Assembly (NCBI GenBank): GCA_964554105.1
Contig: CAZKNF010000013.1
Coordinates: 1-63,095, forward strand
Source: an uncultured Rhodothermales bacterium
GTDB lineage: Bacteria > Bacteroidota > Rhodothermia > Rhodothermales > VXPQ01
Direction of reading: 5' to 3'
DNA length: 63,095 nt
The notes below the pieces were generated by a model that did no database searches, had not been told where the DNA came from, and worked only from the letters and a program-made list of their open reading frames with translations. The position numbers and the translations under genes are program-made. This document shows positions 1-63,095 of this stretch, piece by piece. The number at the start of each line of letters is the position of its first letter. Position 1 is the first letter of the stretch.

Positions 1-2931
1 AAATTTAAAAAAGTACGGCTCTTCAAGATCTCGAAAGAGCTCAATATTGCGGTAGATACGCTGGTCCAGCATCTTCAGGATGAGGGCTACGGGTCGGCGC
101 TCACCGGCAAAGGATTGAATGCCTCGATCGTCGAAGAGGACGCCTACGATGAACTGTTGAGTGCATTCGCGGCCGATATGGCCGTGGCTACACGCGTGAA
201 GGAGAAGCGTGCCGCGCGCCGAGCCGAGGTGGGCGACGGTCGCGAGGACGATGAAGCAGAAATCGCGATCGAGGAGACGCCGACCGAGTTAAAGGCGGAT
301 GCCGAAGCTGCTCCTGCTGAGGAGGCGAAGGCCGATACGGAGGACGTAGAGGAGAAAGCGGAAGAGCCGGCCGTTGCCGCCGACGATGTCGAAGTCACCA
401 CGCCGGAGGAACCGGATGAAGCCGAGCCGGAGAAAGCAGCCGAACCTGCAGCACAAGAGGAAGAAGCGCCGCTTGAAGAAGACGTCGAACAAGAGGTTGT
501 TGCCGCTGACGAAGTAGGTCCGGACGAAGAAGCCGAGACGCTTGTTGCTGAGGAACCCGCGGCTGAGGACATTCCTGACGAGACGGTGGTTGAGGAGGCC
601 GCCGCGGAAGCTGAGGTCGAGAGCAAAGCCGCCGCCGAGGCGGAAGCGTCAGCGGAATCGGAAGCGGAAGCGGATGTCGAAGCTGAGCCCGTAGCGGAAA
701 CCGAAACGGAGGCCGAAGCAACTTCAGAAGATGAGGCCGAAGCAGATGTCGATGCCGTTGCCGAAGAGGCTGAGACTGTAGACGCACCAGTGGTCGACGA
801 GAGCCAGGTTCTGTCAGCAAAACGATATCAGCTTGCGGGAACCAAGGTGCTCGGCAGGGTGGACCTGTCGGAGATAGAGGAAGATAAGCCCAAGAAGCGG
901 AAGAGAAAGCGAAAGAGGAAGAAAAAGGCGGCGTCCACGGATGAGGGCAGCGTCAAGATATCTGATGACGCTGCTAAGTCAGGCCGGAAAAAGAAGAGCA
1001 AGCGGAAACGCGGCCCCTCGGTCGACGAGGAGGATGTCGAACAGACGCTGCAGCAAACGCTCCGCGAGCTCGAAATGGGTGCCAGCCGCGCACGTTCACG
1101 CCGCCGCCGCAGCCGCCGAGACCGGCATGCCGAGAGACGGGACCTGCAGCAGGGCGAACGTGATCAGCAGGAGAGCATCCTCCGGGTAACAGAGTTCGTC
1201 TCGACGGGCGAATTGGCCAACCTGATGGACGTTTCCGTCAATGAGGTCATTCAGACGCTGTTCAAGTCGGGGATGATCGTATCGATCAATCAACGGCTGG
1301 ACGCAGATACAATATCCTTCGTCGCCGATGAGTACGACTATGACGTCGAATTCATCACAGAATTCGGCACGGATGACATTGTCATCCAGCCGGACAGCCC
1401 CGACGATCTTCAGGCGCGAGCTCCGATTGTCACGGTCATGGGTCACGTCGATCACGGAAAAACGTCGCTGCTCGATTATATCCGTCGCGCCAACGTGGTG
1501 GCAGGTGAAGCCGGAGGAATAACGCAGCACATCGGAGCCTATCGCGTCGAAGTATCCGAAGGACGTGAGATCACGTTTTTAGATACGCCGGGCCACGAAG
1601 CGTTTACCGCTATGCGTGCACGCGGCGCGAAAGTAACCGACGTCGTGATCCTCGTCGTGGCTGCCGACGATGCGGTAATGCCGCAGACGGTCGAGGCCAT
1701 CAATCACGCTCGAGCCGCCGAAGTGCCGATGCTGGTCGCAATCAACAAGATCGACAAGCCCGATTCCAATCCGGAAAGGGTTATGCAGCAGCTTGCGGAC
1801 CAGAACGTGCTCGTCGAGCAGTATGGTGGGAAGATTCAGCATGCGCTCGTATCTGCGATGACGGGCGAAGGGATCGACGACCTCCTCGAGAAGGTGCTGC
1901 TTGAAGCGGAGCTTCTCGAAGTCCAGGCGAACCCAAACCGAAATGCAGATGGCGTCGTTATCGAAGCCCGCCTCGAGAAAGGTCGCGGCAATATTGCCAC
2001 GGTGCTCGTTCGAAACGGCTCGCTGAGGGTCGGTCAGCCGTTTATTGCCGGTATTCACAGTGGGCGTGTTCGCGCGATGTTCGACGAACGCGACAACAGA
2101 ATCGACGAGGCCGGTCCTTCGCAGCCAGCGCTTGTTCTCGGGTTTGACGGTGCACCTGAAGCGGGTGACCAGTTTATCGTTCTCGATGATGAGAAAGAAG
2201 TTAAAGAGATTTCGGCGCGGCGGCAGCAGATCCATCGCGAACAGGCGCTGCGTCAGAAAAAGCATATCACACTCGACGAAATCGGAAGGCGTCTCGCGCT
2301 CGGCGATTTCCAGGAGCTTAACCTTATCATCAAGGGAGACGTAGGCGGCTCGGTAGAGGCACTCGCTGACTCGCTGCAAAAGCTGAGCACCGAAGAAGTG
2401 GCCCTCAGCATCATTCACCGTGGCGTGGGCGCCATCACGGAAAGTGACGTGATGCTCGCCTCAGCCTCGGATGCCGTTATCATCGGCTTCCAGGTGCGTC
2501 CCGATCCGGGTGCGCGGCAGCTTGCCGAGCGTGAAGAGATCGATATCCGAATGTACTCCGTTATCTATGATGCGATCGAGGATGTCCGCGACGCACTAGA
2601 GGGGCTACTTTCACCGGAAGAGAAAGAAATTGTCCTGGGTACAGCGGAAGTCCGCGACATCTTCAAGGTGCCGAAGGTCGGTACCGTGGCCGGATGTTAT
2701 GTGGTCGAAGGCAAGATTCGTCGCAACGACGATATTCGCGTGATACGAGACGGCGTCGTGATCTACGATGGTGATATCTCTTCGTTGAAACGCTTCAAAG
2801 ATGACGTGCGCGAGGTTCAGAATGGATACGAATGCGGTATCTCAGTGGAGAACTTCAACGACATCAAGGTCGGCGATCATCTCGAAGGCTACGAAATCGT
2901 CGAAGAGAGACGTACACTGGAGTTGCAGTAA
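1..2931 (+). CDS. infB: Translation initiation factor IF-2 (5' partial; frame open from base 1)
   Basis: Frame 1 reads [21 protein letters not shown] from the window edge (IF2 N-terminal domain). GTPase motifs [14 protein letters not shown] and NKID; C-terminal [16 protein letters not shown]. Followed by rbfA-truB. Confidence 0.98.
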
Positions 2932-3041
2932 CTCGGGCCGACCTGAGCCTAACTTTGTAGCGTCGCCAGACTGACCCGTCGGGCCCGTCAGTTTCCGATA
3001 GCCTGCCACTCGTATTTTACGCCTATCCCGAACGTTGTCTC

Positions 3042-3416
3042 ATGAGTTTGCGAACCGCGCGTGTTTCAAAGCTGCTGCAGCGGGAGATAGCGGATATTCT
3101 CCAGACAGAATTTGCAGGACAGCTTCCTACGTTGGTCACGGTCACGAATGTGCGGGTGACGAAAGATCTTTCGATAGCTTATGTGGATGTAAGCGTCTAT
3201 GGAGAAGAGCTGACGCAGCGCCAATCTGCGTTCCGCCACCTAGACGATCTGACGGTTCAAATTCGTTCGTCGCTGGCAGACAGAATTCGCCACCAACTCC
3301 GAATCATTCCAGAGCTACGCTTCTTCCTCGATGAATCCATTCACGAAGCGAAGAAGATGGACGACTTGTTCGACCGGATACGGGCGGAACGCGAAAGAAG
3401 ACAAGCGGATTCTTGA
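3042..3416 (+). CDS. rbfA: Ribosome-binding factor A
   Basis: RTARVSKLLQREIA, VTNVRVTKDLSIAYV, LRIIPELRFFLDES; directly after infB. Confidence 0.96.
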   Translation: MSLRTARVSKLLQREIADILQTEFAGQLPTLVTVTNVRVTKDLSIAYVDVSVYGEELTQRQSAFRHLDDLTVQIRSSLADRIRHQLRIIPELRFFLDESIHEAKKMDDLFDRIRAERERRQADS

Positions 3417-3427
3417 ACGAAGGCCGT

Positions 3428-4168
3428 ATGGGCAGCAATCATATCCGAGATATCGCACTCGATGACGTCGTCTGCGGCCCGCCCGTGCTTCCCGAATCGT
3501 TCGAACGGATCGTTCTCCCGATCGACAAACCATCAGGATGGACGTCCTTCGACGTTCTGAGACGACTCAGGCGCGTTCTGAGTATCCGGAAGATGGGGCA
3601 CGCCGGTACGCTTGATCCCATCGCCACAGGTCTGCTCATCGTCCTTGTCGGACGCGCCACGAAGCTCCAGGACCGGTTTATGAATCTCGGCAAGGAGTAC
3701 GAAGGCGTACTTCGGCTGGGCGAAGTCACGGCATCGTTCGATGCTGAAACGGAGGTGGAGGAGCGGTTCGATTGGACGGCGGTCACTGACGAGGATCTCG
3801 ATAGGGCGCGACGGACGTTCGTCGGGTCCATCACTCAGCACACACCAGTGTATTCAGCCGTGAAGGTTGGTGGTGAAAGGCTCTATAAGAAAGCCCGGCG
3901 TGGTGAAGACGTCGTGACGCCCGTACGAATGGTGACGATCGATGAATTTACGCTGACGGGTCGTCGGGGCTCGGACGTTGCGTTCAAGGTGCGGTGTTCG
4001 AAGGGCACGTACATTCGAAGTCTCGCACATGAGTTCGGACAGGCCGTTGGCGTGGGAGCCCACCTAGTGGATCTTCGACGAACGGCGATCGGAAAGTTTT
4101 CTATTTACAACGCGTGGCAGATTCCCGAGATCGAATCCGCCGTCTCGAACTCCGTTGAGAACAGCTAA
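3428..4168 (+). CDS. truB: tRNA pseudouridine(55) synthase TruB (alternative TTG start 3413)
   Basis: DKPSGWTS, GHAGTLDP (catalytic Asp), YSAVKVGGERLY, CSKGTYIRSL. Confidence 0.96.
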   Translation: MGSNHIRDIALDDVVCGPPVLPESFERIVLPIDKPSGWTSFDVLRRLRRVLSIRKMGHAGTLDPIATGLLIVLVGRATKLQDRFMNLGKEYEGVLRLGEVTASFDAETEVEERFDWTAVTDEDLDRARRTFVGSITQHTPVYSAVKVGGERLYKKARRGEDVVTPVRMVTIDEFTLTGRRGSDVAFKVRCSKGTYIRSLAHEFGQAVGVGAHLVDLRRTAIGKFSIYNAWQIPEIESAVSNSVENS

Positions 4169-4183
4169 GACGCAACGCCCCGG

Positions 4184-5140
4184 ATGAAGCGACAGTACGG
4201 TCTCGACCAAATCGAGAGAGATGCGTCCTCGGTCGTCACCGTCGGCACATTCGACGGCGTGCACGTCGGGCACCGCGCCATCATTCGCTATCTCGTTCGG
4301 CGGGCAAGTGAGCGCGAAGGGACCAGCGCGGTCGTCAGTTTCGATCCACATCCGCGTGAAATCGTTCATGGAGACGAGATACCGCTCTTGACGACTGTCG
4401 AGGAGCGCGCCGAGCTAATCGAGCAGCTCGGAATCGACCGCTTTGTCGTGATTCCTTTTACATTGGAGTTTTCGACCCTCCAGGCAGAAGACTTCGTACG
4501 CGATATTCTTGTTCAACGGATCGGGCTGCGAGAAATCGTCATCGGCTACGACCACGCATTCGGCCGAAATCGCCGCGGTGATGCTGATCTGTTAGGAGAG
4601 CTCGGGCAGATACATGGATTTGCCGTGGATGTCATTCCACCTCAAGTGGTCGAAAAACACGTTGTCTCATCAACAGAGATTCGCGACGCTCTGGTCGGGA
4701 CCGGAGACGTTCGACGTGCCCGAGAACTACTCGGACGAAACTACAGTCTCTCAGGCAACGTCGTCGAGGGCGACGGACGAGGAAGACAGATCGGCTTTCC
4801 CACCGCGAATCTCACGGTCGATCATCCGCGAAAGGTGATACCCGCTATTGGTGTCTATGCCGTACGAGTTTACGTTCCGCCTGAGAACGAGCGACCACGA
4901 TCTGCGAGAACATACAGCGGAATGATGAACATTGGACGGCGTCCCACTTTTGATAATGGAGAAGTTCTTCTCGAGGTTCATCTACTGGATTTCGATGGCG
5001 ACCTGTATGGCCGACATCTTCGCGTAGAATTCGTTGAGAAGATGCGCGATGAACGCAAGTTTGATTCGGTAGAGGCGCTTACCGAGCAACTTTCTCGAGA
5101 TCGGCTGCGTTGTATCCAACTGCTCGGCGCGGTCAGCTAG
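4184..5140 (+). CDS. ribF: Bifunctional riboflavin kinase / FAD synthetase
   Basis: GTFDGVHVGH, FDPHP, VSSTEIR, GRQIGFPTAN, LEVHLLDFDGDLYG. Confidence 0.97.
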   Translation: MKRQYGLDQIERDASSVVTVGTFDGVHVGHRAIIRYLVRRASEREGTSAVVSFDPHPREIVHGDEIPLLTTVEERAELIEQLGIDRFVVIPFTLEFSTLQAEDFVRDILVQRIGLREIVIGYDHAFGRNRRGDADLLGELGQIHGFAVDVIPPQVVEKHVVSSTEIRDALVGTGDVRRARELLGRNYSLSGNVVEGDGRGRQIGFPTANLTVDHPRKVIPAIGVYAVRVYVPPENERPRSARTYSGMMNIGRRPTFDNGEVLLEVHLLDFDGDLYGRHLRVEFVEKMRDERKFDSVEALTEQLSRDRLRCIQLLGAVS

Positions 5141-5206
5141 GTGGATTGTGCTATGCACTGGTTCAATCCGGCAGATCGTCAAGTTTCAGCATCCATGTTT
5201 CAATCA

Positions 5207-5317
5207 TCAGGTTACTTGGATCGAGCAATTGAAGCGCAAGAACGTGGAACCTGAAACGCGTAATCTGGAGTCGCCCCTGTTCTTCTTTACGATGGTATAA
5301 TCTAAAGAGGATCTAAC
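5207..5317 (+). promoter_or_regulatory. Candidate structured rpsO 5' leader (possible S15 autoregulatory RNA)
   Basis: TCAGGTT (5207-5213) can pair with AACCTGA (5248-5254); alternatively CAGGTTAC (5208-5215) can pair with GTAATCTG (5260-5267). Lies directly upstream of rpsO, where S15 leaders occur in many phyla. Confidence 0.35.
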
Positions 5318-5584
5318 ATGATCACAAAGGACGGTAAGCAAGAGCTGGTAGAGAAGTTCGGTAAGGACGGTAGCGATACTGGTGCGCCGGAGGTTCAGAT
5401 CGCCATCTTCTCTACTCGCATTAACGAGCTGACGGAGCATTTAAAGAATCATCCTAAAGACCATTCGACGAGGCGAGGGCTGCTTAAGCTCGTCGGTAAA
5501 CGACGACGCCTGTTGAATTATCTGATGGATCGGCACATCGATCGATATCGGTCCATCATCGCGGAACTGGGAATTCGAAAATAG
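5318..5584 (+). CDS. rpsO: 30S ribosomal protein S15
   Basis: [39 protein letters not shown]. Confidence 0.99.
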
Positions 5585-5601
5585 TGTTGATCGAACGCCG
5601 T

Positions 5602-5639
5602 ACGGCATCCTCCGATTCAGAGGATGCCGTTGCGTTATT
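5602..5639 (+). terminator. Hairpin after rpsO (probable weak intrinsic terminator or processing stem)
   Basis: Perfect 11-bp stem ACGGCATCCTC (5602-5612) / GAGGATGCCGT (5620-5630) with a 7-nt loop; interrupted U-tail TGCGTTATT. Confidence 0.6.
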
Positions 5640-5759
5640 GTAGGTACCCCTCGCATTCACCTTCGCGTTTTTTCAGCATCCCTGGAATGACGCTGCGCAG
5701 TATGCTGATGTGTAGAACGAAGAAATCACGTAGTCAATTGTACTGAGAAAGAGAGCGAA

Positions 5760-8027
5760 ATGTCAGAAGCAAAAGTTCAGAAGATCGAGATTGCACCCGG
5801 CAAGACGGTGTCGCTGGAAACAGGACGTCTTGCAAAACAGGCCGGAGGTTCGGTCGTCGTCCGCCAGGGTGATACTATGGTGCTTTGCACGGCCGTCATG
5901 TCTAAGGACGTACGATCAGAGCAAAGTTTTTTCCCCCTGACGGTCGACTATCGAGAGAAGTTTTCGGCAGGTGGTAAGATTCCAGGCGGATTTATCAAAC
6001 GCGAGGGGCGTCCCACCGATAAAGAAACCCTCTCTTCAAGACTGATCGATCGGGCCATCCGCCCGCTCTTTCCCGACGGGTTTTTCCACGAAACCCAGAT
6101 TATTGCCTTCGTCCTCTCGGCCGACGACGAATATGATGCCGACGTGCTCGCTGGGCTCGGTGCATCGGCTGCCTTGCTGCTTGCAGGAGCGCCGTTCGAC
6201 GGGCCCATCGCCGAGGTGCGTATAGGACGCGCCGACGGGGAGTTTGTCGTTAATCCGACGATGGAGGAGACAGAACAATCAGACATCGACCTGATCGTGG
6301 CCGGCAAGGAAGATGCCATCGTGATGGTGGAAGGCGAAATGAAGGAACTCTCCGAGGAGGATCTTCTGGAAGCCCTTGACGTCGCGCATGCGGCGATTCA
6401 GAAGATGTGTCGGGCACAGCACGATCTCGTCAACGCGGTCGGACAACCCAAACCTTTCGAGTCGAAGCTGATAACGCTGCCCGACGGCATTTTGGATCGC
6501 GTCCGCGACTTACTGCGCGGCCGCATTAAGGAGCATCTGCTGCTGCCTTACGACAAGGAGACGTTTTATGACGGCATCCGCGACATTAAGGAAGCGGTGG
6601 TAAGTGAGCTGCTCGGTGAAGATAATCCTGACCTCGGACAGATCAGAGCGGAGGCGACCGAGGAGGGCTACACCGAGAAGCAGATTCGCCAGGCGGTAGG
6701 CGTGATCGAGAAGCAGGAGATGCGCGAAATGATCCTGAGCGAAAAAAAGCGCCTCGACGGCCGTGGTCTCGACGACATCCGCGATATCTGGGTAGAGGTG
6801 GGATACCTTCCGCGCGTCCATGGCTCCGCCATTTTCACGCGCGGCGAGACGCAGGTGCTCGCGTCCGTTACGCTCGGAACCGGTCGCGATGTTCAGGCCG
6901 TCGATCAGGTATTCGATACGGAGGATAAGCGATTCTATCTGCATTATCTATTTCCGCCGTTTTCGGTCGGTGAAGCGAGATTCCTCCGCGGCGCGAGCCG
7001 CAGGGAAGTCGGTCACGGCATGCTGGCGGAGCGGGCGCTCTCGTCGGTTCTTCCAGATCACGAGGACTTCCCTTACACGATTCGGCTAAACGCCGACGTG
7101 CTCGAGTCGAATGGCTCATCCTCGATGGCGTCTGTGTGCTCCGGTTCGCTTGCTATGATGGATGCGGGCGTTCCTCTTAAGAAGCCCGTCGCCGGCATCG
7201 CAATGGGTCTTATCAAGGAGGGTGATCGGACGGCCGTGCTGACCGACATCCTTGGCACCGAAGACCATCTTGGTGACCTGGATTTCAAACTGACCGGTAC
7301 GCGCGACGGAATCACCGCATGTCAGATGGATATGAAAATCGCGGGGCTGACGAGGGATTTGCTTCGAACCGCCCTCGACCGTGCCCGCGATGCCAGGGAA
7401 CACATTCTGGATATCATGGATCGGACACTCTCCGAGTCGAGAACAGAGCTCTCTTCGTTCGCACCTCGTCTTACGCAGCTTGCAATCGACGCCGAGTTCA
7501 TCGGTGCCGTCATTGGTCCTGGTGGAAAGATCATTCAGGGAATTCAGCGCGATACGAATACGTCAGTCGAAATCGAGGAGCGCGACGGAAAGGGCTACAT
7601 TACGATCGCGGCGACGAATCAGGCAGATGCGGAGGCCGCCATCGCCATCCTGAAGGGCATTGTGACCGTTCCCGAAGCCGGAGAGGTCTATGACGGCACT
7701 GTCAAGAACATCCAGAGCTTCGGAGCTATAATCGAAATACTTCCAGGCAAGGAAGGCCTGCTGCATATCTCTGAGCTCGATCACGGATACGTCGAGCGCG
7801 TAGAGGATTACCTGCAGGTCGGTGATAAGGTCAAAGTCCAGCTTATCGAGGTTCGTGACGACGGCAGGCTTCGCTTAAGTCGTAAACCGTTCCTTCCTGC
7901 GCCGGAGAATGGCCAGGGTGAAAGCCGCGGAGGTCGTGACGGCGGAAGCGGCGGCGGAGGCGGTAGTCGACGCGGCGGCGGAGGCGGTGGTCGCGGACGT
8001 GACGGTAACCGAGGCGGCCGCCAATAG
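5760..8027 (+). CDS. pnp: Polyribonucleotide nucleotidyltransferase (PNPase)
   Basis: FFPLTVDYRE, GKIPGGFIKREGRP, RREVGHG, ESNGSSSMASVC, TDILGTEDHLGDLDFK, KH domain (IGPGGK) and S1 domain. Confidence 0.99.
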   Translation: MSEAKVQKIEIAPGKTVSLETGRLAKQAGGSVVVRQGDTMVLCTAVMSKDVRSEQSFFPLTVDYREKFSAGGKIPGGFIKREGRPTDKETLSSRLIDRAIRPLFPDGFFHETQIIAFVLSADDEYDADVLAGLGASAALLLAGAPFDGPIAEVRIGRADGEFVVNPTMEETEQSDIDLIVAGKEDAIVMVEGEMKELSEEDLLEALDVAHAAIQKMCRAQHDLVNAVGQPKPFESKLITLPDGILDRVRDLLRGRIKEHLLLPYDKETFYDGIRDIKEAVVSELLGEDNPDLGQIRAEATEEGYTEKQIRQAVGVIEKQEMREMILSEKKRLDGRGLDDIRDIWVEVGYLPRVHGSAIFTRGETQVLASVTLGTGRDVQAVDQVFDTEDKRFYLHYLFPPFSVGEARFLRGASRREVGHGMLAERALSSVLPDHEDFPYTIRLNADVLESNGSSSMASVCSGSLAMMDAGVPLKKPVAGIAMGLIKEGDRTAVLTDILGTEDHLGDLDFKLTGTRDGITACQMDMKIAGLTRDLLRTALDRARDAREHILDIMDRTLSESRTELSSFAPRLTQLAIDAEFIGAVIGPGGKIIQGIQRDTNTSVEIEERDGKGYITIAATNQADAEAAIAILKGIVTVPEAGEVYDGTVKNIQSFGAIIEILPGKEGLLHISELDHGYVERVEDYLQVGDKVKVQLIEVRDDGRLRLSRKPFLPAPENGQGESRGGRDGGSGGGGGSRRGGGGGGRGRDGNRGGRQ

Positions 8028-8059
8028 GCCACATCGGATGCGTTCAGTCTTTGAGCGCT

Positions 8060-8140
8060 GAGGATCGAAGATCGAGAAGAGTGGATCGAGAGCGCATCAC
8101 CGAATCGCACTCGATCTTCGGCTCTCGACCTTCGATCCTC
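8060..8140. repeat. 81-bp imperfect inverted repeat made of heptamer units
   Basis: Left arm GAGGATC GAAGATC GAGAAGA GTGGATC GAGAGCG; 11-nt loop; right arm CGCACTC GATCTTC GGCTCTC GACCTTC GATCCTC; followed by GTTTTAT. Confidence 0.8.
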
Positions 8141-8147
8141 GTTTTAT

Positions 8148-9419
8148 ATGCCTGATATGGAGTCTGTGAGTAAGTCAAGCAATACATATCCTCATTTCCA
8201 GAAGAGTACGCTGGACAATGGCGTCCGAGTGATCAGTGAAACGATCCCATCGGTACGGTCGATCTCTGTCGGTGTGTGGGTCTTCACTGGTAGCCGGGAC
8301 GAGAATTTCGATGAAAGCGGCATCAGCCATTTTATCGAGCATATGGTGTTTAAAGGCACTAAGAAGCGCCGAATGCACCATATCGCACAGAGGATGGAAG
8401 CCGTAGGCGGATACCTCAATGCATTCACGAGCAAGGAGTACACCTGCTATTACGCCCGTTCTCTCGACGAACACCTTGACCGCGCGATCGACACCGTCTG
8501 TGATCTCATTCTGTCTCCGAACTTTCCGGAAAAGGACTTAGAGAGGGAGAAGGATGTCGTCCTCGAAGAGATGAAGATGTATGAGGATAATCCGGAAGAC
8601 CTGATCTTCGATAGATTTGAATCCGTCATCTACGATCAACACGAACTCGGCCGACCGATCATCGGATTGCCGGAAACGGTTACCTCGTTCTCGCGAAATC
8701 AACTGTTTGAGTATTTGGATCGGCAGTATGCTCCCAACGCCATCGTCCTGGCTGTCGCAGGAAATGCCGAGCATGCGGACGTAGTTCGGTTCGCCAGAAA
8801 GGCATTCGCCTCGGACCGCGAAACCGGGCGGCCGAGCCCGCGGGTGCCGGTAAACGGCTATATACCGCGACAGGTGGAAGAAGAACGACCCATTCAACAG
8901 GCGCATCTCGTCGTCGGAACGCGCGGTATAGACATCTATGACGACGATCGGGTGGCGCTCAGCGTGCTCAACACGATTCTTGGAGGCGGCATGTCCAGCC
9001 GCTTGAATCAGAATATTCGCGAAAAGTACGGATACTGCTACAGCGTGTATTCATTCCTCAATATGCACTCGGACACCGGGGACTTCGGCGTGTATATGGG
9101 TACGGATGCGCACAAGATCGAACGAGCGAAGAACCTTATCTTCAAGGAGCTTGAAAAGCTTGCGGATAAGCCGGTGAGCGGCCGTACACTCAGCCAGGCA
9201 AAGAGCCAGGTCAAGGGCTCGGTAATGCTGGGGCTGGAAAGTATGAGCAACCGAATGATGCGAATCGGACGCCAAGAGCTCTATTTCAAACGTTACATAA
9301 CGCTCGACGAGATCACTGAGGATGTCGAAAGAGTAACTGCTGACGACGTGCGGCGTGTCGCGAAAATGCTTTTTGATCGACAAGATTTCTCAAGCGTCGT
9401 ATTAGTGCCGAAAGACTGA
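8148..9419 (+). CDS. M16 family (pitrilysin-like) zinc peptidase
   Basis: Inverted zinc motif HFIEH, LNAFTSKEYTCYY, GGGMSSRL; the pnp-M16 adjacency is common. Confidence 0.95.
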   Translation: MPDMESVSKSSNTYPHFQKSTLDNGVRVISETIPSVRSISVGVWVFTGSRDENFDESGISHFIEHMVFKGTKKRRMHHIAQRMEAVGGYLNAFTSKEYTCYYARSLDEHLDRAIDTVCDLILSPNFPEKDLEREKDVVLEEMKMYEDNPEDLIFDRFESVIYDQHELGRPIIGLPETVTSFSRNQLFEYLDRQYAPNAIVLAVAGNAEHADVVRFARKAFASDRETGRPSPRVPVNGYIPRQVEEERPIQQAHLVVGTRGIDIYDDDRVALSVLNTILGGGMSSRLNQNIREKYGYCYSVYSFLNMHSDTGDFGVYMGTDAHKIERAKNLIFKELEKLADKPVSGRTLSQAKSQVKGSVMLGLESMSNRMMRIGRQELYFKRYITLDEITEDVERVTADDVRRVAKMLFDRQDFSSVVLVPKD

Positions 9420-9449
9420 ACAGATCGTCCGCCATCAGACCCAACTGAA

Positions 9450-10373
9450 ATGAAGATTCTCGTTAGCGGAGGTGCCGGTTTTATCGGCTCACACGTCGCC
9501 GATGCGCTGTTGGCAAATGATCATTCCGTCCACGTACTGGATAATCTGTCGGGTGGAAGGAGGGAGAACGTGCCGGAGCAGGCCGTTTTTCACGAGCTTG
9601 ATATCCGTGAGGACAAGGTGCACGCGCTTTTCGAACGAGAACGATACGATGTGCTCGTCCATCATGCGGCACAGATGGATGTGCGCCGTTCAGTAGCAGA
9701 TCCGAAGTTCGACGCCGACGTCAATGTTGTCGGTTTCTTAAATCTGATGGAAGCCGGGAAGAAGCACGGTCTCCAAAAAGTCGTGTTTGCCTCGACCGGG
9801 GGCGCAATCTACGGCGAGCCGGAATACACTCCGCAGGACGAGTCGCACCCACTTAGACCCCTGTCGCCTTACGGCATCACGAAGCTCTGCACCGAACGTT
9901 ATCTCTACTACTACGATCAGGAATACGGCATCTCGCACGTTGCCCTCCGGTACGCGAACGTATATGGACCGAGACAGAATCCGCACGGGGAGGCGGGCGT
10001 GGTAGCGATCTTTACGGAACGGATGCTCGACGAAAGTCAGCCTGTTATCTACGGTGACGGCGAGCAAACGCGCGACTATGTCTTCGTCGGGGACGTGGTA
10101 CACGCAAATGTACGGGCGCTTGACTACGAGCAGTCCGGCACGTTCAACGTTGGTACGTCGGTTGAGACGAATGTGAACGAACTCTTCCGGGCCATCCGAT
10201 TGCACATTGATGAATCGATAGACGAAGTGCACGAGAAGGGCCGACCTGGGGAGCAGCGTAGAAGTGTGCTCGACTATTCATACTCGAAACGTGAATTGGG
10301 TTGGTCGCCCGAGGTAGAGCTCGACGATGGCCTCGCAGAAACAGTCGATTGGTTTCGGTCCAGGAAGTCGTAA
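9450..10373 (+). CDS. NAD-dependent epimerase/dehydratase (UDP-glucose 4-epimerase-like)
   Basis: GGAGFIG, STGGAIYG, YGITK (YxxxK), NVYGPRQ. Confidence 0.93.
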   Translation: MKILVSGGAGFIGSHVADALLANDHSVHVLDNLSGGRRENVPEQAVFHELDIREDKVHALFERERYDVLVHHAAQMDVRRSVADPKFDADVNVVGFLNLMEAGKKHGLQKVVFASTGGAIYGEPEYTPQDESHPLRPLSPYGITKLCTERYLYYYDQEYGISHVALRYANVYGPRQNPHGEAGVVAIFTERMLDESQPVIYGDGEQTRDYVFVGDVVHANVRALDYEQSGTFNVGTSVETNVNELFRAIRLHIDESIDEVHEKGRPGEQRRSVLDYSYSKRELGWSPEVELDDGLAETVDWFRSRKS

Positions 10374-10378
10374 GAGCG

Positions 10379-11116
10379 ATGTACCGTATACAAGTCGAGG
10401 ACTTCGAAGGCCCTCTTGACCTGCTGCTGTATTTCATCCGTCGTGACGAGCTGGATGTCTTCGATATTCCGATCGCGCAGATCGCGGATGAATACCTCGA
10501 TTACGTGCGCGTGCTCGAGCAAATTGATCTCGACAGCGTGGGGGACTTCCTCTACATGGCCGCCCTGCTGATCAACATCAAGGCGCGTATGCTTCTGCCT
10601 CAACAGGAAGTCGATGCAGAAGGAGACGCGATAGATCCACGGCGCGAGCTCGTCGAAAGATTGCTGGAGTACATTCGATATAAAGAAGCATCGACCAACC
10701 TCACTGAATTGCATGCAGAACGGTCGGAGCGTTTCACTCGGGGCCGTGCTTCGTCCGAGCGTCCCCGTTGGGAAGGCCAGGTGAACGTACCATACGACAC
10801 CAACGTCTTCGACCTTATTTCTGCGCTTCGACGCATTCTAACCGAAGCTTCCGAGGAACCCGTGCACGCCGTCGCCCGCGAAGAGTATACGATCGAGCAG
10901 CAGCGGCAATTTCTGCTCGACCTCCTCGATAAACAGCGGAAGATCACGTTTTCCGCGGCTGTGACAGGTCGTACGAAGCCCTTCATCATCGCAACCTTTC
11001 TCAGTATCCTCGAGCTCGCACGGCAGCAGCGCGTGTGGATCTCTGTGTCGGAAGCGGAGCCGCTCGATTTTTCGGTGGAAGCTAGAGAACCCGAGCTCGT
11101 TGAAGAATCCGAATAG
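10379..11116 (+). CDS. scpA: Segregation/condensation protein A (kleisin)
   Basis: FEGPLDLLL, FLYMAALLINIKARMLLP, DPRRELVERLLEY, FLSILEL; start set at ATG 10379. Confidence 0.95.
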   Translation: MYRIQVEDFEGPLDLLLYFIRRDELDVFDIPIAQIADEYLDYVRVLEQIDLDSVGDFLYMAALLINIKARMLLPQQEVDAEGDAIDPRRELVERLLEYIRYKEASTNLTELHAERSERFTRGRASSERPRWEGQVNVPYDTNVFDLISALRRILTEASEEPVHAVAREEYTIEQQRQFLLDLLDKQRKITFSAAVTGRTKPFIIATFLSILELARQQRVWISVSEAEPLDFSVEAREPELVEESE

Positions 11117-11129
11117 ATCCGACGGAACC

Positions 11130-11768
11130 ATGGCTTCGATCTACGAACTGCTCGAGCGAGGTCTTCAGCGCGTCGTAGAGGCACTCGTCTTCGCAGCCGA
11201 TAAACCGGTCGCACCTGCGGAAATTGCGGAAGTCTATGCGCAGGTCACGGGAGAGGACGAGCCCGCTGAACAACAAATCCGGGAGGCCGTCGAAAGGTTG
11301 AACTCGTTCTATGAGGAGACCGAGAGGTCGTTTAGGATTGAAGTCTGGGCGGAAGGATTTCGGATGGCTACGGTTTCTTCTGTGGCGCCATTTTTAAAGT
11401 CTTACTTCAATCGCGAGCAAGAACAGCGGCTCTCCCGTTCACTTCTGGAGACGCTCTCAATTATTGCATACAAACAACCGGTGACTAAGCCGGAAGTGGA
11501 TTTCGTTCGCGGTGTGGATTCCGGTTACGCCGTCAACAAGCTGTTGGAGAAAGGCATGGTGGACGTGGTCGGACGCAGCGTCTCACTCGGTCGTCCACTT
11601 CTCTATGGCACTACGCACTTTTTTCTCGAGCAGTTCGGGCTGAGCACCACGGAGGATCTGCCGGATCTTCGGGAAATCGAAGAAATTCTCGACGATCCAG
11701 CATTTAACAGGGAGCGGGCGCAGCTCCTGCGCCTTGAGGAAGAGAATCGACCGGACGAGTCCCCGTGA
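11130..11768 (+). CDS. scpB: SMC-Scp complex subunit ScpB
   Basis: VEALVFAA, LETLSIIAYKQPVT, RGVDS, GRPLLYGTT..FL..FGL..DLP. Confidence 0.96.
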   Translation: MASIYELLERGLQRVVEALVFAADKPVAPAEIAEVYAQVTGEDEPAEQQIREAVERLNSFYEETERSFRIEVWAEGFRMATVSSVAPFLKSYFNREQEQRLSRSLLETLSIIAYKQPVTKPEVDFVRGVDSGYAVNKLLEKGMVDVVGRSVSLGRPLLYGTTHFFLEQFGLSTTEDLPDLREIEEILDDPAFNRERAQLLRLEEENRPDESP

Positions 11769-11965
11769 CACTTGCCTTGAAAGTATTGTATGTCGGTGCA
11801 TCCGTGCTTGCACTCATCGCGCTTGTGCTCGGATTCTACGACTATACTGTGGCTCCAGATGACCAGCGAAATCTGCTGTTTGATATCGTGCTTCCGCTCG
11901 GAATGTTGATCGTCATTGTCGTTCTCTACCGGCGTCGCAAGGGCGAACTTGAAGGGAGTGGATAG
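11765..11965 (+). CDS. Small two-TM membrane protein, unknown function
   Basis: GTGA overlap with the scpB stop; two hydrophobic helices and a basic C-terminus (YRRRK). Confidence 0.65.
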   Translation: MTLALKVLYVGASVLALIALVLGFYDYTVAPDDQRNLLFDIVLPLGMLIVIVVLYRRRKGELEGSG

Positions 11966-12107
11966 ACCGAAGAACGGGAGGGTATATTTCTCGGCGTCAG
12001 AACACGATTGCGCCTGGAACGTTCATTCCACACATTTTCATAGACGGAATACAGGGTCGCAGATTTTATCGAATGCGATTCTGGCCGTTCTTTCATTTGC
12101 GTTTCCG

Positions 12108-12959
12108 ATGCCGCGAAACAACACATCATCAGGTCGCCGAAATTCTTCCTCCAGGAGAGAGGATGACAAGACAGGCGGGGATGCACGTCGGTTGGATAGA
12201 GCGACCGGCGGGGCTGATTCAGGCGCACGAGCCGAGTCAATGCGTTTGAATAAGTATATCGCGCGCGCCGGTGTGTGCTCTCGTCGGAAGGCGGACGAAG
12301 CGATCCAGAAGGGCAGGGTCAAAGTCAATGGGACCATAGTAACGGAACTCGGATCGCGAGTTCAAGAATCGGATGAAGTGGAGGTAAATGGTCGAACGAT
12401 CTCACCTCGTCGTCACGAATACATTCTGCTCAATAAGCCGAAAAACACGATTACGACGACGGATGACCCCCACGACCGGGAAACGGTAATGGAGTTGATC
12501 GCGCTGACGGAAAGGGAGAAGCGGGGTCTGTATCCTGTGGGCCGCCTCGATCGCGATACGACCGGCGTGCTGCTCGTCACAAATGATGGTGATCTTGCCC
12601 ATCGGTTGATGCATCCGAGTTTCGAGATCGAGAAGCTCTATCGTGTGCGTACGAAGGACCCCGTCAAGCCCCACGAACTCGACCGTCTCCGAAAGGGTGT
12701 CAGGCTCGACGATGGGGAAGCCAGAGCGGACAGGGCGGCCTATCTGGCCATTCCAGATCATCGTGATGTTGGTTTGAGCATCCATGAAGGGCGAAATCGA
12801 CAGATTCGCCGCATGTTCGAGGAGCTCGGTCACGAGGTCGTGTCGTTAGACCGCGTCAGGTATGCGGGGCTTACCGCTGAAGACGTCCGGCCGGGAAAGT
12901 GGCGCCGTCTTGCCGAACACGAAGTGCGGCAGCTGCGTCGACAGGTAAAACTGACGTGA
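12108..12959 (+). CDS. rRNA pseudouridine synthase, RluB/RsuA family
   Basis: S4 domain RLNKYIARAGVCSRR, LLNKP, GRLDRDTTG, EGRNRQIRRM; follows scpAB. Start uncertain. Confidence 0.93.
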   Translation: MPRNNTSSGRRNSSSRREDDKTGGDARRLDRATGGADSGARAESMRLNKYIARAGVCSRRKADEAIQKGRVKVNGTIVTELGSRVQESDEVEVNGRTISPRRHEYILLNKPKNTITTTDDPHDRETVMELIALTEREKRGLYPVGRLDRDTTGVLLVTNDGDLAHRLMHPSFEIEKLYRVRTKDPVKPHELDRLRKGVRLDDGEARADRAAYLAIPDHRDVGLSIHEGRNRQIRRMFEELGHEVVSLDRVRYAGLTAEDVRPGKWRRLAEHEVRQLRRQVKLT

Positions 12960-13018
12960 ATCCAGAGGAGCCTGCCGCGACGATAGTTTGATACCGCATT
13001 TACGTAGGCGTCTGGTAG

Positions 13019-14545
<1,527 letters not shown>

Positions 14546-14654
14546 GGAGCATCCAGAAGAAATCTTCGGGTGCCGCGCGGCATATGCAAGCCGCCGCATC
14601 TTCATGGCCCGTCATCCGTAGAGCGTTGTCTCAGGCTTTAATGGATGGAATAAA

Positions 14655-15020
14655 ATGGCCATGAATCTCACCAGACGAATTGACCTCGTCGGCTACCTTC
14701 ACATCGCCTACGGCTCTGTCTTGCTCGTACTCGGGCTCTTCATTTTGATCGCGGCTACAGTAGGGACCTTCCTATTTCCTCTCATCGCCACGTGGGCGGT
14801 TGCGGCTGGAGCAAATGTCACAGCCGCGCTCATCCTTTGGGCAATCGGCCTGCCATCGATAGTCGCGGGCATCGGTGTTATACGTCGCTTCTCATGGGCA
14901 CGCGTCCTGATCATCGTCCTGAGTGTTGTCGATCTGTTCAGCGTGCCCCTTGGAACCGCACTCGGCGCCTTCTCTTTGTGGACGTTGCTCAAGAACGCCG
15001 CCAGCTACGAATTTAGCTAG
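14655..15020 (+). CDS. Small multi-pass membrane protein, unknown function
   Basis: 3-4 hydrophobic segments; pattern W-AR...PLGTALG..LW.L. Confidence 0.75.
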   Translation: MAMNLTRRIDLVGYLHIAYGSVLLVLGLFILIAATVGTFLFPLIATWAVAAGANVTAALILWAIGLPSIVAGIGVIRRFSWARVLIIVLSVVDLFSVPLGTALGAFSLWTLLKNAASYEFS

Positions 15021-15077
15021 GTGTGAAACTCGGGCGGGGAAGCTCCCTGATATTTCGTGGAAGCCTGCAAGACCGGT

Positions 15078-16145
15078 ATGAAGCGCCACATGCACCTCGC
15101 GCGCAAGTATCTCGAGCGCCTTGATGTCGATGCAATCCTTCTTACGTCCCTCGCTGACGTGCGATGGACCGCCAATTTCACGGGATCGAATGGGCTCTTG
15201 TTTGTCTTTCAAGACGATGCGGTTCTTGTCACCGACGGCCGTTATAGAACGCAGGCGGCGTCTGAGGTCTTCGACGCAAAGGTCGTGATCGGAGGCCACG
15301 ATCTAATCGGTCATGCCGCAGACGTTGATCTCCTGTCTAGCTGCCGCCGCGTGGCGTTCCAGTCCGATGCCGTTACGGTCGCGAAATACGAGGCTCTTGT
15401 CGAGCGCTTCGATGGAATCGAATGGGTCGATGCGGAGGAGCTCTTGGTGACCGACGTTGCCTCGAAAGCAGACGAGGAAGTGGAGCGCATGCGCGAAGCC
15501 CAGCGACTCACGGATACAGTCTTTGAAGCGATGCTGCCGGCGATTCGGCCGGGCATGACGGAAATCGAGGTCGCCGCCGAGATTGTCTATCGACACCTCA
15601 AGCACGGAGCGGAGAGAATGGCGTTCGAGCCGATCGTCGCGAGCGGCCCGAACTCGGCGCTTCCGCATGCTCAGCCAACGGCGAGAATCCTGCAGCACGG
15701 CGACGTACTTCTGCTGGATTTCGGGTGCTTTCTCGACGGTTATGCCTCAGACATGACGCGCACCATCGCTCTCGGTGAGCCCGGTTCCGAGGTCCGAGAA
15801 GTATACGAAGTAGTCCTCGCCGCTCAGCGGAGCGCACTGAACGCGGCACGTTCCCGCATACGCTCTTCCGATCTCGATGCTGCAGCTCGCGACGTGATCG
15901 CCGAGGCCGGTTACGAACTGCAGTTCCCGCACAGCCTCGGCCACGGTGTAGGCCTCCAGGTGCATGAATGGCCGCGCATCTCCCATACCGCAGAATACCT
16001 GCTGCCTGACGGCTGTGTCATAACAATCGAGCCGGGAATTTATCTACCGGATCGGTTTGGAGTGCGGATTGAAGACATGGTTAGATTACTGCCGAACGAG
16101 TGCGAGAATCTGACGAACGCCCCGAAGGAGTTGATTGTGCTTTAG
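15078..16145 (+). CDS. M24B Xaa-Pro aminopeptidase/dipeptidase
   Basis: Creatinase-like N-domain (FTGSNG, DGRY); ALPH, DFG...SDMTRT, HSLGHGVGL.VHE, TIEPGIY, GVRIED. Confidence 0.95.
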   Translation: MKRHMHLARKYLERLDVDAILLTSLADVRWTANFTGSNGLLFVFQDDAVLVTDGRYRTQAASEVFDAKVVIGGHDLIGHAADVDLLSSCRRVAFQSDAVTVAKYEALVERFDGIEWVDAEELLVTDVASKADEEVERMREAQRLTDTVFEAMLPAIRPGMTEIEVAAEIVYRHLKHGAERMAFEPIVASGPNSALPHAQPTARILQHGDVLLLDFGCFLDGYASDMTRTIALGEPGSEVREVYEVVLAAQRSALNAARSRIRSSDLDAAARDVIAEAGYELQFPHSLGHGVGLQVHEWPRISHTAEYLLPDGCVITIEPGIYLPDRFGVRIEDMVRLLPNECENLTNAPKELIVL

Positions 16146-16269
16146 GCGCGCGCTGTCGAACCCCACTATCTACGCTCGAGAAATAACAAGCGTGTTGCTG
16201 TCGTACATCCTATGCCGCGGTAAGATGATGGTCCAGGCGAATTAGAACGCAATCTCGAGGGTTCTGCAG

Positions 16270-16464
16270 ATGGCTGAGCGCACGAACGGAAGCGGCAGCA
16301 ATACTACGATTGTCGTGGTCGTTGTACTTCTACTGATTGCTGTCGTTGTCTTCCTGTTTTTTTTCCGCCCTGCGGACATCCCGCAGACCGAGGACGATGG
16401 ACCTGATATTGAGCTCGAGGTCACCCCACCGGACGAGGGGAGTGCCGATTTGGATACGCTATAG
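16270..16464 (+). CDS. Small single-TM protein with acidic tail
   Basis: GAGG upstream of ATG; one strongly hydrophobic helix followed by a D/E-rich segment. Confidence 0.65.
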   Translation: MAERTNGSGSNTTIVVVVVLLLIAVVVFLFFFRPADIPQTEDDGPDIELEVTPPDEGSADLDTL

Positions 16465-16471
16465 GGCGGCG

Positions 16472-17386
16472 GTGTCAGATCCCCGTCACATCGCATCACG
16501 CCTGAGATGGATGATATGTGCTCTCTGCATCGCCATCCCTATGGCGGATTCAGCGGCTGACGACACACTTCCCTCGCTGCACGAGCATCACGTCGAATTC
16601 GTTACGGACTCACCCGAGATTCGCGTCACTCCAGCCGAAGATGACTCGAGCCGCATGCGGCTTTTTAGATGGATGATCGAGGATCTCGGCGGACTCGGCC
16701 GGGCGGTGGCTACGCCAAAGGTGGCACTATATTCTGCCGGCACGGTCGGAGGTACGTTGGCGTTCGCCTGGTCGGACGATGACCTCACGGCGCAGACGCG
16801 CGAGATATACACTGGTGAATTTCGAAATGTCCTAGAGGTGCTGGACTATATGGGCGGTCCGAAGATCAACCTTCCGGTCGTGGCACTGGCAGGGGCGTCG
16901 ATGTTCACCGGCAACATCAAGTTTCAAGATGCCGCGTTCACATCTCTGCAGACGCTCGTGTATGCCGGCGTGCTTGGGTATCTGTTGAAGGGAGTATTCG
17001 GACGAGCCCGTCCTGAGTGGACAATGCCGTACGAACCCTACGCCTTTTTCGACCGGACTGGCAAGAATCCGCTCTCCCACGAGGGTAACAGCTCATATCC
17101 GTCCGGACACGCCATCGCGTCATTCGGCATCATAACTCCATGGGTACTTTATTATCCAAGTCCGTTCACCTATGCATTGTACATCATTCCGACGGGCACG
17201 GCGATTTCAAGGGTCGCGCTCAACAAACACTGGCCGACCGATCTCGCGGTTGGTGGTCTCATCGGCGTCGCAATGGGCCGCTGGCTTGTGAACCGTCACA
17301 GGCGCGTGGAAGCTGACGAAACGCGGCTCGGCTTTCGTATGATGGAGGACGGAAAGGTTTTCTCACTTTGCATTCGTTTGAATTGA
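16472..17386 (+). CDS. PAP2 family phosphatase
   Basis: K..FGRARP, SYPSGH and SR...HWPTD motifs. Start uncertain (GTG 16472 or ATG 16511). Confidence 0.9.
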   Translation: MSDPRHIASRLRWMICALCIAIPMADSAADDTLPSLHEHHVEFVTDSPEIRVTPAEDDSSRMRLFRWMIEDLGGLGRAVATPKVALYSAGTVGGTLAFAWSDDDLTAQTREIYTGEFRNVLEVLDYMGGPKINLPVVALAGASMFTGNIKFQDAAFTSLQTLVYAGVLGYLLKGVFGRARPEWTMPYEPYAFFDRTGKNPLSHEGNSSYPSGHAIASFGIITPWVLYYPSPFTYALYIIPTGTAISRVALNKHWPTDLAVGGLIGVAMGRWLVNRHRRVEADETRLGFRMMEDGKVFSLCIRLN

Positions 17387-17405
17387 GGGCCGGCGACGGC
17401 GCTAC

Positions 17406-18920
17406 ATGGCCAGTTTTCCGGAATATGAGAGCTATGACGCGGTCGGACTTGCGCAACTTGTGCGCAACGGATACATCTCTTCCGGGGAAGTGCTAGAGTC
17501 GGCGATCGAACGCATCGAAGAGCGTAATCCGGTGCTGAACGCCGTTATCCACAAAATGTATGATCAGGCAAGGCTGCAGATCGATCGGGGCCTTCCTGAA
17601 GGTGCATTCAGAGGCGTCCCGTTCCTTCTGAAAGACCTCACCGCAGCTCTGGAGGGCGAACCTCTTCGAGCAGGCTCTCGATTCATGGAAGGCTTTGTTT
17701 CCACACAGACTTCGACACTGGTGAAGCGATACTTGAGAGCCGGTCTCGTCGTAATCGGGAAAACCAACACCCCCGAGTTTGGCATAACGCCCTTTACCGA
17801 ACCTGCAGCGTTCGGGCCAACGGGAAATCCATGGGACATCGCCCGGACTCCCGGAGGATCGAGCGGTGGATCGGCCGCAGCGGTTGCTGCCGGGATGGTC
17901 CCGGCGGCTCATGGAGGGGATGGCGGAGGATCGATTCGCATTCCTGCGTCGTGCTGCGGCCTGTTCGGATTCAAGCCAACGCGGGCGCGAACTCCCTCGG
18001 GTCCGGAAACCGGCTATCAATGGCACGGCTGCGTCGTCGAGCACGTGCTTACACGGTCGGTCAGAGATAGCGCATGCTTGCTCGACGTCACGGAGGGACC
18101 CGACGTCGGTGCCCCGTATTTTCCGCCTCCTCCGAAGAGAAGCTTCCGTTCCGAAGTTGACCGCGACCCGGCAACCCTGCGGATCGCTTTCACGGCGCAT
18201 CCATTCATGGGGTCGACGGTTCATGTGGATTGTAGGAAAGCTGTCGAAGATGCCGTTGACCTCCTGGAGGACCTCGGGCACGACGTGGAAGAAACCAGGC
18301 CACCGATCGACGGAGAGCGATTGGCAGAGGCGTTCCTCACAATGATATGTTCAGAGGTGTGGACGGAAGTCCTGGAGGCCGCGGAAGGAAGTGGCCGCTC
18401 GCCCAACCAAAAGTACTTCGAACCCGGCACGTGGCTTCTTGCACTTATCGGCCGGACACTTCCAGCACAGGAGTTGAGTCGCGCCCTTCGAGACATGCAT
18501 GATCAGGCACGAATCGTAGGCACGTTCTTTCAAGATTACGACATTCTGCTTACACCGACTCTTGCATCGCCGCCATTCGAAACGGGCGCCCTGCAACCGT
18601 CCGCGCTCGAAGCGCTTGCGGTACGAGTGACGGGCCGCGCGCATGCGGGACGCCTCCTCAGGCTGCTCGATGTCCTCGGCACAGTTTCTGGTCGGGTTTT
18701 CGACTTCACCCCGTATACTCCGGTATTCAATGTCACGGGGCAGCCGGCCATGTCGGTGCCGTTGTACTGGAACGATGCAGACCTTCCAATCGGTGTACAG
18801 CTTGTCGGTCGATACGCCGAGGAATCACAGCTATTTCGTCTCGCCAGTCAGCTCGAGCGGGCGCGTCCATGGTTTCATCGAGTTCCTCACCATCGGCTGA
18901 AGCAAAACGCTGCCGTGTAG
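17406..18920 (+). CDS. Amidase signature family enzyme
   Basis: [34 protein letters not shown] (Lys-cisSer-Ser triad). Confidence 0.96.
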
Positions 18921-18992
18921 CGTGGGAATCAAAGTTGTTGCGTCGGTGGGAATAATCCACTTTGTCTTACCAGGCTCTTTTAACCACGTGCT

Positions 18993-19487
18993 ATGACACG
19001 CGAGTACATCCGAACGCTCTATGCCTACAATCGGTGGGCAAATCATCGCGTCCTCGAAAGCGTCGGCGATCTCGATAAGGAGGAGTTCACTCGTGATCTC
19101 GAGAGCAGCTTTCGGTCCGTCCGAGACACATTGGCGCACATTCTCATCTCAGAATGGTTGTGGCTCACCCGGTGGCACGGGTCGTCGCCTTCTCACGCGG
19201 ACATGCCGTCCTTTGACGGATTTCCCAACCTGGAGTCGGTTCGTGACAGATGGGGTGACGTAGAAGCGGAGTATGAGTTGTTCATCGATACATTGACAGA
19301 GGTACAGCTGGGGAGCGACGTGTCCTATAAGAATACACGAGGCGAGTCGTTCTCCCATCCTTTGTGGCAGCAAATGTGTCACGTGCCCAATCACTCGAGT
19401 TATCACCGCGGTCAGGTTGCCACAATGCTTCGGCAACTCGGCAAAACGCCGACTAATACAGACTTCATCGTATTCATGCGCACGTAG
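18993..19487 (+). CDS. DinB family protein
   Basis: YNRWAN, S..DTLAH, H..NH..YHRGQ...LRQLG. Confidence 0.92.
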   Translation: MTREYIRTLYAYNRWANHRVLESVGDLDKEEFTRDLESSFRSVRDTLAHILISEWLWLTRWHGSSPSHADMPSFDGFPNLESVRDRWGDVEAEYELFIDTLTEVQLGSDVSYKNTRGESFSHPLWQQMCHVPNHSSYHRGQVATMLRQLGKTPTNTDFIVFMRT

Positions 19488-19566
19488 GGTCGCTCCCGGC
19501 CGGGGGTCTAAATTTTATTGCGTCGGCATTTTTATTTAATCATCAACGAGATAGCTGCACAACCAG

Positions 19567-19959
19567 ATGGCTGAGAACATTCCCATACCACCAGGGATCA
19601 TTGCGTGGTCTGACCTGACCGTCCCAAATGCGGACGAGGTCCGCGACTTCTATGCCCGCGTCGTGGGATGGACGTTTGAACCGGTTGATATGGGTGATTA
19701 CGAGGATTACGCCATGACCACGGCGGACGTAGACCAACCGGTTGCCGGTGTCTGCCACAATCGCGGAGTGAACAAAGACTTACCTCCTCAGTGGATCATC
19801 TACATCACGGTAGAGGATCTTGATGCGAGCATTGCGAGTTGCGAAGAACTAGGCGGCACCGTCCTCGCCGGCCCTAAATCGATGGGCCAGGGGTCGCGAT
19901 ACTGCCTTATCCGGGACCCGGCCGGTGCCGTTGCTGCGCTGTATCAGGTGAAGTCGTAG
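19567..19959 (+). CDS. VOC (glyoxalase-like) family protein
   Basis: W.DL, FY..V.GW, W..YI.VEDLD, IRDPAGA. Confidence 0.9.
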   Translation: MAENIPIPPGIIAWSDLTVPNADEVRDFYARVVGWTFEPVDMGDYEDYAMTTADVDQPVAGVCHNRGVNKDLPPQWIIYITVEDLDASIASCEELGGTVLAGPKSMGQGSRYCLIRDPAGAVAALYQVKS

Positions 19960-19990
19960 TCATGTTTTGTTGCATTCTGCAGTATTAACT

Positions 19991-21571
19991 ATGCGGAACG
20001 TGAATCGTCGCTGCTTATTCGTAACCCTGTATTTTATCGTCGCGGCTTCTTTGGCCGGAGGCATCTGCCCGTCCGCGGCTTTCGCACAGGAGTACGGGAC
20101 CACCGAATTCCATAATTCAGGTGCGGAAGCCGCACAGGAGCCATTTCTTGAGGGTCTGCTGATGCTGCACAGCTTCGAGTACGAGGATGCCCGACATGCA
20201 TTCCAGCAGGCACAGCAAATCGACACCGGATTCGTAATGGCGTACTGGGGTGAGGCCATGACTTACAATCATCCTGTCTGGTTCTCGCAGAACAGGGCCG
20301 CCGCCGTTGCCGCTCTTGAGAAGCTCGGCGCCACCGCCGAGGAACGATTGTCTCTTGCGGAGACGAGTCGCGAAAGGCATTACCTCAGAGCGGCCCATGT
20401 ACTTTTTGGTGAGGGTGACAAAGAAGCTCGTGATGACGCCTACGCGGAGGAGATGGCGAAGCTAGCAGAACAATATCCTGAAGATCTCGACGCGGCGGCA
20501 TTGCATGCGCTCTCGATCCTGGGGACAAGCCACGAAGGCCGCGACTTCGCCACATACATGCAAGCGGCGGCGGTCGCGGAAGAGGTGTTCACCGAGAATC
20601 CGCGACATCCAGGCGCCGCGCATTATCTCATCCACTCGTATGACGATCCCGTACATGCTCCGTTAGGCCTGCGTCCTGCACGGGTTTACGCAGATATAGC
20701 GCCCTCGGCCGCACATGCGCAGCACATGCCTTCGCACATCTTCATCGCACTCGGATTGTGGGATGACGTAGTTCGATCAAACGAGGAGTCCTGGGCCGCG
20801 AGCGAGCAGCGCGTGGCGCAGAACGATCTGGGAGTCGACGCCCGCGGCTTCCATGCATTACTCTGGCTTACGTACGGATATCTACAACAGGGTCGTTACG
20901 ACGATGCAGAGGACCTCTTGCGGATCATGGACGAATCACATCAAGAGGCCGCCAGCGGGCGGACCGCCTATCACCTCGCGTCGATGCGAGCCGCATACCT
21001 CGTAGAAACCGAAGAATGGATGAGCAGGGCCGCCGAGATCAACGTCGACCTGTCCGTGCTGAGCCTGGAGGCGGCCGCGACCGAATTATTCGCCCGCGGC
21101 TTCACCTCAATTGGTCGGGGGGCGACAGACGATGCTGCGGCAGCGCTGGAGGCCATTCGTTCCCTGGATGAGTCCGCGAGCGACGACAACGCAGCCGCGC
21201 GGGCTCGGGCAATGGCGTATCAGCTGGATGCCTTGATCACACACGATCAGGGGAATGCCGAAGGCGCGATCGAACGTATCCGAGCGGCCGTCGAGCTAGA
21301 GGACACGCTTCCGCTCGATTATGGGCCTCCGTCGCCCGTTAAGCCGTCAAACGAATTGTTGGGCGACATGCTCCTGCGAGAGGGGAGAGCGGAAGAAGCC
21401 GCTGAAGCATATCGCCGCGCGCTAGACCTTGCGCCAAGGCGCGCAAAAGCGCTTTCCGGACTTGCGCGTGCCGTCGAATCGCTCGGACGGCACGACGAGG
21501 CGGCCGAGATTTCTGCAGAGCTTGCCGACGTTCGAATGCGCGGCGACGGTCGGTCGGATGCCGGGAACTGA
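19991..21571 (+). CDS. Exported TPR-repeat protein with His-rich core
   Basis: Signal-peptide-like N-terminus (AFA-QE); MAYWGEA, HPGAAHYLIH, HAQHMPSH; TPR-like helical repeats. Confidence 0.8.
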   Translation: MRNVNRRCLFVTLYFIVAASLAGGICPSAAFAQEYGTTEFHNSGAEAAQEPFLEGLLMLHSFEYEDARHAFQQAQQIDTGFVMAYWGEAMTYNHPVWFSQNRAAAVAALEKLGATAEERLSLAETSRERHYLRAAHVLFGEGDKEARDDAYAEEMAKLAEQYPEDLDAAALHALSILGTSHEGRDFATYMQAAAVAEEVFTENPRHPGAAHYLIHSYDDPVHAPLGLRPARVYADIAPSAAHAQHMPSHIFIALGLWDDVVRSNEESWAASEQRVAQNDLGVDARGFHALLWLTYGYLQQGRYDDAEDLLRIMDESHQEAASGRTAYHLASMRAAYLVETEEWMSRAAEINVDLSVLSLEAAATELFARGFTSIGRGATDDAAAALEAIRSLDESASDDNAAARARAMAYQLDALITHDQGNAEGAIERIRAAVELEDTLPLDYGPPSPVKPSNELLGDMLLREGRAEEAAEAYRRALDLAPRRAKALSGLARAVESLGRHDEAAEISAELADVRMRGDGRSDAGN

Positions 21572-21597
21572 CCAGGGCGAGGTACTACAGCTTTTAT

Positions 21598-23970
21598 TCA
21601 GGCGTCCAATCTCCTCTCCAGCATAGAGCGGACAAGCTCAGGATTTGCCTTCCCGCCCGTTTGGCGCATCACCTGCCCCATGAAAAACCCGATGAGACCC
21701 CTCTTTCCATTTTGGTATTGCTCGACCTTATCGGCATTTGATTCGACGACGACGTCGATGACCGGGTTGAGATCACGGCGGTCAGAGACCTGATTCAGTC
21801 CGCGATCCTCCACGATTTTTGATGGATCGTCCCCGGATTCGATGGTTTCCACAAAAATGTCCTTCGCGATCCGAGCCGAAATAGTGCCTTCATCAACAAG
21901 TCGAGTAAGGTCAGCGAGCTGGCGAGGCGCGATCCCGACATCCTCGATCGAGCGGTCCTTCACTTCACGCATTACCTCATTTACTACCCACTTCGCAACC
22001 GACCGGGGCTCATGGTATGATGTAAGGACCTCCTTGAAGTACTCGATGACCTCTGGATTCTCAGCGAGAATTAGCGCTTCATCACTTGAAAGTCCGTACA
22101 CGTCCGTAAGGCTCGCGAATCGTTCACGCCGTTTTGGGGAAAGGACATCGATTCGCTCATCAAGTGATGGCGGTGGAGGTGGTGCCGCACTCGACTCGGC
22201 CTCTGGAGCTGCGCGGCTCCGCTTCTTTGCTGAGCGACCGTCTTGCGCCGGACCTCGATCCTCCATCTTCTCCCACGAGTCGCGGAGCGCAACGATACGA
22301 TTGAACACGAGGTGTTCGGCGGTAGAATCCTTCATGTCCCGCCTGAAATAGCCCTCCCGCTCAAACTGATAGCGCGTCTCCGGCTCGTCGTCGGCGACAC
22401 TCGGTTCAACCGCTGCATCATGCAAAATCACCAGTGAATCCGGATTCAGATGCGAAGCGAACGATTCATCGCCGGCTTCGGGATCGGGAATCATGAAAAG
22501 GCGGTCGTAGAGGCGAATCTCCGCTGGAAGTGCGTGCGGGATGGAAACCCAGTGCAGCGTGCCCTTAACTTTTCGGCCGTCCGGTGCGTTGCCGCCACGA
22601 GTTTCTGGATCGTAGGTGCAACGTAGTTCCGTGATGTCACCGTGCTCATCTTTAACAATATCATTGCAGGTGATGAAGTAACCGTACCGGAGACGAACTT
22701 CGCGGCCAGGAGCTAATCGGAAGTATTTTTTTGGAGGCACCTCTTTAAAATCATCCCGATCGATATAAATCTCGCCGCTGAAGGGAATCCTGCGCGAGCC
22801 CTCCCTTGGAACGTCATGCGGCCAGTAGGGCGCGTCGAGCCACTCGGACGCGTTCTCGGGATAATTCGTAATGACCACCTTCAATGGTTTCAGCACCGCC
22901 ATAATTCGGGGGGCTTCGAAATTCAGATCATCCCGGATCGTATGTTCGAGCAACTTGTAATCGACGCGATTATCGGCTTTCGCGACCCCGATCACGTCGC
23001 AGAACGCTCGGATAGCCGACGCTCTGACGCCTCGGCGCCGGAATCCGGCGAGTGTCGGCATGCGCGGATCGTCCCATCCTGATACGCGGCCATCCCGCAC
23101 GAGTGAGAGCAGCTTCCGTTTGCTCATCACTGTGTAATCCAGATTCAGGCGAGCGAACTCATATTGATGTGGACGTGGAGACCCTACTGTGCGTTCGAGC
23201 ACCCAATCGTAGAGCTCACGGTTGTTCTCAAATTCGAGCGTGCAAAGAGAGTGGGTCACGCCTTCGATCGCATCCGACAGCGGATGGGCGAAGTCGTACA
23301 TTGGATATATGCACCATTCGTCACCACTCCGGTAGTGGTGAGCATGGCGGATACGGTACAGCAGGGGATCTCGCATCTTCATATTATTCGATGCGAGATC
23401 AATCTTTGCACGCAGGACGTGTTCGCCGTCCCCGAAGTTACCGGCTCGCATTCCGCCGAACAGCTCGAGATTCTCGGAAATACTGCGATCTCGGTACGGG
23501 CTCGGTTTGCCGGGTTGGGTCACCGTACCACGGTACTCGCGAATCTCCTCTTCGCTCAAACTATCTACGTACGCGTGTCCCGCTTCGATCAGATCGACCG
23601 CGTAATCATAGAGATTTGGGAAATAGTCGGATGCGTAGAATTCGCGATCAGACCAGTCGAATCCGAGCCAGCGAATATCCCGCTTTATCGAATCGACGAA
23701 CTCGACGTCCTCCGTGGTCGGATTCGTATCATCGAATCGTAAATTGCAACGCCCCTTGTACTCTCGAGCAAGACCAAAATTCAAACAGATGGATTTCGCA
23801 TGGCCGATGTGGAGAAAGCCGTTCGGTTCTGGCGGAAAGCGCGTAACAATCAGACCACCATGCTTGTTGTTGCGGAGATCATTCTCGATGATGGCTTGGA
23901 TGAAGTTGGATCCCGACTCCGCGCGGTCGGTCGGCGGCGGCGGTGAATCGATTTCGTTGACCTCGGACAT
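21598..23970 (-). CDS. glnS: Glutamine--tRNA ligase with C-terminal GatB/YqeY domain
   Basis: [26 protein letters not shown], FERxGYF; C-terminal [17 protein letters not shown]. Alternative start 24006. Confidence 0.97.
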
Positions 23971-24064
23971 GAGAAATGCGTTGTAAATCGACAATCCAGA
24001 CGACATTTTAAAAGCGTATTTTCAACGCGAACGCCCCTAAAAGGTCCCTAACAGGAGGAGCAGC

Positions 24065-24481
24065 ATGATAGATCACATACGTAGTCTCTTCAGACGAATC
24101 GGCGGCGCAGAAGCCGAACAAAAGCAGCGCGAGGCGATGGTCGACCTGCTCATCTGGACCATGTATGCCGATAACGTTTTGAGCCTGCCGGAAAACGATA
24201 AAATCGACCAGCTTACGGCCGAAATGCCGTGGGACTCGACGATACCTGCCCACCAGTATATGCTCACGTCAATCGCACGGGTACGCGACGCAGTGGAGGA
24301 CTCCGGCGCGTCCGAAGCGCTTCTGGAGGACATCTATGAGAGATTGGGATCGGACTCCATGCGGCGACGAACGTACGAAGCCTGCCGTGATCTCGCCCAT
24401 GCTGACGGCGAGATGGCCGCGACCGAAATGCACTTTTTGAACACCGTGAAATCGCGTTTTAAGATCGATCAGGACGTGTAA
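24065..24481 (+). CDS. TerB-like (tellurite-resistance fold) protein
   Basis: AGGAGGAG RBS; two AD-x(4-5)-E motifs (YADNVLSLPE and HADGEMAATE) typical of TerB-like proteins. Confidence 0.7.
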   Translation: MIDHIRSLFRRIGGAEAEQKQREAMVDLLIWTMYADNVLSLPENDKIDQLTAEMPWDSTIPAHQYMLTSIARVRDAVEDSGASEALLEDIYERLGSDSMRRRTYEACRDLAHADGEMAATEMHFLNTVKSRFKIDQDV

Positions 24482-24629
24482 CGATAATCCGTCCGAGCAA
24501 TCTGGCGATCGAGCCTGCAGCAGAGTAGGAGTCCTTGTACCTTCTATCCGACCATCATCCACATTCGACATCCACCTGATTATGCTGTATCCACCATTTT
24601 TTGCGTTGCAAGACAGACTACGGCAGCAA

Positions 24630-25559
24630 ATGTGGCGCTCGAATGCGTGGGGGAAGCGGCTGCCGATTGCTGTCCTGGCAGTCGGAATGTTTGCTTTTAC
24701 CGGGTGCGTCGACCCTCCTGCCGAAGGTGGCCCGGGTGAAGCGGCACCTGTGTCGGACGACCCGCGCCTCCTCACTGAGGTAACCGGTTTTAGCGGGCCT
24801 GAAGCTGTGCGTTTCGATCCGGAGCAGGACGTGTACTTCGTCTCAAACTTTAACGGGCCCGGTGGAGAAGCCGACAACAACGGATTTATCAGTCGAATGT
24901 CGGCTGACGGCATCGTAGATTCGATGAAGTTCATCGCAGGTGGACGTAGCGGCGTCACGTTGCATGCACCGAGAGGCATGGCGATTTCAGGTGATACGCT
25001 CTGGGTGGCGGACCACGGCGCCGTCCGCGGATTTGATCGGACCTCCGGCGAGCTGCTGGCTACCGTCGATTTCTCGGAGTTCGAACCTGGGTTTCTTAAT
25101 GATGTCATAACCGGACCTGACGGTGCTGTTTACGTGACCGATACCGGGCGAGATCGTGTACTGCGAACCGTGGGCGAGCAGATCGAGATTGTATTCGAGG
25201 ATTCGCTGCTCGGAAGCCCCAACGGCATTACTTGGGATGAAGCGCAGGGGCGGTTCATCGTCGTTCCTTTTGGCGGAAGTCACGAGCTTCTCGGTTGGTC
25301 TCCGGGAAACGAAACTCTGCGCACGATAGGACAGAGTTCAGGCGGAGGGTTCGACGGTGTGGAAGTTCTCGGGACTGGTGGCATTCTTGTCGCGAGCCAG
25401 GCCGATTCGAGTCTCCACTTGTTTGAGGGAGAGGAGGGCAGACTCCTCGTCGAACTTGAGGGCAGGCCTGCGGATATAGGCCTCGACGACGATCGCAATC
25501 GCGTGGCCGTGCCGTACGTCAGCCGAAATCTCGTAGAGATTTGGGAGATCATACCCTAA
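24630..25559 (+). CDS. SMP-30/gluconolactonase-like beta-propeller lipoprotein
   Basis: Lipobox-like FTGC; GPEAV, NGFISR, LHAPRGM, FLND, PNGI, DGV, PADI blades. Confidence 0.8.
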   Translation: MWRSNAWGKRLPIAVLAVGMFAFTGCVDPPAEGGPGEAAPVSDDPRLLTEVTGFSGPEAVRFDPEQDVYFVSNFNGPGGEADNNGFISRMSADGIVDSMKFIAGGRSGVTLHAPRGMAISGDTLWVADHGAVRGFDRTSGELLATVDFSEFEPGFLNDVITGPDGAVYVTDTGRDRVLRTVGEQIEIVFEDSLLGSPNGITWDEAQGRFIVVPFGGSHELLGWSPGNETLRTIGQSSGGGFDGVEVLGTGGILVASQADSSLHLFEGEEGRLLVELEGRPADIGLDDDRNRVAVPYVSRNLVEIWEIIP

Positions 25560-25580
25560 TCGGCTCTGCATCGACGAACT

Positions 25581-27002
25581 GTGACGGCAATTATGCCGCG
25601 GAATTCAGGGGCGGGTATTCAGGAGAGCCTGTCACACCAACCGGCAGTCGGCGCAGCGGCAGATGCTGCGGCGGCGAACAGCAACCAGACGCCCCGCCGC
25701 GTCCTTGTTCTCGCGTATTATTTCCCTCCGATGGGCATGAGCGGTGTGCAGCGCACCGCGAAATTTGTCAAATACCTCCCGAGCGTCGGATGGCATCCAA
25801 CCGTCGTAACATGTGAGCCGCGAGGTTATTTCGCGTTCGACCAATCCCTGTGGGAAGAGATTGAGAACGCCGGCATCGAGGTCATACGCACGCGAGGGTG
25901 GGATCCTACGAGATTGTTTCGGCCAAGAAGGGTTGTGGCGCTGCCTGGTGAACAGAAGAGACGCTGGCTTTCTGTGGTGAGTCAGCTCTTTTTTATCCCT
26001 GACAACAAGATCGGCTGGTTCGGTGCCGCGCGGAGAGCGGGGCTCGATGCGATCGAACGTGACGCGCACGACGTCATCTTTTCGTCGGCTCCACCTTATA
26101 CAGCCCATCTGGTCGGCAGGAGTCTCAGCAAAAGGACGGGTCGCCCGCTCGTTCTGGACTTCCGAGACGACTGGGTCGGAAACCCGCGGCACTTCTATCC
26201 GACTCCGCTACACCGTGCAGCTAGCATAAGGCTAGAGCGCAAGGCTCTCGCCGGTGCGGACTGCGTACTAGTCATTAACGACGTCATCCGTCGAAACCTG
26301 CACCGGCGCAACAAAGACCTCATCACCTCCGATCGTATCGAGGTTCTGAGTCAGGGCTTCGACCCGGACGATTTTCAAACGCCGCCTGAAAAGGCCAGAG
26401 ATCCGGCGCTCTTCACCATCCTGTACTCAGGCGTTTTTTATGATGTCCAGACGCCCGACTATTTCCTGCGTGCGGTCGCCGATCTTCTCTCACGGCGGAC
26501 CGAGATCCGCGCTCAAATGCAAGCAGTATTCGTGGGGATGTTGCCTAAATCGACCGCTGAGATCATCGATCGGTTCGATCTCCATACCGTCGTCCAGCAT
26601 ACCGGCTATCTTCCGCACGATGAAGTCATAGCGTACCTCCAGACTGCGGATGTTCTTTGGATGACGGTGGGACGCGGCGAGGGCTCTGAATCAATCTCGA
26701 CAAGCAAGCTCTTCGAATACTTTGGTGCCAAAAAGCCCGTGTTGGGACTCGTACCCGAGGGAGCGGCGCGTGAAGCATTGGAGCACTATGGAGCCGGCGT
26801 GTTTGTCGAGCCGGACTCAATTTATGAGATTAGTGCTGCCATTGAGCGGCTCTACGATGCATGGGAGCAGGACCGTCTCCCATTCCCGGATGCATCAGTT
26901 GTCGAGCAGTTCGACCGCCGGCGGCTCACGCGTAGGTTGGGACAAATATTCGAGAGTGCGCTGTCCGATCGCAAGCAGCAGCCCGGTCGGCTCGATATTT
27001 GA
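25581..27002 (+). CDS. Glycosyltransferase family 4 (GT-B)
   Basis: AYYFPP...GVQR..KF.KYL, PD...GW, DFRDDW, KLFEY. Start uncertain. Confidence 0.88.
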   Translation: MTAIMPRNSGAGIQESLSHQPAVGAAADAAAANSNQTPRRVLVLAYYFPPMGMSGVQRTAKFVKYLPSVGWHPTVVTCEPRGYFAFDQSLWEEIENAGIEVIRTRGWDPTRLFRPRRVVALPGEQKRRWLSVVSQLFFIPDNKIGWFGAARRAGLDAIERDAHDVIFSSAPPYTAHLVGRSLSKRTGRPLVLDFRDDWVGNPRHFYPTPLHRAASIRLERKALAGADCVLVINDVIRRNLHRRNKDLITSDRIEVLSQGFDPDDFQTPPEKARDPALFTILYSGVFYDVQTPDYFLRAVADLLSRRTEIRAQMQAVFVGMLPKSTAEIIDRFDLHTVVQHTGYLPHDEVIAYLQTADVLWMTVGRGEGSESISTSKLFEYFGAKKPVLGLVPEGAAREALEHYGAGVFVEPDSIYEISAAIERLYDAWEQDRLPFPDASVVEQFDRRRLTRRLGQIFESALSDRKQQPGRLDI

Positions 27003-27119
27003 GACGGATGCATTATCTTCGAAGTGGGAATCACGAGGCTTCGTGAGTCGTTTTTTCGCCATAGAGGGAGAACTATTGCCTGTATCCGTCTCCTATCCGC
27101 TCGATGCCGTATCCACGCT

Positions 27120-27542
27120 ATGAATGAGCGCGAACTCACCTCCGATTCGATGGAGATGGTCCTTAGAACGGAGTTCGGCAGTGTCGAACACGTGGTGGAT
27201 AAGACCGAGGCGTTTCTTGAAACTCGTATTGAGAGCGACGACCTGATTTATCGCGTGGTGCTGCTCGCATCGGAAGCGGTGACCAACGCAATCGAGCACG
27301 GAAACGAACTCGATATATCGAAGAAGGTGTATTTTCGCCTCGAACTCCGCGAAAAGGACATTCAACTTACCGTAGAGGACGAAGGATCGGGATTTGATCC
27401 GGGCAAAACGGACGACCCCACCGAATCGGAGCACCTGTTCAGAGAGGGGGGTAGGGGACTCTTGTTTATGGATGAAATTGCCGATGAAGTCCACTTCGAA
27501 AAGGAGGGAAGATTGGTTCGGCTGATCTTTCATGCTCGATAA
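27120..27542 (+). CDS. RsbW/SpoIIAB-like anti-sigma factor Ser/Thr kinase (HATPase_c)
   Basis: SEAVTNAIEHGN, VEDEGSGFD, GGRGLLFM..ADEV. Confidence 0.88.
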   Translation: MNERELTSDSMEMVLRTEFGSVEHVVDKTEAFLETRIESDDLIYRVVLLASEAVTNAIEHGNELDISKKVYFRLELREKDIQLTVEDEGSGFDPGKTDDPTESEHLFREGGRGLLFMDEIADEVHFEKEGRLVRLIFHAR

Positions 27543-29364
27543 GTCCTCGTCACGCACAAATCTATACCTCTGCCTTCTGACGCTCATCTTCGCGGCCGCA
27601 TCGGCGCTTGCCTCGATACCGGCTGCATGGAGTGGATTCGTCGTGGCGGAGTTCGCGGCGGGAGGGCTCGTTCTGGTGCTCTGGCGCCGTGGAGACGTCA
27701 ACGTCCGCACAGTAGTCGCTCTTGCAATTCTGTTTCGGCTTCTCTTCCTGTGGCTGCCGCCGGTGCTCTCCGACGATGCCTTTCGCTACGTCTGGGACGG
27801 TCTCGTGCAGGCGAACGGCATCAACCCATTCGCTCATCGACCGGCGGATGCCGAGCTGGCCTTTTTACACTCGGAACCAGTTTATGCTCACCTCAACTCA
27901 TCCACATACTACACCGTTTATCCTCCGCTGTCGCAAGTGCTGTTTCGCATTGGAGCACTTTTCTACGATGCCGGTTGGCCGGTAGCTTACTACGCAATAA
28001 AAGCACTCCTTGCCGGATGCGAACTGGGCGCACTATGGCTGCTGTCCCGACGCGTGGGGCCCCGATTCTTGATGCTCTATGCGTGGAATCCACTTGTCAT
28101 CCTAGCTGCGGCCGGCCAGGCCCACACCGAAGCTGCAGTTGTGCTGTTTCTGGTAGCGGCGTGGATGCTCGCGCAACGAAGTCGCGGGGGGCTGGCCGCC
28201 GCTGCACTCACCGCCGCAGGCCTCATCAAGCTGTATCCTTTCGTTCTCCTTCCTCTACTATGGCGCCGCTTCGGATGGCGAAGCGTCTGGCCCGCAGGGC
28301 TCACGATCGCTGTCGTTTCGTGGCCGTATGTCCACCCTGACGCGGTGACGAACATACTCGCCTCGCTCGATCTATACGTCCGTTATTTCGAGTTCAATGC
28401 CGGGTTCTACTATGGTGTGAAGAAGATCTTTGCGATCGCCACCGGCGATGATTGGAGTAAACAACTCGGGCCCGCTCTTAGGTGGCTTTTCCTCGCTTCT
28501 CTGCCGGTGATCTTCTATCTGGATGCGCGACTCTCGTGGCCGATCAGGCGATCGATGGTTGCTGTTGTCGGTGTGTTCTTCGTCTGCTCGACGACGATTC
28601 ATCCCTGGTACCTCCTTCCGCTCCTCGCCCTCGCCGCTCCGGCGAAACCGCCGTCCTGGCACTGGCTCTGGCTCGGACTAGCGTCAGTGGGCACGTACCT
28701 CCTGTACGTCGACGGCCCGTATTGGATATGGGTGATTATCGGCTGGAGCGGATGGACCGTGTTCATCGCTGTACGATACTTCCGTTCAGGAGTCGACAGG
28801 CTGCTCCGCGCGCGTGCCCGCTGGAAAGCCGATCTGGTTACGGAGTTTATGCCGAATCAGTTCGGCGATTCTTCCTTACTCGATCTGGGAGCGGGTGAGG
28901 GGTACGTTGGGCTCGAGATCGCCGACCGAACCGGCGTTAGAGTGACATTGGCCGACGTAGAGAACCAAAATCACACAGCATTACCGTATGTGGTATACGA
29001 CGGTCGGGTGCTTCCTTTCGACGATGATACGTTCGACGTAATCGTGCTCGTATACGTTCTCCACCATGCCGAGAATGCCGAAACGCTTCTTTCAGAGGCT
29101 GCCCGCGTCTGCGCCGGCCCAATTATAGTACTCGAGTCGATTTACACGAATCGCTTCCAGCGTTTAGTTCTTTCGATGGTCGACCGTATTGCGAACTTTG
29201 TCCGCTCGTCTGGCGACATGGCTCGTTTCAGTGACGACCTGGATTTTCGCACGTTCGATGAATGGGTAGCTACATTGGAAAAGAAAGAGTTTGGTATCGA
29301 TGTAGCACGTGATCTGGGAGGCATTATTCACCAGCGTGCTATTTTTGTTGTTTCTGGAACTTAA
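27532..29364 (+). CDS. GT87-like polytopic (GT-C) glycosyltransferase fused to a C-terminal class I SAM methyltransferase
   Basis: LSDD..RY.WDG, YPP, YAWNP, HTE, KLYP, FEFN, HPWY; then LLDLGAGEG, LPFDDDTFD and VLHH. Confidence 0.8.
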   Translation: MLDKSSSRTNLYLCLLTLIFAAASALASIPAAWSGFVVAEFAAGGLVLVLWRRGDVNVRTVVALAILFRLLFLWLPPVLSDDAFRYVWDGLVQANGINPFAHRPADAELAFLHSEPVYAHLNSSTYYTVYPPLSQVLFRIGALFYDAGWPVAYYAIKALLAGCELGALWLLSRRVGPRFLMLYAWNPLVILAAAGQAHTEAAVVLFLVAAWMLAQRSRGGLAAAALTAAGLIKLYPFVLLPLLWRRFGWRSVWPAGLTIAVVSWPYVHPDAVTNILASLDLYVRYFEFNAGFYYGVKKIFAIATGDDWSKQLGPALRWLFLASLPVIFYLDARLSWPIRRSMVAVVGVFFVCSTTIHPWYLLPLLALAAPAKPPSWHWLWLGLASVGTYLLYVDGPYWIWVIIGWSGWTVFIAVRYFRSGVDRLLRARARWKADLVTEFMPNQFGDSSLLDLGAGEGYVGLEIADRTGVRVTLADVENQNHTALPYVVYDGRVLPFDDDTFDVIVLVYVLHHAENAETLLSEAARVCAGPIIVLESIYTNRFQRLVLSMVDRIANFVRSSGDMARFSDDLDFRTFDEWVATLEKKEFGIDVARDLGGIIHQRAIFVVSGT

Positions 29365-29443
29365 AGAAAGACATGATCTCAAAACAAGCGTCAGATCTAC
29401 TACGGGCGAACATCCATACCATACCTGTGGATGATGGTTAAGA

Positions 29444-30349
29444 TTATTGCTGCGCTAGAACTGCGTCAATGAGATGTTCACATGATTGAGACGCATCGAG
29501 CCAGATGTTGTCGTTGTGGCGGCGGAACCAGGTGAGCTGACGCTTCGCATAGCGACGCGTGTTGCGCTTGACGAGTCGGACCATTTCATCGCCCGGAATC
29601 TCGCCGCTGAGAAAGCGGTACGTCTCCCGATAGCCGATCGTCCGCAACGGATTGGCGTTGGGATCGCATCCCCGTACTAGAATGCTGCGAACTTCCTCAA
29701 TCAGACCTCGCGAGAACATTTCATCCACCCGCTGATTAATCCGTTGGTAGAGTTCCGAACGTTCCCGCGACAAAACGAATGTTCGAAACTGGTAGGGGGG
29801 AGGCTCCTGTTTTTCGTGGAATGCTGAGAGAGGGCTTTTGGTCGAGCGGTACACTGCCAGTGCGCGCACGAGGCGGTGTGTCTTGGTCGAATCCATTCGT
29901 GCTGCCGAGCGCGGATCGACATTCGCTAGTTCCTGAAATAGCGCCTCGCCACCACGATGTGTAAGTTCTTCCTCGACTTCGTTAATCACATCCTCGGAGA
30001 CGTCCGGAATCGCCGCGAGGCCATGTCGCAGGGCGTCGACATATAGAGTCGAACCGCCGGTTACTATGGGTACGCGACCCCGGTCGAGAATCTGACCGAT
30101 ACGATCGTTGGCGTCGCGTTCGAAGCGGCCGGCCGAATACGAGGCATCGATCTCCAGCTCATCGATAAAGTGATGTCGGATCTCTGACAGCTGCTCTGGG
30201 GACGGCTTTGCCGTGCCGATGTCCAGTCCCACATAGATTTGACGGCTGTCTGCTGATATAATTTCGGCGTCGAGCCGCCGGGCGAGAGCGAGGCTGAGTT
30301 CCGTTTTACCGACCGCTGTCGGTCCTGTTAGCACGATGATGGAGGTCAC
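29444..30349 (-). CDS. miaA: tRNA dimethylallyltransferase
   Basis: GPTAVGKT, SADSRQIY..LDIGTAKP, GGSTLY, TRRYAKRQLTWF. Confidence 0.98.
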   Translation of the reverse strand: MTSIIVLTGPTAVGKTELSLALARRLDAEIISADSRQIYVGLDIGTAKPSPEQLSEIRHHFIDELEIDASYSAGRFERDANDRIGQILDRGRVPIVTGGSTLYVDALRHGLAAIPDVSEDVINEVEEELTHRGGEALFQELANVDPRSAARMDSTKTHRLVRALAVYRSTKSPLSAFHEKQEPPPYQFRTFVLSRERSELYQRINQRVDEMFSRGLIEEVRSILVRGCDPNANPLRTIGYRETYRFLSGEIPGDEMVRLVKRNTRRYAKRQLTWFRRHNDNIWLDASQSCEHLIDAVLAQQ

Positions 30350-31053
30350 TGCGGATGTGTCAGATCAAATGAAGAACCATGGACGCCTTTGATCCGCGAC
30401 AGCGCTTCAAGAATTCGCAGGGCTGCACCAGGATATCCGTGGTACACGCAGTGTACGTGCAGCTCGTCAGTTTCCGTTCTCCGAATCTCTATCCGATCCC
30501 TGTGTATGTCGTGATCTTCCAGGATGTAAAGGATGCGGTTGAGCGCCAGTGAATCATCCGGAGCAACGACGTCGATATCGTATGGGCGGCCAAATCCTGA
30601 AATCTGGGCGCGAATGGGATCCATTGCGAGCAGTGAAAGAAGCACGAGGCCTGTAAAGCCGAGAGCCAGGACGTTGTAACCGAGACCAGCACACATTCCA
30701 ACACTCGAAGCAACCCAGATGATTGCAGCCGTCGTAAGTCCCTGCACCGATCCGCGGGATCTGATGATGGTGCCTGCTCCGAGGAAGCCGACTCCTGTTA
30801 CTACACCGGCCGCTACACGGCTCGGATCGACGCGCGATAAATCCGTCCACTGGTACGCGAAGGGAACAAGATTGCCTACGATCATGAAGATTGCGGAGCC
30901 CAGGCTGATCAGTAGAATCGTTCGAAGCCCGGCCGGCTTGTCCTTTCGCTCGCGCTCGATGCCCAACAGAACACCGCACAGGAGCGCAACGCCCATTCGC
31001 AATGCGTAGGACGGCAGGAGAGTGACGACGTCGTTCCAGGTTTCTACTGTCAT
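30346..31053 (-). CDS. MgtC/SapB family membrane protein
   Basis: GIERE, AGLRT, DPSRVAAGVVTGVGFLGAG, GLTTAA.IW; stop overlaps the miaA start. Confidence 0.93.
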   Translation of the reverse strand: MTVETWNDVVTLLPSYALRMGVALLCGVLLGIERERKDKPAGLRTILLISLGSAIFMIVGNLVPFAYQWTDLSRVDPSRVAAGVVTGVGFLGAGTIIRSRGSVQGLTTAAIIWVASSVGMCAGLGYNVLALGFTGLVLLSLLAMDPIRAQISGFGRPYDIDVVAPDDSLALNRILYILEDHDIHRDRIEIRRTETDELHVHCVYHGYPGAALRILEALSRIKGVHGSSFDLTHPQ

Positions 31054-31256
31054 TTAAAGCGTTAAGGTAAGTCGATGATTCGTTGACGCTCGTAACGCGT
31101 GGTTGGAACGTGCCCGGTGCACGACGCGTCGACCGGCACGAACACGCCGATGTTCTGCTGCATCACACTAATATCACATGCGGATCACAAACCAACGCGA
31201 CCGAACTGCATACTAAGAACGAGAAAGTACTTTGATAGAAAATCCGCACTGAACGC

Positions 31257-32453
31257 ATGGATCTATTCACCAGAGATGAGTTGGCTGAGCTCGCTCAAAC
31301 GCAATCCGGCCCTTGTGCCTCGATCTTCATGCCGACCTTTCACGTCGAATCGGAGCTCTCTCAGAATCCGATCAGGTTAAAGAACCTGATAAAGCAGACG
31401 CGCCAGGACCTACAGGAGGCAGGGCTTCGAGAGAACGGTATCGAATCCATGCTCGAGCCACTCGTGGCGCTCATGGAGAACACGACTTTCTGGCTGGATC
31501 AGAGCGATGGATTCGCTGCATTTTTGACAGGCGAAACATCCCGCGTATTTAGGTTACCGCTCAATTTCGAAGAGCTCGTCGTAACGGGCGACCAGTTCCA
31601 CCTCAAGCCCTTGTTTCCGCTGATTGCAGCGAACAACCGGTTCTACGTGCTGGCGCTGAGTAAGAATAACGTAAAGCTGTACCAAGGTACCCACTATAGC
31701 ATCACCGAAGTGGAGTCGACGGAAATTCCGAAGAGCATCCTCGACGTGATTTTCAATGAAGAGGATGATCGGAGCCTGCAGTTTCACACCGCAAATGTGG
31801 TAGGCGGCCGGCAAGATGCAGCATTTCATGGTCGTGGCGTCACCTCAGACGACGACGATCATCGGCCGCACGATAAAATTGTTCGATTCTTCCGAGAGGT
31901 TGATCACGGACTGGGCGAGACTCTGGGGGACGAGACGGCGCCTCTCTTGTTGGCAGGTGTCGAGTATTACCTTCCTCTCTACAAAGAAGTCAACAAATAC
32001 AAGCATCTGATCGACGATACAATCGTCCAGGGGAATCCTGACCACCTGAAGCCGCGAGATCTCCACGCTCGAGCGTGGGATCTTATCGAGCCGACATTTC
32101 TTCAGTCGCAGGACCGCTCGATCGAACGTTTCGAGCACCTCAACAATAATGGGCAGGGGCTTGCATCAGAGGACATCCATGAAATTGTACCCGGAGCCCT
32201 GTACGGGCGAACCGACACACTCTTCGTAGAGATTGACGCACATATCTGGGGAAACTACGATGAGGGTGCTAATACGATTGAAATGCACGAGACGCGCCAG
32301 GCGGGCGACAAAGATCTTTTGAATCTGGCAGCTGTGCAGACATTTCTACAGGGCGGCACCGTCCACGCGCTGCGCCCCGACACGATGCCGTCCGAGACGC
32401 GTGTTGCAGCGATATTCCGATATCCCGCCGGAGTACAGGCCGAGGATTCTTAA
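31257..32453 (+). CDS. Bacterial archaeo-eukaryotic release-factor-like protein (baeRF3/baeRF7-like)
   Basis: C.SIFMPT, IRLKNL, FHLKPL, FYVLALS, FHGRG, PLLLAGVE, GNPD, GRTDTL, AAIFRY pattern recalled for baeRF proteins; no GGQ. Confidence 0.8.
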   Translation: MDLFTRDELAELAQTQSGPCASIFMPTFHVESELSQNPIRLKNLIKQTRQDLQEAGLRENGIESMLEPLVALMENTTFWLDQSDGFAAFLTGETSRVFRLPLNFEELVVTGDQFHLKPLFPLIAANNRFYVLALSKNNVKLYQGTHYSITEVESTEIPKSILDVIFNEEDDRSLQFHTANVVGGRQDAAFHGRGVTSDDDDHRPHDKIVRFFREVDHGLGETLGDETAPLLLAGVEYYLPLYKEVNKYKHLIDDTIVQGNPDHLKPRDLHARAWDLIEPTFLQSQDRSIERFEHLNNNGQGLASEDIHEIVPGALYGRTDTLFVEIDAHIWGNYDEGANTIEMHETRQAGDKDLLNLAAVQTFLQGGTVHALRPDTMPSETRVAAIFRYPAGVQAEDS

Positions 32454-32527
32454 GTGCCTGAGTGAGCTGCAACCGAGGCGCCCCGATGGTTCCCGGATGC
32501 GGATAAGCGGTCACAATCCGCGGCGGT

Positions 32528-33490
32528 TCACTCGCTGTCGACGTCCCTTTTAACATGAATATAGTCGGCAGCGCTGTCCCGAAGCCGGTCGCGCTGATGC
32601 ACGTACATCATGGTGGTCTCGATGTTTTTATGTCGGGCGTGTGTCTGAACCTGTTGAATCGAGGCGCCGGCTTCAATGGCGAGCGTACATCCTGTGTGGC
32701 GCAGTGAATGGGCTCCAATCTCATCGGGGAGACCGGCTCGTCGTGCCGCTTTTTCGACGATGCCATAGATTGAACGCTCCGAGAGCCGATTTCCTCGGCT
32801 GTTGTTGCTGAGCGATCGCCACAGCGGACCCTCGCTGATCGCGTAATGCGTTTTCACCACCTCGATCTGCTCGACGACATGGGCCGGCATCTTGACGTAC
32901 TGGTCCGCGCCGCCCTTCGTATTCGGAAGGTCAAGCACCCAATAGTGGCCGAGCGGGCGGATGTGGTCTACGTTCATCGCAGCCGCCTCCGATCTTCGCA
33001 GGACACAATGGAGGAGCGTCGTTAACAGTGCTCGGTCACGCGCCGCTGCCTCGCCCGAGTCGTCCGCCGCACGCAGCAGGCGCTCTGCCTGCTGGGACGT
33101 AAGAAATATCAGCGTCTTATCGCGTGATCCTGCTGATCGCACACGCCTCAGGAGTTGTCGATGCGCCGGGTTCTTGGTAATGAGATCGAGCGCCAGGAGC
33201 CACTCAAAGAATCCGCGGATCGCTGCCGTCCGCCGCTTGATCGTCGACGCCTTGTAGCCTTCCTCCTGAAGCCGGGCTATATATTGGTTAACATCTAGGA
33301 ACGATACAACGCGTGCATCCGCGAGCGTCACATGTTCGAAGCCGAAAAAATCGGCGAGGTCGGCGCCGTAGGCGCGGCGAGTTGCAGAGCGATCGAATCG
33401 CTGCAGGTAAACCGGAATCAAGTCGACTTCACCATCTAGATGCGAGCCGACCAGCGTGGCGTAGGTGCCGAGGCTTTTATTTGCGTCCAT
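32528..33490 (-). CDS. XerC/XerD-like tyrosine recombinase
   Basis: N-terminal core-binding domain (S.ATRRAY..DL; STIKRR.AAIRGFFEWL; NPA). Catalytic R (LRRSE), K (TKGG), HxxR (HSLRH), H (HARH), Y (TMMY). Confidence 0.93.
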   Translation of the reverse strand: MDANKSLGTYATLVGSHLDGEVDLIPVYLQRFDRSATRRAYGADLADFFGFEHVTLADARVVSFLDVNQYIARLQEEGYKASTIKRRTAAIRGFFEWLLALDLITKNPAHRQLLRRVRSAGSRDKTLIFLTSQQAERLLRAADDSGEAAARDRALLTTLLHCVLRRSEAAAMNVDHIRPLGHYWVLDLPNTKGGADQYVKMPAHVVEQIEVVKTHYAISEGPLWRSLSNNSRGNRLSERSIYGIVEKAARRAGLPDEIGAHSLRHTGCTLAIEAGASIQQVQTHARHKNIETTMMYVHQRDRLRDSAADYIHVKRDVDSE

Positions 33491-33516
33491 CTGGCCCTTT
33501 TCGGAGTTTAGATCTT

Positions 33517-33544
33517 AGTTCCGATAAGAACTGTTATCGGAAGT
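33517..33544. other. dif-like 28-bp recombinase site (11-6-11 inverted repeat)
   Basis: AGTTCCGATAA-GAACTG-TTATCGGAAGT; arms 10/11 complementary; ATAA-N6-TTAT core as in dif/cer sites; 26 bp from the recombinase ATG. Confidence 0.8.
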
Positions 33545-33550
33545 AGAGAC

Positions 33551-33579
33551 AGTATAAAGATCCGTGGCTTTCAGATCAA
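33551..33579 (-). promoter_or_regulatory. sigma70-type promoter of the recombinase gene
   Basis: Minus strand TTGATC (33579-33574), 17-nt spacer, TATACT (33556-33551); predicted start about 33545, at the edge of the dif-like site. Confidence 0.7.
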
Positions 33580-33736
33580 GCTCAGGCAGTCCGAACATCT
33601 CCCGCCCGTGTGAAAACACGATAACGACAGGCGTCGCCATCCCTAACGAGGCGGCTGCATGGAACACCTCGCCCCAGGGTTTCATGTAAATTCAGCCCAC
33701 GGACGAGCACTGGAAACTAGCAATAGGCGAAGCGCT

Positions 33737-34297
33737 ATGGCGAAGCAACTCGAAGGAACGACGGTCGCAATCGTTGCGACCAATGGATTTGAACAAGTGG
33801 AATTAACGCAACCGCGCAGCGCCCTTGAAACAGCGGGAGCCACAACGCACGTGGTTGCACCGGACGCCGGCAGCATACGTGGCTGGGACCATACTGACTG
33901 GGGTGACGATGTAGATGTCGACCGCACACTGGACGAGGCAGATCCGGACGACTACGATGCGCTCTTTCTGCCTGGTGGCGTGTTGAATCCCGATAAGCTC
34001 CGCATGAACGACGGGGCAATTTCTTTCATACGTCACTTTTTCGACAACGGAAAACCGGTTGCGGCCATCTGCCACGGACCGCAGGCGCTCATCAACGCCG
34101 AAGTTGTTGAAGGACGGCGGCTGACATCGTATCCATCTGTGAGGAAGGATCTAGAGAACGCGGGCGCCGACTGGATCGATCAGGAAGTCGTCGTGGATAA
34201 CGGCTTGATCACCAGCCGAAATCCGGATGACATCCCGGCGTTCAATGAGGCCATTGCGAACGAGTTTTCTCTCGTTCGAGCCACGACTACGGCATAG
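33737..34297 (+). CDS. PfpI/DJ-1 family (type 1 glutamine amidotransferase-like) protein
   Basis: GFEQVEL, LPGG..NPD.LR, AAICHGP, TSRNPDD.PAF. Confidence 0.93.
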
Positions 34298-36629
34298 CCG
34301 ACATTACCGGTGCAAGGGCTCGCAGTCGCAGCGCGTTGCCGAGGACGAACGCGTCCGAAGCTGCCATTGCGCCGGCTGCGAACACCGGCGAAAGCAGGAT
34401 GCCGAAAAATGGATACAGCACGCCCGCCGCGACAGGAATTAGCGCCACGTTATAGGCGAAAGCCCAGAACAGATTCTGCTTGATGTTGCGCAACGTTCGG
34501 CGTGAGATCTCTAGCGCGTTTACAAATCCCCGCGGGTCGCCGGACATCAGAATAACGTCGCCGGCTTCGATCGCGATATCTGTTCCCGTACCAATGGCCA
34601 CTCCCACGTCTGCTCGTGCCAAAGCAGGTGCATCATTGATGCCGTCTCCGACGAAAGCGACGCGGTGGCCTTTCTGTTGAAGTCGGCCGACGACCTCCGC
34701 CTTCTGGCCGGGAAGAACGCTCGCAACTACATCCGTGACACCGACGTCGTGAGCGACGGTGCGTGCCGTTTTCTCTTCATCGCCGGTCACGATGATGACG
34801 TGAAGCCCCTCGTTCTGTAAGAACCGGATCGTCTCGCGTGCGCCGGCCTTTACGCGATCTGCCACGAAAAACACGCCGGCGAGCTCGCCGTCAATCGCGA
34901 CAAACGTACGGCCCGCTCCATCATCACCCGTTCGGTCCAGGATTCCGTCTGCGGAATGGGTCGAGCCGAGGTCCTCCATGTAACGACGCGAACCGACGTG
35001 AACTTTTCTCCCGTCGACGACACCGGATGCGCCGGCCCCGGTTAAGGATTCAAAGTCATCAACGTCACGCAGCATCACTTCCTCAGACTCTGCCGCCCGC
35101 ACAATGCTCTCAGCAATCGGATGCTCCGAGCGGCGCTCTACGGATGCGGCCCACTGTAGTACGTCGGATTTCTTAAAGGAATTTGTCACGATGAAATCGG
35201 AAACTCCAGGTCGACCTTCGGTTATGGTTCCAGTCTTATCCATCACCACGACATCGACCTCACGAAGAGTCTGAAGTGCTTCGCCACGTCGAAACAGCAC
35301 ACCCATTTCGGCCGCCTTGCCTGTCGCTACCATGATGGAGGTCGGTGTCGCGAGTCCCATGGCACATGGGCATGCGATAATCAAGACGGATACCGCAGCG
35401 ACGAGACCGTACGTCAACGCGGGATCGGGACCAATCGCCATCCAAACTCCGAATGTAATACTCGCGATAATGAGAACGATAGGCACGAACACACGAACTA
35501 CTTGATCAGCCAACGCCTGGACGGGCGGCTTCGATGCCTGTGCTTCTTCGACCAGTCGCACGATCTGTGCTAAGACCGTATCGCTTCCCACGCGCGATGC
35601 CGTGAATCGAAACGAGCCGGCACCGTTCACCGTCCCTCCAACGACTTCCGCGCCCTCGACCTTCTCTACCGGAGTGGGCTCGCCGGTGATCATCGATTCA
35701 TCCACGAATGATCTGCCCTCTGAAACCACGCCGTCCGCAGGCAGCCGCTCTCCGGGACGCACGCTTAAAATATCGTCGGGTGCGACGTCGGTTATTGGTA
35801 CGTCGATCTCTCTGCCGTCTCGAACCAGACGTGCCGTCCTAGGCTGAAGCTGGAGCAGTCGGCGCATGGCTTCGCTGGTGCGCCCCTTCGCCGCAGCCTC
35901 GAGAAATCTGCCCGCCAGGACAAGCGTGATGATGCCGGTTGAGGCTTCGAAGTAGACGTGCGCGGTACCTGCTGGGAGAATTCCGGGAAAAAAAGTCGCG
36001 ACGGTTGAATAGCCGTACGCTGCCGTCGTACCGAGCATTACCAGGGTATTCATGTCCGGATCGCCCTGTATCGCCCCCTTCCAGCCACGAATGTAGAAGC
36101 TGAGACCTGGCCCGAACTGAACGATGCTGGCAAATCCGAAAAGCAGTATATACAGGCTCTGTTCGGACAGTATAGTGCCCACCCAACCCGCGAAGGTTTC
36201 GGACAGCATCGGTCCCATTTCGAGAATCATTACCGGCAGCGTGAACGCGGTCGCGATGAGCAGCCGCCTCGTCGCTCTTACTCTCTCATGATCGCGAGCG
36301 GTACCTTCGGCATCCGCCCGTTCCTCCATCGTCCCCTCGATACGTATCGGCGTGTAGCCGGCCTCGCGCACGGCTTCTTCGAGAGCGCCCGTGTCCTGAT
36401 CGCGGCGTTTCCACTGTACCGCGGCCCGTTCGGTGGCCATGTTGACGTTCACAGATTCTACGCCCTCGACATGCGATAGCGCACGCTCGACGCGTGCGAC
36501 ACATGCCGCACACGTCATTCCGCCGACACCCACCTCCCGCAATACAGATGGTTCGTTCTGATCCAGGACATCCTCGAGCTGCGTCGATGTACCGGAGGTA
36601 CGTCTCGCTTTCGTCGATGAATTCTTCAT
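34287..36629 (-). CDS. copA: Cu(I)-translocating P1B-type ATPase
   Basis: GMTCAAC metal-binding domain, [32 protein letters not shown]...IP. Confidence 0.95.
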
Positions 36630-36630
36630 C

Positions 36631-36912
36631 CTACTGCAACTGCTTGTAGAGCAGATTCATGATCTCGTCGTAAGAATGCTCGGCCGCATCTCGGTCGCCG
36701 GACCGAAGTGCTTCGGTCACGCAGGTTTCCAGATGATTGCGCGTGATAATTTCTCCCACAGAGCGCAACGCCCGCTGGACGGACGTGATCTGTTGAAGGA
36801 TGTCTCCACAGTACCTCCCCCCTTCTACCATGCGCTGCAAACCTCGCACCTGACCTTCTGCTCGGCGAAGCCGCTGAAGGACGTCGGATTCCTTTTCTTC
36901 GTGCAGTCTCAT
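36631..36912 (-). CDS. csoR: CsoR/RcnR family metal-sensing repressor (alternative TTG start 36942)
   Basis: [12 protein letters not shown]; YC...HLETC (C-H-C Cu ligands); between copZ and copA. Confidence 0.9.
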
Positions 36913-36966
36913 GTTCGCGTGTTCGATTTCTGCGTGCTCCAAGGCGAGATTGCCGGGCCGAACGAT

Positions 36967-37191
36967 TCAGACCTCCACGTGATCTGTTGGCTGGTATCCT
37001 GCCTCACGTATCGCAGAATCGATCTGACTGCGGTCGAGCGACGCGCCATCATAGCTTATATCCGCCGTTCCAATGGTGACCTCGTGCACTTGCACGCCGA
37101 GATCGTCCAGCGCTGAATGCACCGCCTCCACACAATGCGAACATCCCATCCCATCGATTCTCACCTGTTCGTGCGTCATGGTTCTCGTCAT
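36967..37191 (-). CDS. copZ: Copper chaperone (HMA domain)
   Basis: IDGMGCSHCV...AI.EAGY; start ATG 37191 or 37179. Confidence 0.88.
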   Translation of the reverse strand: MTRTMTHEQVRIDGMGCSHCVEAVHSALDDLGVQVHEVTIGTADISYDGASLDRSQIDSAIREAGYQPTDHVEV

Positions 37192-37227
37192 AGCCGCTTT
37201 ACGTGATGCCTTCGTGATCTTAGTACT

Positions 37228-37244
37228 ATACCCCCCCACCCTAT
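37228..37244. promoter_or_regulatory. Candidate CsoR operator
   Basis: ATAC-CCCCCCACC-CTAT: AT-rich flanks around a C/G tract, the typical CsoR/RcnR/FrmR operator form; overlaps a minus-strand -10-like TATAGT (37230-37225). Confidence 0.7.
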
Positions 37245-37328
37245 CCGTGTTCCTCCGCATTTATGGTGCACACGAGCCGAATGGTACGTGTGGGCGCTAC
37301 CCGGAACGGTTCCTAATTGGTGAGTACG

Positions 37329-38462
37329 CTACGCCGCGGCGGCGGGTACCTGCTCCTCATCAACGGCGAGTTCGCTCTCGCTGTCAAAGAAATGGAGTTT
37401 TTTAAGGTCTAAAGCCAGACGAACGGATTGGCCAGGCTCCGGGAGCACCTGCGGTGCCACGCGGGCAACGATCTCCTGATCGAGCGAGCGAGCGTAAAGA
37501 AATATTTCGTTACCCATAGGCTCGGTAACGTCCAGCAGGAAGTCGGTTTCAGCGGTTGCATCAGGGACGTATGCACTATTGGCGACATAAATATCCTCCG
37601 GCCGGATTCCAAGTACGACCTCCCTCCCCTCGTACTGACCGAGATTCTCAATGCGAATCTCATCGAGTCGAAGCGTAAAAGCATTGCCCATCGCACGAAA
37701 CTTGAGCCCGTCATCCCGAATGATCTTCCCTTCCACAAAATTCATCGACGGGCTGCCGATGAAGCCGCCTACGAATCTGTTGCGTGGACGTCCGTAAAGC
37801 TCGAGCGGACTATCAATCTGCTGGATGTGCCCATCGCGAAGCACGACAATTCGGTCCCCCATCGTCAGCGCTTCTACCTGATCGTGCGTCACATAGATCA
37901 TAGTTGCACCGAGCTGCCGGTGCAGTTTGGAAATCTCCGTGCGCATCTGGACGCGGAGTTTGGCATCTAGATTCGAGAGCGGCTCGTCAAAAAGAAATAC
38001 CTTGGGCTTGCGGACAATGGCCCGACCGACTGCGACGCGCTGGCGCTGCCCTCCTGAAAGCTGCTTTGGCTTCCGGCCAATGATGTCCTCGATCCCGAGA
38101 ATGTCCGCTGCTTGCTCTACGCGCTTCCGAATCTCGTCTTTCGGATACTTCCTCAACTTGAGCCCGAAGGCCATGTTGTCGTATACGGTCATATGCGGAT
38201 AAAGCGCGTAGTTCTGGAAGACCATCGCAATATCCCGATCCTTCGGGGGCACGTTGTTCATGACTTTCTCACCAATATGAAGCGTGCCCTGTGTAATCGA
38301 CTCCAGCCCCGCGATCATTCGCAGCATGGTACTCTTTCCGCAACCTGACGGCCCGACGAGAACCACGAATTCACCGTCCTGTACTTCGAACGAAGCGCCG
38401 TGGACGGCAACGACCTCGTTGTTATATACCTTTCGTAGTTGTTCGAGCTTAACGCGAGCCAT
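37329..38462 (-). CDS. Sugar ABC transporter ATPase (MalK/MsmX/UgpC type)
   Basis: GPSGCGKST, VFQNYALYPHM, LSGGQRQR, DEPLSNLDAKLR, VTHDQ; C-terminal TOBE domain. Confidence 0.96.
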   Translation of the reverse strand: MARVKLEQLRKVYNNEVVAVHGASFEVQDGEFVVLVGPSGCGKSTMLRMIAGLESITQGTLHIGEKVMNNVPPKDRDIAMVFQNYALYPHMTVYDNMAFGLKLRKYPKDEIRKRVEQAADILGIEDIIGRKPKQLSGGQRQRVAVGRAIVRKPKVFLFDEPLSNLDAKLRVQMRTEISKLHRQLGATMIYVTHDQVEALTMGDRIVVLRDGHIQQIDSPLELYGRPRNRFVGGFIGSPSMNFVEGKIIRDDGLKFRAMGNAFTLRLDEIRIENLGQYEGREVVLGIRPEDIYVANSAYVPDATAETDFLLDVTEPMGNEIFLYARSLDQEIVARVAPQVLPEPGQSVRLALDLKKLHFFDSESELAVDEEQVPAAAA

Positions 38463-38516
38463 CTGTCGTGACGTATCTGAATAGCGGATCAACGGGCAAC
38501 CGGCTGAAGCGGTCGA

Positions 38517-38532
38517 TTGGAAGCGCTGCCAA
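38517..38532. promoter_or_regulatory. Candidate LacI-family operator
   Basis: TTGGAAGCGCTGCCAA, a 16-bp palindrome (one mismatched pair) with central AGCGCT, 54 bp upstream of the ABC ATPase and divergent from a LacI gene. Confidence 0.7.
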
Positions 38533-38786
38533 AGCCGGCTTTAAAGATACAGCGCTAACGTACGGAATAACATGCTGGTTGCATCCGAAGGTCCATTCCA
38601 CCGATCGTGCCGGGCGTACCGGCCCGTCGGGGAATAAATGAGGACGGTCGAGTCGTAGCGAGTTCAGTTTCAATGGCTTTAGAACTCACGCGTAAATACC
38701 TTAAACGATTCAATGAGGTCTTGAAGCCGCAGGTGAGGGCGCCGACGACCGAAGTGTATACGTCCGTTAGCCATCTCAAAGCCGCC

Positions 38787-39809
38787 ATGCCGCAGGAAAA
38801 GTCAAAGGTCACGATTTATGATGTTGCAGATCGGGCCGGCGTAGCCATCTCGACGGTCTCACGAGTGCTCAACAACAGTACAGACGTGTCTGAGCTGACG
38901 CGTGTGCGGGTATTAGAGGCGATCGAGGAGCTGCAATTTCGTCCCGATCGCACTGCCAAGTCACTTGCCCAAAAACAGTCGAAATCGTTCGCAGTGGCAA
39001 TTCCGACCTTCACTATGCCGTTTCACACGGAGTTGTTGAAGGGAATTCGATTTCGCCTGCGCAATCATGATATCGATCTTTTGCTGTGCGATCTCGGGTC
39101 CACATCGCCCCATCAAACGCTTCTCAATTTCTTGAAGCGTGGTGCGGTGGACGGGCTCCTCCTGGTAGGCGTACCCGTCGAGGAGCGAATCGCCCAAGAG
39201 CTTCGGGCCCTTCATGCATCCGTCGTCCTAATCGGGATGCAGCACGACGATTTCGATTCATTCTACTGGGATGATGTCGCGGGCGGGCGTGCGGCCGTCG
39301 AACACCTTCTCGGTCTAGGTCATGAGCGGATCGCGATCATCAAGTCCCATACGCCGAGCAAGGTTCAAGAGGACCGCGTACAGGGTGCAAAGGAGGCCCT
39401 CACGGCTGCAGGGATCGATATGGGCGATCAGTTTCTGTATATAGGGCAGACCGAGAAGCATGCCGGTTTTAGTGAAGAAGCCGGTTACGAAGCTATGGTA
39501 CGTATCCTCGAAGTGCGTCCGGAAATTACCGCTGCCTTCGCCATGAGTGACGTGCAGGCCATTGGCGCCTGGAAAGCCGCTCGCGATGCGGGCAAAAGAG
39601 TCCCGAACGACATCGCGATCGTCGGTTATGATGATATCAAGACCAGCTACTATATCGGGCTCTCGAGCGTGGACCAGCGCATGCACTGGGTTGGAGAAGA
39701 GGCAACTGAGCTTCTGCTCCATCATATGCAGGGTGAACATGATGAACTGCCCGTGGAGCGGCGCATCGTACCCCAACTAGTTGGCCGCGACTCATCCGTT
39801 CCGTCCTGA
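38787..39809 (+). CDS. LacI family transcriptional regulator
   Basis: TIYDVADRAGVAISTVSRVLN HTH, hinge AKSL, C-terminal VP.DIAIVGYDD. Confidence 0.96.
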   Translation: MPQEKSKVTIYDVADRAGVAISTVSRVLNNSTDVSELTRVRVLEAIEELQFRPDRTAKSLAQKQSKSFAVAIPTFTMPFHTELLKGIRFRLRNHDIDLLLCDLGSTSPHQTLLNFLKRGAVDGLLLVGVPVEERIAQELRALHASVVLIGMQHDDFDSFYWDDVAGGRAAVEHLLGLGHERIAIIKSHTPSKVQEDRVQGAKEALTAAGIDMGDQFLYIGQTEKHAGFSEEAGYEAMVRILEVRPEITAAFAMSDVQAIGAWKAARDAGKRVPNDIAIVGYDDIKTSYYIGLSSVDQRMHWVGEEATELLLHHMQGEHDELPVERRIVPQLVGRDSSVPS

Positions 39810-39834
39810 CGACCGAATACGCGATAGCACACTG

Positions 39835-40818
39835 ATGGTGAATCCTGAGACGCTGGAACTGCAGCTCGATCGGACGCTCCGTGAGACACATCTCGTGAAT
39901 CTTGGTAATCGGTACCAGGGAAAAGTCCGAGATACATATCAGCGGAATTCCGAGCTTATCCTCGTCACGACGGATAGGATTTCGGCATTCGATCACATCC
40001 TTCGCCAGTCGATTCCGTTTAAAGGCCAGGTGCTCAATCAGGTCGCGGCGTATTTTCTGGAGCACACCCGCGATATCGCTCCCAATCATCTCGTGTGCGT
40101 TCCTGATCCGAACGTCACGATCGCCGTCCGATGCGAACCCGTACCAATTGAATTCGTAGTCCGCGGCTATATCGCCGGCCATGCGTGGCGCGAGTACAGC
40201 TCTGGACGGCGCAGCGTTTCGGGGGTGTCGATCCCCGAAGGCCTGAAGGAAAGCAGCCGCCTTCCACGGCCGATTCTTACGCCTGCTACAAAGGCGGAGG
40301 AAGGCCACGACGAGGACATCAGCCGAGAAGAAGTGATCGAGAGAGGAATCCTCGACAGTGCGACCTTCGACCATCTCGCGACACTTTCTCTCCGATTATT
40401 CAAGCGTGGCACCGACATGGCCTCCGAGCGTGGATTGCTCCTGGTCGATACCAAGTACGAATTTGGGCGTCATCCCGATGGCACATACGTCGTGATCGAT
40501 GAAGTGCATACCCCGGATTCCTCCAGATACTACTACTCGGAAGGCTACCAGGAGGCGCTGCGCAGCGACCGTCCGCAACGACAACTCTCGAAGGAATTCG
40601 TGCGAGAATGGTTGATGGAGCGCGGCTTTCAAGGTCGCGAAGGCGAAGCGCTCCCGGATCTCACCGATGAATTCCGCTTAGCGGTCGCTCGGCGCTATAT
40701 CGAGTTATATGAACGTGTAACCGGACGGCCGTTCGAGCCAGACACGCATCCGAATCCGGAGCAGCGCATTCAAGAAACGCTGGATCGGTTAAGCACCGAA
40801 GCGAACGACAAATTGTAA
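39835..40818 (+). CDS. purC: SAICAR synthetase
   Basis: GKVRD, TDRISAFD, EFVVRGY, TPATKA, VDTKYEFG, DEVHTPDSSR. Confidence 0.97.
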   Translation: MVNPETLELQLDRTLRETHLVNLGNRYQGKVRDTYQRNSELILVTTDRISAFDHILRQSIPFKGQVLNQVAAYFLEHTRDIAPNHLVCVPDPNVTIAVRCEPVPIEFVVRGYIAGHAWREYSSGRRSVSGVSIPEGLKESSRLPRPILTPATKAEEGHDEDISREEVIERGILDSATFDHLATLSLRLFKRGTDMASERGLLLVDTKYEFGRHPDGTYVVIDEVHTPDSSRYYYSEGYQEALRSDRPQRQLSKEFVREWLMERGFQGREGEALPDLTDEFRLAVARRYIELYERVTGRPFEPDTHPNPEQRIQETLDRLSTEANDKL

Positions 40819-40826
40819 GGCGCCGC

Positions 40827-41291
40827 TCACGCGCCGTCTTCTCCGGCGCCGACTTCCGATCCCTGAACCCATGCTGTTTCGCCGCTTGCGTATCTCTCAC
40901 GCTTCCATATCGGCACCGACTCCTTGAGTGTGTCGATGAGAAATCTGCACGCTTGGAAGGCATCCGCGCGATGCGGCGTACTCACGCCGATAAGGACACT
41001 CGATTCTGCGATCGGCACTACCCCCGTACGATGGTGAACGGCCGCCTTTATCACCGGCCATTGCTCGGAGGCTCTGTCAGTAATCCGACGCATTTCCTCC
41101 ACCGCCATGGACTCATATGCCTCGTAGTCCAGCTCCATCGTCTCGTCGGAGCCGGTCCACCGCCGCGTCGTTCCAAGGAAGAGGTCAATTGCACCGGCGC
41201 GCTCATCCCGCAGGAAGCTCGCCACCGCCTCGGTTCGAAGAGGATCGTCCGAAAGTAGGATCCATCTCGTTTCGTCACGCGCCTCGAGCAT
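40827..41291 (-). CDS. moaE: Molybdopterin synthase catalytic subunit
   Basis: GA..F.GTTR, LDYEAY, HRTG, PHRADAF, LKESVPIWKRE. Confidence 0.95.
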   Translation of the reverse strand: MLEARDETRWILLSDDPLRTEAVASFLRDERAGAIDLFLGTTRRWTGSDETMELDYEAYESMAVEEMRRITDRASEQWPVIKAAVHHRTGVVPIAESSVLIGVSTPHRADAFQACRFLIDTLKESVPIWKRERYASGETAWVQGSEVGAGEDGA

Positions 41292-41295
41292 TCCT

Positions 41296-41580
41296 TTAAC
41301 CTCCGCTCACAGGCGTGATGAGGGCCACTTCGTCACCGTCGGCGAGATCCACTGATCCTCCGACGTATTCTTGATTCACCGCGATACGCGTGACTGGACG
41401 GTACTCACCGATCGACGGAAACGATTTCTCCAGCTCATCAAGGAGGTGGGTGAGCCGCGAATCGGGCGCCAGTGTTACGTCCAGTTCCGCGCGGCCGATA
41501 CATTCTCGCAGGGCGCTGAAGAGTAATACGCGGACCGTGATGGTGGATGCGTTCACCTCGAGAAGCGGCTTTTCCGGCAT
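41296..41580 (-). CDS. moaD: Molybdopterin synthase sulfur carrier
   Basis: LFSALRE, AVNQEY, DGDEVALITPVSGG (terminal GG). Start uncertain. Confidence 0.93.
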   Translation of the reverse strand: MPEKPLLEVNASTITVRVLLFSALRECIGRAELDVTLAPDSRLTHLLDELEKSFPSIGEYRPVTRIAVNQEYVGGSVDLADGDEVALITPVSGG

Positions 41581-41607
41581 GGTTCTAAAAGGTTGAATTC
41601 TGCGCAC

Positions 41608-42864
41608 CTAACGAAAATGGATGGCACGAATCGGCTCGACGCGGGCGGCTACCCTCGCGGGAATGTACGCGGCAAGTGTACACAGCAGCATCGCGACGCC
41701 TCCTACGATTACGAAGTCCATCGAATTGAGTTCGATCGGTGCCGTCGTCATGTAGTACGCTTCTTCCGGCAGCGGGATGATTTCATACCGCTTCTGGAGG
41801 ATTGCGAATATGAGCGCGAACAGCTCGCCAATTATCGTACCAACACCACCCACCAGAATGCCGAGCCATAGAAAGAGCTTCCGCAATGAGCGCCGCGATG
41901 CACCCATGCTCTCGAGTATCCCGATCTCCCGCGTCTTCTCGAGAATGAGCATTAGGAGCGTACCGACGATATTGAAGGCGGCAACGAGTACGATCACGCT
42001 AATTACGATCGGAATAATTCCCTCCTGCAGATTGACCCAGGCGAAAAGTCCGCTGTATACCTCGTAGATGCTGCGCGCCATAATTGGAAAACCAAGATCG
42101 TCCTCAACAACTCTAGCAACGTCCTGTGCCCTATCGACGTCGAATAGCGTTAGATCGAATCGCGTCACTTCGTTCGGACCATATCCCAGGAGATTCCTAG
42201 CCGCTTCCGTTGAAGTGAACGCATACAATTCATCGAAATCCGATAGCGACGTTTCATAGATGCCGACAACGTCAAACTGCTTTACTCTCGGAGCGGTTAG
42301 ACCTCCCGCCAGGGCCGCCCCTTCGCCGCCATTGGTTCGCATCGAAAACGATGTGACGCGATCTCCAACACGCGTACCGAGTGTATTTGCGAGACTACTT
42401 CCGAGTACGACACCGGGCCGCTCTGCGCCCTCAGTCGACAAGTCGGGTGTGCCGTCGATGATACTCTCTCGGATGTAATTCGGCAGCTCCTCGATACCCC
42501 AGATGGCGACACCATCGATTTCAGTTCGTGACCGGCGCAGCAGCGCAAACTCCTGAATCGTAGATGCCACGAATTCGACTTCCGGCATGGCCGCTAGGCG
42601 GCTTTTCAAGGTGTCGGCGCCGCCGATCGGTTCATCCTGAAATGATTCGACCTGAACGTGTGCGCCGAAGCCGACAATCTTTGCTTCAATCTCATTGCTG
42701 AACCCCCGTACAATTGACAAAGCCAGCAGGAGTGCGGCGACTCCGACGGCGACGCCGCCGATGGCGACGTAGGTAATGAACCGGACAAACCGCCGTCCTT
42801 CATCTCGTCCCTGGGCGGAACGAAGATACCGGAGGGCCATGAACCGTTCGAAGCGTGACGACAC
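41608..42864 (-). CDS. LolC/LolE-type lipoprotein-releasing ABC permease
   Basis: RYLR..GVAVGVAAL..GF, VAAFNI..L..EKTREIGIL.SMGA, PARVAA..P..AI. Confidence 0.9.
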   Translation of the reverse strand: MSSRFERFMALRYLRSAQGRDEGRRFVRFITYVAIGGVAVGVAALLLALSIVRGFSNEIEAKIVGFGAHVQVESFQDEPIGGADTLKSRLAAMPEVEFVASTIQEFALLRRSRTEIDGVAIWGIEELPNYIRESIIDGTPDLSTEGAERPGVVLGSSLANTLGTRVGDRVTSFSMRTNGGEGAALAGGLTAPRVKQFDVVGIYETSLSDFDELYAFTSTEAARNLLGYGPNEVTRFDLTLFDVDRAQDVARVVEDDLGFPIMARSIYEVYSGLFAWVNLQEGIIPIVISVIVLVAAFNIVGTLLMLILEKTREIGILESMGASRRSLRKLFLWLGILVGGVGTIIGELFALIFAILQKRYEIIPLPEEAYYMTTAPIELNSMDFVIVGGVAMLLCTLAAYIPARVAARVEPIRAIHFR

Positions 42865-43087
42865 CGCGACTAGTACCAGTTGAAATCGGAGCTATTCTAT
42901 GGGCGGTTCAAATTGCGACCATGTTGCAGAGATACCTTCGAGGGCCGTTCTGGCCGTAGAAAACCTCCGAACATCCTTCAGAGTATCCCTCCATCGCGAG
43001 TCAGTACGCAAGAAGCTAGCTCGGGTTGAATACAACATCTATAAGACGTAGTCCAACAGGAAAAGTCGAATAGAACTCGATAGAGTT

Positions 43088-44752
43088 ATGACGAACAGCA
43101 TCCCGCAACTGCCGGAGCTCGCTAACGAGGAGGTGCGCAGCTATGCTCCCGGTTCGAGCGAACGCCGTACGATTCAGGAACGATTGGCCGAATTGAAGGC
43201 CGAACATCTGGAAATCCCGGCAATAATCGGCGGTAAAGATATACGCACAGGAGAGACGACGCCGATAAATGCGCCCCACGATCATTCACAGACGCTCGCG
43301 ACGGCACATCTCTGCGGCGAGAAGGAGGTGGCGCAGGCCATCGACGCTGCGCTGTCCGCTCGGCATGAATGGGCAAGGATGAACTGGGAGGACCGTGCTG
43401 CAATCTTTCTGAAGGCAGCCGATTTGCTTGCGGGACCCTGGCGTGACACCCTGAATGGCGCCTCGATGCTGGGCCAAAGTAAGAATGTATTTCAGGCGGA
43501 AATCGATGCAGCGTGCGAGATGATCGATTTCTGGCGCTTCAATGTCCACTACATGCGGAGGATCTATGAAGAGCAGCCGCGGTCCTCGAAAGGGGTGTGG
43601 AATCGCGTGCAGTACCGCCCGCTCGAAGGAGTCGTTTTTGCCGTTACGCCCTTCAACTTCACGTCCATTCAGGGTAACCTCCCGACGGCACCGGCGCTGA
43701 TGGGGAATACCGTGATATGGAAACCGTCCACTACCTCGGTCTATTCTGCCTACTTTACCCAGCGACTTCTCGAAGCAGCCGGCCTCCCTCCCGGTGTTAT
43801 CAATATGCTTCCTGGCCATGGCCCCGACGTAGGCGATCCAATGTTCAGATCGAAGCACCTCGCCGGACTGCACTTCACGGGGTCCACGAACACGTTTCGC
43901 CACATGTGGAAGACGATTGGAGATAATGTCGCAAACTATCGAAGCTATCCACGTGTCGTCGGCGAAACAGGCGGCAAGGGCTTCATTATCGCACACCCTT
44001 CGGCAGATTCAACCGCCGTGGCGACTGCCATCATCCGTGGCGGATTCGAGTACCAGGGCCAAAAATGTTCGGCAGCATCACGCGCCTATGCGCCACGTTC
44101 GCTCTGGAATGAGATTCGCGATGAACTGCTCGCGCAGGCCCAAGAATTAACGATGGGGCCGGTTGAGGACTTTTCGAACTTCATGAATGCCGTCATCGAC
44201 CGCAAATCCTACGACAAAATCACGGGCTATATTAGTCGGTCCGTTGAAGACGACGACGTCGACATTCTGCATGGAGGAGGCTATTCCGATGAGACGGGCT
44301 ATTTCATCGAACCGACCATTCTCGTTGTGAATGATCCGCGCCACGTCACGCTTTGTGAAGAGATCTTCGGGCCGGTGGTATCAGTGTACGTGTACGATGA
44401 CGCACGCTACGATGAAATGCTCGATAACCTCGATACTGCATCGCCGTATGCGCTTACAGGCGCCGTTTTTGCGCGCGACCGCAAAATTATTGCGAAAACT
44501 TCGGATCGTTTGATGGACAACGCGGGCAATTTCTACATCAATGATAAGCCCACGGGTGCGGTGGTCGGCCAGCAGCCGTTCGGCGGCGCCCGTGGTTCCG
44601 GCACGAACGACAAAGCCGGTTCATACCTTAACCTCGTGCGGTGGGTGTCGGCGCGTGCGATCAAGGAAACCATGGACCCCGATCGTCATTTTACGTACCC
44701 TTTCCTGCAGCCGGATACGGAAGACATCACAGCAATTGAGGAAGTGTTTTAA
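43088..44752 (+). CDS. pruA: L-glutamate gamma-semialdehyde (P5C) dehydrogenase
   Basis: QAEIDAACE, PFNFT, FTGS, GETGGK, FEYQGQKCSA, EEIFGP, GNFYINDKPTGAVVGQQPFGG. Confidence 0.96.
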   Translation: MTNSIPQLPELANEEVRSYAPGSSERRTIQERLAELKAEHLEIPAIIGGKDIRTGETTPINAPHDHSQTLATAHLCGEKEVAQAIDAALSARHEWARMNWEDRAAIFLKAADLLAGPWRDTLNGASMLGQSKNVFQAEIDAACEMIDFWRFNVHYMRRIYEEQPRSSKGVWNRVQYRPLEGVVFAVTPFNFTSIQGNLPTAPALMGNTVIWKPSTTSVYSAYFTQRLLEAAGLPPGVINMLPGHGPDVGDPMFRSKHLAGLHFTGSTNTFRHMWKTIGDNVANYRSYPRVVGETGGKGFIIAHPSADSTAVATAIIRGGFEYQGQKCSAASRAYAPRSLWNEIRDELLAQAQELTMGPVEDFSNFMNAVIDRKSYDKITGYISRSVEDDDVDILHGGGYSDETGYFIEPTILVVNDPRHVTLCEEIFGPVVSVYVYDDARYDEMLDNLDTASPYALTGAVFARDRKIIAKTSDRLMDNAGNFYINDKPTGAVVGQQPFGGARGSGTNDKAGSYLNLVRWVSARAIKETMDPDRHFTYPFLQPDTEDITAIEEVF

Positions 44753-44755
44753 TCG

Positions 44756-45802
44756 ATGACCAGACCAATTCGAGTTGTACAGTTCGGCATCGGGCCCATC
44801 GGGCAAGAATGCATCCGCACCGTTCTGGCGAAAGAGACAACCGGCCTGGTGAAGCTGGTCGGAGTGGTCGATAAGGATCCGGAGAAGGTGGACAAGGATG
44901 TCGCGGTCATCCTTGGCAATCGCGAGAAAACAGGGATTATCGTTAATCGTGATGCGGACGCGGTTCTCCGGGACGCGCGGGCGGATGTGGTTTTGCATAC
45001 CACTTCCTCGTTTCTCGAGGGCGTACAACAGCAGCTTCTGCAGTGCATCCGTCATCGGGTACACGTTATCTCGTCTACCGAGGAGTTGTCGTATCCCTAC
45101 GACCGCCATCCGGATCTAAGCGTAGAGCTTGACGGATTGGCCCGAGAGAACGGTGTAGCCATCGTAGGTACGGGCGTCAATCCAGGCTATGCCATGGATA
45201 CGCTGGCATTGATGGCCACAGGCGTGTGCAGCGACGTTACCGAAGTTCATGTCGAGCGCATCGTCGATGCAGGACGACGCCGCTTGCCGTTGCAGATGAA
45301 AGTCGGCGCCGGCATGACAACGACCGAATTTGCCGAACAGAAGAAGACCGGAAAGTTCGGCCACATCGGCCTTCGCGAATCGCTCCTGTTCGTAGCCGCG
45401 GGGCTTGGTTGGACGCTAGAGCACGTTGAAGAAACGCTCGAGTCTGTCGTATCGGATCGTGATGTGGTTACCCCGCATCTTACGGTCGAGTCAGGGCGCG
45501 TCGCCGGCATTCATCATGCCATCAAGGGGTATGTGGATGGAGTCGCTATCTTAACGCTGGATTTGAAAATGTTCGTTGGCGCGCGAGAGTCACATGATTC
45601 AGTCAGCGTCGTTGGATCGCCTCCGATCGATCTGATCGTTCGCGACGGGATTTTCGGGGACACGGCTACAGTCGCGGCACTGGTGAATGCGATTCCACTC
45701 GTCATGGAGGCCGAGCCGGGCCTTCGTACGATGATGGATCTTCCGATTCCGCGGGCATTTGCGAGTTCGCCCACGTTGCGGAGCGAAGCTCGGGCGGCCT
45801 GA
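44756..45802 (+). CDS. NAD(P)-dependent amine dehydrogenase / 2,4-diaminopentanoate dehydrogenase-like oxidoreductase
   Basis: GIGPIG Rossmann motif, VISSTEEL, GTGVNPG, RR.PLQ.KVGAG, GH.GL.ES, GD.AT...VN.IP. Confidence 0.75.
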   Translation: MTRPIRVVQFGIGPIGQECIRTVLAKETTGLVKLVGVVDKDPEKVDKDVAVILGNREKTGIIVNRDADAVLRDARADVVLHTTSSFLEGVQQQLLQCIRHRVHVISSTEELSYPYDRHPDLSVELDGLARENGVAIVGTGVNPGYAMDTLALMATGVCSDVTEVHVERIVDAGRRRLPLQMKVGAGMTTTEFAEQKKTGKFGHIGLRESLLFVAAGLGWTLEHVEETLESVVSDRDVVTPHLTVESGRVAGIHHAIKGYVDGVAILTLDLKMFVGARESHDSVSVVGSPPIDLIVRDGIFGDTATVAALVNAIPLVMEAEPGLRTMMDLPIPRAFASSPTLRSEARAA

Positions 45803-45811
45803 GGGGCTGCA

Positions 45812-46303
45812 GTGATCTCCAACCACGTCGTGCACGATGCGTCATCCACGTCAAAGTCCCACCATTTCGTAAGTACGGCCCACCCCGGGAATCTTTCCTG
45901 GCAGGTCGTGTACGGTCGCGCTCTGGTACGCCCACTTGCAGCGTGTATGCTGCCGGTGATGATGCTCACGCTGGTGGCTGTGTTGGAGGAAGCCAGGATC
46001 ATTCCCGAGGCACTCTGGGCTGCCGGAGGCGCACTCTTCATCGCCTCGTCGTGGACCACGTTCCGCATCCAGACTGAAGTCGCGGAGATAAGCGTCGGAC
46101 TAGACTTTGTCGCCGTAAGGACTGTTTGGGAAATCCTGAACAACATCGAACCTCCGCTGCAGCAGATTTTGGATGTTCGAGATTATGGTAACTGGATGCA
46201 CGTGACGATCGGTCTGACCACCTACGAACTGGACCGGCGGCGATGGCCCCGATATAAAGAGCTCGGAATGGCGCTCAAGAGATGTGCTGGCCAGGCTGGT
46301 TGA
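45812..46303 (+). CDS. Hypothetical membrane protein (two TM helices plus soluble domain)
   Basis: Follows the previous gene after 9 nt; two hydrophobic segments. Confidence 0.55.
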   Translation: MISNHVVHDASSTSKSHHFVSTAHPGNLSWQVVYGRALVRPLAACMLPVMMLTLVAVLEEARIIPEALWAAGGALFIASSWTTFRIQTEVAEISVGLDFVAVRTVWEILNNIEPPLQQILDVRDYGNWMHVTIGLTTYELDRRRWPRYKELGMALKRCAGQAG

Positions 46304-47621
46304 TGAGAATTATCTGCACATCCATGACATTCGTATGCGTGTGGCCGGTCTTCAGCAGACCGTCAACCTGGAGAAAGAAACTGTAGCTGTCGTTGTTGGC
46401 GAGATAGTCCCGGGCATCGAATCCACGTCGCTTACCGGCTGCAACCGTATCAGGTCCTGCCCACGCGCCTGCGGCATCGGTTACGCCGTCGATCCCGTCG
46501 GTGCCGCCACTGAGAAAGACGATTTCGCGGTGCTCACCGTGCATTCCGAGGGACGCAGAAAGTGCCATCTCCTGATTGCGACCCCCTTTACCGTCACCGC
46601 GAACCTTTACAGTAGTTTCTCCACCTGTGATCAGACAGAGAGGATGCGCGGTCTTTCGTTCGAGCGCGGTTTCGATCAGATATCGGCCGACCTCCCGCGC
46701 CTCTCCGGTCATTTCTTTGGAAAGGATGTCGACCTCATAACCTCGTTTCCGTGCTTCCGATGCCGCTGCCTGCAATGCATCGTCATTCGTCGCCAGGAGA
46801 AGATTCGTCACGCGCTCGAAGACTAGTGAGTCAGGGTCCGGCGTCTCGGATACGAGTGTGGAAAGGCCATCCTCGATTACCTGGCGCACCGAGGAGGGAA
46901 TTCGATCCCAGAGCTCTCTTTCTTCAAGAACCTGCTTCGCATCGCCAAACGACGACGGATCTGGTACTGTTGGACCGCTCGCGATTACACTCAGATCGTC
47001 CCCCACGACATCGGAAACGATTAGCGCTAGCACCTCGGCCGGTTCGGCGGCAGCGGCTAATCGGCCACCTCCAACACTCGTTAGATGTTTACGAACCGTG
47101 TTTACAGCGTAGATGTCCGCCCCTGATTCCAAAAGCAGCCGATACGTCTCCTGCGCTTCGTCTAACGTTATCTCACCAGCGAAATCAGCACACAGAGAGG
47201 AACCACCACCTGAGACGAGCACAATTAGGAGTTCGTCCGTCTGCGCGCGCTCGGCCATGTCAAGAATGCGTTCGGCTGCGCGGCGGCTGCCTTCATTCGG
47301 CAGAGGGTGGCCGGCCTCAATGGCTTGGATGCGCGACGGGGAACGAAGATGGCCGGGCAGAGACGCAGGATAGCCTTCAGGTACGGCTATCACACCACTG
47401 TCGATTCTCCGCTCAAGCGTGGATTCGAGGACGGCTGCTGTCGCGAGCGCCGCCTTGCCCATCCCCACGACGTGAACTCGTCCGTACGCATTGAAAGGGT
47501 TGGATGCGACGCGGTCCCACTCCACATCCTGGAGCAGGAACTCAGCCTGAACTGCACGAATGGAAGCGTCAAAAATTGCTCGGGCGTCGACAACCTGGCG
47601 GTTCGTGTGTGGAGGCTTCAT
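46275..47621 (-). CDS. Glycerate kinase type 2 (TtuD/MOFRL family)
   Basis: GMGKAA, AGHPLP, SGGGSSL, NTVRKH, SDVVGD..IASGP, GGETTV, GGRNQE, TDGIDG, TNVMD. Confidence 0.93.
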   Translation of the reverse strand: MKPPHTNRQVVDARAIFDASIRAVQAEFLLQDVEWDRVASNPFNAYGRVHVVGMGKAALATAAVLESTLERRIDSGVIAVPEGYPASLPGHLRSPSRIQAIEAGHPLPNEGSRRAAERILDMAERAQTDELLIVLVSGGGSSLCADFAGEITLDEAQETYRLLLESGADIYAVNTVRKHLTSVGGGRLAAAAEPAEVLALIVSDVVGDDLSVIASGPTVPDPSSFGDAKQVLEERELWDRIPSSVRQVIEDGLSTLVSETPDPDSLVFERVTNLLLATNDDALQAAASEARKRGYEVDILSKEMTGEAREVGRYLIETALERKTAHPLCLITGGETTVKVRGDGKGGRNQEMALSASLGMHGEHREIVFLSGGTDGIDGVTDAAGAWAGPDTVAAGKRRGFDARDYLANNDSYSFFLQVDGLLKTGHTHTNVMDVQIILINQPGQHIS

Positions 47622-47712
47622 TACTATAAACGTTGCAAACGAAGGGCGAGCAGGCAGAAGAGCATGTCGAATCTATGGTCCGCAGCCCACCCCATGCAAG
47701 GCAGAATGAGCT

Positions 47713-48357
47713 ATGAATGAAAAGAAGATCGGAAGACTACACGTTCTCACGGATTTTCACTTCCAGCAGCGATTCTCACATGCAGGGCTGGCACTTCGCG
47801 CAATCAACGGCGGCGCCGACACGATTCAGTTCAGGGAAAAGCGAGTAGGTGTCCGACACGTCCTTCTTCAGGCCGATGAGATCGCTGACGTCTGCCGTCG
47901 GAGAGCGACCCCATTTCTCGTGAATGACCGAATCGACATCGCATTAGCGGCAGGCGCGGATGGCGTCCACCTCGGACAATCGGATTTCCCCCTCCACCGT
48001 GCACGCGCCGTGCTTCCATCGCAGGCTGTAATCGGTGCCACCGCAACGACCGTGGAGCAGGCGATCGCCGCTTCCAAAGAGGGAGCCGACTACCTTGGTT
48101 TCGGTCCAGTATTCCACACAGGCTCCAAGGCGAACCCGGCGTCCGTGAAAGGAATTGCATCGCTTCGGACGGTATGTGAAGTTGTCGACATCCCCGTCAT
48201 TGCGATTGCAGGCATTACCGTACAACGCATCCCAGCGGTACTAGAAGTGGGAGCGCACGGCGTCGCCGTAATGACGGCCGTCACGACGGCCAAGGATCCC
48301 GAAGCGGCGACCGCTCTTCTTCGTGCAGCCATCGACGATGTATTAGACGCACGATGA
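47713..48357 (+). CDS. thiE: Thiamine-phosphate synthase
   Basis: QFREK, VNDRID, DGVHLGQSD, ADYLGFGPVF.T.SK. Confidence 0.92.
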   Translation: MNEKKIGRLHVLTDFHFQQRFSHAGLALRAINGGADTIQFREKRVGVRHVLLQADEIADVCRRRATPFLVNDRIDIALAAGADGVHLGQSDFPLHRARAVLPSQAVIGATATTVEQAIAASKEGADYLGFGPVFHTGSKANPASVKGIASLRTVCEVVDIPVIAIAGITVQRIPAVLEVGAHGVAVMTAVTTAKDPEAATALLRAAIDDVLDAR

Positions 48358-48363
48358 TCAAAC

Positions 48364-49110
48364 TCAGCCCCTCCCGGAGAGGCGTGCATCTGAGCCCGTA
48401 ATGGCCCGCGAAAGTGAGTCAGGCGTGGGTTTGTCGGCAACGGCATCAACGTTCATTCCGGATGCTCGGGCCGCCTCTGCCGTCGTGCTCCCGATCGTCG
48501 CGACACGGACGCTCGTCAGATCACAGCCTGCATCTGACCGCACAGCTTCTACTCCGGACGGACTGAAAAAAACGATCCAATCAGGCAACGGACGCGACGC
48601 GAGGTCGAGATCCGTTCTGATATGCGACTCGTAGACACACACCTCTTCGAACGCGACGTCGTACGCTCGAAGGCGCGAAGGCAGCTCATCTCGACGGCGG
48701 TTGCCGCAGAGATACAGGAGCGGCTTACCGAAATCATGATCGACGATGAGCTCCGCGAGGCGAGCCGCCGTTCCGGCCTCCTCACCGATTGGCGTAAATC
48801 CAATTTCTCGAAGCGCCGATGATGTTGAAGGCCCAACGGCGAAAATCGCCTTGGTGTGCCATAGAACTGTTTCAGTTGGTAGCCAGGACATAGCCGATGT
48901 CAGCGCCTCCACCGAACGGGGGCTTGGAAAAACAATTCCGTCGTAATGACGCGGGTGTTCGAGCGCTCTACGGAGTTCTCGCTGGTTCACAAATTCGAAC
49001 CGGAGGACGGGGATGAATACCGACGTGAAACCGACTTTTCGCAGCGCCGCCTCGTAAGGATCCAGCTGCTGGCCGGAGCGAAAAAGTACCACGGTGCGAT
49101 CCGCGCTCAT
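48364..49110 (-). CDS. hemD: Uroporphyrinogen-III synthase
   Basis: FPSPRSV, AVGPST, VYE, FFSPS.V, IGSTTA; downstream of hemC. Confidence 0.9.
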   Translation of the reverse strand: MSADRTVVLFRSGQQLDPYEAALRKVGFTSVFIPVLRFEFVNQRELRRALEHPRHYDGIVFPSPRSVEALTSAMSWLPTETVLWHTKAIFAVGPSTSSALREIGFTPIGEEAGTAARLAELIVDHDFGKPLLYLCGNRRRDELPSRLRAYDVAFEEVCVYESHIRTDLDLASRPLPDWIVFFSPSGVEAVRSDAGCDLTSVRVATIGSTTAEAARASGMNVDAVADKPTPDSLSRAITGSDARLSGRG

Positions 49111-49112
49111 AC

Positions 49113-50045
49113 CTACCCCTTTCGAAGCTCCTCCAGAATTGCATCTCCTCCATCAGACAGTAGACGCTCGGCCAGCATGACGCCCAATCGTTCCGCATCT
49201 TCCGGGCGGCCGGAGACCTGATGCCGGCAGTTTCGCAAACCGTCGACGGACGTAACAGAACCCTCGATGATGAGCACACCATCACGTATGCGTCCGTGTG
49301 CACCTACAGGTACCGAACACCCACCTTCCAACGTCCTCAACATGGCCCGCTCCGCCGCGGTGGCATACCCGGACGCCGAATCGTGAATGACGTCTTGAAG
49401 CGTCGCATACACCTCTACGTCCGAGGCCGCACAGACAATGCCTAGAGCTCCCTGCCCGACGGCAGGAAGCATGATAGCGGTATCGACCGTTTCGGTAATG
49501 CGGTTCCCCATCCCAAGGCGTCGCAGTCCCGCCGCGGCGAGAACCAGGCCGTGCCAGTCCCCTTGGTCCAATTTGTTTACACGGGTATCGACGTTTCCAC
49601 GCACCGAGACGATCTCGAGATCTTGTCGCCACGCCTTGAGCTGAGCTCGGCGTCTCAGCGACGACGTTGCGATGATGGCACCTGCGGGCAGGTCGGCCAG
49701 CGATTCGGTTACGGCGCGATGAGCGACGAACGCGTCGTGCGGATCCGCGCGCTGTGCAACGGCAGCAAGGCGAATACCGTCCACCAATCGCGTCGGAAGA
49801 TCTTTCAGCGAGTGAACCGCGAGGTGGATTCGACCATCTAGAAGGGCGAGATCGAGCTCCTTTGTGAATAGATCCTTGTCGTTGATCTGCGAGAGCGGAA
49901 CATCGACGATGCGATCGCCCGCTGTCGAAATTTCCTGCAAATCGACGATGTAGCCGATCCGCTCGAGCCGGCGTTTGATATGTCTTGCCTGCCAAAGTGC
50001 GAGAGCGCTTCCTCGCGTGCCCAGCACGAGCACCCCCCTGGCCAT
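49113..50045 (-). CDS. hemC: Hydroxymethylbilane synthase
   Basis: GTRGSALALWQ, FTKE, AVHSLKDLP, TSSLRR, RGNVDTR, LEGGCSVP. Confidence 0.98.
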   Translation of the reverse strand: MARGVLVLGTRGSALALWQARHIKRRLERIGYIVDLQEISTAGDRIVDVPLSQINDKDLFTKELDLALLDGRIHLAVHSLKDLPTRLVDGIRLAAVAQRADPHDAFVAHRAVTESLADLPAGAIIATSSLRRRAQLKAWRQDLEIVSVRGNVDTRVNKLDQGDWHGLVLAAAGLRRLGMGNRITETVDTAIMLPAVGQGALGIVCAASDVEVYATLQDVIHDSASGYATAAERAMLRTLEGGCSVPVGAHGRIRDGVLIIEGSVTSVDGLRNCRHQVSGRPEDAERLGVMLAERLLSDGGDAILEELRKG

Positions 50046-51517
50046 CAGGATCTCCCGTGTTCGTCTCCAGACGTCGTTGCAGCCTCGCCGTCTGCTTCGT
50101 TCCTCGAAAAGAGGCGCAGTACGTCATCAAGCTCGAGATCCGATATGCGTTCGACGAATCGCTCACGCGGAATCTGCTGATCGATCGGACAATCTTCCCG
50201 TCTGAGATCGCCGGCAATGTTGCCGTCCTGCTGGATCGCAGATGCTGCATCGTGCGGATTGTTTTCTTCACATTCACCTCTGCGGAAGAGTGCGTGAAGG
50301 AGGCGAATTCCCCGCACGAAGTCGATGCTCTCCGGCTCTACGCCCTTGAGCCGAACGACGGGCACCGCAAGAATTTTCTGAATGATCGATTGTGTAAGTC
50401 GATCGAGTTCGTCACGATCGAAATCCGAGAGGCGCTGATGATGCCGTTCCACCTCATTTGCGCGAATCGTCTCGAACGTATCGGCTATCGTCTGGATCAC
50501 CGGCTGAAGTGCCTGGTGGTGAAAGACCCACGATACGAATTCCCCGAGCATCTCAAGCACGATGCGCTGCGCCTGGGGCACCGCGGTACGACGAATGGAT
50601 TCTGTTTCAGAAAGCCAGACGTTGAGTTCATCAAGACCGATCACTGTATAGCCGATGTCCGCAATCTTCGGATCGACGTTTCGAGGTATGGATATATCGA
50701 CAAACGTCGTTCGATGTGCCTCGGCTTCGGGGAGATCGGCCGCCACTAAAACCGGAGCTTCTGCGGATGTGGCCACGATTACGACGTCGTGCTGTATGGC
50801 CGACGCATGGCGTTCGGACCACATGACGAACTCTGCGTCCGCCCGAGCTGCTACCTCCCGCCCGCGTTCTTCAGATCGATTGGTAAGTGCGAGTCTCGAA
50901 CTGCCGGACTGCCTCAAGGCTTCCAGGGACAGCCGTGCCATCTTACCGCATCCAACGACGAGCGCACGCATGTCCCGAACCGGACGATCGTCAGCGGATT
51001 CCATGGATCGCCGTGCAGCATCCACCGCTACGTACGGCACCGACGCGGCTCCGGTACTGAGATCCGTCTCATTCACGATGCGCTTCGCCAGACGGAACGC
51101 CGTGTGCATCAATCGATGCATGGTCGTACCGACCCGCTCCTCCTCTACGGCGATACGATACGCTTCCTTAAGCTGAGAGAAGATCTGCCCATCGCCGAGA
51201 ATCAGCGACTTGAGGCCTGCTGCCACTTCTAATATGTGACGAACTGCATCCTCATCCTGAACGCTGAATGCCATATCGTCGGGCCAGCGACGCTCGGCCA
51301 CAGAGCACAAAGCACGCGTCACCGTCTCGACATCGGCGGAAGAGCCGTAGAGATAAGCCTCCGTTCGGTTGCAAGTCGAAAGCAGGATAAGCTCACTGCC
51401 GGGTGTTAGCTCGGTACTCCGATGAAGTGCACGAGTGCCCTCCTCACCAAGTGCAAACGCCTCTCGTACCTCCACAGGCGCCTGAAGGTGGTTGACACCG
51501 AACGCGTAGAACTTCAT
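50045..51517 (-). CDS. hemA: Glutamyl-tRNA reductase
   Basis: H..APVEVRE, STCNRTE, GLKSLILGDGQI, G.GKM, DISIPRNVDP. Confidence 0.96.
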   Translation of the reverse strand: MKFYAFGVNHLQAPVEVREAFALGEEGTRALHRSTELTPGSELILLSTCNRTEAYLYGSSADVETVTRALCSVAERRWPDDMAFSVQDEDAVRHILEVAAGLKSLILGDGQIFSQLKEAYRIAVEEERVGTTMHRLMHTAFRLAKRIVNETDLSTGAASVPYVAVDAARRSMESADDRPVRDMRALVVGCGKMARLSLEALRQSGSSRLALTNRSEERGREVAARADAEFVMWSERHASAIQHDVVIVATSAEAPVLVAADLPEAEAHRTTFVDISIPRNVDPKIADIGYTVIGLDELNVWLSETESIRRTAVPQAQRIVLEMLGEFVSWVFHHQALQPVIQTIADTFETIRANEVERHHQRLSDFDRDELDRLTQSIIQKILAVPVVRLKGVEPESIDFVRGIRLLHALFRRGECEENNPHDAASAIQQDGNIAGDLRREDCPIDQQIPRERFVERISDLELDDVLRLFSRNEADGEAATTSGDEHGRS

Positions 51518-51703
51518 GGGGAAGGGGAATTAGGCGGGAAAACTGCACGTTGCTAACCGAACCCGGCTTACGTAGGTTTTCAGCCCGGTAGTGAATTATG
51601 AATGAACGGAATGGTACACTTCCGAGTTGCTTCCAAATCTATTTACAACTGATCACTTACGCAAAGGCGAATTGATCGAACACCCCCGCGTTTAGATCGC
51701 TCT

Positions 51704-52837
51704 GTGACCTCTCTCATGTCTGTACGTCCTTATCTGAGTCGCCAAAAAAAGTTGTCCGCAATCCTCAGTGAACGCAACCTGCATCTGCTGGCGTTGGGCC
51801 CGGGCCCAACGCTTACATACCTGACGGGCCTTCACTTCCACACTAGCGAACGACCTGTCCTGTTCGTTTTCACAAGCGACTCCATGCCTCTGGCGGTTCT
51901 CCCGGAACTTGAGCACGGAAAACTTCGAGACGTCGATTTCGAATTGAGACCCTTTACGTACAACGAGGATCCATCAACATGGAAGCGCGCGTTCCGAAAC
52001 GTCGCGGCGGCTGCACACCTGGACCTCCGGCGAGTCGCCATCGAACCGCGTCGGCTGCGTGTTTTGGAGTTGCGTATGCTCGAAAATGCTGCACCTCGAT
52101 CAGCTTTCATCAGCGGCGAAGCCGTAACATCGGCGCTCCGCATAATAAAGGATGAGGCTGAAATCAAATCGATGCGCCGCGCTGTCAGCGTCGCGCAGAG
52201 CGCCATTAGACAAACGCTGCATCAACTGAAAGAAGGGATAACTGAAGAGGAGGTGGCTTCAGAGCTCGTCCTCCAGTTGCTGCGGGCGGGTAGCGATACC
52301 GAACTGCCATTTTCTCCTATCGTCGCATTCGGCGATCATACGGCGAATCCCCACGCTACACCGCGCGATCGCAAGCTCACGTCCGGCGACCTCATACTTT
52401 TCGATTGGGGCGCGGCGGCCGGCGGCTATGTATCCGACCTTACTCGAATGTTCTCCTTCGGCGAGGTTGACGAGACGCTCGCCGGCATCACACGCGTTGT
52501 TGAACGGGCGAATCAGGCTGCTTTCGATGCCGCATTTCCGAATGTCGCTGCCGGTGATGTCGATAGGGCTGCACGATCGGTAATCGAAGAGGCTGGTTTC
52601 GGACCGTACTTTATGCATCGCACGGGACACGGGCTCGGACTCGAGGCACACGAAGAACCATATATCCGAGGCGACAGCGACCTGAAGCTTAGGCCTGGCA
52701 TGGCATTCACCATCGAACCCGGAATTTACCTGCCGGATCTGGGAGGAGCGCGCATCGAGGACGACGTAATCGTGACGCAGGATGGAGCGGAACGACTTAG
52801 CGACCTTCCAAGGACGCTCGTTCAACTAGGGGACTGA
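51704..52837 (+). CDS. M24B Xaa-Pro dipeptidase/aminopeptidase (second paralog)
   Basis: ANPH, DWG..SDLTR, HRTGHGLGL..HE.P, TIEPGIY, GARIED. Confidence 0.94.
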   Translation: MTSLMSVRPYLSRQKKLSAILSERNLHLLALGPGPTLTYLTGLHFHTSERPVLFVFTSDSMPLAVLPELEHGKLRDVDFELRPFTYNEDPSTWKRAFRNVAAAAHLDLRRVAIEPRRLRVLELRMLENAAPRSAFISGEAVTSALRIIKDEAEIKSMRRAVSVAQSAIRQTLHQLKEGITEEEVASELVLQLLRAGSDTELPFSPIVAFGDHTANPHATPRDRKLTSGDLILFDWGAAAGGYVSDLTRMFSFGEVDETLAGITRVVERANQAAFDAAFPNVAAGDVDRAARSVIEEAGFGPYFMHRTGHGLGLEAHEEPYIRGDSDLKLRPGMAFTIEPGIYLPDLGGARIEDDVIVTQDGAERLSDLPRTLVQLGD

Positions 52838-55450
52838 GCTTTCATCCTCCGGTAGTGCGGCCTCGCTCGAAGCATCTTCCGTACCGTCGTTCTCGGTAGG
52901 TACGGTATCCGGATTCTCCGGCGAAGTGTCGTCGTTGTTCTCCGCATTTCCGGTGGACGTATCCGGCGCGGTGGGCGCCCTGCGCGAAGGTAACCGCTCT
53001 AAGAGCGAGTCGAGCCTGTTGTTTTCCCGTTCCGAACGTGTAAGCGAATCGGCGATTTCATCCGAACGTTCATCCAAATCGATGCGAATGTCGCCGCTGT
53101 TCCGGTCAGAAAGGTAAGTATCGCCCTGGCGCGGGCCCTCGTCATCACCTCCAAACAATACCTGCCAGGCGTTCACAAGCGCATCCTTGAGCGACGCCCC
53201 GAGACTCGCAATCCACGACGGCTCCTCGGCGAATTCAGGTGGAGGAGGAAACCGTTCATCACCTCCCTGGACGACGCCAGCCTGGAGAGCCTGGCGGAAA
53301 AAATCGCCGACGACGAATAGTGCATTATTCCCTCCCTGCCCCCAGTAGTCGGTCCGGAAGGTGACCCGCGGATTGTTGAATCCAATCCAGCTTCCAGCTA
53401 CGAGGTTCGGATGCATGAGGATGAACCAGCCATCGGCACCGTTCTGCGTGGTGCCCGTCTTCCCGGCAACGTCGTGTTGAATCCCAAACGTCGATCGGAT
53501 CCGACTGCCCGTTCCGCGGTCGATAACGCCGCGCATCATGTCCACGACGGCCCTGGCAGACCTTTCATTCAGACGCCGCCGCTCCCTGGGTGCGAACTCT
53601 TCGAGAACGCGCCCTCGACGATCCGTGATATGAGTTACTATGATGGGCTCTCGATAGATGCCGTCGTTCGCGAACGTGCCATAGGCGGAGACCATCTCGA
53701 ATAGGGTAACTTCACTGGTGCCCAGTGCGATCGACGGGACATCGCGCAGCTCGCTTCGATTCACTCCCATCCTCCGTGCCAGCGCTGCGATGTCGCGCGG
53801 ACCCACTTCATTTGCGAGCTGAACGGTGATCGTGTTCTTAGAATAGACAAGTCCGTCGGTTAGAGACATCGCATCACCTGATACGGATTCACCGGCGTTT
53901 TGCGGCTTCCACACATAGCCGTTCTCAAGTTGAATTTCCACATCTCTGTCTATCAATTCGTCGAGCGGTGTGAATCCTTCCTCCAGAGCTCGCGCGTAAA
54001 CAAATGGTTTGAAGGTGGACCCCGGCTGGCGGCGTGCTCGAGCGACATGGTCGTACTGATCCTGCTCGAAATCACGACCCCCCACCCATGCTCGGATATG
54101 TCCAGTCTCTGGTTCAATCGCCATGAATCCCGCCTCCAACCGCGTCATCGATCGCCGGAGCGAGTCGACAAGTGCATCGTCCCTGAGTAGGCTGTCGACC
54201 ATCACATCCACATCGATGCCGGCGTCTGCCCCCGAGCGGTACTCTCTCGTCGAGCGAATTGCCGAAGGCAGTAGATCCGGTCGGATACGCCATAATTCCG
54301 AAAAGCCTCCTCGCCTATATCCTGTGTATCTCGCAGGGTTGCTCGCCAGAATACGTGGTGAATCCATGCTCCATTCGACATCCGCTACTGCCTGCAGTGC
54401 ATTCCCTTGGCGTTCGACTGCTCTCTCGGCCATCTCTTGCATTCGGCTATCGAGCGTCGTGTGGATGACGAGGCTGTCCCGATATACGTTGTAGCCGTGT
54501 CGGTCCGACCAGTCAATCATCCACATGCGGACGTGTTCGGTAAAATGTGGCGCCCTGCTTCCAGGCTCCCGCTGACGTTCGAAATTCAACCTGATGGGCT
54601 GCTCCTGATTTACCTCGAATTCCGCTTCGTCGAGAAATCCCCGTTTGACCATTTGGAGCAGCGCGACATTCCGGCGTTCGAGAGCACGCTCCGGGTTTCG
54701 CACCGGATTATAGTAGTAAGTGCCTTTCAGCATCCCAACCAGCGTGGCACTCTCAAGGACGTCGAGATCGGCTGCCGATTTACTAAAATAGGTTCGCGAT
54801 GCCATCTCGATACCGTAAGCACCAAAGTAGAACGGCACGGTGTTCAGGTATGCCTCGAGTATCTGGTCCTTATCAAAAACGTACTCGATCTTGAATGCCG
54901 TAATCAGCTCCTTCAGCTTTCGGTCGATCGTTTGTCGCCTCCCAATGCGGTCGGGAAACATGTTTCTCGCCAGCTGCTGAGTGATCGTCGATCCACCCTG
55001 CATGTCGCCGCTAAGTGTCCCGATGATCGCGCCGGCCAGGCGGACGGGATCCACTCCCGGATGTTGGTAGAAGCGGTGATCCTCCGTCGCGACGAGGGCT
55101 TGCACGACGTGATCCGATACCTGGTCGAGCGAGACCCACTCTCGGTTAACTCGCCTGAAATGGGTGAGCACTTCGCCATCAGCCGACAGCACGATGCTCG
55201 GCTGTTCAATGCGTGACTTTCTGAGGGTCTCGATCCCCGGCGTGAAAGGAATAAGCAGTATCGTATACACGTATACCCACAGCATGAGCAGTGCTGTGAG
55301 GGCAATGCCTCCAACTCCGACGAGCTTCAGTCGTCGCGTCGGGAGCACATCGGTGCCAAACAGGATATCCACGTAGCGACGCAGAATGCGACCCAGGTTC
55401 AGTAGCTGGTCTCGCGACCAGCGGAAAAATCGGAGTACCTCGTCGTTCAC
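52826..55450 (-). CDS. Class A penicillin-binding protein (PBP1A family)
   Basis: Transglycosylase EDHRF, GGSTITQQL, RKLKE; transpeptidase STFK, SKN, KTG. Confidence 0.96.
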   Translation of the reverse strand: MNDEVLRFFRWSRDQLLNLGRILRRYVDILFGTDVLPTRRLKLVGVGGIALTALLMLWVYVYTILLIPFTPGIETLRKSRIEQPSIVLSADGEVLTHFRRVNREWVSLDQVSDHVVQALVATEDHRFYQHPGVDPVRLAGAIIGTLSGDMQGGSTITQQLARNMFPDRIGRRQTIDRKLKELITAFKIEYVFDKDQILEAYLNTVPFYFGAYGIEMASRTYFSKSAADLDVLESATLVGMLKGTYYYNPVRNPERALERRNVALLQMVKRGFLDEAEFEVNQEQPIRLNFERQREPGSRAPHFTEHVRMWMIDWSDRHGYNVYRDSLVIHTTLDSRMQEMAERAVERQGNALQAVADVEWSMDSPRILASNPARYTGYRRGGFSELWRIRPDLLPSAIRSTREYRSGADAGIDVDVMVDSLLRDDALVDSLRRSMTRLEAGFMAIEPETGHIRAWVGGRDFEQDQYDHVARARRQPGSTFKPFVYARALEEGFTPLDELIDRDVEIQLENGYVWKPQNAGESVSGDAMSLTDGLVYSKNTITVQLANEVGPRDIAALARRMGVNRSELRDVPSIALGTSEVTLFEMVSAYGTFANDGIYREPIIVTHITDRRGRVLEEFAPRERRRLNERSARAVVDMMRGVIDRGTGSRIRSTFGIQHDVAGKTGTTQNGADGWFILMHPNLVAGSWIGFNNPRVTFRTDYWGQGGNNALFVVGDFFRQALQAGVVQGGDERFPPPPEFAEEPSWIASLGASLKDALVNAWQVLFGGDDEGPRQGDTYLSDRNSGDIRIDLDERSDEIADSLTRSERENNRLDSLLERLPSRRAPTAPDTSTGNAENNDDTSPENPDTVPTENDGTEDASSEAALPEDESSVP

Positions 55451-55542
55451 GTGCCCAGCTTCATCGTGATGTGGTCAATCGCCTCGCTCCTGCGTGTTCT
55501 ACATTCCTAACATCGTTACCGTTCACGTTTCGTGTGAGGTTT

Positions 55543-55579
55543 CACGCCCCCTACATTGAAACACGCCCCTACATTGAAA
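55543..55579. repeat. Near-perfect tandem duplication (19 + 18 nt)
   Basis: CACGCCCCCTACATTGAAA (55543-55561) followed by CACGCCCCTACATTGAAA (55562-55579). Confidence 0.9.
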
Positions 55580-55617
55580 AGAGTAGGTTGAAACTGGTCT
55601 CCACGAACAACAAGTCT

Positions 55618-56400
55618 ATGGAACTGGCAGGTAAAGTAGCGGTGATTACGGGCGGCGGATCCGGCATCGGTGCGGCCGCGGCCCGGCTTTTTGCCCGGGA
55701 AGGTGCACGCGTCGTCGTCGTCGGCCGTACGAAGAAAAAGCTCGACAACACGGTCGAGATGATTGAGCGGGACGGCGGATATGGACTGGCCATAACGGGA
55801 GACATATCGGCCGCCGGCGAGATGAAGAACCTTTTCGCCGAGGTCGAATCACACTGGGATCGGCTCGACGTTGTTTTCGCCCACGCAGGCGTAAACGGCG
55901 TCTGGGCACCCGTGGAAGAGATCGAGCCGGAGGAGTGGAATAAAACCATCGACATTAATCTCACCGGCACGTTCCTCACGGCCAAATATGCTGTCCCGCT
56001 TCTCAAGAAGCAGGGGGGATCGATCATCATCACCTCGTCCATCAACGGCACGAGGAGATTCACGGGCGCCGGCGCAAGTGCCTACTCTGCGTCTAAAGCC
56101 GGACAAATCGCATTTATGAAGATGATCGCGCTCGAGCTTGCAAAGCATCGCATTCGCGTGAACGCCATCTGTCCGGGGGCCGTCTCGACGGATATCGAGC
56201 AGACTACCGAGCTGAGAAATGTCGAATCTGCAGCGGAGCCGGTTCGCTACCCGGAAGGCGACATCCCTTTAACGGACGGCGAACCAGGTACATCTGAGCA
56301 GGTGGCTGAACTCGTGCTATTCCTCGCCTCCGATCGATCGAGCCATATCAGCGGTACTCCGATATGGATCGACGGAGCGGAGTCCCTTCTTCAGGGATAG
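55618..56400 (+). CDS. Classical SDR oxidoreductase
   Basis: TGGGSGIG, HAG, YSASK, IRVNAICPG, IDG. Confidence 0.95.
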   Translation: MELAGKVAVITGGGSGIGAAAARLFAREGARVVVVGRTKKKLDNTVEMIERDGGYGLAITGDISAAGEMKNLFAEVESHWDRLDVVFAHAGVNGVWAPVEEIEPEEWNKTIDINLTGTFLTAKYAVPLLKKQGGSIIITSSINGTRRFTGAGASAYSASKAGQIAFMKMIALELAKHRIRVNAICPGAVSTDIEQTTELRNVESAAEPVRYPEGDIPLTDGEPGTSEQVAELVLFLASDRSSHISGTPIWIDGAESLLQG

Positions 56401-56424
56401 CCGCCGAGCGGCGGCCGAAGGCAG

Positions 56425-57162
56425 CTATGAATTCACGATTTCACCGTTCTCTGCGTCGAACAAAAGAAATGGGGGATCGTCAGGACGATGACTCTTGAGC
56501 ACCGGAATCGACACGTTGTAAATTGGAACGTCGTTCGCAGTTCTTCCCTCGGGCGCACCCTTGTGTGCATGACCGTGGAAGGCAGCGGATACCTCATAAT
56601 GGTTGAGTGGATCCTCCAGTCTGCTTGTCCCGAGAAATGGGTAGATTTCGGGGGATTCCCCTTCGACGGTCTCTCGAATGGGGGCATAGTGGAGTAGAAC
56701 GATCCGGATCTCCGTCTCCAGGCGTGACAGTGCCGTCTCCAGTTTGAGCACTTCATCGACAGCTGCCTGAACAAAATCCTTATAGATTTTCTCGCCCCAT
56801 GGGTTCAGGGCCCATCGATCAAAGCCGCCGGCAAATCCACATGCGCCGGCAAATCCGACGCCGTCTAGCACCGTCGATTCTCCGTCAAGCAGCTTTACAC
56901 CTGCATCTTCCATGATGCTTCGTACATCTCCAGGAGTTCCCGACTCGAAATCGTGATTGCCAAGCACGGCGAGGATGGGAGTGTGGAGATAGGCGTGCAC
57001 GTCTTCGGCGAGCGCTTCAGCTTCTTCCCGAAGACCATAGTCCGTCAGATCTCCACAAAGCAGCACGACGTCTGCGGAGTCAGACATGGCTTTGAACAAA
57101 TCCTCCAGCTTGCCGCGCGAGTCGCGGCCGTAATGAAGATCACTTATAGCGGCAATATGCAT
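56425..57162 (-). CDS. Calcineurin-like metallophosphoesterase
   Basis: SDLH, GDLTD, GNHD, LLH, HGHAH. Confidence 0.93.
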   Translation of the reverse strand: MHIAAISDLHYGRDSRGKLEDLFKAMSDSADVVLLCGDLTDYGLREEAEALAEDVHAYLHTPILAVLGNHDFESGTPGDVRSIMEDAGVKLLDGESTVLDGVGFAGACGFAGGFDRWALNPWGEKIYKDFVQAAVDEVLKLETALSRLETEIRIVLLHYAPIRETVEGESPEIYPFLGTSRLEDPLNHYEVSAAFHGHAHKGAPEGRTANDVPIYNVSIPVLKSHRPDDPPFLLFDAENGEIVNS

Positions 57163-57369
57163 ACAGGGATGCTCTTTTCTCGTCCCTTTTGTAACAACTG
57201 ACCACGAATACACGAGATACCTTTTTCATCGTGAGCTTAGGCTCGAAGATCCTCTGCGTCATAAGCACTGTCAACGCGGGCGATGCAACAAGCTTGCAAT
57301 CCCGCGCCAAGAGATGCCACCAGTATCTGTTTTCTCGATGGTCTCACGCCTCCCTTAGTCACTATTACA

Positions 57370-58164
57370 ATGTCCGAATCTCCAGAGCTTGATTCCAGAT
57401 CCGCCGAGTTCTATGCGAAAGCAATGTCCGCTTTGCAGGAATCAGACATACCTTTCCTCCTGGGAGGAGCATATGCCCTGGCACGCTACACTGGGACAAC
57501 TCGACACACCAAAGATCTGGATCTCTTTGTACGAGCGCGCCACCTTGATGGGGCGCTCAAGAGCCTGCATGACGTGGGCTATGAGACGGAAGTCACCTAC
57601 CCGCATTGGCTTGCAAAAGTATACGAAGGCGACGCATCTGTCGATCTCATCTTTGCGTCGGGCAACGGCCTCTGGACCGTCGATGATACCTGGTTCGACC
57701 GGTCGACTCAAGAAGAAGTGCTTGGCGTTGACGTGCGTCTGTGCCCACCTGAGGAGATCGTTCTAATGAAAGCCTTCATCATGGAACGAGAAAGGTTCGA
57801 TGGCGCCGACATAGCCCACTTGCTTCGCGAGTGCGTCGATCGTCTGGACTGGGACCATCTTTTGAACCAGTTTGGATCCCACTGGCGCGTACTCTACGGA
57901 CACCTGATTCTATTCGGCTACATTTATCCATCTCGTCGCCATCTCGTCCCCCGCCGCGTTATGCGCGCATTCGCACGACGCCTCGAGAAGGAGGGTAATG
58001 AAGAATTCAAGCAAGACGTTTGCCGCGGCACGCTGCTCTCTCGCGCTCAGTATCTCTCCGATGTCGAGAATCTCAACTTTCATGATGCGCGTGAATGGCC
58101 GACCGGCTCTATGACCGAAAGTGAAATCGAGGACTGGACAGCCGCCATAGAGGACGATGAATAG
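57370..58164 (+). CDS. Nucleotidyltransferase (Pol-beta superfamily; GG...RxTxDxD type)
   Basis: FLLGGAYAL...RHTKDLDLF, WLAK, VDLIF, K.FIMERERFDGAD. Confidence 0.85.
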   Translation: MSESPELDSRSAEFYAKAMSALQESDIPFLLGGAYALARYTGTTRHTKDLDLFVRARHLDGALKSLHDVGYETEVTYPHWLAKVYEGDASVDLIFASGNGLWTVDDTWFDRSTQEEVLGVDVRLCPPEEIVLMKAFIMERERFDGADIAHLLRECVDRLDWDHLLNQFGSHWRVLYGHLILFGYIYPSRRHLVPRRVMRAFARRLEKEGNEEFKQDVCRGTLLSRAQYLSDVENLNFHDAREWPTGSMTESEIEDWTAAIEDDE

Positions 58165-58202
58165 CCGTTCCCGATCTCGGCATCCGCACGTACCGGCACC
58201 AA

Positions 58203-59036
58203 CTAACGCGCCTCGGCGTCCGGTGCGAGAAGCTGGTGGATGATCTCCAGCATCTGCCTCTGAGCGTCCACATGGCCATGCTGCGCCTCGACGTTGACGT
58301 ACGGTATACCCTCCCGACCGGCCAGGATCGACAGCGAACCGTCGTCCTGCGCGAGGGCATTGTCCTGCAGCACGACGTTCGCACCGCGGACTCGAAGCGA
58401 ATCGTACAATTCAGCCGTCGTAACGAAATAAAAGTCGTCAGGGTCTACGTCCGGAGCGAGATAAACAGATTCAGCATCGTCGGCCAGATCCCCGCCCTCG
58501 GCATAACTGAGTGCGGAGTAACGGTCCTCAGTATTGTTGTGGATCGTCACTAGAGTGGACATTGCACCAAACCCGATATACGACAGAAGGGAATCCGAGA
58601 ACGCTCGTACGGCCGCTCGTGCCTCGGAGTTGGATCGTCCACGTCGCGCAAGTGTGGCGTCTATTCCCTGATCCGTGAAAATGCGATTGGGATCGACCAC
58701 GTAGGTGGCATCGCCGATCTGAAACGTGATGTTTCTTTCTCCTTCATGCCGGAGTTCATAAATGACGCCTCCGTGCGACTGAAGAATCGCGAGTGCCGCC
58801 TCGACTGCCGTATTCTCGTCATCATGCAGATTAATGTAGGTCAACCCCGCGTCGTCGGATTGATGTACGACAAGATCAATCTTCGTTCCACCTAGAGACA
58901 GCGGAATGCGCGTTGTCGTGATCTTGTCAACCATCACCGCAGGCAGTAGCGTCACGATCCCGAGGGCGAGCACAGCGACGAGAATGCTTCGTCTGCCCAC
59001 ATCGAACAGTAAGCGACGGATTTCATGCGGCTGCAT
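58203..59036 (-). CDS. Exported hypothetical protein, probable M14/AstE-like zinc hydrolase
   Basis: N-terminal hydrophobic segment; LHDDE, DPNRIF, TIHNN and NVEA motifs in M14 order. Confidence 0.6.
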   Translation of the reverse strand: MQPHEIRRLLFDVGRRSILVAVLALGIVTLLPAVMVDKITTTRIPLSLGGTKIDLVVHQSDDAGLTYINLHDDENTAVEAALAILQSHGGVIYELRHEGERNITFQIGDATYVVDPNRIFTDQGIDATLARRGRSNSEARAAVRAFSDSLLSYIGFGAMSTLVTIHNNTEDRYSALSYAEGGDLADDAESVYLAPDVDPDDFYFVTTAELYDSLRVRGANVVLQDNALAQDDGSLSILAGREGIPYVNVEAQHGHVDAQRQMLEIIHQLLAPDAEAR

Positions 59037-60816
59037 TCCGGGTATCTTGCGCGAGGGACTCGGCTTCGATGATAAGGTCCTCGATGGCTTTCAATCCGAG
59101 CTTCCAGAAATTCGGATCTGTCAGATCGACATCCAGCCGGCTCAGCAGCACATGCGGCCAATCGGAGCCGCCGGATTCGAGTAGTTCGATATATTTCGAA
59201 GGGAACTGCGCGGGGTCATCAATGAACTTCGCGTAAAGCGCTAGAACGAGCAGCTCTCCGAACGCATACGCATAGACATAGCCCGGCGAGTGCAAGAAAT
59301 GCGGGATATAGCTCCACCAGTGCTTGTAGTGGTCGCCGAGCGTTACGCTGCCCTGAAACATCTCGCTTTGTGTCGCGAGCCAGTGATCTCCGAAATGGGC
59401 CGGTGTCAATTCGCCCTCCGAACGACGGACAGTATGGATTCGGTCTTCGAATCGGTTCATCGCCACCTGGCGAAAAACCGTCGCAATGGTATCATCAATT
59501 TTCCCTACGATCATCGCCAGTCGATTGCCGACATCAGCCTCTTCTTTCAGCAGGCGCTGAAAAACCAGCATTTCACCAAAGACCGAAGCCGTTTCTGCAG
59601 TCGTCAACGGCGTATTGGATTGCAGAAGGCCCTGCTTGTGGGAGAGATGCTGGTGAACACCGTGACCGAGTTCGTGCGCGAGCGTCTGCACATCTCTCGT
59701 CTTGCCCGTAAAGTTCATCAGGATGTATGGATGCACACTCGGGACGGCTCCGTGGCTGAAAGCACCACCCCGCTTACCCGGAGACACCGGCGCATCAATC
59801 CAGTTTCGATCGAAGAAATACGCCGCAATCCTCCCCATCTCCGGATGAAAGCCCATGTACGATTCGATTACGATCTCTCGCGCCTCGCTCCAATCATATC
59901 TGGTGTCGGCCTCTCCGATCGGCGCGTACCGGTCGAAATCCATGAGCTCGTCCAGGCCAAGCAGCTGCTTTTTGAGACTGTAGTACCGCGCGACGAGCTC
60001 ATATCGTGAAGTGACCGCCTCAATCAGTGCCTCGACGGTCTCGTCCGCGACCTCGTTCGACAGATTTCGACTCGAAAGCCAGTGCTCGTATCCCCGGAGC
60101 CTGTCATCCGAGTACTTATCGGCCAGAACAGTATTGAACACGAACGTGAGCTCGCGCTCGTGCGCCCGAAGACCCTCCGTCAACGAGTTTGCAGCTTTGC
60201 GGCGAGCGCTCCTGTCAGGTTCGTGCAGCTTAGACAGCACCTCCTGCTCTGTAATCGCCTCCCCGTCGAATTGAAACCGTGCCGCACCAAGTGTTTCGTC
60301 GAAGAACCTGTTCCACGCGCTGCGGCCTGTAACGGCCTTCTCCGACAGAACGCGTTCTTCAGGCTCCGAGAGAAGATAGTCCCTCCGAAGATGCTGAAGT
60401 TCAAGATAATGGCGATACGGGAGGAGATCGGGTTGCTTGAGAAATGCGCCGGCCTGATCACTGCTGAGATGGGCCCATTCCAACTCAAAGAAAATTAGCT
60501 TCTGGTTCGTTCGTGTATATGACTCGCGCACGCTTTGCAGCAGCGCTCCGCGAGCGGGATCGTTCGTGTCGGTCGACCAGTTGAGATAGGCGTACGTATA
60601 AGCGCGTCCAAGGCTGTCTTGCATGCCTTCGAATGACGTGAGGGCCTCCGCAAGTTCTTTTGCGCTGAGGTCCGAAACCTTGCCGCGATACCGATCTGCG
60701 AATGCATCGGCGTCTGCGTCCGCCTGGAGAAGAGCCTGTCTGAGGACGTCCGCCGACGGATAAAGATCGGAGAGATTCCAGCGAACGTCTTCTGCTCCGG
60801 TTCTGTCTTGCGCCAT
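59023..60816 (-). CDS. pepF: M3B oligoendopeptidase F
   Basis: WNLSDLY, GKRGGAF, TLAHELGH, AETASVFGE, W..IPHF...YVYAYAFG. Confidence 0.93.
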   Translation of the reverse strand: MAQDRTGAEDVRWNLSDLYPSADVLRQALLQADADADAFADRYRGKVSDLSAKELAEALTSFEGMQDSLGRAYTYAYLNWSTDTNDPARGALLQSVRESYTRTNQKLIFFELEWAHLSSDQAGAFLKQPDLLPYRHYLELQHLRRDYLLSEPEERVLSEKAVTGRSAWNRFFDETLGAARFQFDGEAITEQEVLSKLHEPDRSARRKAANSLTEGLRAHERELTFVFNTVLADKYSDDRLRGYEHWLSSRNLSNEVADETVEALIEAVTSRYELVARYYSLKKQLLGLDELMDFDRYAPIGEADTRYDWSEAREIVIESYMGFHPEMGRIAAYFFDRNWIDAPVSPGKRGGAFSHGAVPSVHPYILMNFTGKTRDVQTLAHELGHGVHQHLSHKQGLLQSNTPLTTAETASVFGEMLVFQRLLKEEADVGNRLAMIVGKIDDTIATVFRQVAMNRFEDRIHTVRRSEGELTPAHFGDHWLATQSEMFQGSVTLGDHYKHWWSYIPHFLHSPGYVYAYAFGELLVLALYAKFIDDPAQFPSKYIELLESGGSDWPHVLLSRLDVDLTDPNFWKLGLKAIEDLIIEAESLAQDTRNAAA

Positions 60817-60869
60817 TAAGTCGACGTTCTTACGTACTCTCTTTAGTGGAGATACAGGTCCGCAGCAGG

Positions 60870-61283
60870 TTAGCTCTCTTCTTCTTCTCCATTCTCCTGC
60901 GAAATCAAGTAGTCTTCGATGCTGCCTACGATAATTTTGACTTCATCGTCGACTTCCACGGCGAGAATATCACCCGCGCGAATCATCTTCTTGATCTTCT
61001 TCCGATCGATCTTCTTCAGGATGCGCCGTGCCTCCGTCCGCGTAACCGTATCCTCACGATAATCTTCCGAAAATGAATTTAGAAATCGGAATGTATCCTC
61101 CGAGAGTTCGATCACGCGAATCTCCTTGTTTTGATCGGAGAGCGCCCAACCAAGATCTGCATCGATCAGGTGCCGGTCGACCCACCGTACGAGGGTCTGC
61201 TTAGAGATTTGGAGTCGCTCAGAAAGTTGATCGAGCGACATGTCTTCAATTTCGGGAATAGGAACTGTGCTGTTGTTAGCCAC
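60870..61283 (-). CDS. Hypothetical protein with two Xis/MerR-like HTH segments
   Basis: MSLDQLSERLQISKQTLVRWVDRHLI and VTRTEARRILKKIDRKKIKKMIRAGDILAV...IEDYL. Confidence 0.65.
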   Translation of the reverse strand: MANNSTVPIPEIEDMSLDQLSERLQISKQTLVRWVDRHLIDADLGWALSDQNKEIRVIELSEDTFRFLNSFSEDYREDTVTRTEARRILKKIDRKKIKKMIRAGDILAVEVDDEVKIIVGSIEDYLISQENGEEEES

Positions 61284-61662
61284 GTGCGTCGGACATATAT
61301 GTGCCGAGAATTCTGCGAGGTGCAGGGATTTCCACGCCTTTATACGTCGTTATTACACATTTTCGTTCCGCATGCATGGTTCATAACGGGCATCGACCAG
61401 TATACATGAAGGAGCGCAGACGTACTTTACTGCTTGGTCGCCTGTCCTTTCTTTGACGATTTTGTATAAACCGCTTTATCCTCTCATAATTCCGCGACCG
61501 ATGCGGTAACATGTTTCTAATGTGGATGTGCGCCGCAGCGCCTACGTGCCGTATGCCATCTACGCGATCCTCCGCAGCGCCTTGGTGCCTTTGTCCATGC
61601 GACGCCGCGGTAATAAGCACGAGTAAATGGATGTAATCCTCCAACAGAGCTGGTAACGAATT

Positions 61663-62103
61663 ATGCCTGTAAGAAAAGCCGATGCCGTTTGGGAAGGAGA
61701 TCTTCAAAACGGTAGTGGAACGATGAAAATGGGTACCTCCTATGAGGGACCTTACTCTGCCGCCTCCCGATTTCAGGACGGCAGCGGTACCAATCCAGAC
61801 GAACTTTTGGCCGCGGCGCATGCCGGATGTTTCTCGATGGCCTTCTCGAAAGTTCTGGCTGACGCCGGTCACACGCCGAACCGGATCCAGACGACGGCGA
61901 AGGTCCACCTCGATAAGCAGGAGAACGGATTCGCCATTACGCGCGTCGAGCTGGTAACCGAAGCGGACGTGCCGGGTATCGCAGAAGACGCATTTAAGTC
62001 CGCAGCCGAATCGGCAAAAGAGAATTGTCCGGTGTCGAAGCTGTTCAAGGGTGCAGAGATATCCGTCGACGCCACGCTGGCGAAAGCCGAAGCGCAGTCG
62101 TAA
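61663..62103 (+). CDS. osmC: OsmC family peroxiredoxin
   Basis: A.WEG.L..G.G, SRF, GTNPDELLAAAHAGCFSMA, AKENCPVSK. Confidence 0.95.
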   Translation: MPVRKADAVWEGDLQNGSGTMKMGTSYEGPYSAASRFQDGSGTNPDELLAAAHAGCFSMAFSKVLADAGHTPNRIQTTAKVHLDKQENGFAITRVELVTEADVPGIAEDAFKSAAESAKENCPVSKLFKGAEISVDATLAKAEAQS

Positions 62104-62343
62104 TGCCACCGTGGTAATGCCGCAGTCGTAATACCCGAGCGTCTGGCTCGCATCGATTCTTGCAACCGGAGCGGCTTCGACGCATGGAACGTAGTCGGAT
62201 GAAAGTACGTGATGCCCTTCGCTATAACGCCGGCGTCGCATGCGCAACATTGCGGTTACGCACATCGACGCCTCTTGTTATTCGAAGCCGCAGTCCGTGT
62301 ATTAGAGATGCAAGTCTACCTTGTGCAAATCGGAAAAAGGTGG

Positions 62344-62381
62344 GAGAACCCGGTGCGGTTGGTGGGCCGCACCGGGTTTTC
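62344..62381. terminator. Probable bidirectional intrinsic terminator
   Basis: GAGAACCCGGTGCGG / CCGCACCGGGTTTTC stem with 8-nt loop, between convergent genes. Confidence 0.7.
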
Positions 62382-62411
62382 GATTGTCGGCGAGATTGGG
62401 TCTAAGCGTCT

Positions 62412-62765
62412 TCAGCGGGTGCGGTCTTCTATTTCCACCTCATCATCCTCCCCACTGCTGCGCTCATCTAAGAACCGGAGAAATCGATCGATGTGAGGAC
62501 CGCCGTGCTGCGTGACGATCGACTGCGTAGGTTCAGCGTCCATCCGAACGACGGCTAGATGATCGCAGTTCGGGCACTGGATCATGAACTGGCGCTCCCC
62601 ACCTTCCAGTCTCGCCAGTGAGCGGAAATATGGACGAGCCGCCGCGCAGTTCGGACACTCCCATTTTTCACCCTCGACATCCGTCGTATCAGACTCGACA
62701 GGTCGCCAGGGACTCAGGAAGAGGAGCTGCTCGGAGGTAAGATGTCCGACCTTTGTGTCGCCCAT
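62412..62765 (-). CDS. Small zinc-ribbon protein (two CPNC motifs), unknown function
   Basis: WECPNC...IQCPNCD; follows the DUF1080-like gene on the same strand. Confidence 0.7.
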   Translation of the reverse strand: MGDTKVGHLTSEQLLFLSPWRPVESDTTDVEGEKWECPNCAAARPYFRSLARLEGGERQFMIQCPNCDHLAVVRMDAEPTQSIVTQHGGPHIDRFLRFLDERSSGEDDEVEIEDRTR

Positions 62766-62800
62766 GATTCACGCCGGATCTATGATGTGTGAGGCAGGAA

Positions 62801-63094
62801 TCAGTGACGAAGGATCTTAATGCTGCGAAACCAGACGTCGTCGCCATGGTCCTGAAGCACCACATGACCCTGCCGGCGATCTGCGAAACCCTCGATGTCG
62901 TGATACTTGCTCGCACTCAGTAGCGAATCGAAACGCTCGCTCCCGAGCTCATACCGCACGATGAGCTCACCGTTGAGCCAATGCTCGCCGCGATCGCCGA
63001 TAAATACCAGACGCGAATGATTGTACTCGCCGACAGGTCTCAGACTCTTGCTGTTTCCCGGCGGAATCATGTCGTATAACGCCCCTGCCGTGCG
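62801..63094 (-). CDS. DUF1080 / 3-keto-disaccharide hydrolase family (5' partial)
   Basis: Frame open to the window edge: RTAGALYDMIPP, EHWLNG, GHVVLQDHG..VWFRSIKI. Confidence 0.88.
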   Translation of the reverse strand, partial: RTAGALYDMIPPGNSKSLRPVGEYNHSRLVFIGDRGEHWLNGELIVRYELGSERFDSLLSASKYHDIEGFADRRQGHVVLQDHGDDVWFRSIKILRH

Positions 63095-63095
63095 C

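Follow-up and report, generated by a model that had tools for sequence, protein, structure and literature searches.

A candidate one-recombinase Xer/dif module at the predicted replication terminus of an uncultured Rhodothermales bacterium

A tyrosine recombinase gene and the 28-bp dif-like site beside it probably constitute the one-recombinase chromosome dimer resolution (Xer/dif) system of the Rhodothermales bacterium described here. Chromosome dimer resolution is nearly universal in bacteria with circular chromosomes. To our knowledge only a handful of one-recombinase solutions have been described, namely XerS, XerH, archaeal XerA and XerL. The assignment draws on four sequence-based features of the Xer/dif class that were found here: the domains and catalytic set of the protein, a single-copy site with inverted arms, a position at the terminus, and joint conservation of gene and site among relatives. 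The window, i.e. the whole stretch of DNA that was analysed, comprises 63,095 nucleotides and is the whole of contig C13. An initial annotation of the window had proposed a single-recombinase gene-plus-site module analogous to that of XerS, and the computations presented below support it through conservation, single copy, terminus position and the lack of a partner. The module has the following parts, each given with the evidence for it.

32528-33490, minus strand: xer-like tyrosine recombinase gene, 320 aa, clade B (open reading frame, Pfam domains, catalytic set)
33517-33544, no strand assigned: dif-like 28-bp site, an 11-6-11 inverted repeat, AGTTCCGATAAGAACTGTTATCGGAAGT (sequence, uniqueness, conservation, GC-skew maximum)
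33517-33527, no strand assigned: gene-distal arm, 11 nt, proposed binding site of one recombinase monomer (complementarity to the other arm)
33528-33533, no strand assigned: asymmetric central region, 6 bp, proposed strand-exchange region (sequence and spacer comparison)
33534-33544, no strand assigned: gene-proximal arm, 11 nt, proposed binding site of the second monomer (complementarity and covariation)
33551-33579, minus strand: sigma-70-like promoter match just upstream of the site (consensus match only)

The 320-aa protein matches the Pfam family Phage_integrase (E 4.8e-27) and an N-terminal SAM-like core-binding domain (E 2.8e-10), and no Pfam domain beyond the core-binding and catalytic ones was matched. 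The catalytic set is complete with R165, K192, H261, R264, H287 and Y296. In an alignment of about 15-16 relatives these residues are invariant except for K192, which is nearly so, and all six align to the structures of XerA (4a8e, the best match among solved structures, E 1.8e-13) and XerD (1a0p, E 3e-11). Open reading frame, Pfam and alignments thus bear out the tyrosine recombinase with a full catalytic set that had been read from the sequence at first. The box residues then noted as unusual (the LRRSE context and HARHK) are real as well, and proved to be conserved signatures of the family, here called clade B.

Scores against the curated NCBIfam models are 128.2 bits for XerC (TIGR02224, cut-off 335.15), 116.4 bits for XerD (TIGR02225, cut-off 329.6), 112 bits for XerA (NF040815, cut-off 220) and 52.6 bits for XerS (NF003462, cut-off 267). 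As all four remain far below the cut-off, the enzyme is Xer-like but falls into none of the curated XerC, XerD, XerA and XerS families. In a phylogenetic tree XerC and XerD of Escherichia coli group together and with a second Rhodothermales family (clade A, described below), and clade B is separate; the two E. coli proteins are the only references, so that the separation applies to XerC/D only. The tree suggested in the initial annotation has been realized for XerC and XerD, from which clade B stands apart.

Between the 28-bp site and the ATG of the recombinase gene lie 26 bp (33491-33516). The 11-nt arms are complementary in 10 of 11 positions; taken as 12-nt arms with 6 nt between them, they are 92% complementary. 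When up to 3 mismatches are allowed, the window contains a single match to a 9-6-9 core pattern, compared with 0.02 expected from shuffled sequences. In the whole genome of 3.82 Mb the site is the sole match with fewer than 3 mismatches, and the four matches with 3 mismatches elsewhere compare with three for a backwards control pattern. The geometry initially given for the site agrees with the sequence in every detail, and its description as lacking a second copy in the window holds for the full genome too.

Gene and site are conserved together. The best 80 of 166 related loci from public genomes are titled Rhodothermales, Rhodothermia, Rubricoccaceae and unclassified Bacteroidetes/Bacteroidota bins, with a few entries named 'uncultured bacterium'. 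A symmetric [AT]AA-N6-TT[AT] site (at least 8/11) is present within 350 bp upstream of the gene in 51 of these 80 loci, which contain 63 matches in all, against 0-8 in 20 shuffles; this upstream stretch has 1.9 sites per kb, compared with 0.027 per kb elsewhere. Together with 28 loci from a search of relatives the set comprises 108 loci, which stand for fewer than 108 genomes because the two sets share genomes. Within 1.7 kb upstream, 83 of the 108 have a symmetric GATAA-N6-TTATC site, in 53 distinct sequences, and all named loci are from Rhodothermales. The expected occurrence of the site upstream of homologs is thereby confirmed for the majority of loci. A search with the exact-arm pattern found a single copy with 0-1 mismatch per genome, next to the recombinase gene, in 17 of the 18 matching genomes; in the 18th (G020) the site has 2 mismatches and is separated from the gene by 75 kb. 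None of the 41 genomes of the order contains a match to the backwards control.

The remaining 25 of the 108 loci contain no site within 1.7 kb, three of them being without upstream sequence. A strict ATAA-N6-TTAT pattern within 250 bp is present in 17 of 28 loci, and in more once the demands on distance and symmetry are relaxed. In 17 loci a broader search for palindromes with spacers of 5-8 gave nothing convincing. Pattern searches of whole genomes located the site 3.6 kb from the gene in G024, a less symmetric candidate about 100 bp from the gene in G042, and a candidate on another contig in G023. GATAA-N6-TTATC is absent from the complete chromosome of G041, a carrier of clade B. In G013 an insertion sequence with a DDE transposase lies between the gene and the site, 1.6 kb away, and a degenerate second copy of the site occurs 390 bp from the first.

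The GATAA at positions 7-11 of the half-site hardly changes from site to site; variation at positions 2-6 is shared by both arms of a site. For sites picked by their core only, an arm matches its own partner in 4.09 of 6 outer positions and the arms of other sites in 2.83 of 6; none of 10000 permutations reached the observed total. Matching arms that evolve together point to a single protein species on both sides and fit a homomeric enzyme, as the near-identical arms had suggested from the start; the support is computational. The spacer is palindromic in none of the 53 distinct sites, and T is conserved at spacer positions 4-5. A spacer that is always asymmetric would confer on the site the polarity that resolution needs.

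GC skew in the window is +0.045 to the left of the site and -0.034 to the right, with the cumulative maximum at 30.7-34.2 kb, and none of the other contigs among the 44 that reach 30 kb or more shows as large a positive skew excursion per kb. All ten complete relatives, drawn from four genera, have the module 0.40-0.49 of a chromosome length away from dnaA (0.5 being exactly opposite), although seven of the ten belong to one genus and the ten do not represent independent trials. Local skew was followed as cumulative GC skew over 400-kb stretches around the site in three relatives. The maximum and the site are 73 bp apart in G020 and 5.2 kb apart in G031 (titled Roseithermus sacchariphilus); in G006 the distance is 59 kb across a flat plateau, which counts against the assignment. 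In G020, where the recombinase gene is 75 kb off, it is the site and not the gene that marks the switch.

The KOPS-like word GGGNAGGG is oriented towards the site in ratios of 75:29, 74:28 and 43:14 in three genomes (192:71 in total) and of 6:1 in the window. Because GC skew alone biases a G-rich word, this adds little and is not counted as independent evidence. The top words of a de novo search for polarity are genome-specific repeats.

The assembly of this organism (3.82 Mb, 175 contigs) is 96.8% complete, so that a recombinase gene may have been missed. It contains two matches to PF00589, the 320-aa gene and a gene on contig C4 (clade C protein); in the window no further match was found beside the 320-aa gene. 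In the clade C protein the first catalytic arginine is replaced by serine and the second by threonine. Both arginines are missing in 12 of 12 copies, with the same two substitutions (7 + 5 copies), and the nucleophile tyrosine is gone too in two of the 12. The complete genomes G008, G010, G011 and G020 each have exactly two PF00589 matches, the clade B ortholog and the arginine-less protein. Judged by its residues, the 320-aa enzyme or its ortholog is the only member found in this assembly and in these four genomes that is predicted to be catalytically competent. The two active paralogs and unlike dif arms that define the XerC/XerD type thus have as their counterpart here one enzyme with an intact catalytic set and arms alike in 10 of 11 positions. 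The XerC/XerD pair looked for across the full 175-contig assembly was not found, but the genome does hold a second, arginine-less gene of the tyrosine recombinase type on another contig. The initial statement that the window itself contains neither a partner recombinase nor mobile genes agrees with the PF00589 search and the annotation of the neighbours.

The clade C protein might be thought a non-catalytic partner on dif, in a heteromeric system paired like XerC/XerD with one active type of subunit. It is present in this genome and in all 11 relatives examined (58-82% identity), retains the recombinase fold with matches to XerD, XerA and XerC-like structures (E 1e-10 to 1e-12), and is the only other family member in this genome as well as in four complete ones. 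Binding of a protein to one arm would, however, be expected to keep that arm constant and distinct, and the dif arms covary between genera while staying alike within a site. In genomes with clade A the arms are moreover wholly different from those in genomes with clade B, yet both kinds of genome have a highly conserved clade C protein, and its tyrosine has been lost in two of 12 copies. We regard such a partnership as unlikely.

The one-recombinase reading implies a mechanism whose binding, homomeric action, cleavage positions, FtsK dependence and dimer-resolution phenotype we infer from the comparisons above. Two monomers of the 320-aa enzyme would occupy the two near-identical 11-bp arms of the single dif at the terminus. 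In a dimeric chromosome a homotetramer would bring both dif copies into synapsis. Cleavage by Tyr296 would fall where the asymmetric 6-bp centre meets the arms, and the dimer would be converted into monomers by two strand exchanges, one after the other. The likely activator at the septum is the FtsK translocase, which is encoded with its gamma domain on contig C3 (96.9 bits).

An origin from a plasmid or integrative element had been considered as the alternative at the outset: a stranded integrase with attP/attB, or a resolvase with res, located near the terminus by chance. Cassettes of gene plus site are typical of mobile elements, some genomes carry paralogs of 44-49% identity, an insertion sequence (DDE transposase) and small ORFs have entered between site and gene in some relatives, and the flank beyond the site varies between loci (DJ-1 in three and an ATPase in one of 107 related loci). 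Yet the neighbours in the window are of the housekeeping kind (miaA, MgtC, a baeRF-family protein, DJ-1/PfpI, a copper P-type ATPase with a CsoR-like repressor, an ABC ATPase and a LacI-type regulator), and no phage, plasmid or transposon genes were found within about 7 kb on either side of the module. Of 107 related loci, 56 have miaA next to the recombinase gene, the clade B tree broadly groups close relatives, and all ten complete relatives of the four genera carry the module at or near the terminus. Of the marks of phage and ICE integrases, namely an arm-binding domain, a mobile flank and a second att site, none was observed: the protein consists of the core-binding and catalytic domains only, and the genome has no second copy of the site. 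The stranded-element origin is thus unsupported and very improbable.

The promoter-like match agrees with the consensus in 9 of 12 hexamer positions (one found versus 0.2 expected), is on the strand of the gene and ends 7 bp from the site. Given this match, transcription of the recombinase gene would start at the site or shortly before it. Since it lies between the match and the start codon, the recombinase gene is possibly autoregulated, and occupancy of dif could throttle it. There is little to commend the further step of taking the inverted repeat for a mere operator, used for autoregulation or by another regulator, with the true recombination target elsewhere or nonexistent: that position, and the usual distance of 20-350 bp upstream of the gene, would suit it, but the site is next to the skew maximum in G020 (73 bp off) with the gene 75 kb away, is parted from the gene by other DNA in G024 and G013 (3.6 and 1.6 kb), and has the 11-6-11 geometry, always-asymmetric 6-bp spacer and conserved TT of a recombination core, and the two roles can in any case coexist.

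The candidate dimer resolution module shares features with each of the known Xer systems. XerS/difSL of streptococci and lactococci likewise has one recombinase with its gene immediately beside the site, and passages in PMC5357621 and PMC1914069 place XerS at the terminus and link it to FtsK. According to the former, XerS has 356 aa, and the 31 bp of difSL consist of imperfect arms of unequal kind on either side of a central region of 11 bp, in contrast to 320 aa, a 28-bp site, a 6-bp spacer and near-identical arms here. XerH/difH of Helicobacter and Campylobacter also combines a single recombinase with a site near the gene, and XerH is FtsK-dependent in the account of PMC5357621; with 354-362 aa as given there it is longer than the 320-aa enzyme, from which it is set apart by description only. 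XerL/dif of the Legionellales is similar in its single recombinase and its long uninterrupted inverted-repeat arms (PMC9765430); as described in that article, XerL dif is at the cumulative GC-skew maximum opposite the origin, a skew position also seen here, and the sites of the other single-recombinase systems have only partial dyad symmetry. The same article reports dif and xerL more than 400 kb apart in Legionella pneumophila, as against 26 bp here, and xerL on a plasmid in Coxiella; the comparison of XerL with clade B is likewise by description only. Archaeal XerA/dif has a single recombinase and a 28-bp dif, and XerA provides the best solved-structure match; it works without FtsK as stated in PMC5357621, whereas the present genome has an FtsK gene that includes the gamma domain. 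The E. coli type agrees in domain architecture, catalytic residues, the 28-bp 11-6-11 layout, the ATAA..TTAT core and the single copy at the terminus, but employs two paralogous enzymes on two different arms in place of one enzyme on matching arms. Adjacency of gene and site is thus as in XerS and XerH, the arms are as in XerL, and site size and spacer are as in classical and archaeal dif, so far as these are portrayed in PMC5357621 and PMC9765430.

On the assumption of XerC/D, Kono et al. 2011 (PMC3025954) made dif predictions for 19 genomes of Bacteroidetes, and a remark by Krupovic and Forterre 2011 (PMC3091885) states that dimer resolution was then unstudied in any Bacteroidetes. A paper on a Xer/dif system in Rhodothermales was not found, although the supplements of Kono et al. 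may include Rhodothermus or Salinibacter; the earlier impression that no such module was known from Rhodothermia-like bacteria is in line with this. With XerH and XerL distinguished by their descriptions, the module looks like an apparently undescribed single-recombinase Xer/dif system on the evidence of its sequence.

Such a system would add another one-recombinase solution that covers much of an order, and would unite near-perfect palindromic arms, as in XerL, with a gene touching its site, as in XerS and XerH. The 53 distinct co-varying sites and their enzymes form a data set on half-site recognition by a tyrosine recombinase, which is of use in engineering recombinase specificity. In Rhodothermales genomes and metagenome bins the site could mark the terminus precisely, and it is a likely integration target for Xer-exploiting elements.

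A clade B ortholog (best match with E <= 1e-80) is present in 28 of 41 genomes of the order, including the one studied here, and missing in 13, four of which belong to the same family. Several genomes of one genus have extra paralogs, and at 44-49% identity these make clade B a family that is not strictly single-copy. Patchy occurrence of the gene alongside a XerC/XerD pair had been named initially as an argument against a dimer resolution role; no pair was found in the genome, but the gaps in the distribution are real.

Five of the 13 genomes without the ortholog (G001, G003, G007, G021 and G022) possess the clade A recombinase, a different protein of about 300 aa that groups with E. coli XerC/XerD in the tree (support 89/80) and scores 170-193 bits for XerD, nearer to that family yet below its cut-off. 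Clade A and clade B occur together in none of the 41 genomes. Three of the four clade A loci examined have a perfect 11-6-11 palindrome with a different half-site about 100-165 bp upstream, and all four are at or near the switch from positive to negative skew, with the maximum 1.9-15 kb away. The complementary distribution of the two clades is the pattern that functionally equivalent alternatives would show. Neither clade occurs in eight genomes, five of which are 62-86% complete. G038, one of the genomes with neither clade, offers nothing convincing as an alternative module. G032 and G034 have a recombinase of about 30% identity with a palindrome of 7-bp spacer upstream, and the contig of G034 has no clear skew switch at this variant.

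It is possible, if doubtful, that Rhodothermales have swapped XerC/XerD for interchangeable one-gene Xer/dif cassettes at the terminus, drawn from at least two non-orthologous and mutually exclusive clades, to which the type with a 7-bp spacer may add a third, all having a palindromic dif of their own, and that the universally conserved arginine-less protein is a retired second Xer with a new, non-catalytic job. If so, mutual exclusivity would imply repeated cassette replacement of an essential system of chromosome maintenance, and clade A would show how such a system can be swapped. Public annotation of the relatives of the 320-aa protein (721 proteins, E <= 1e-20) is generic, with names such as 'tyrosine-type recombinase/integrase', 'integrase' and the automatic JGI label 'XerD'.

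A second, more XerC/D-like single recombinase (clade A) occurs within the order only in genomes that have no ortholog of the 320-aa tyrosine recombinase encoded next to the dif-like site (clade B). It was found on one contig in each of five relatives:

G001 contig C23, G003 contig C32, G007 contig C75, G021 contig C45 and G022 contig C9 (loci L172-L175 and L201-L205): clade A recombinase

Three of the four clade A loci examined carry their own perfect 11-6-11 palindrome upstream of the gene, and a GC-skew switch lies at or near the locus (2-15 kb) in all four. Orientation of short words around the site is extreme in the relatives G031 and G020, where genome-specific 8-mers in the 400-kb stretches around it are biased toward the site (e.g. 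83:2 and 64:1); such words probably represent oriented repeats, in families or arrays, close to the terminus.

Extra paralogs of the 320-aa enzyme, with 44-49% identity, are present in one genus (G012, G014, G015, G016, G017 and G018), and in G016 a site-like sequence with two mismatches is located about 6 kb from the paralog. Recombinases with about 30% identity to the 320-aa enzyme and a palindrome upstream occur in two further relatives:

G032 contig C6, about 52600: recombinase with 7-bp-spacer palindrome
G034 contig C21, 29336: recombinase with 7-bp-spacer palindrome

Both palindromes share the GATAA..TTATC core of the dif-like site, but their spacer is 7 bp long; recombinase and palindrome may constitute a third variant of the module.

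The genome under study (G000) also encodes the clade C protein, which has a recombinase fold, is about 340 aa long and is conserved across the order with 58-82% identity:

G000 contig C4, 7050-7868 (locus L031, 3012..4226), minus strand: gene for the clade C recombinase-fold protein

Both catalytic arginines are absent from all 12 copies examined and the tyrosine is missing in two of them; the protein looks like a conserved pseudo-recombinase. On contig C4 its gene adjoins a 2-oxoacid dehydrogenase E2-like gene. Searches of solved structures with the 320-aa enzyme and the clade C protein delivered PDB chain 9i5v_14 (401 aa), labeled 'Ribosome-associated translation inhibitor RaiA', whose alignment spans the whole catalytic domain of both; its active-site motifs are intact, and the label or chain assignment looks odd.

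The DNA between site and recombinase gene is occupied in some relatives, in G013 as follows:

Locus L107, positions about 900-2950: IS-like gene and tandem repeat

The IS-like gene matches DDE_Tnp_1 (E 2e-30), the repeat comprises 3.3 copies of a 40-bp unit, and the site recurs in degenerate form 390 bp away from its first copy, an arrangement that may be the trace of an insertion at dif. At three related loci (L132-L134) the gap between site and gene is about 800 bp and contains an opposite-strand ORF of 219 aa.

Directly downstream of the 320-aa recombinase gene lies a member of the bacterial archaeo-eukaryotic release factor-like families (baeRF), a homolog of which adjoins the recombinase gene in 13 of 107 related loci:

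31257-32453, plus strand: gene for a baeRF family 7 protein of 398 aa (E 6e-47)
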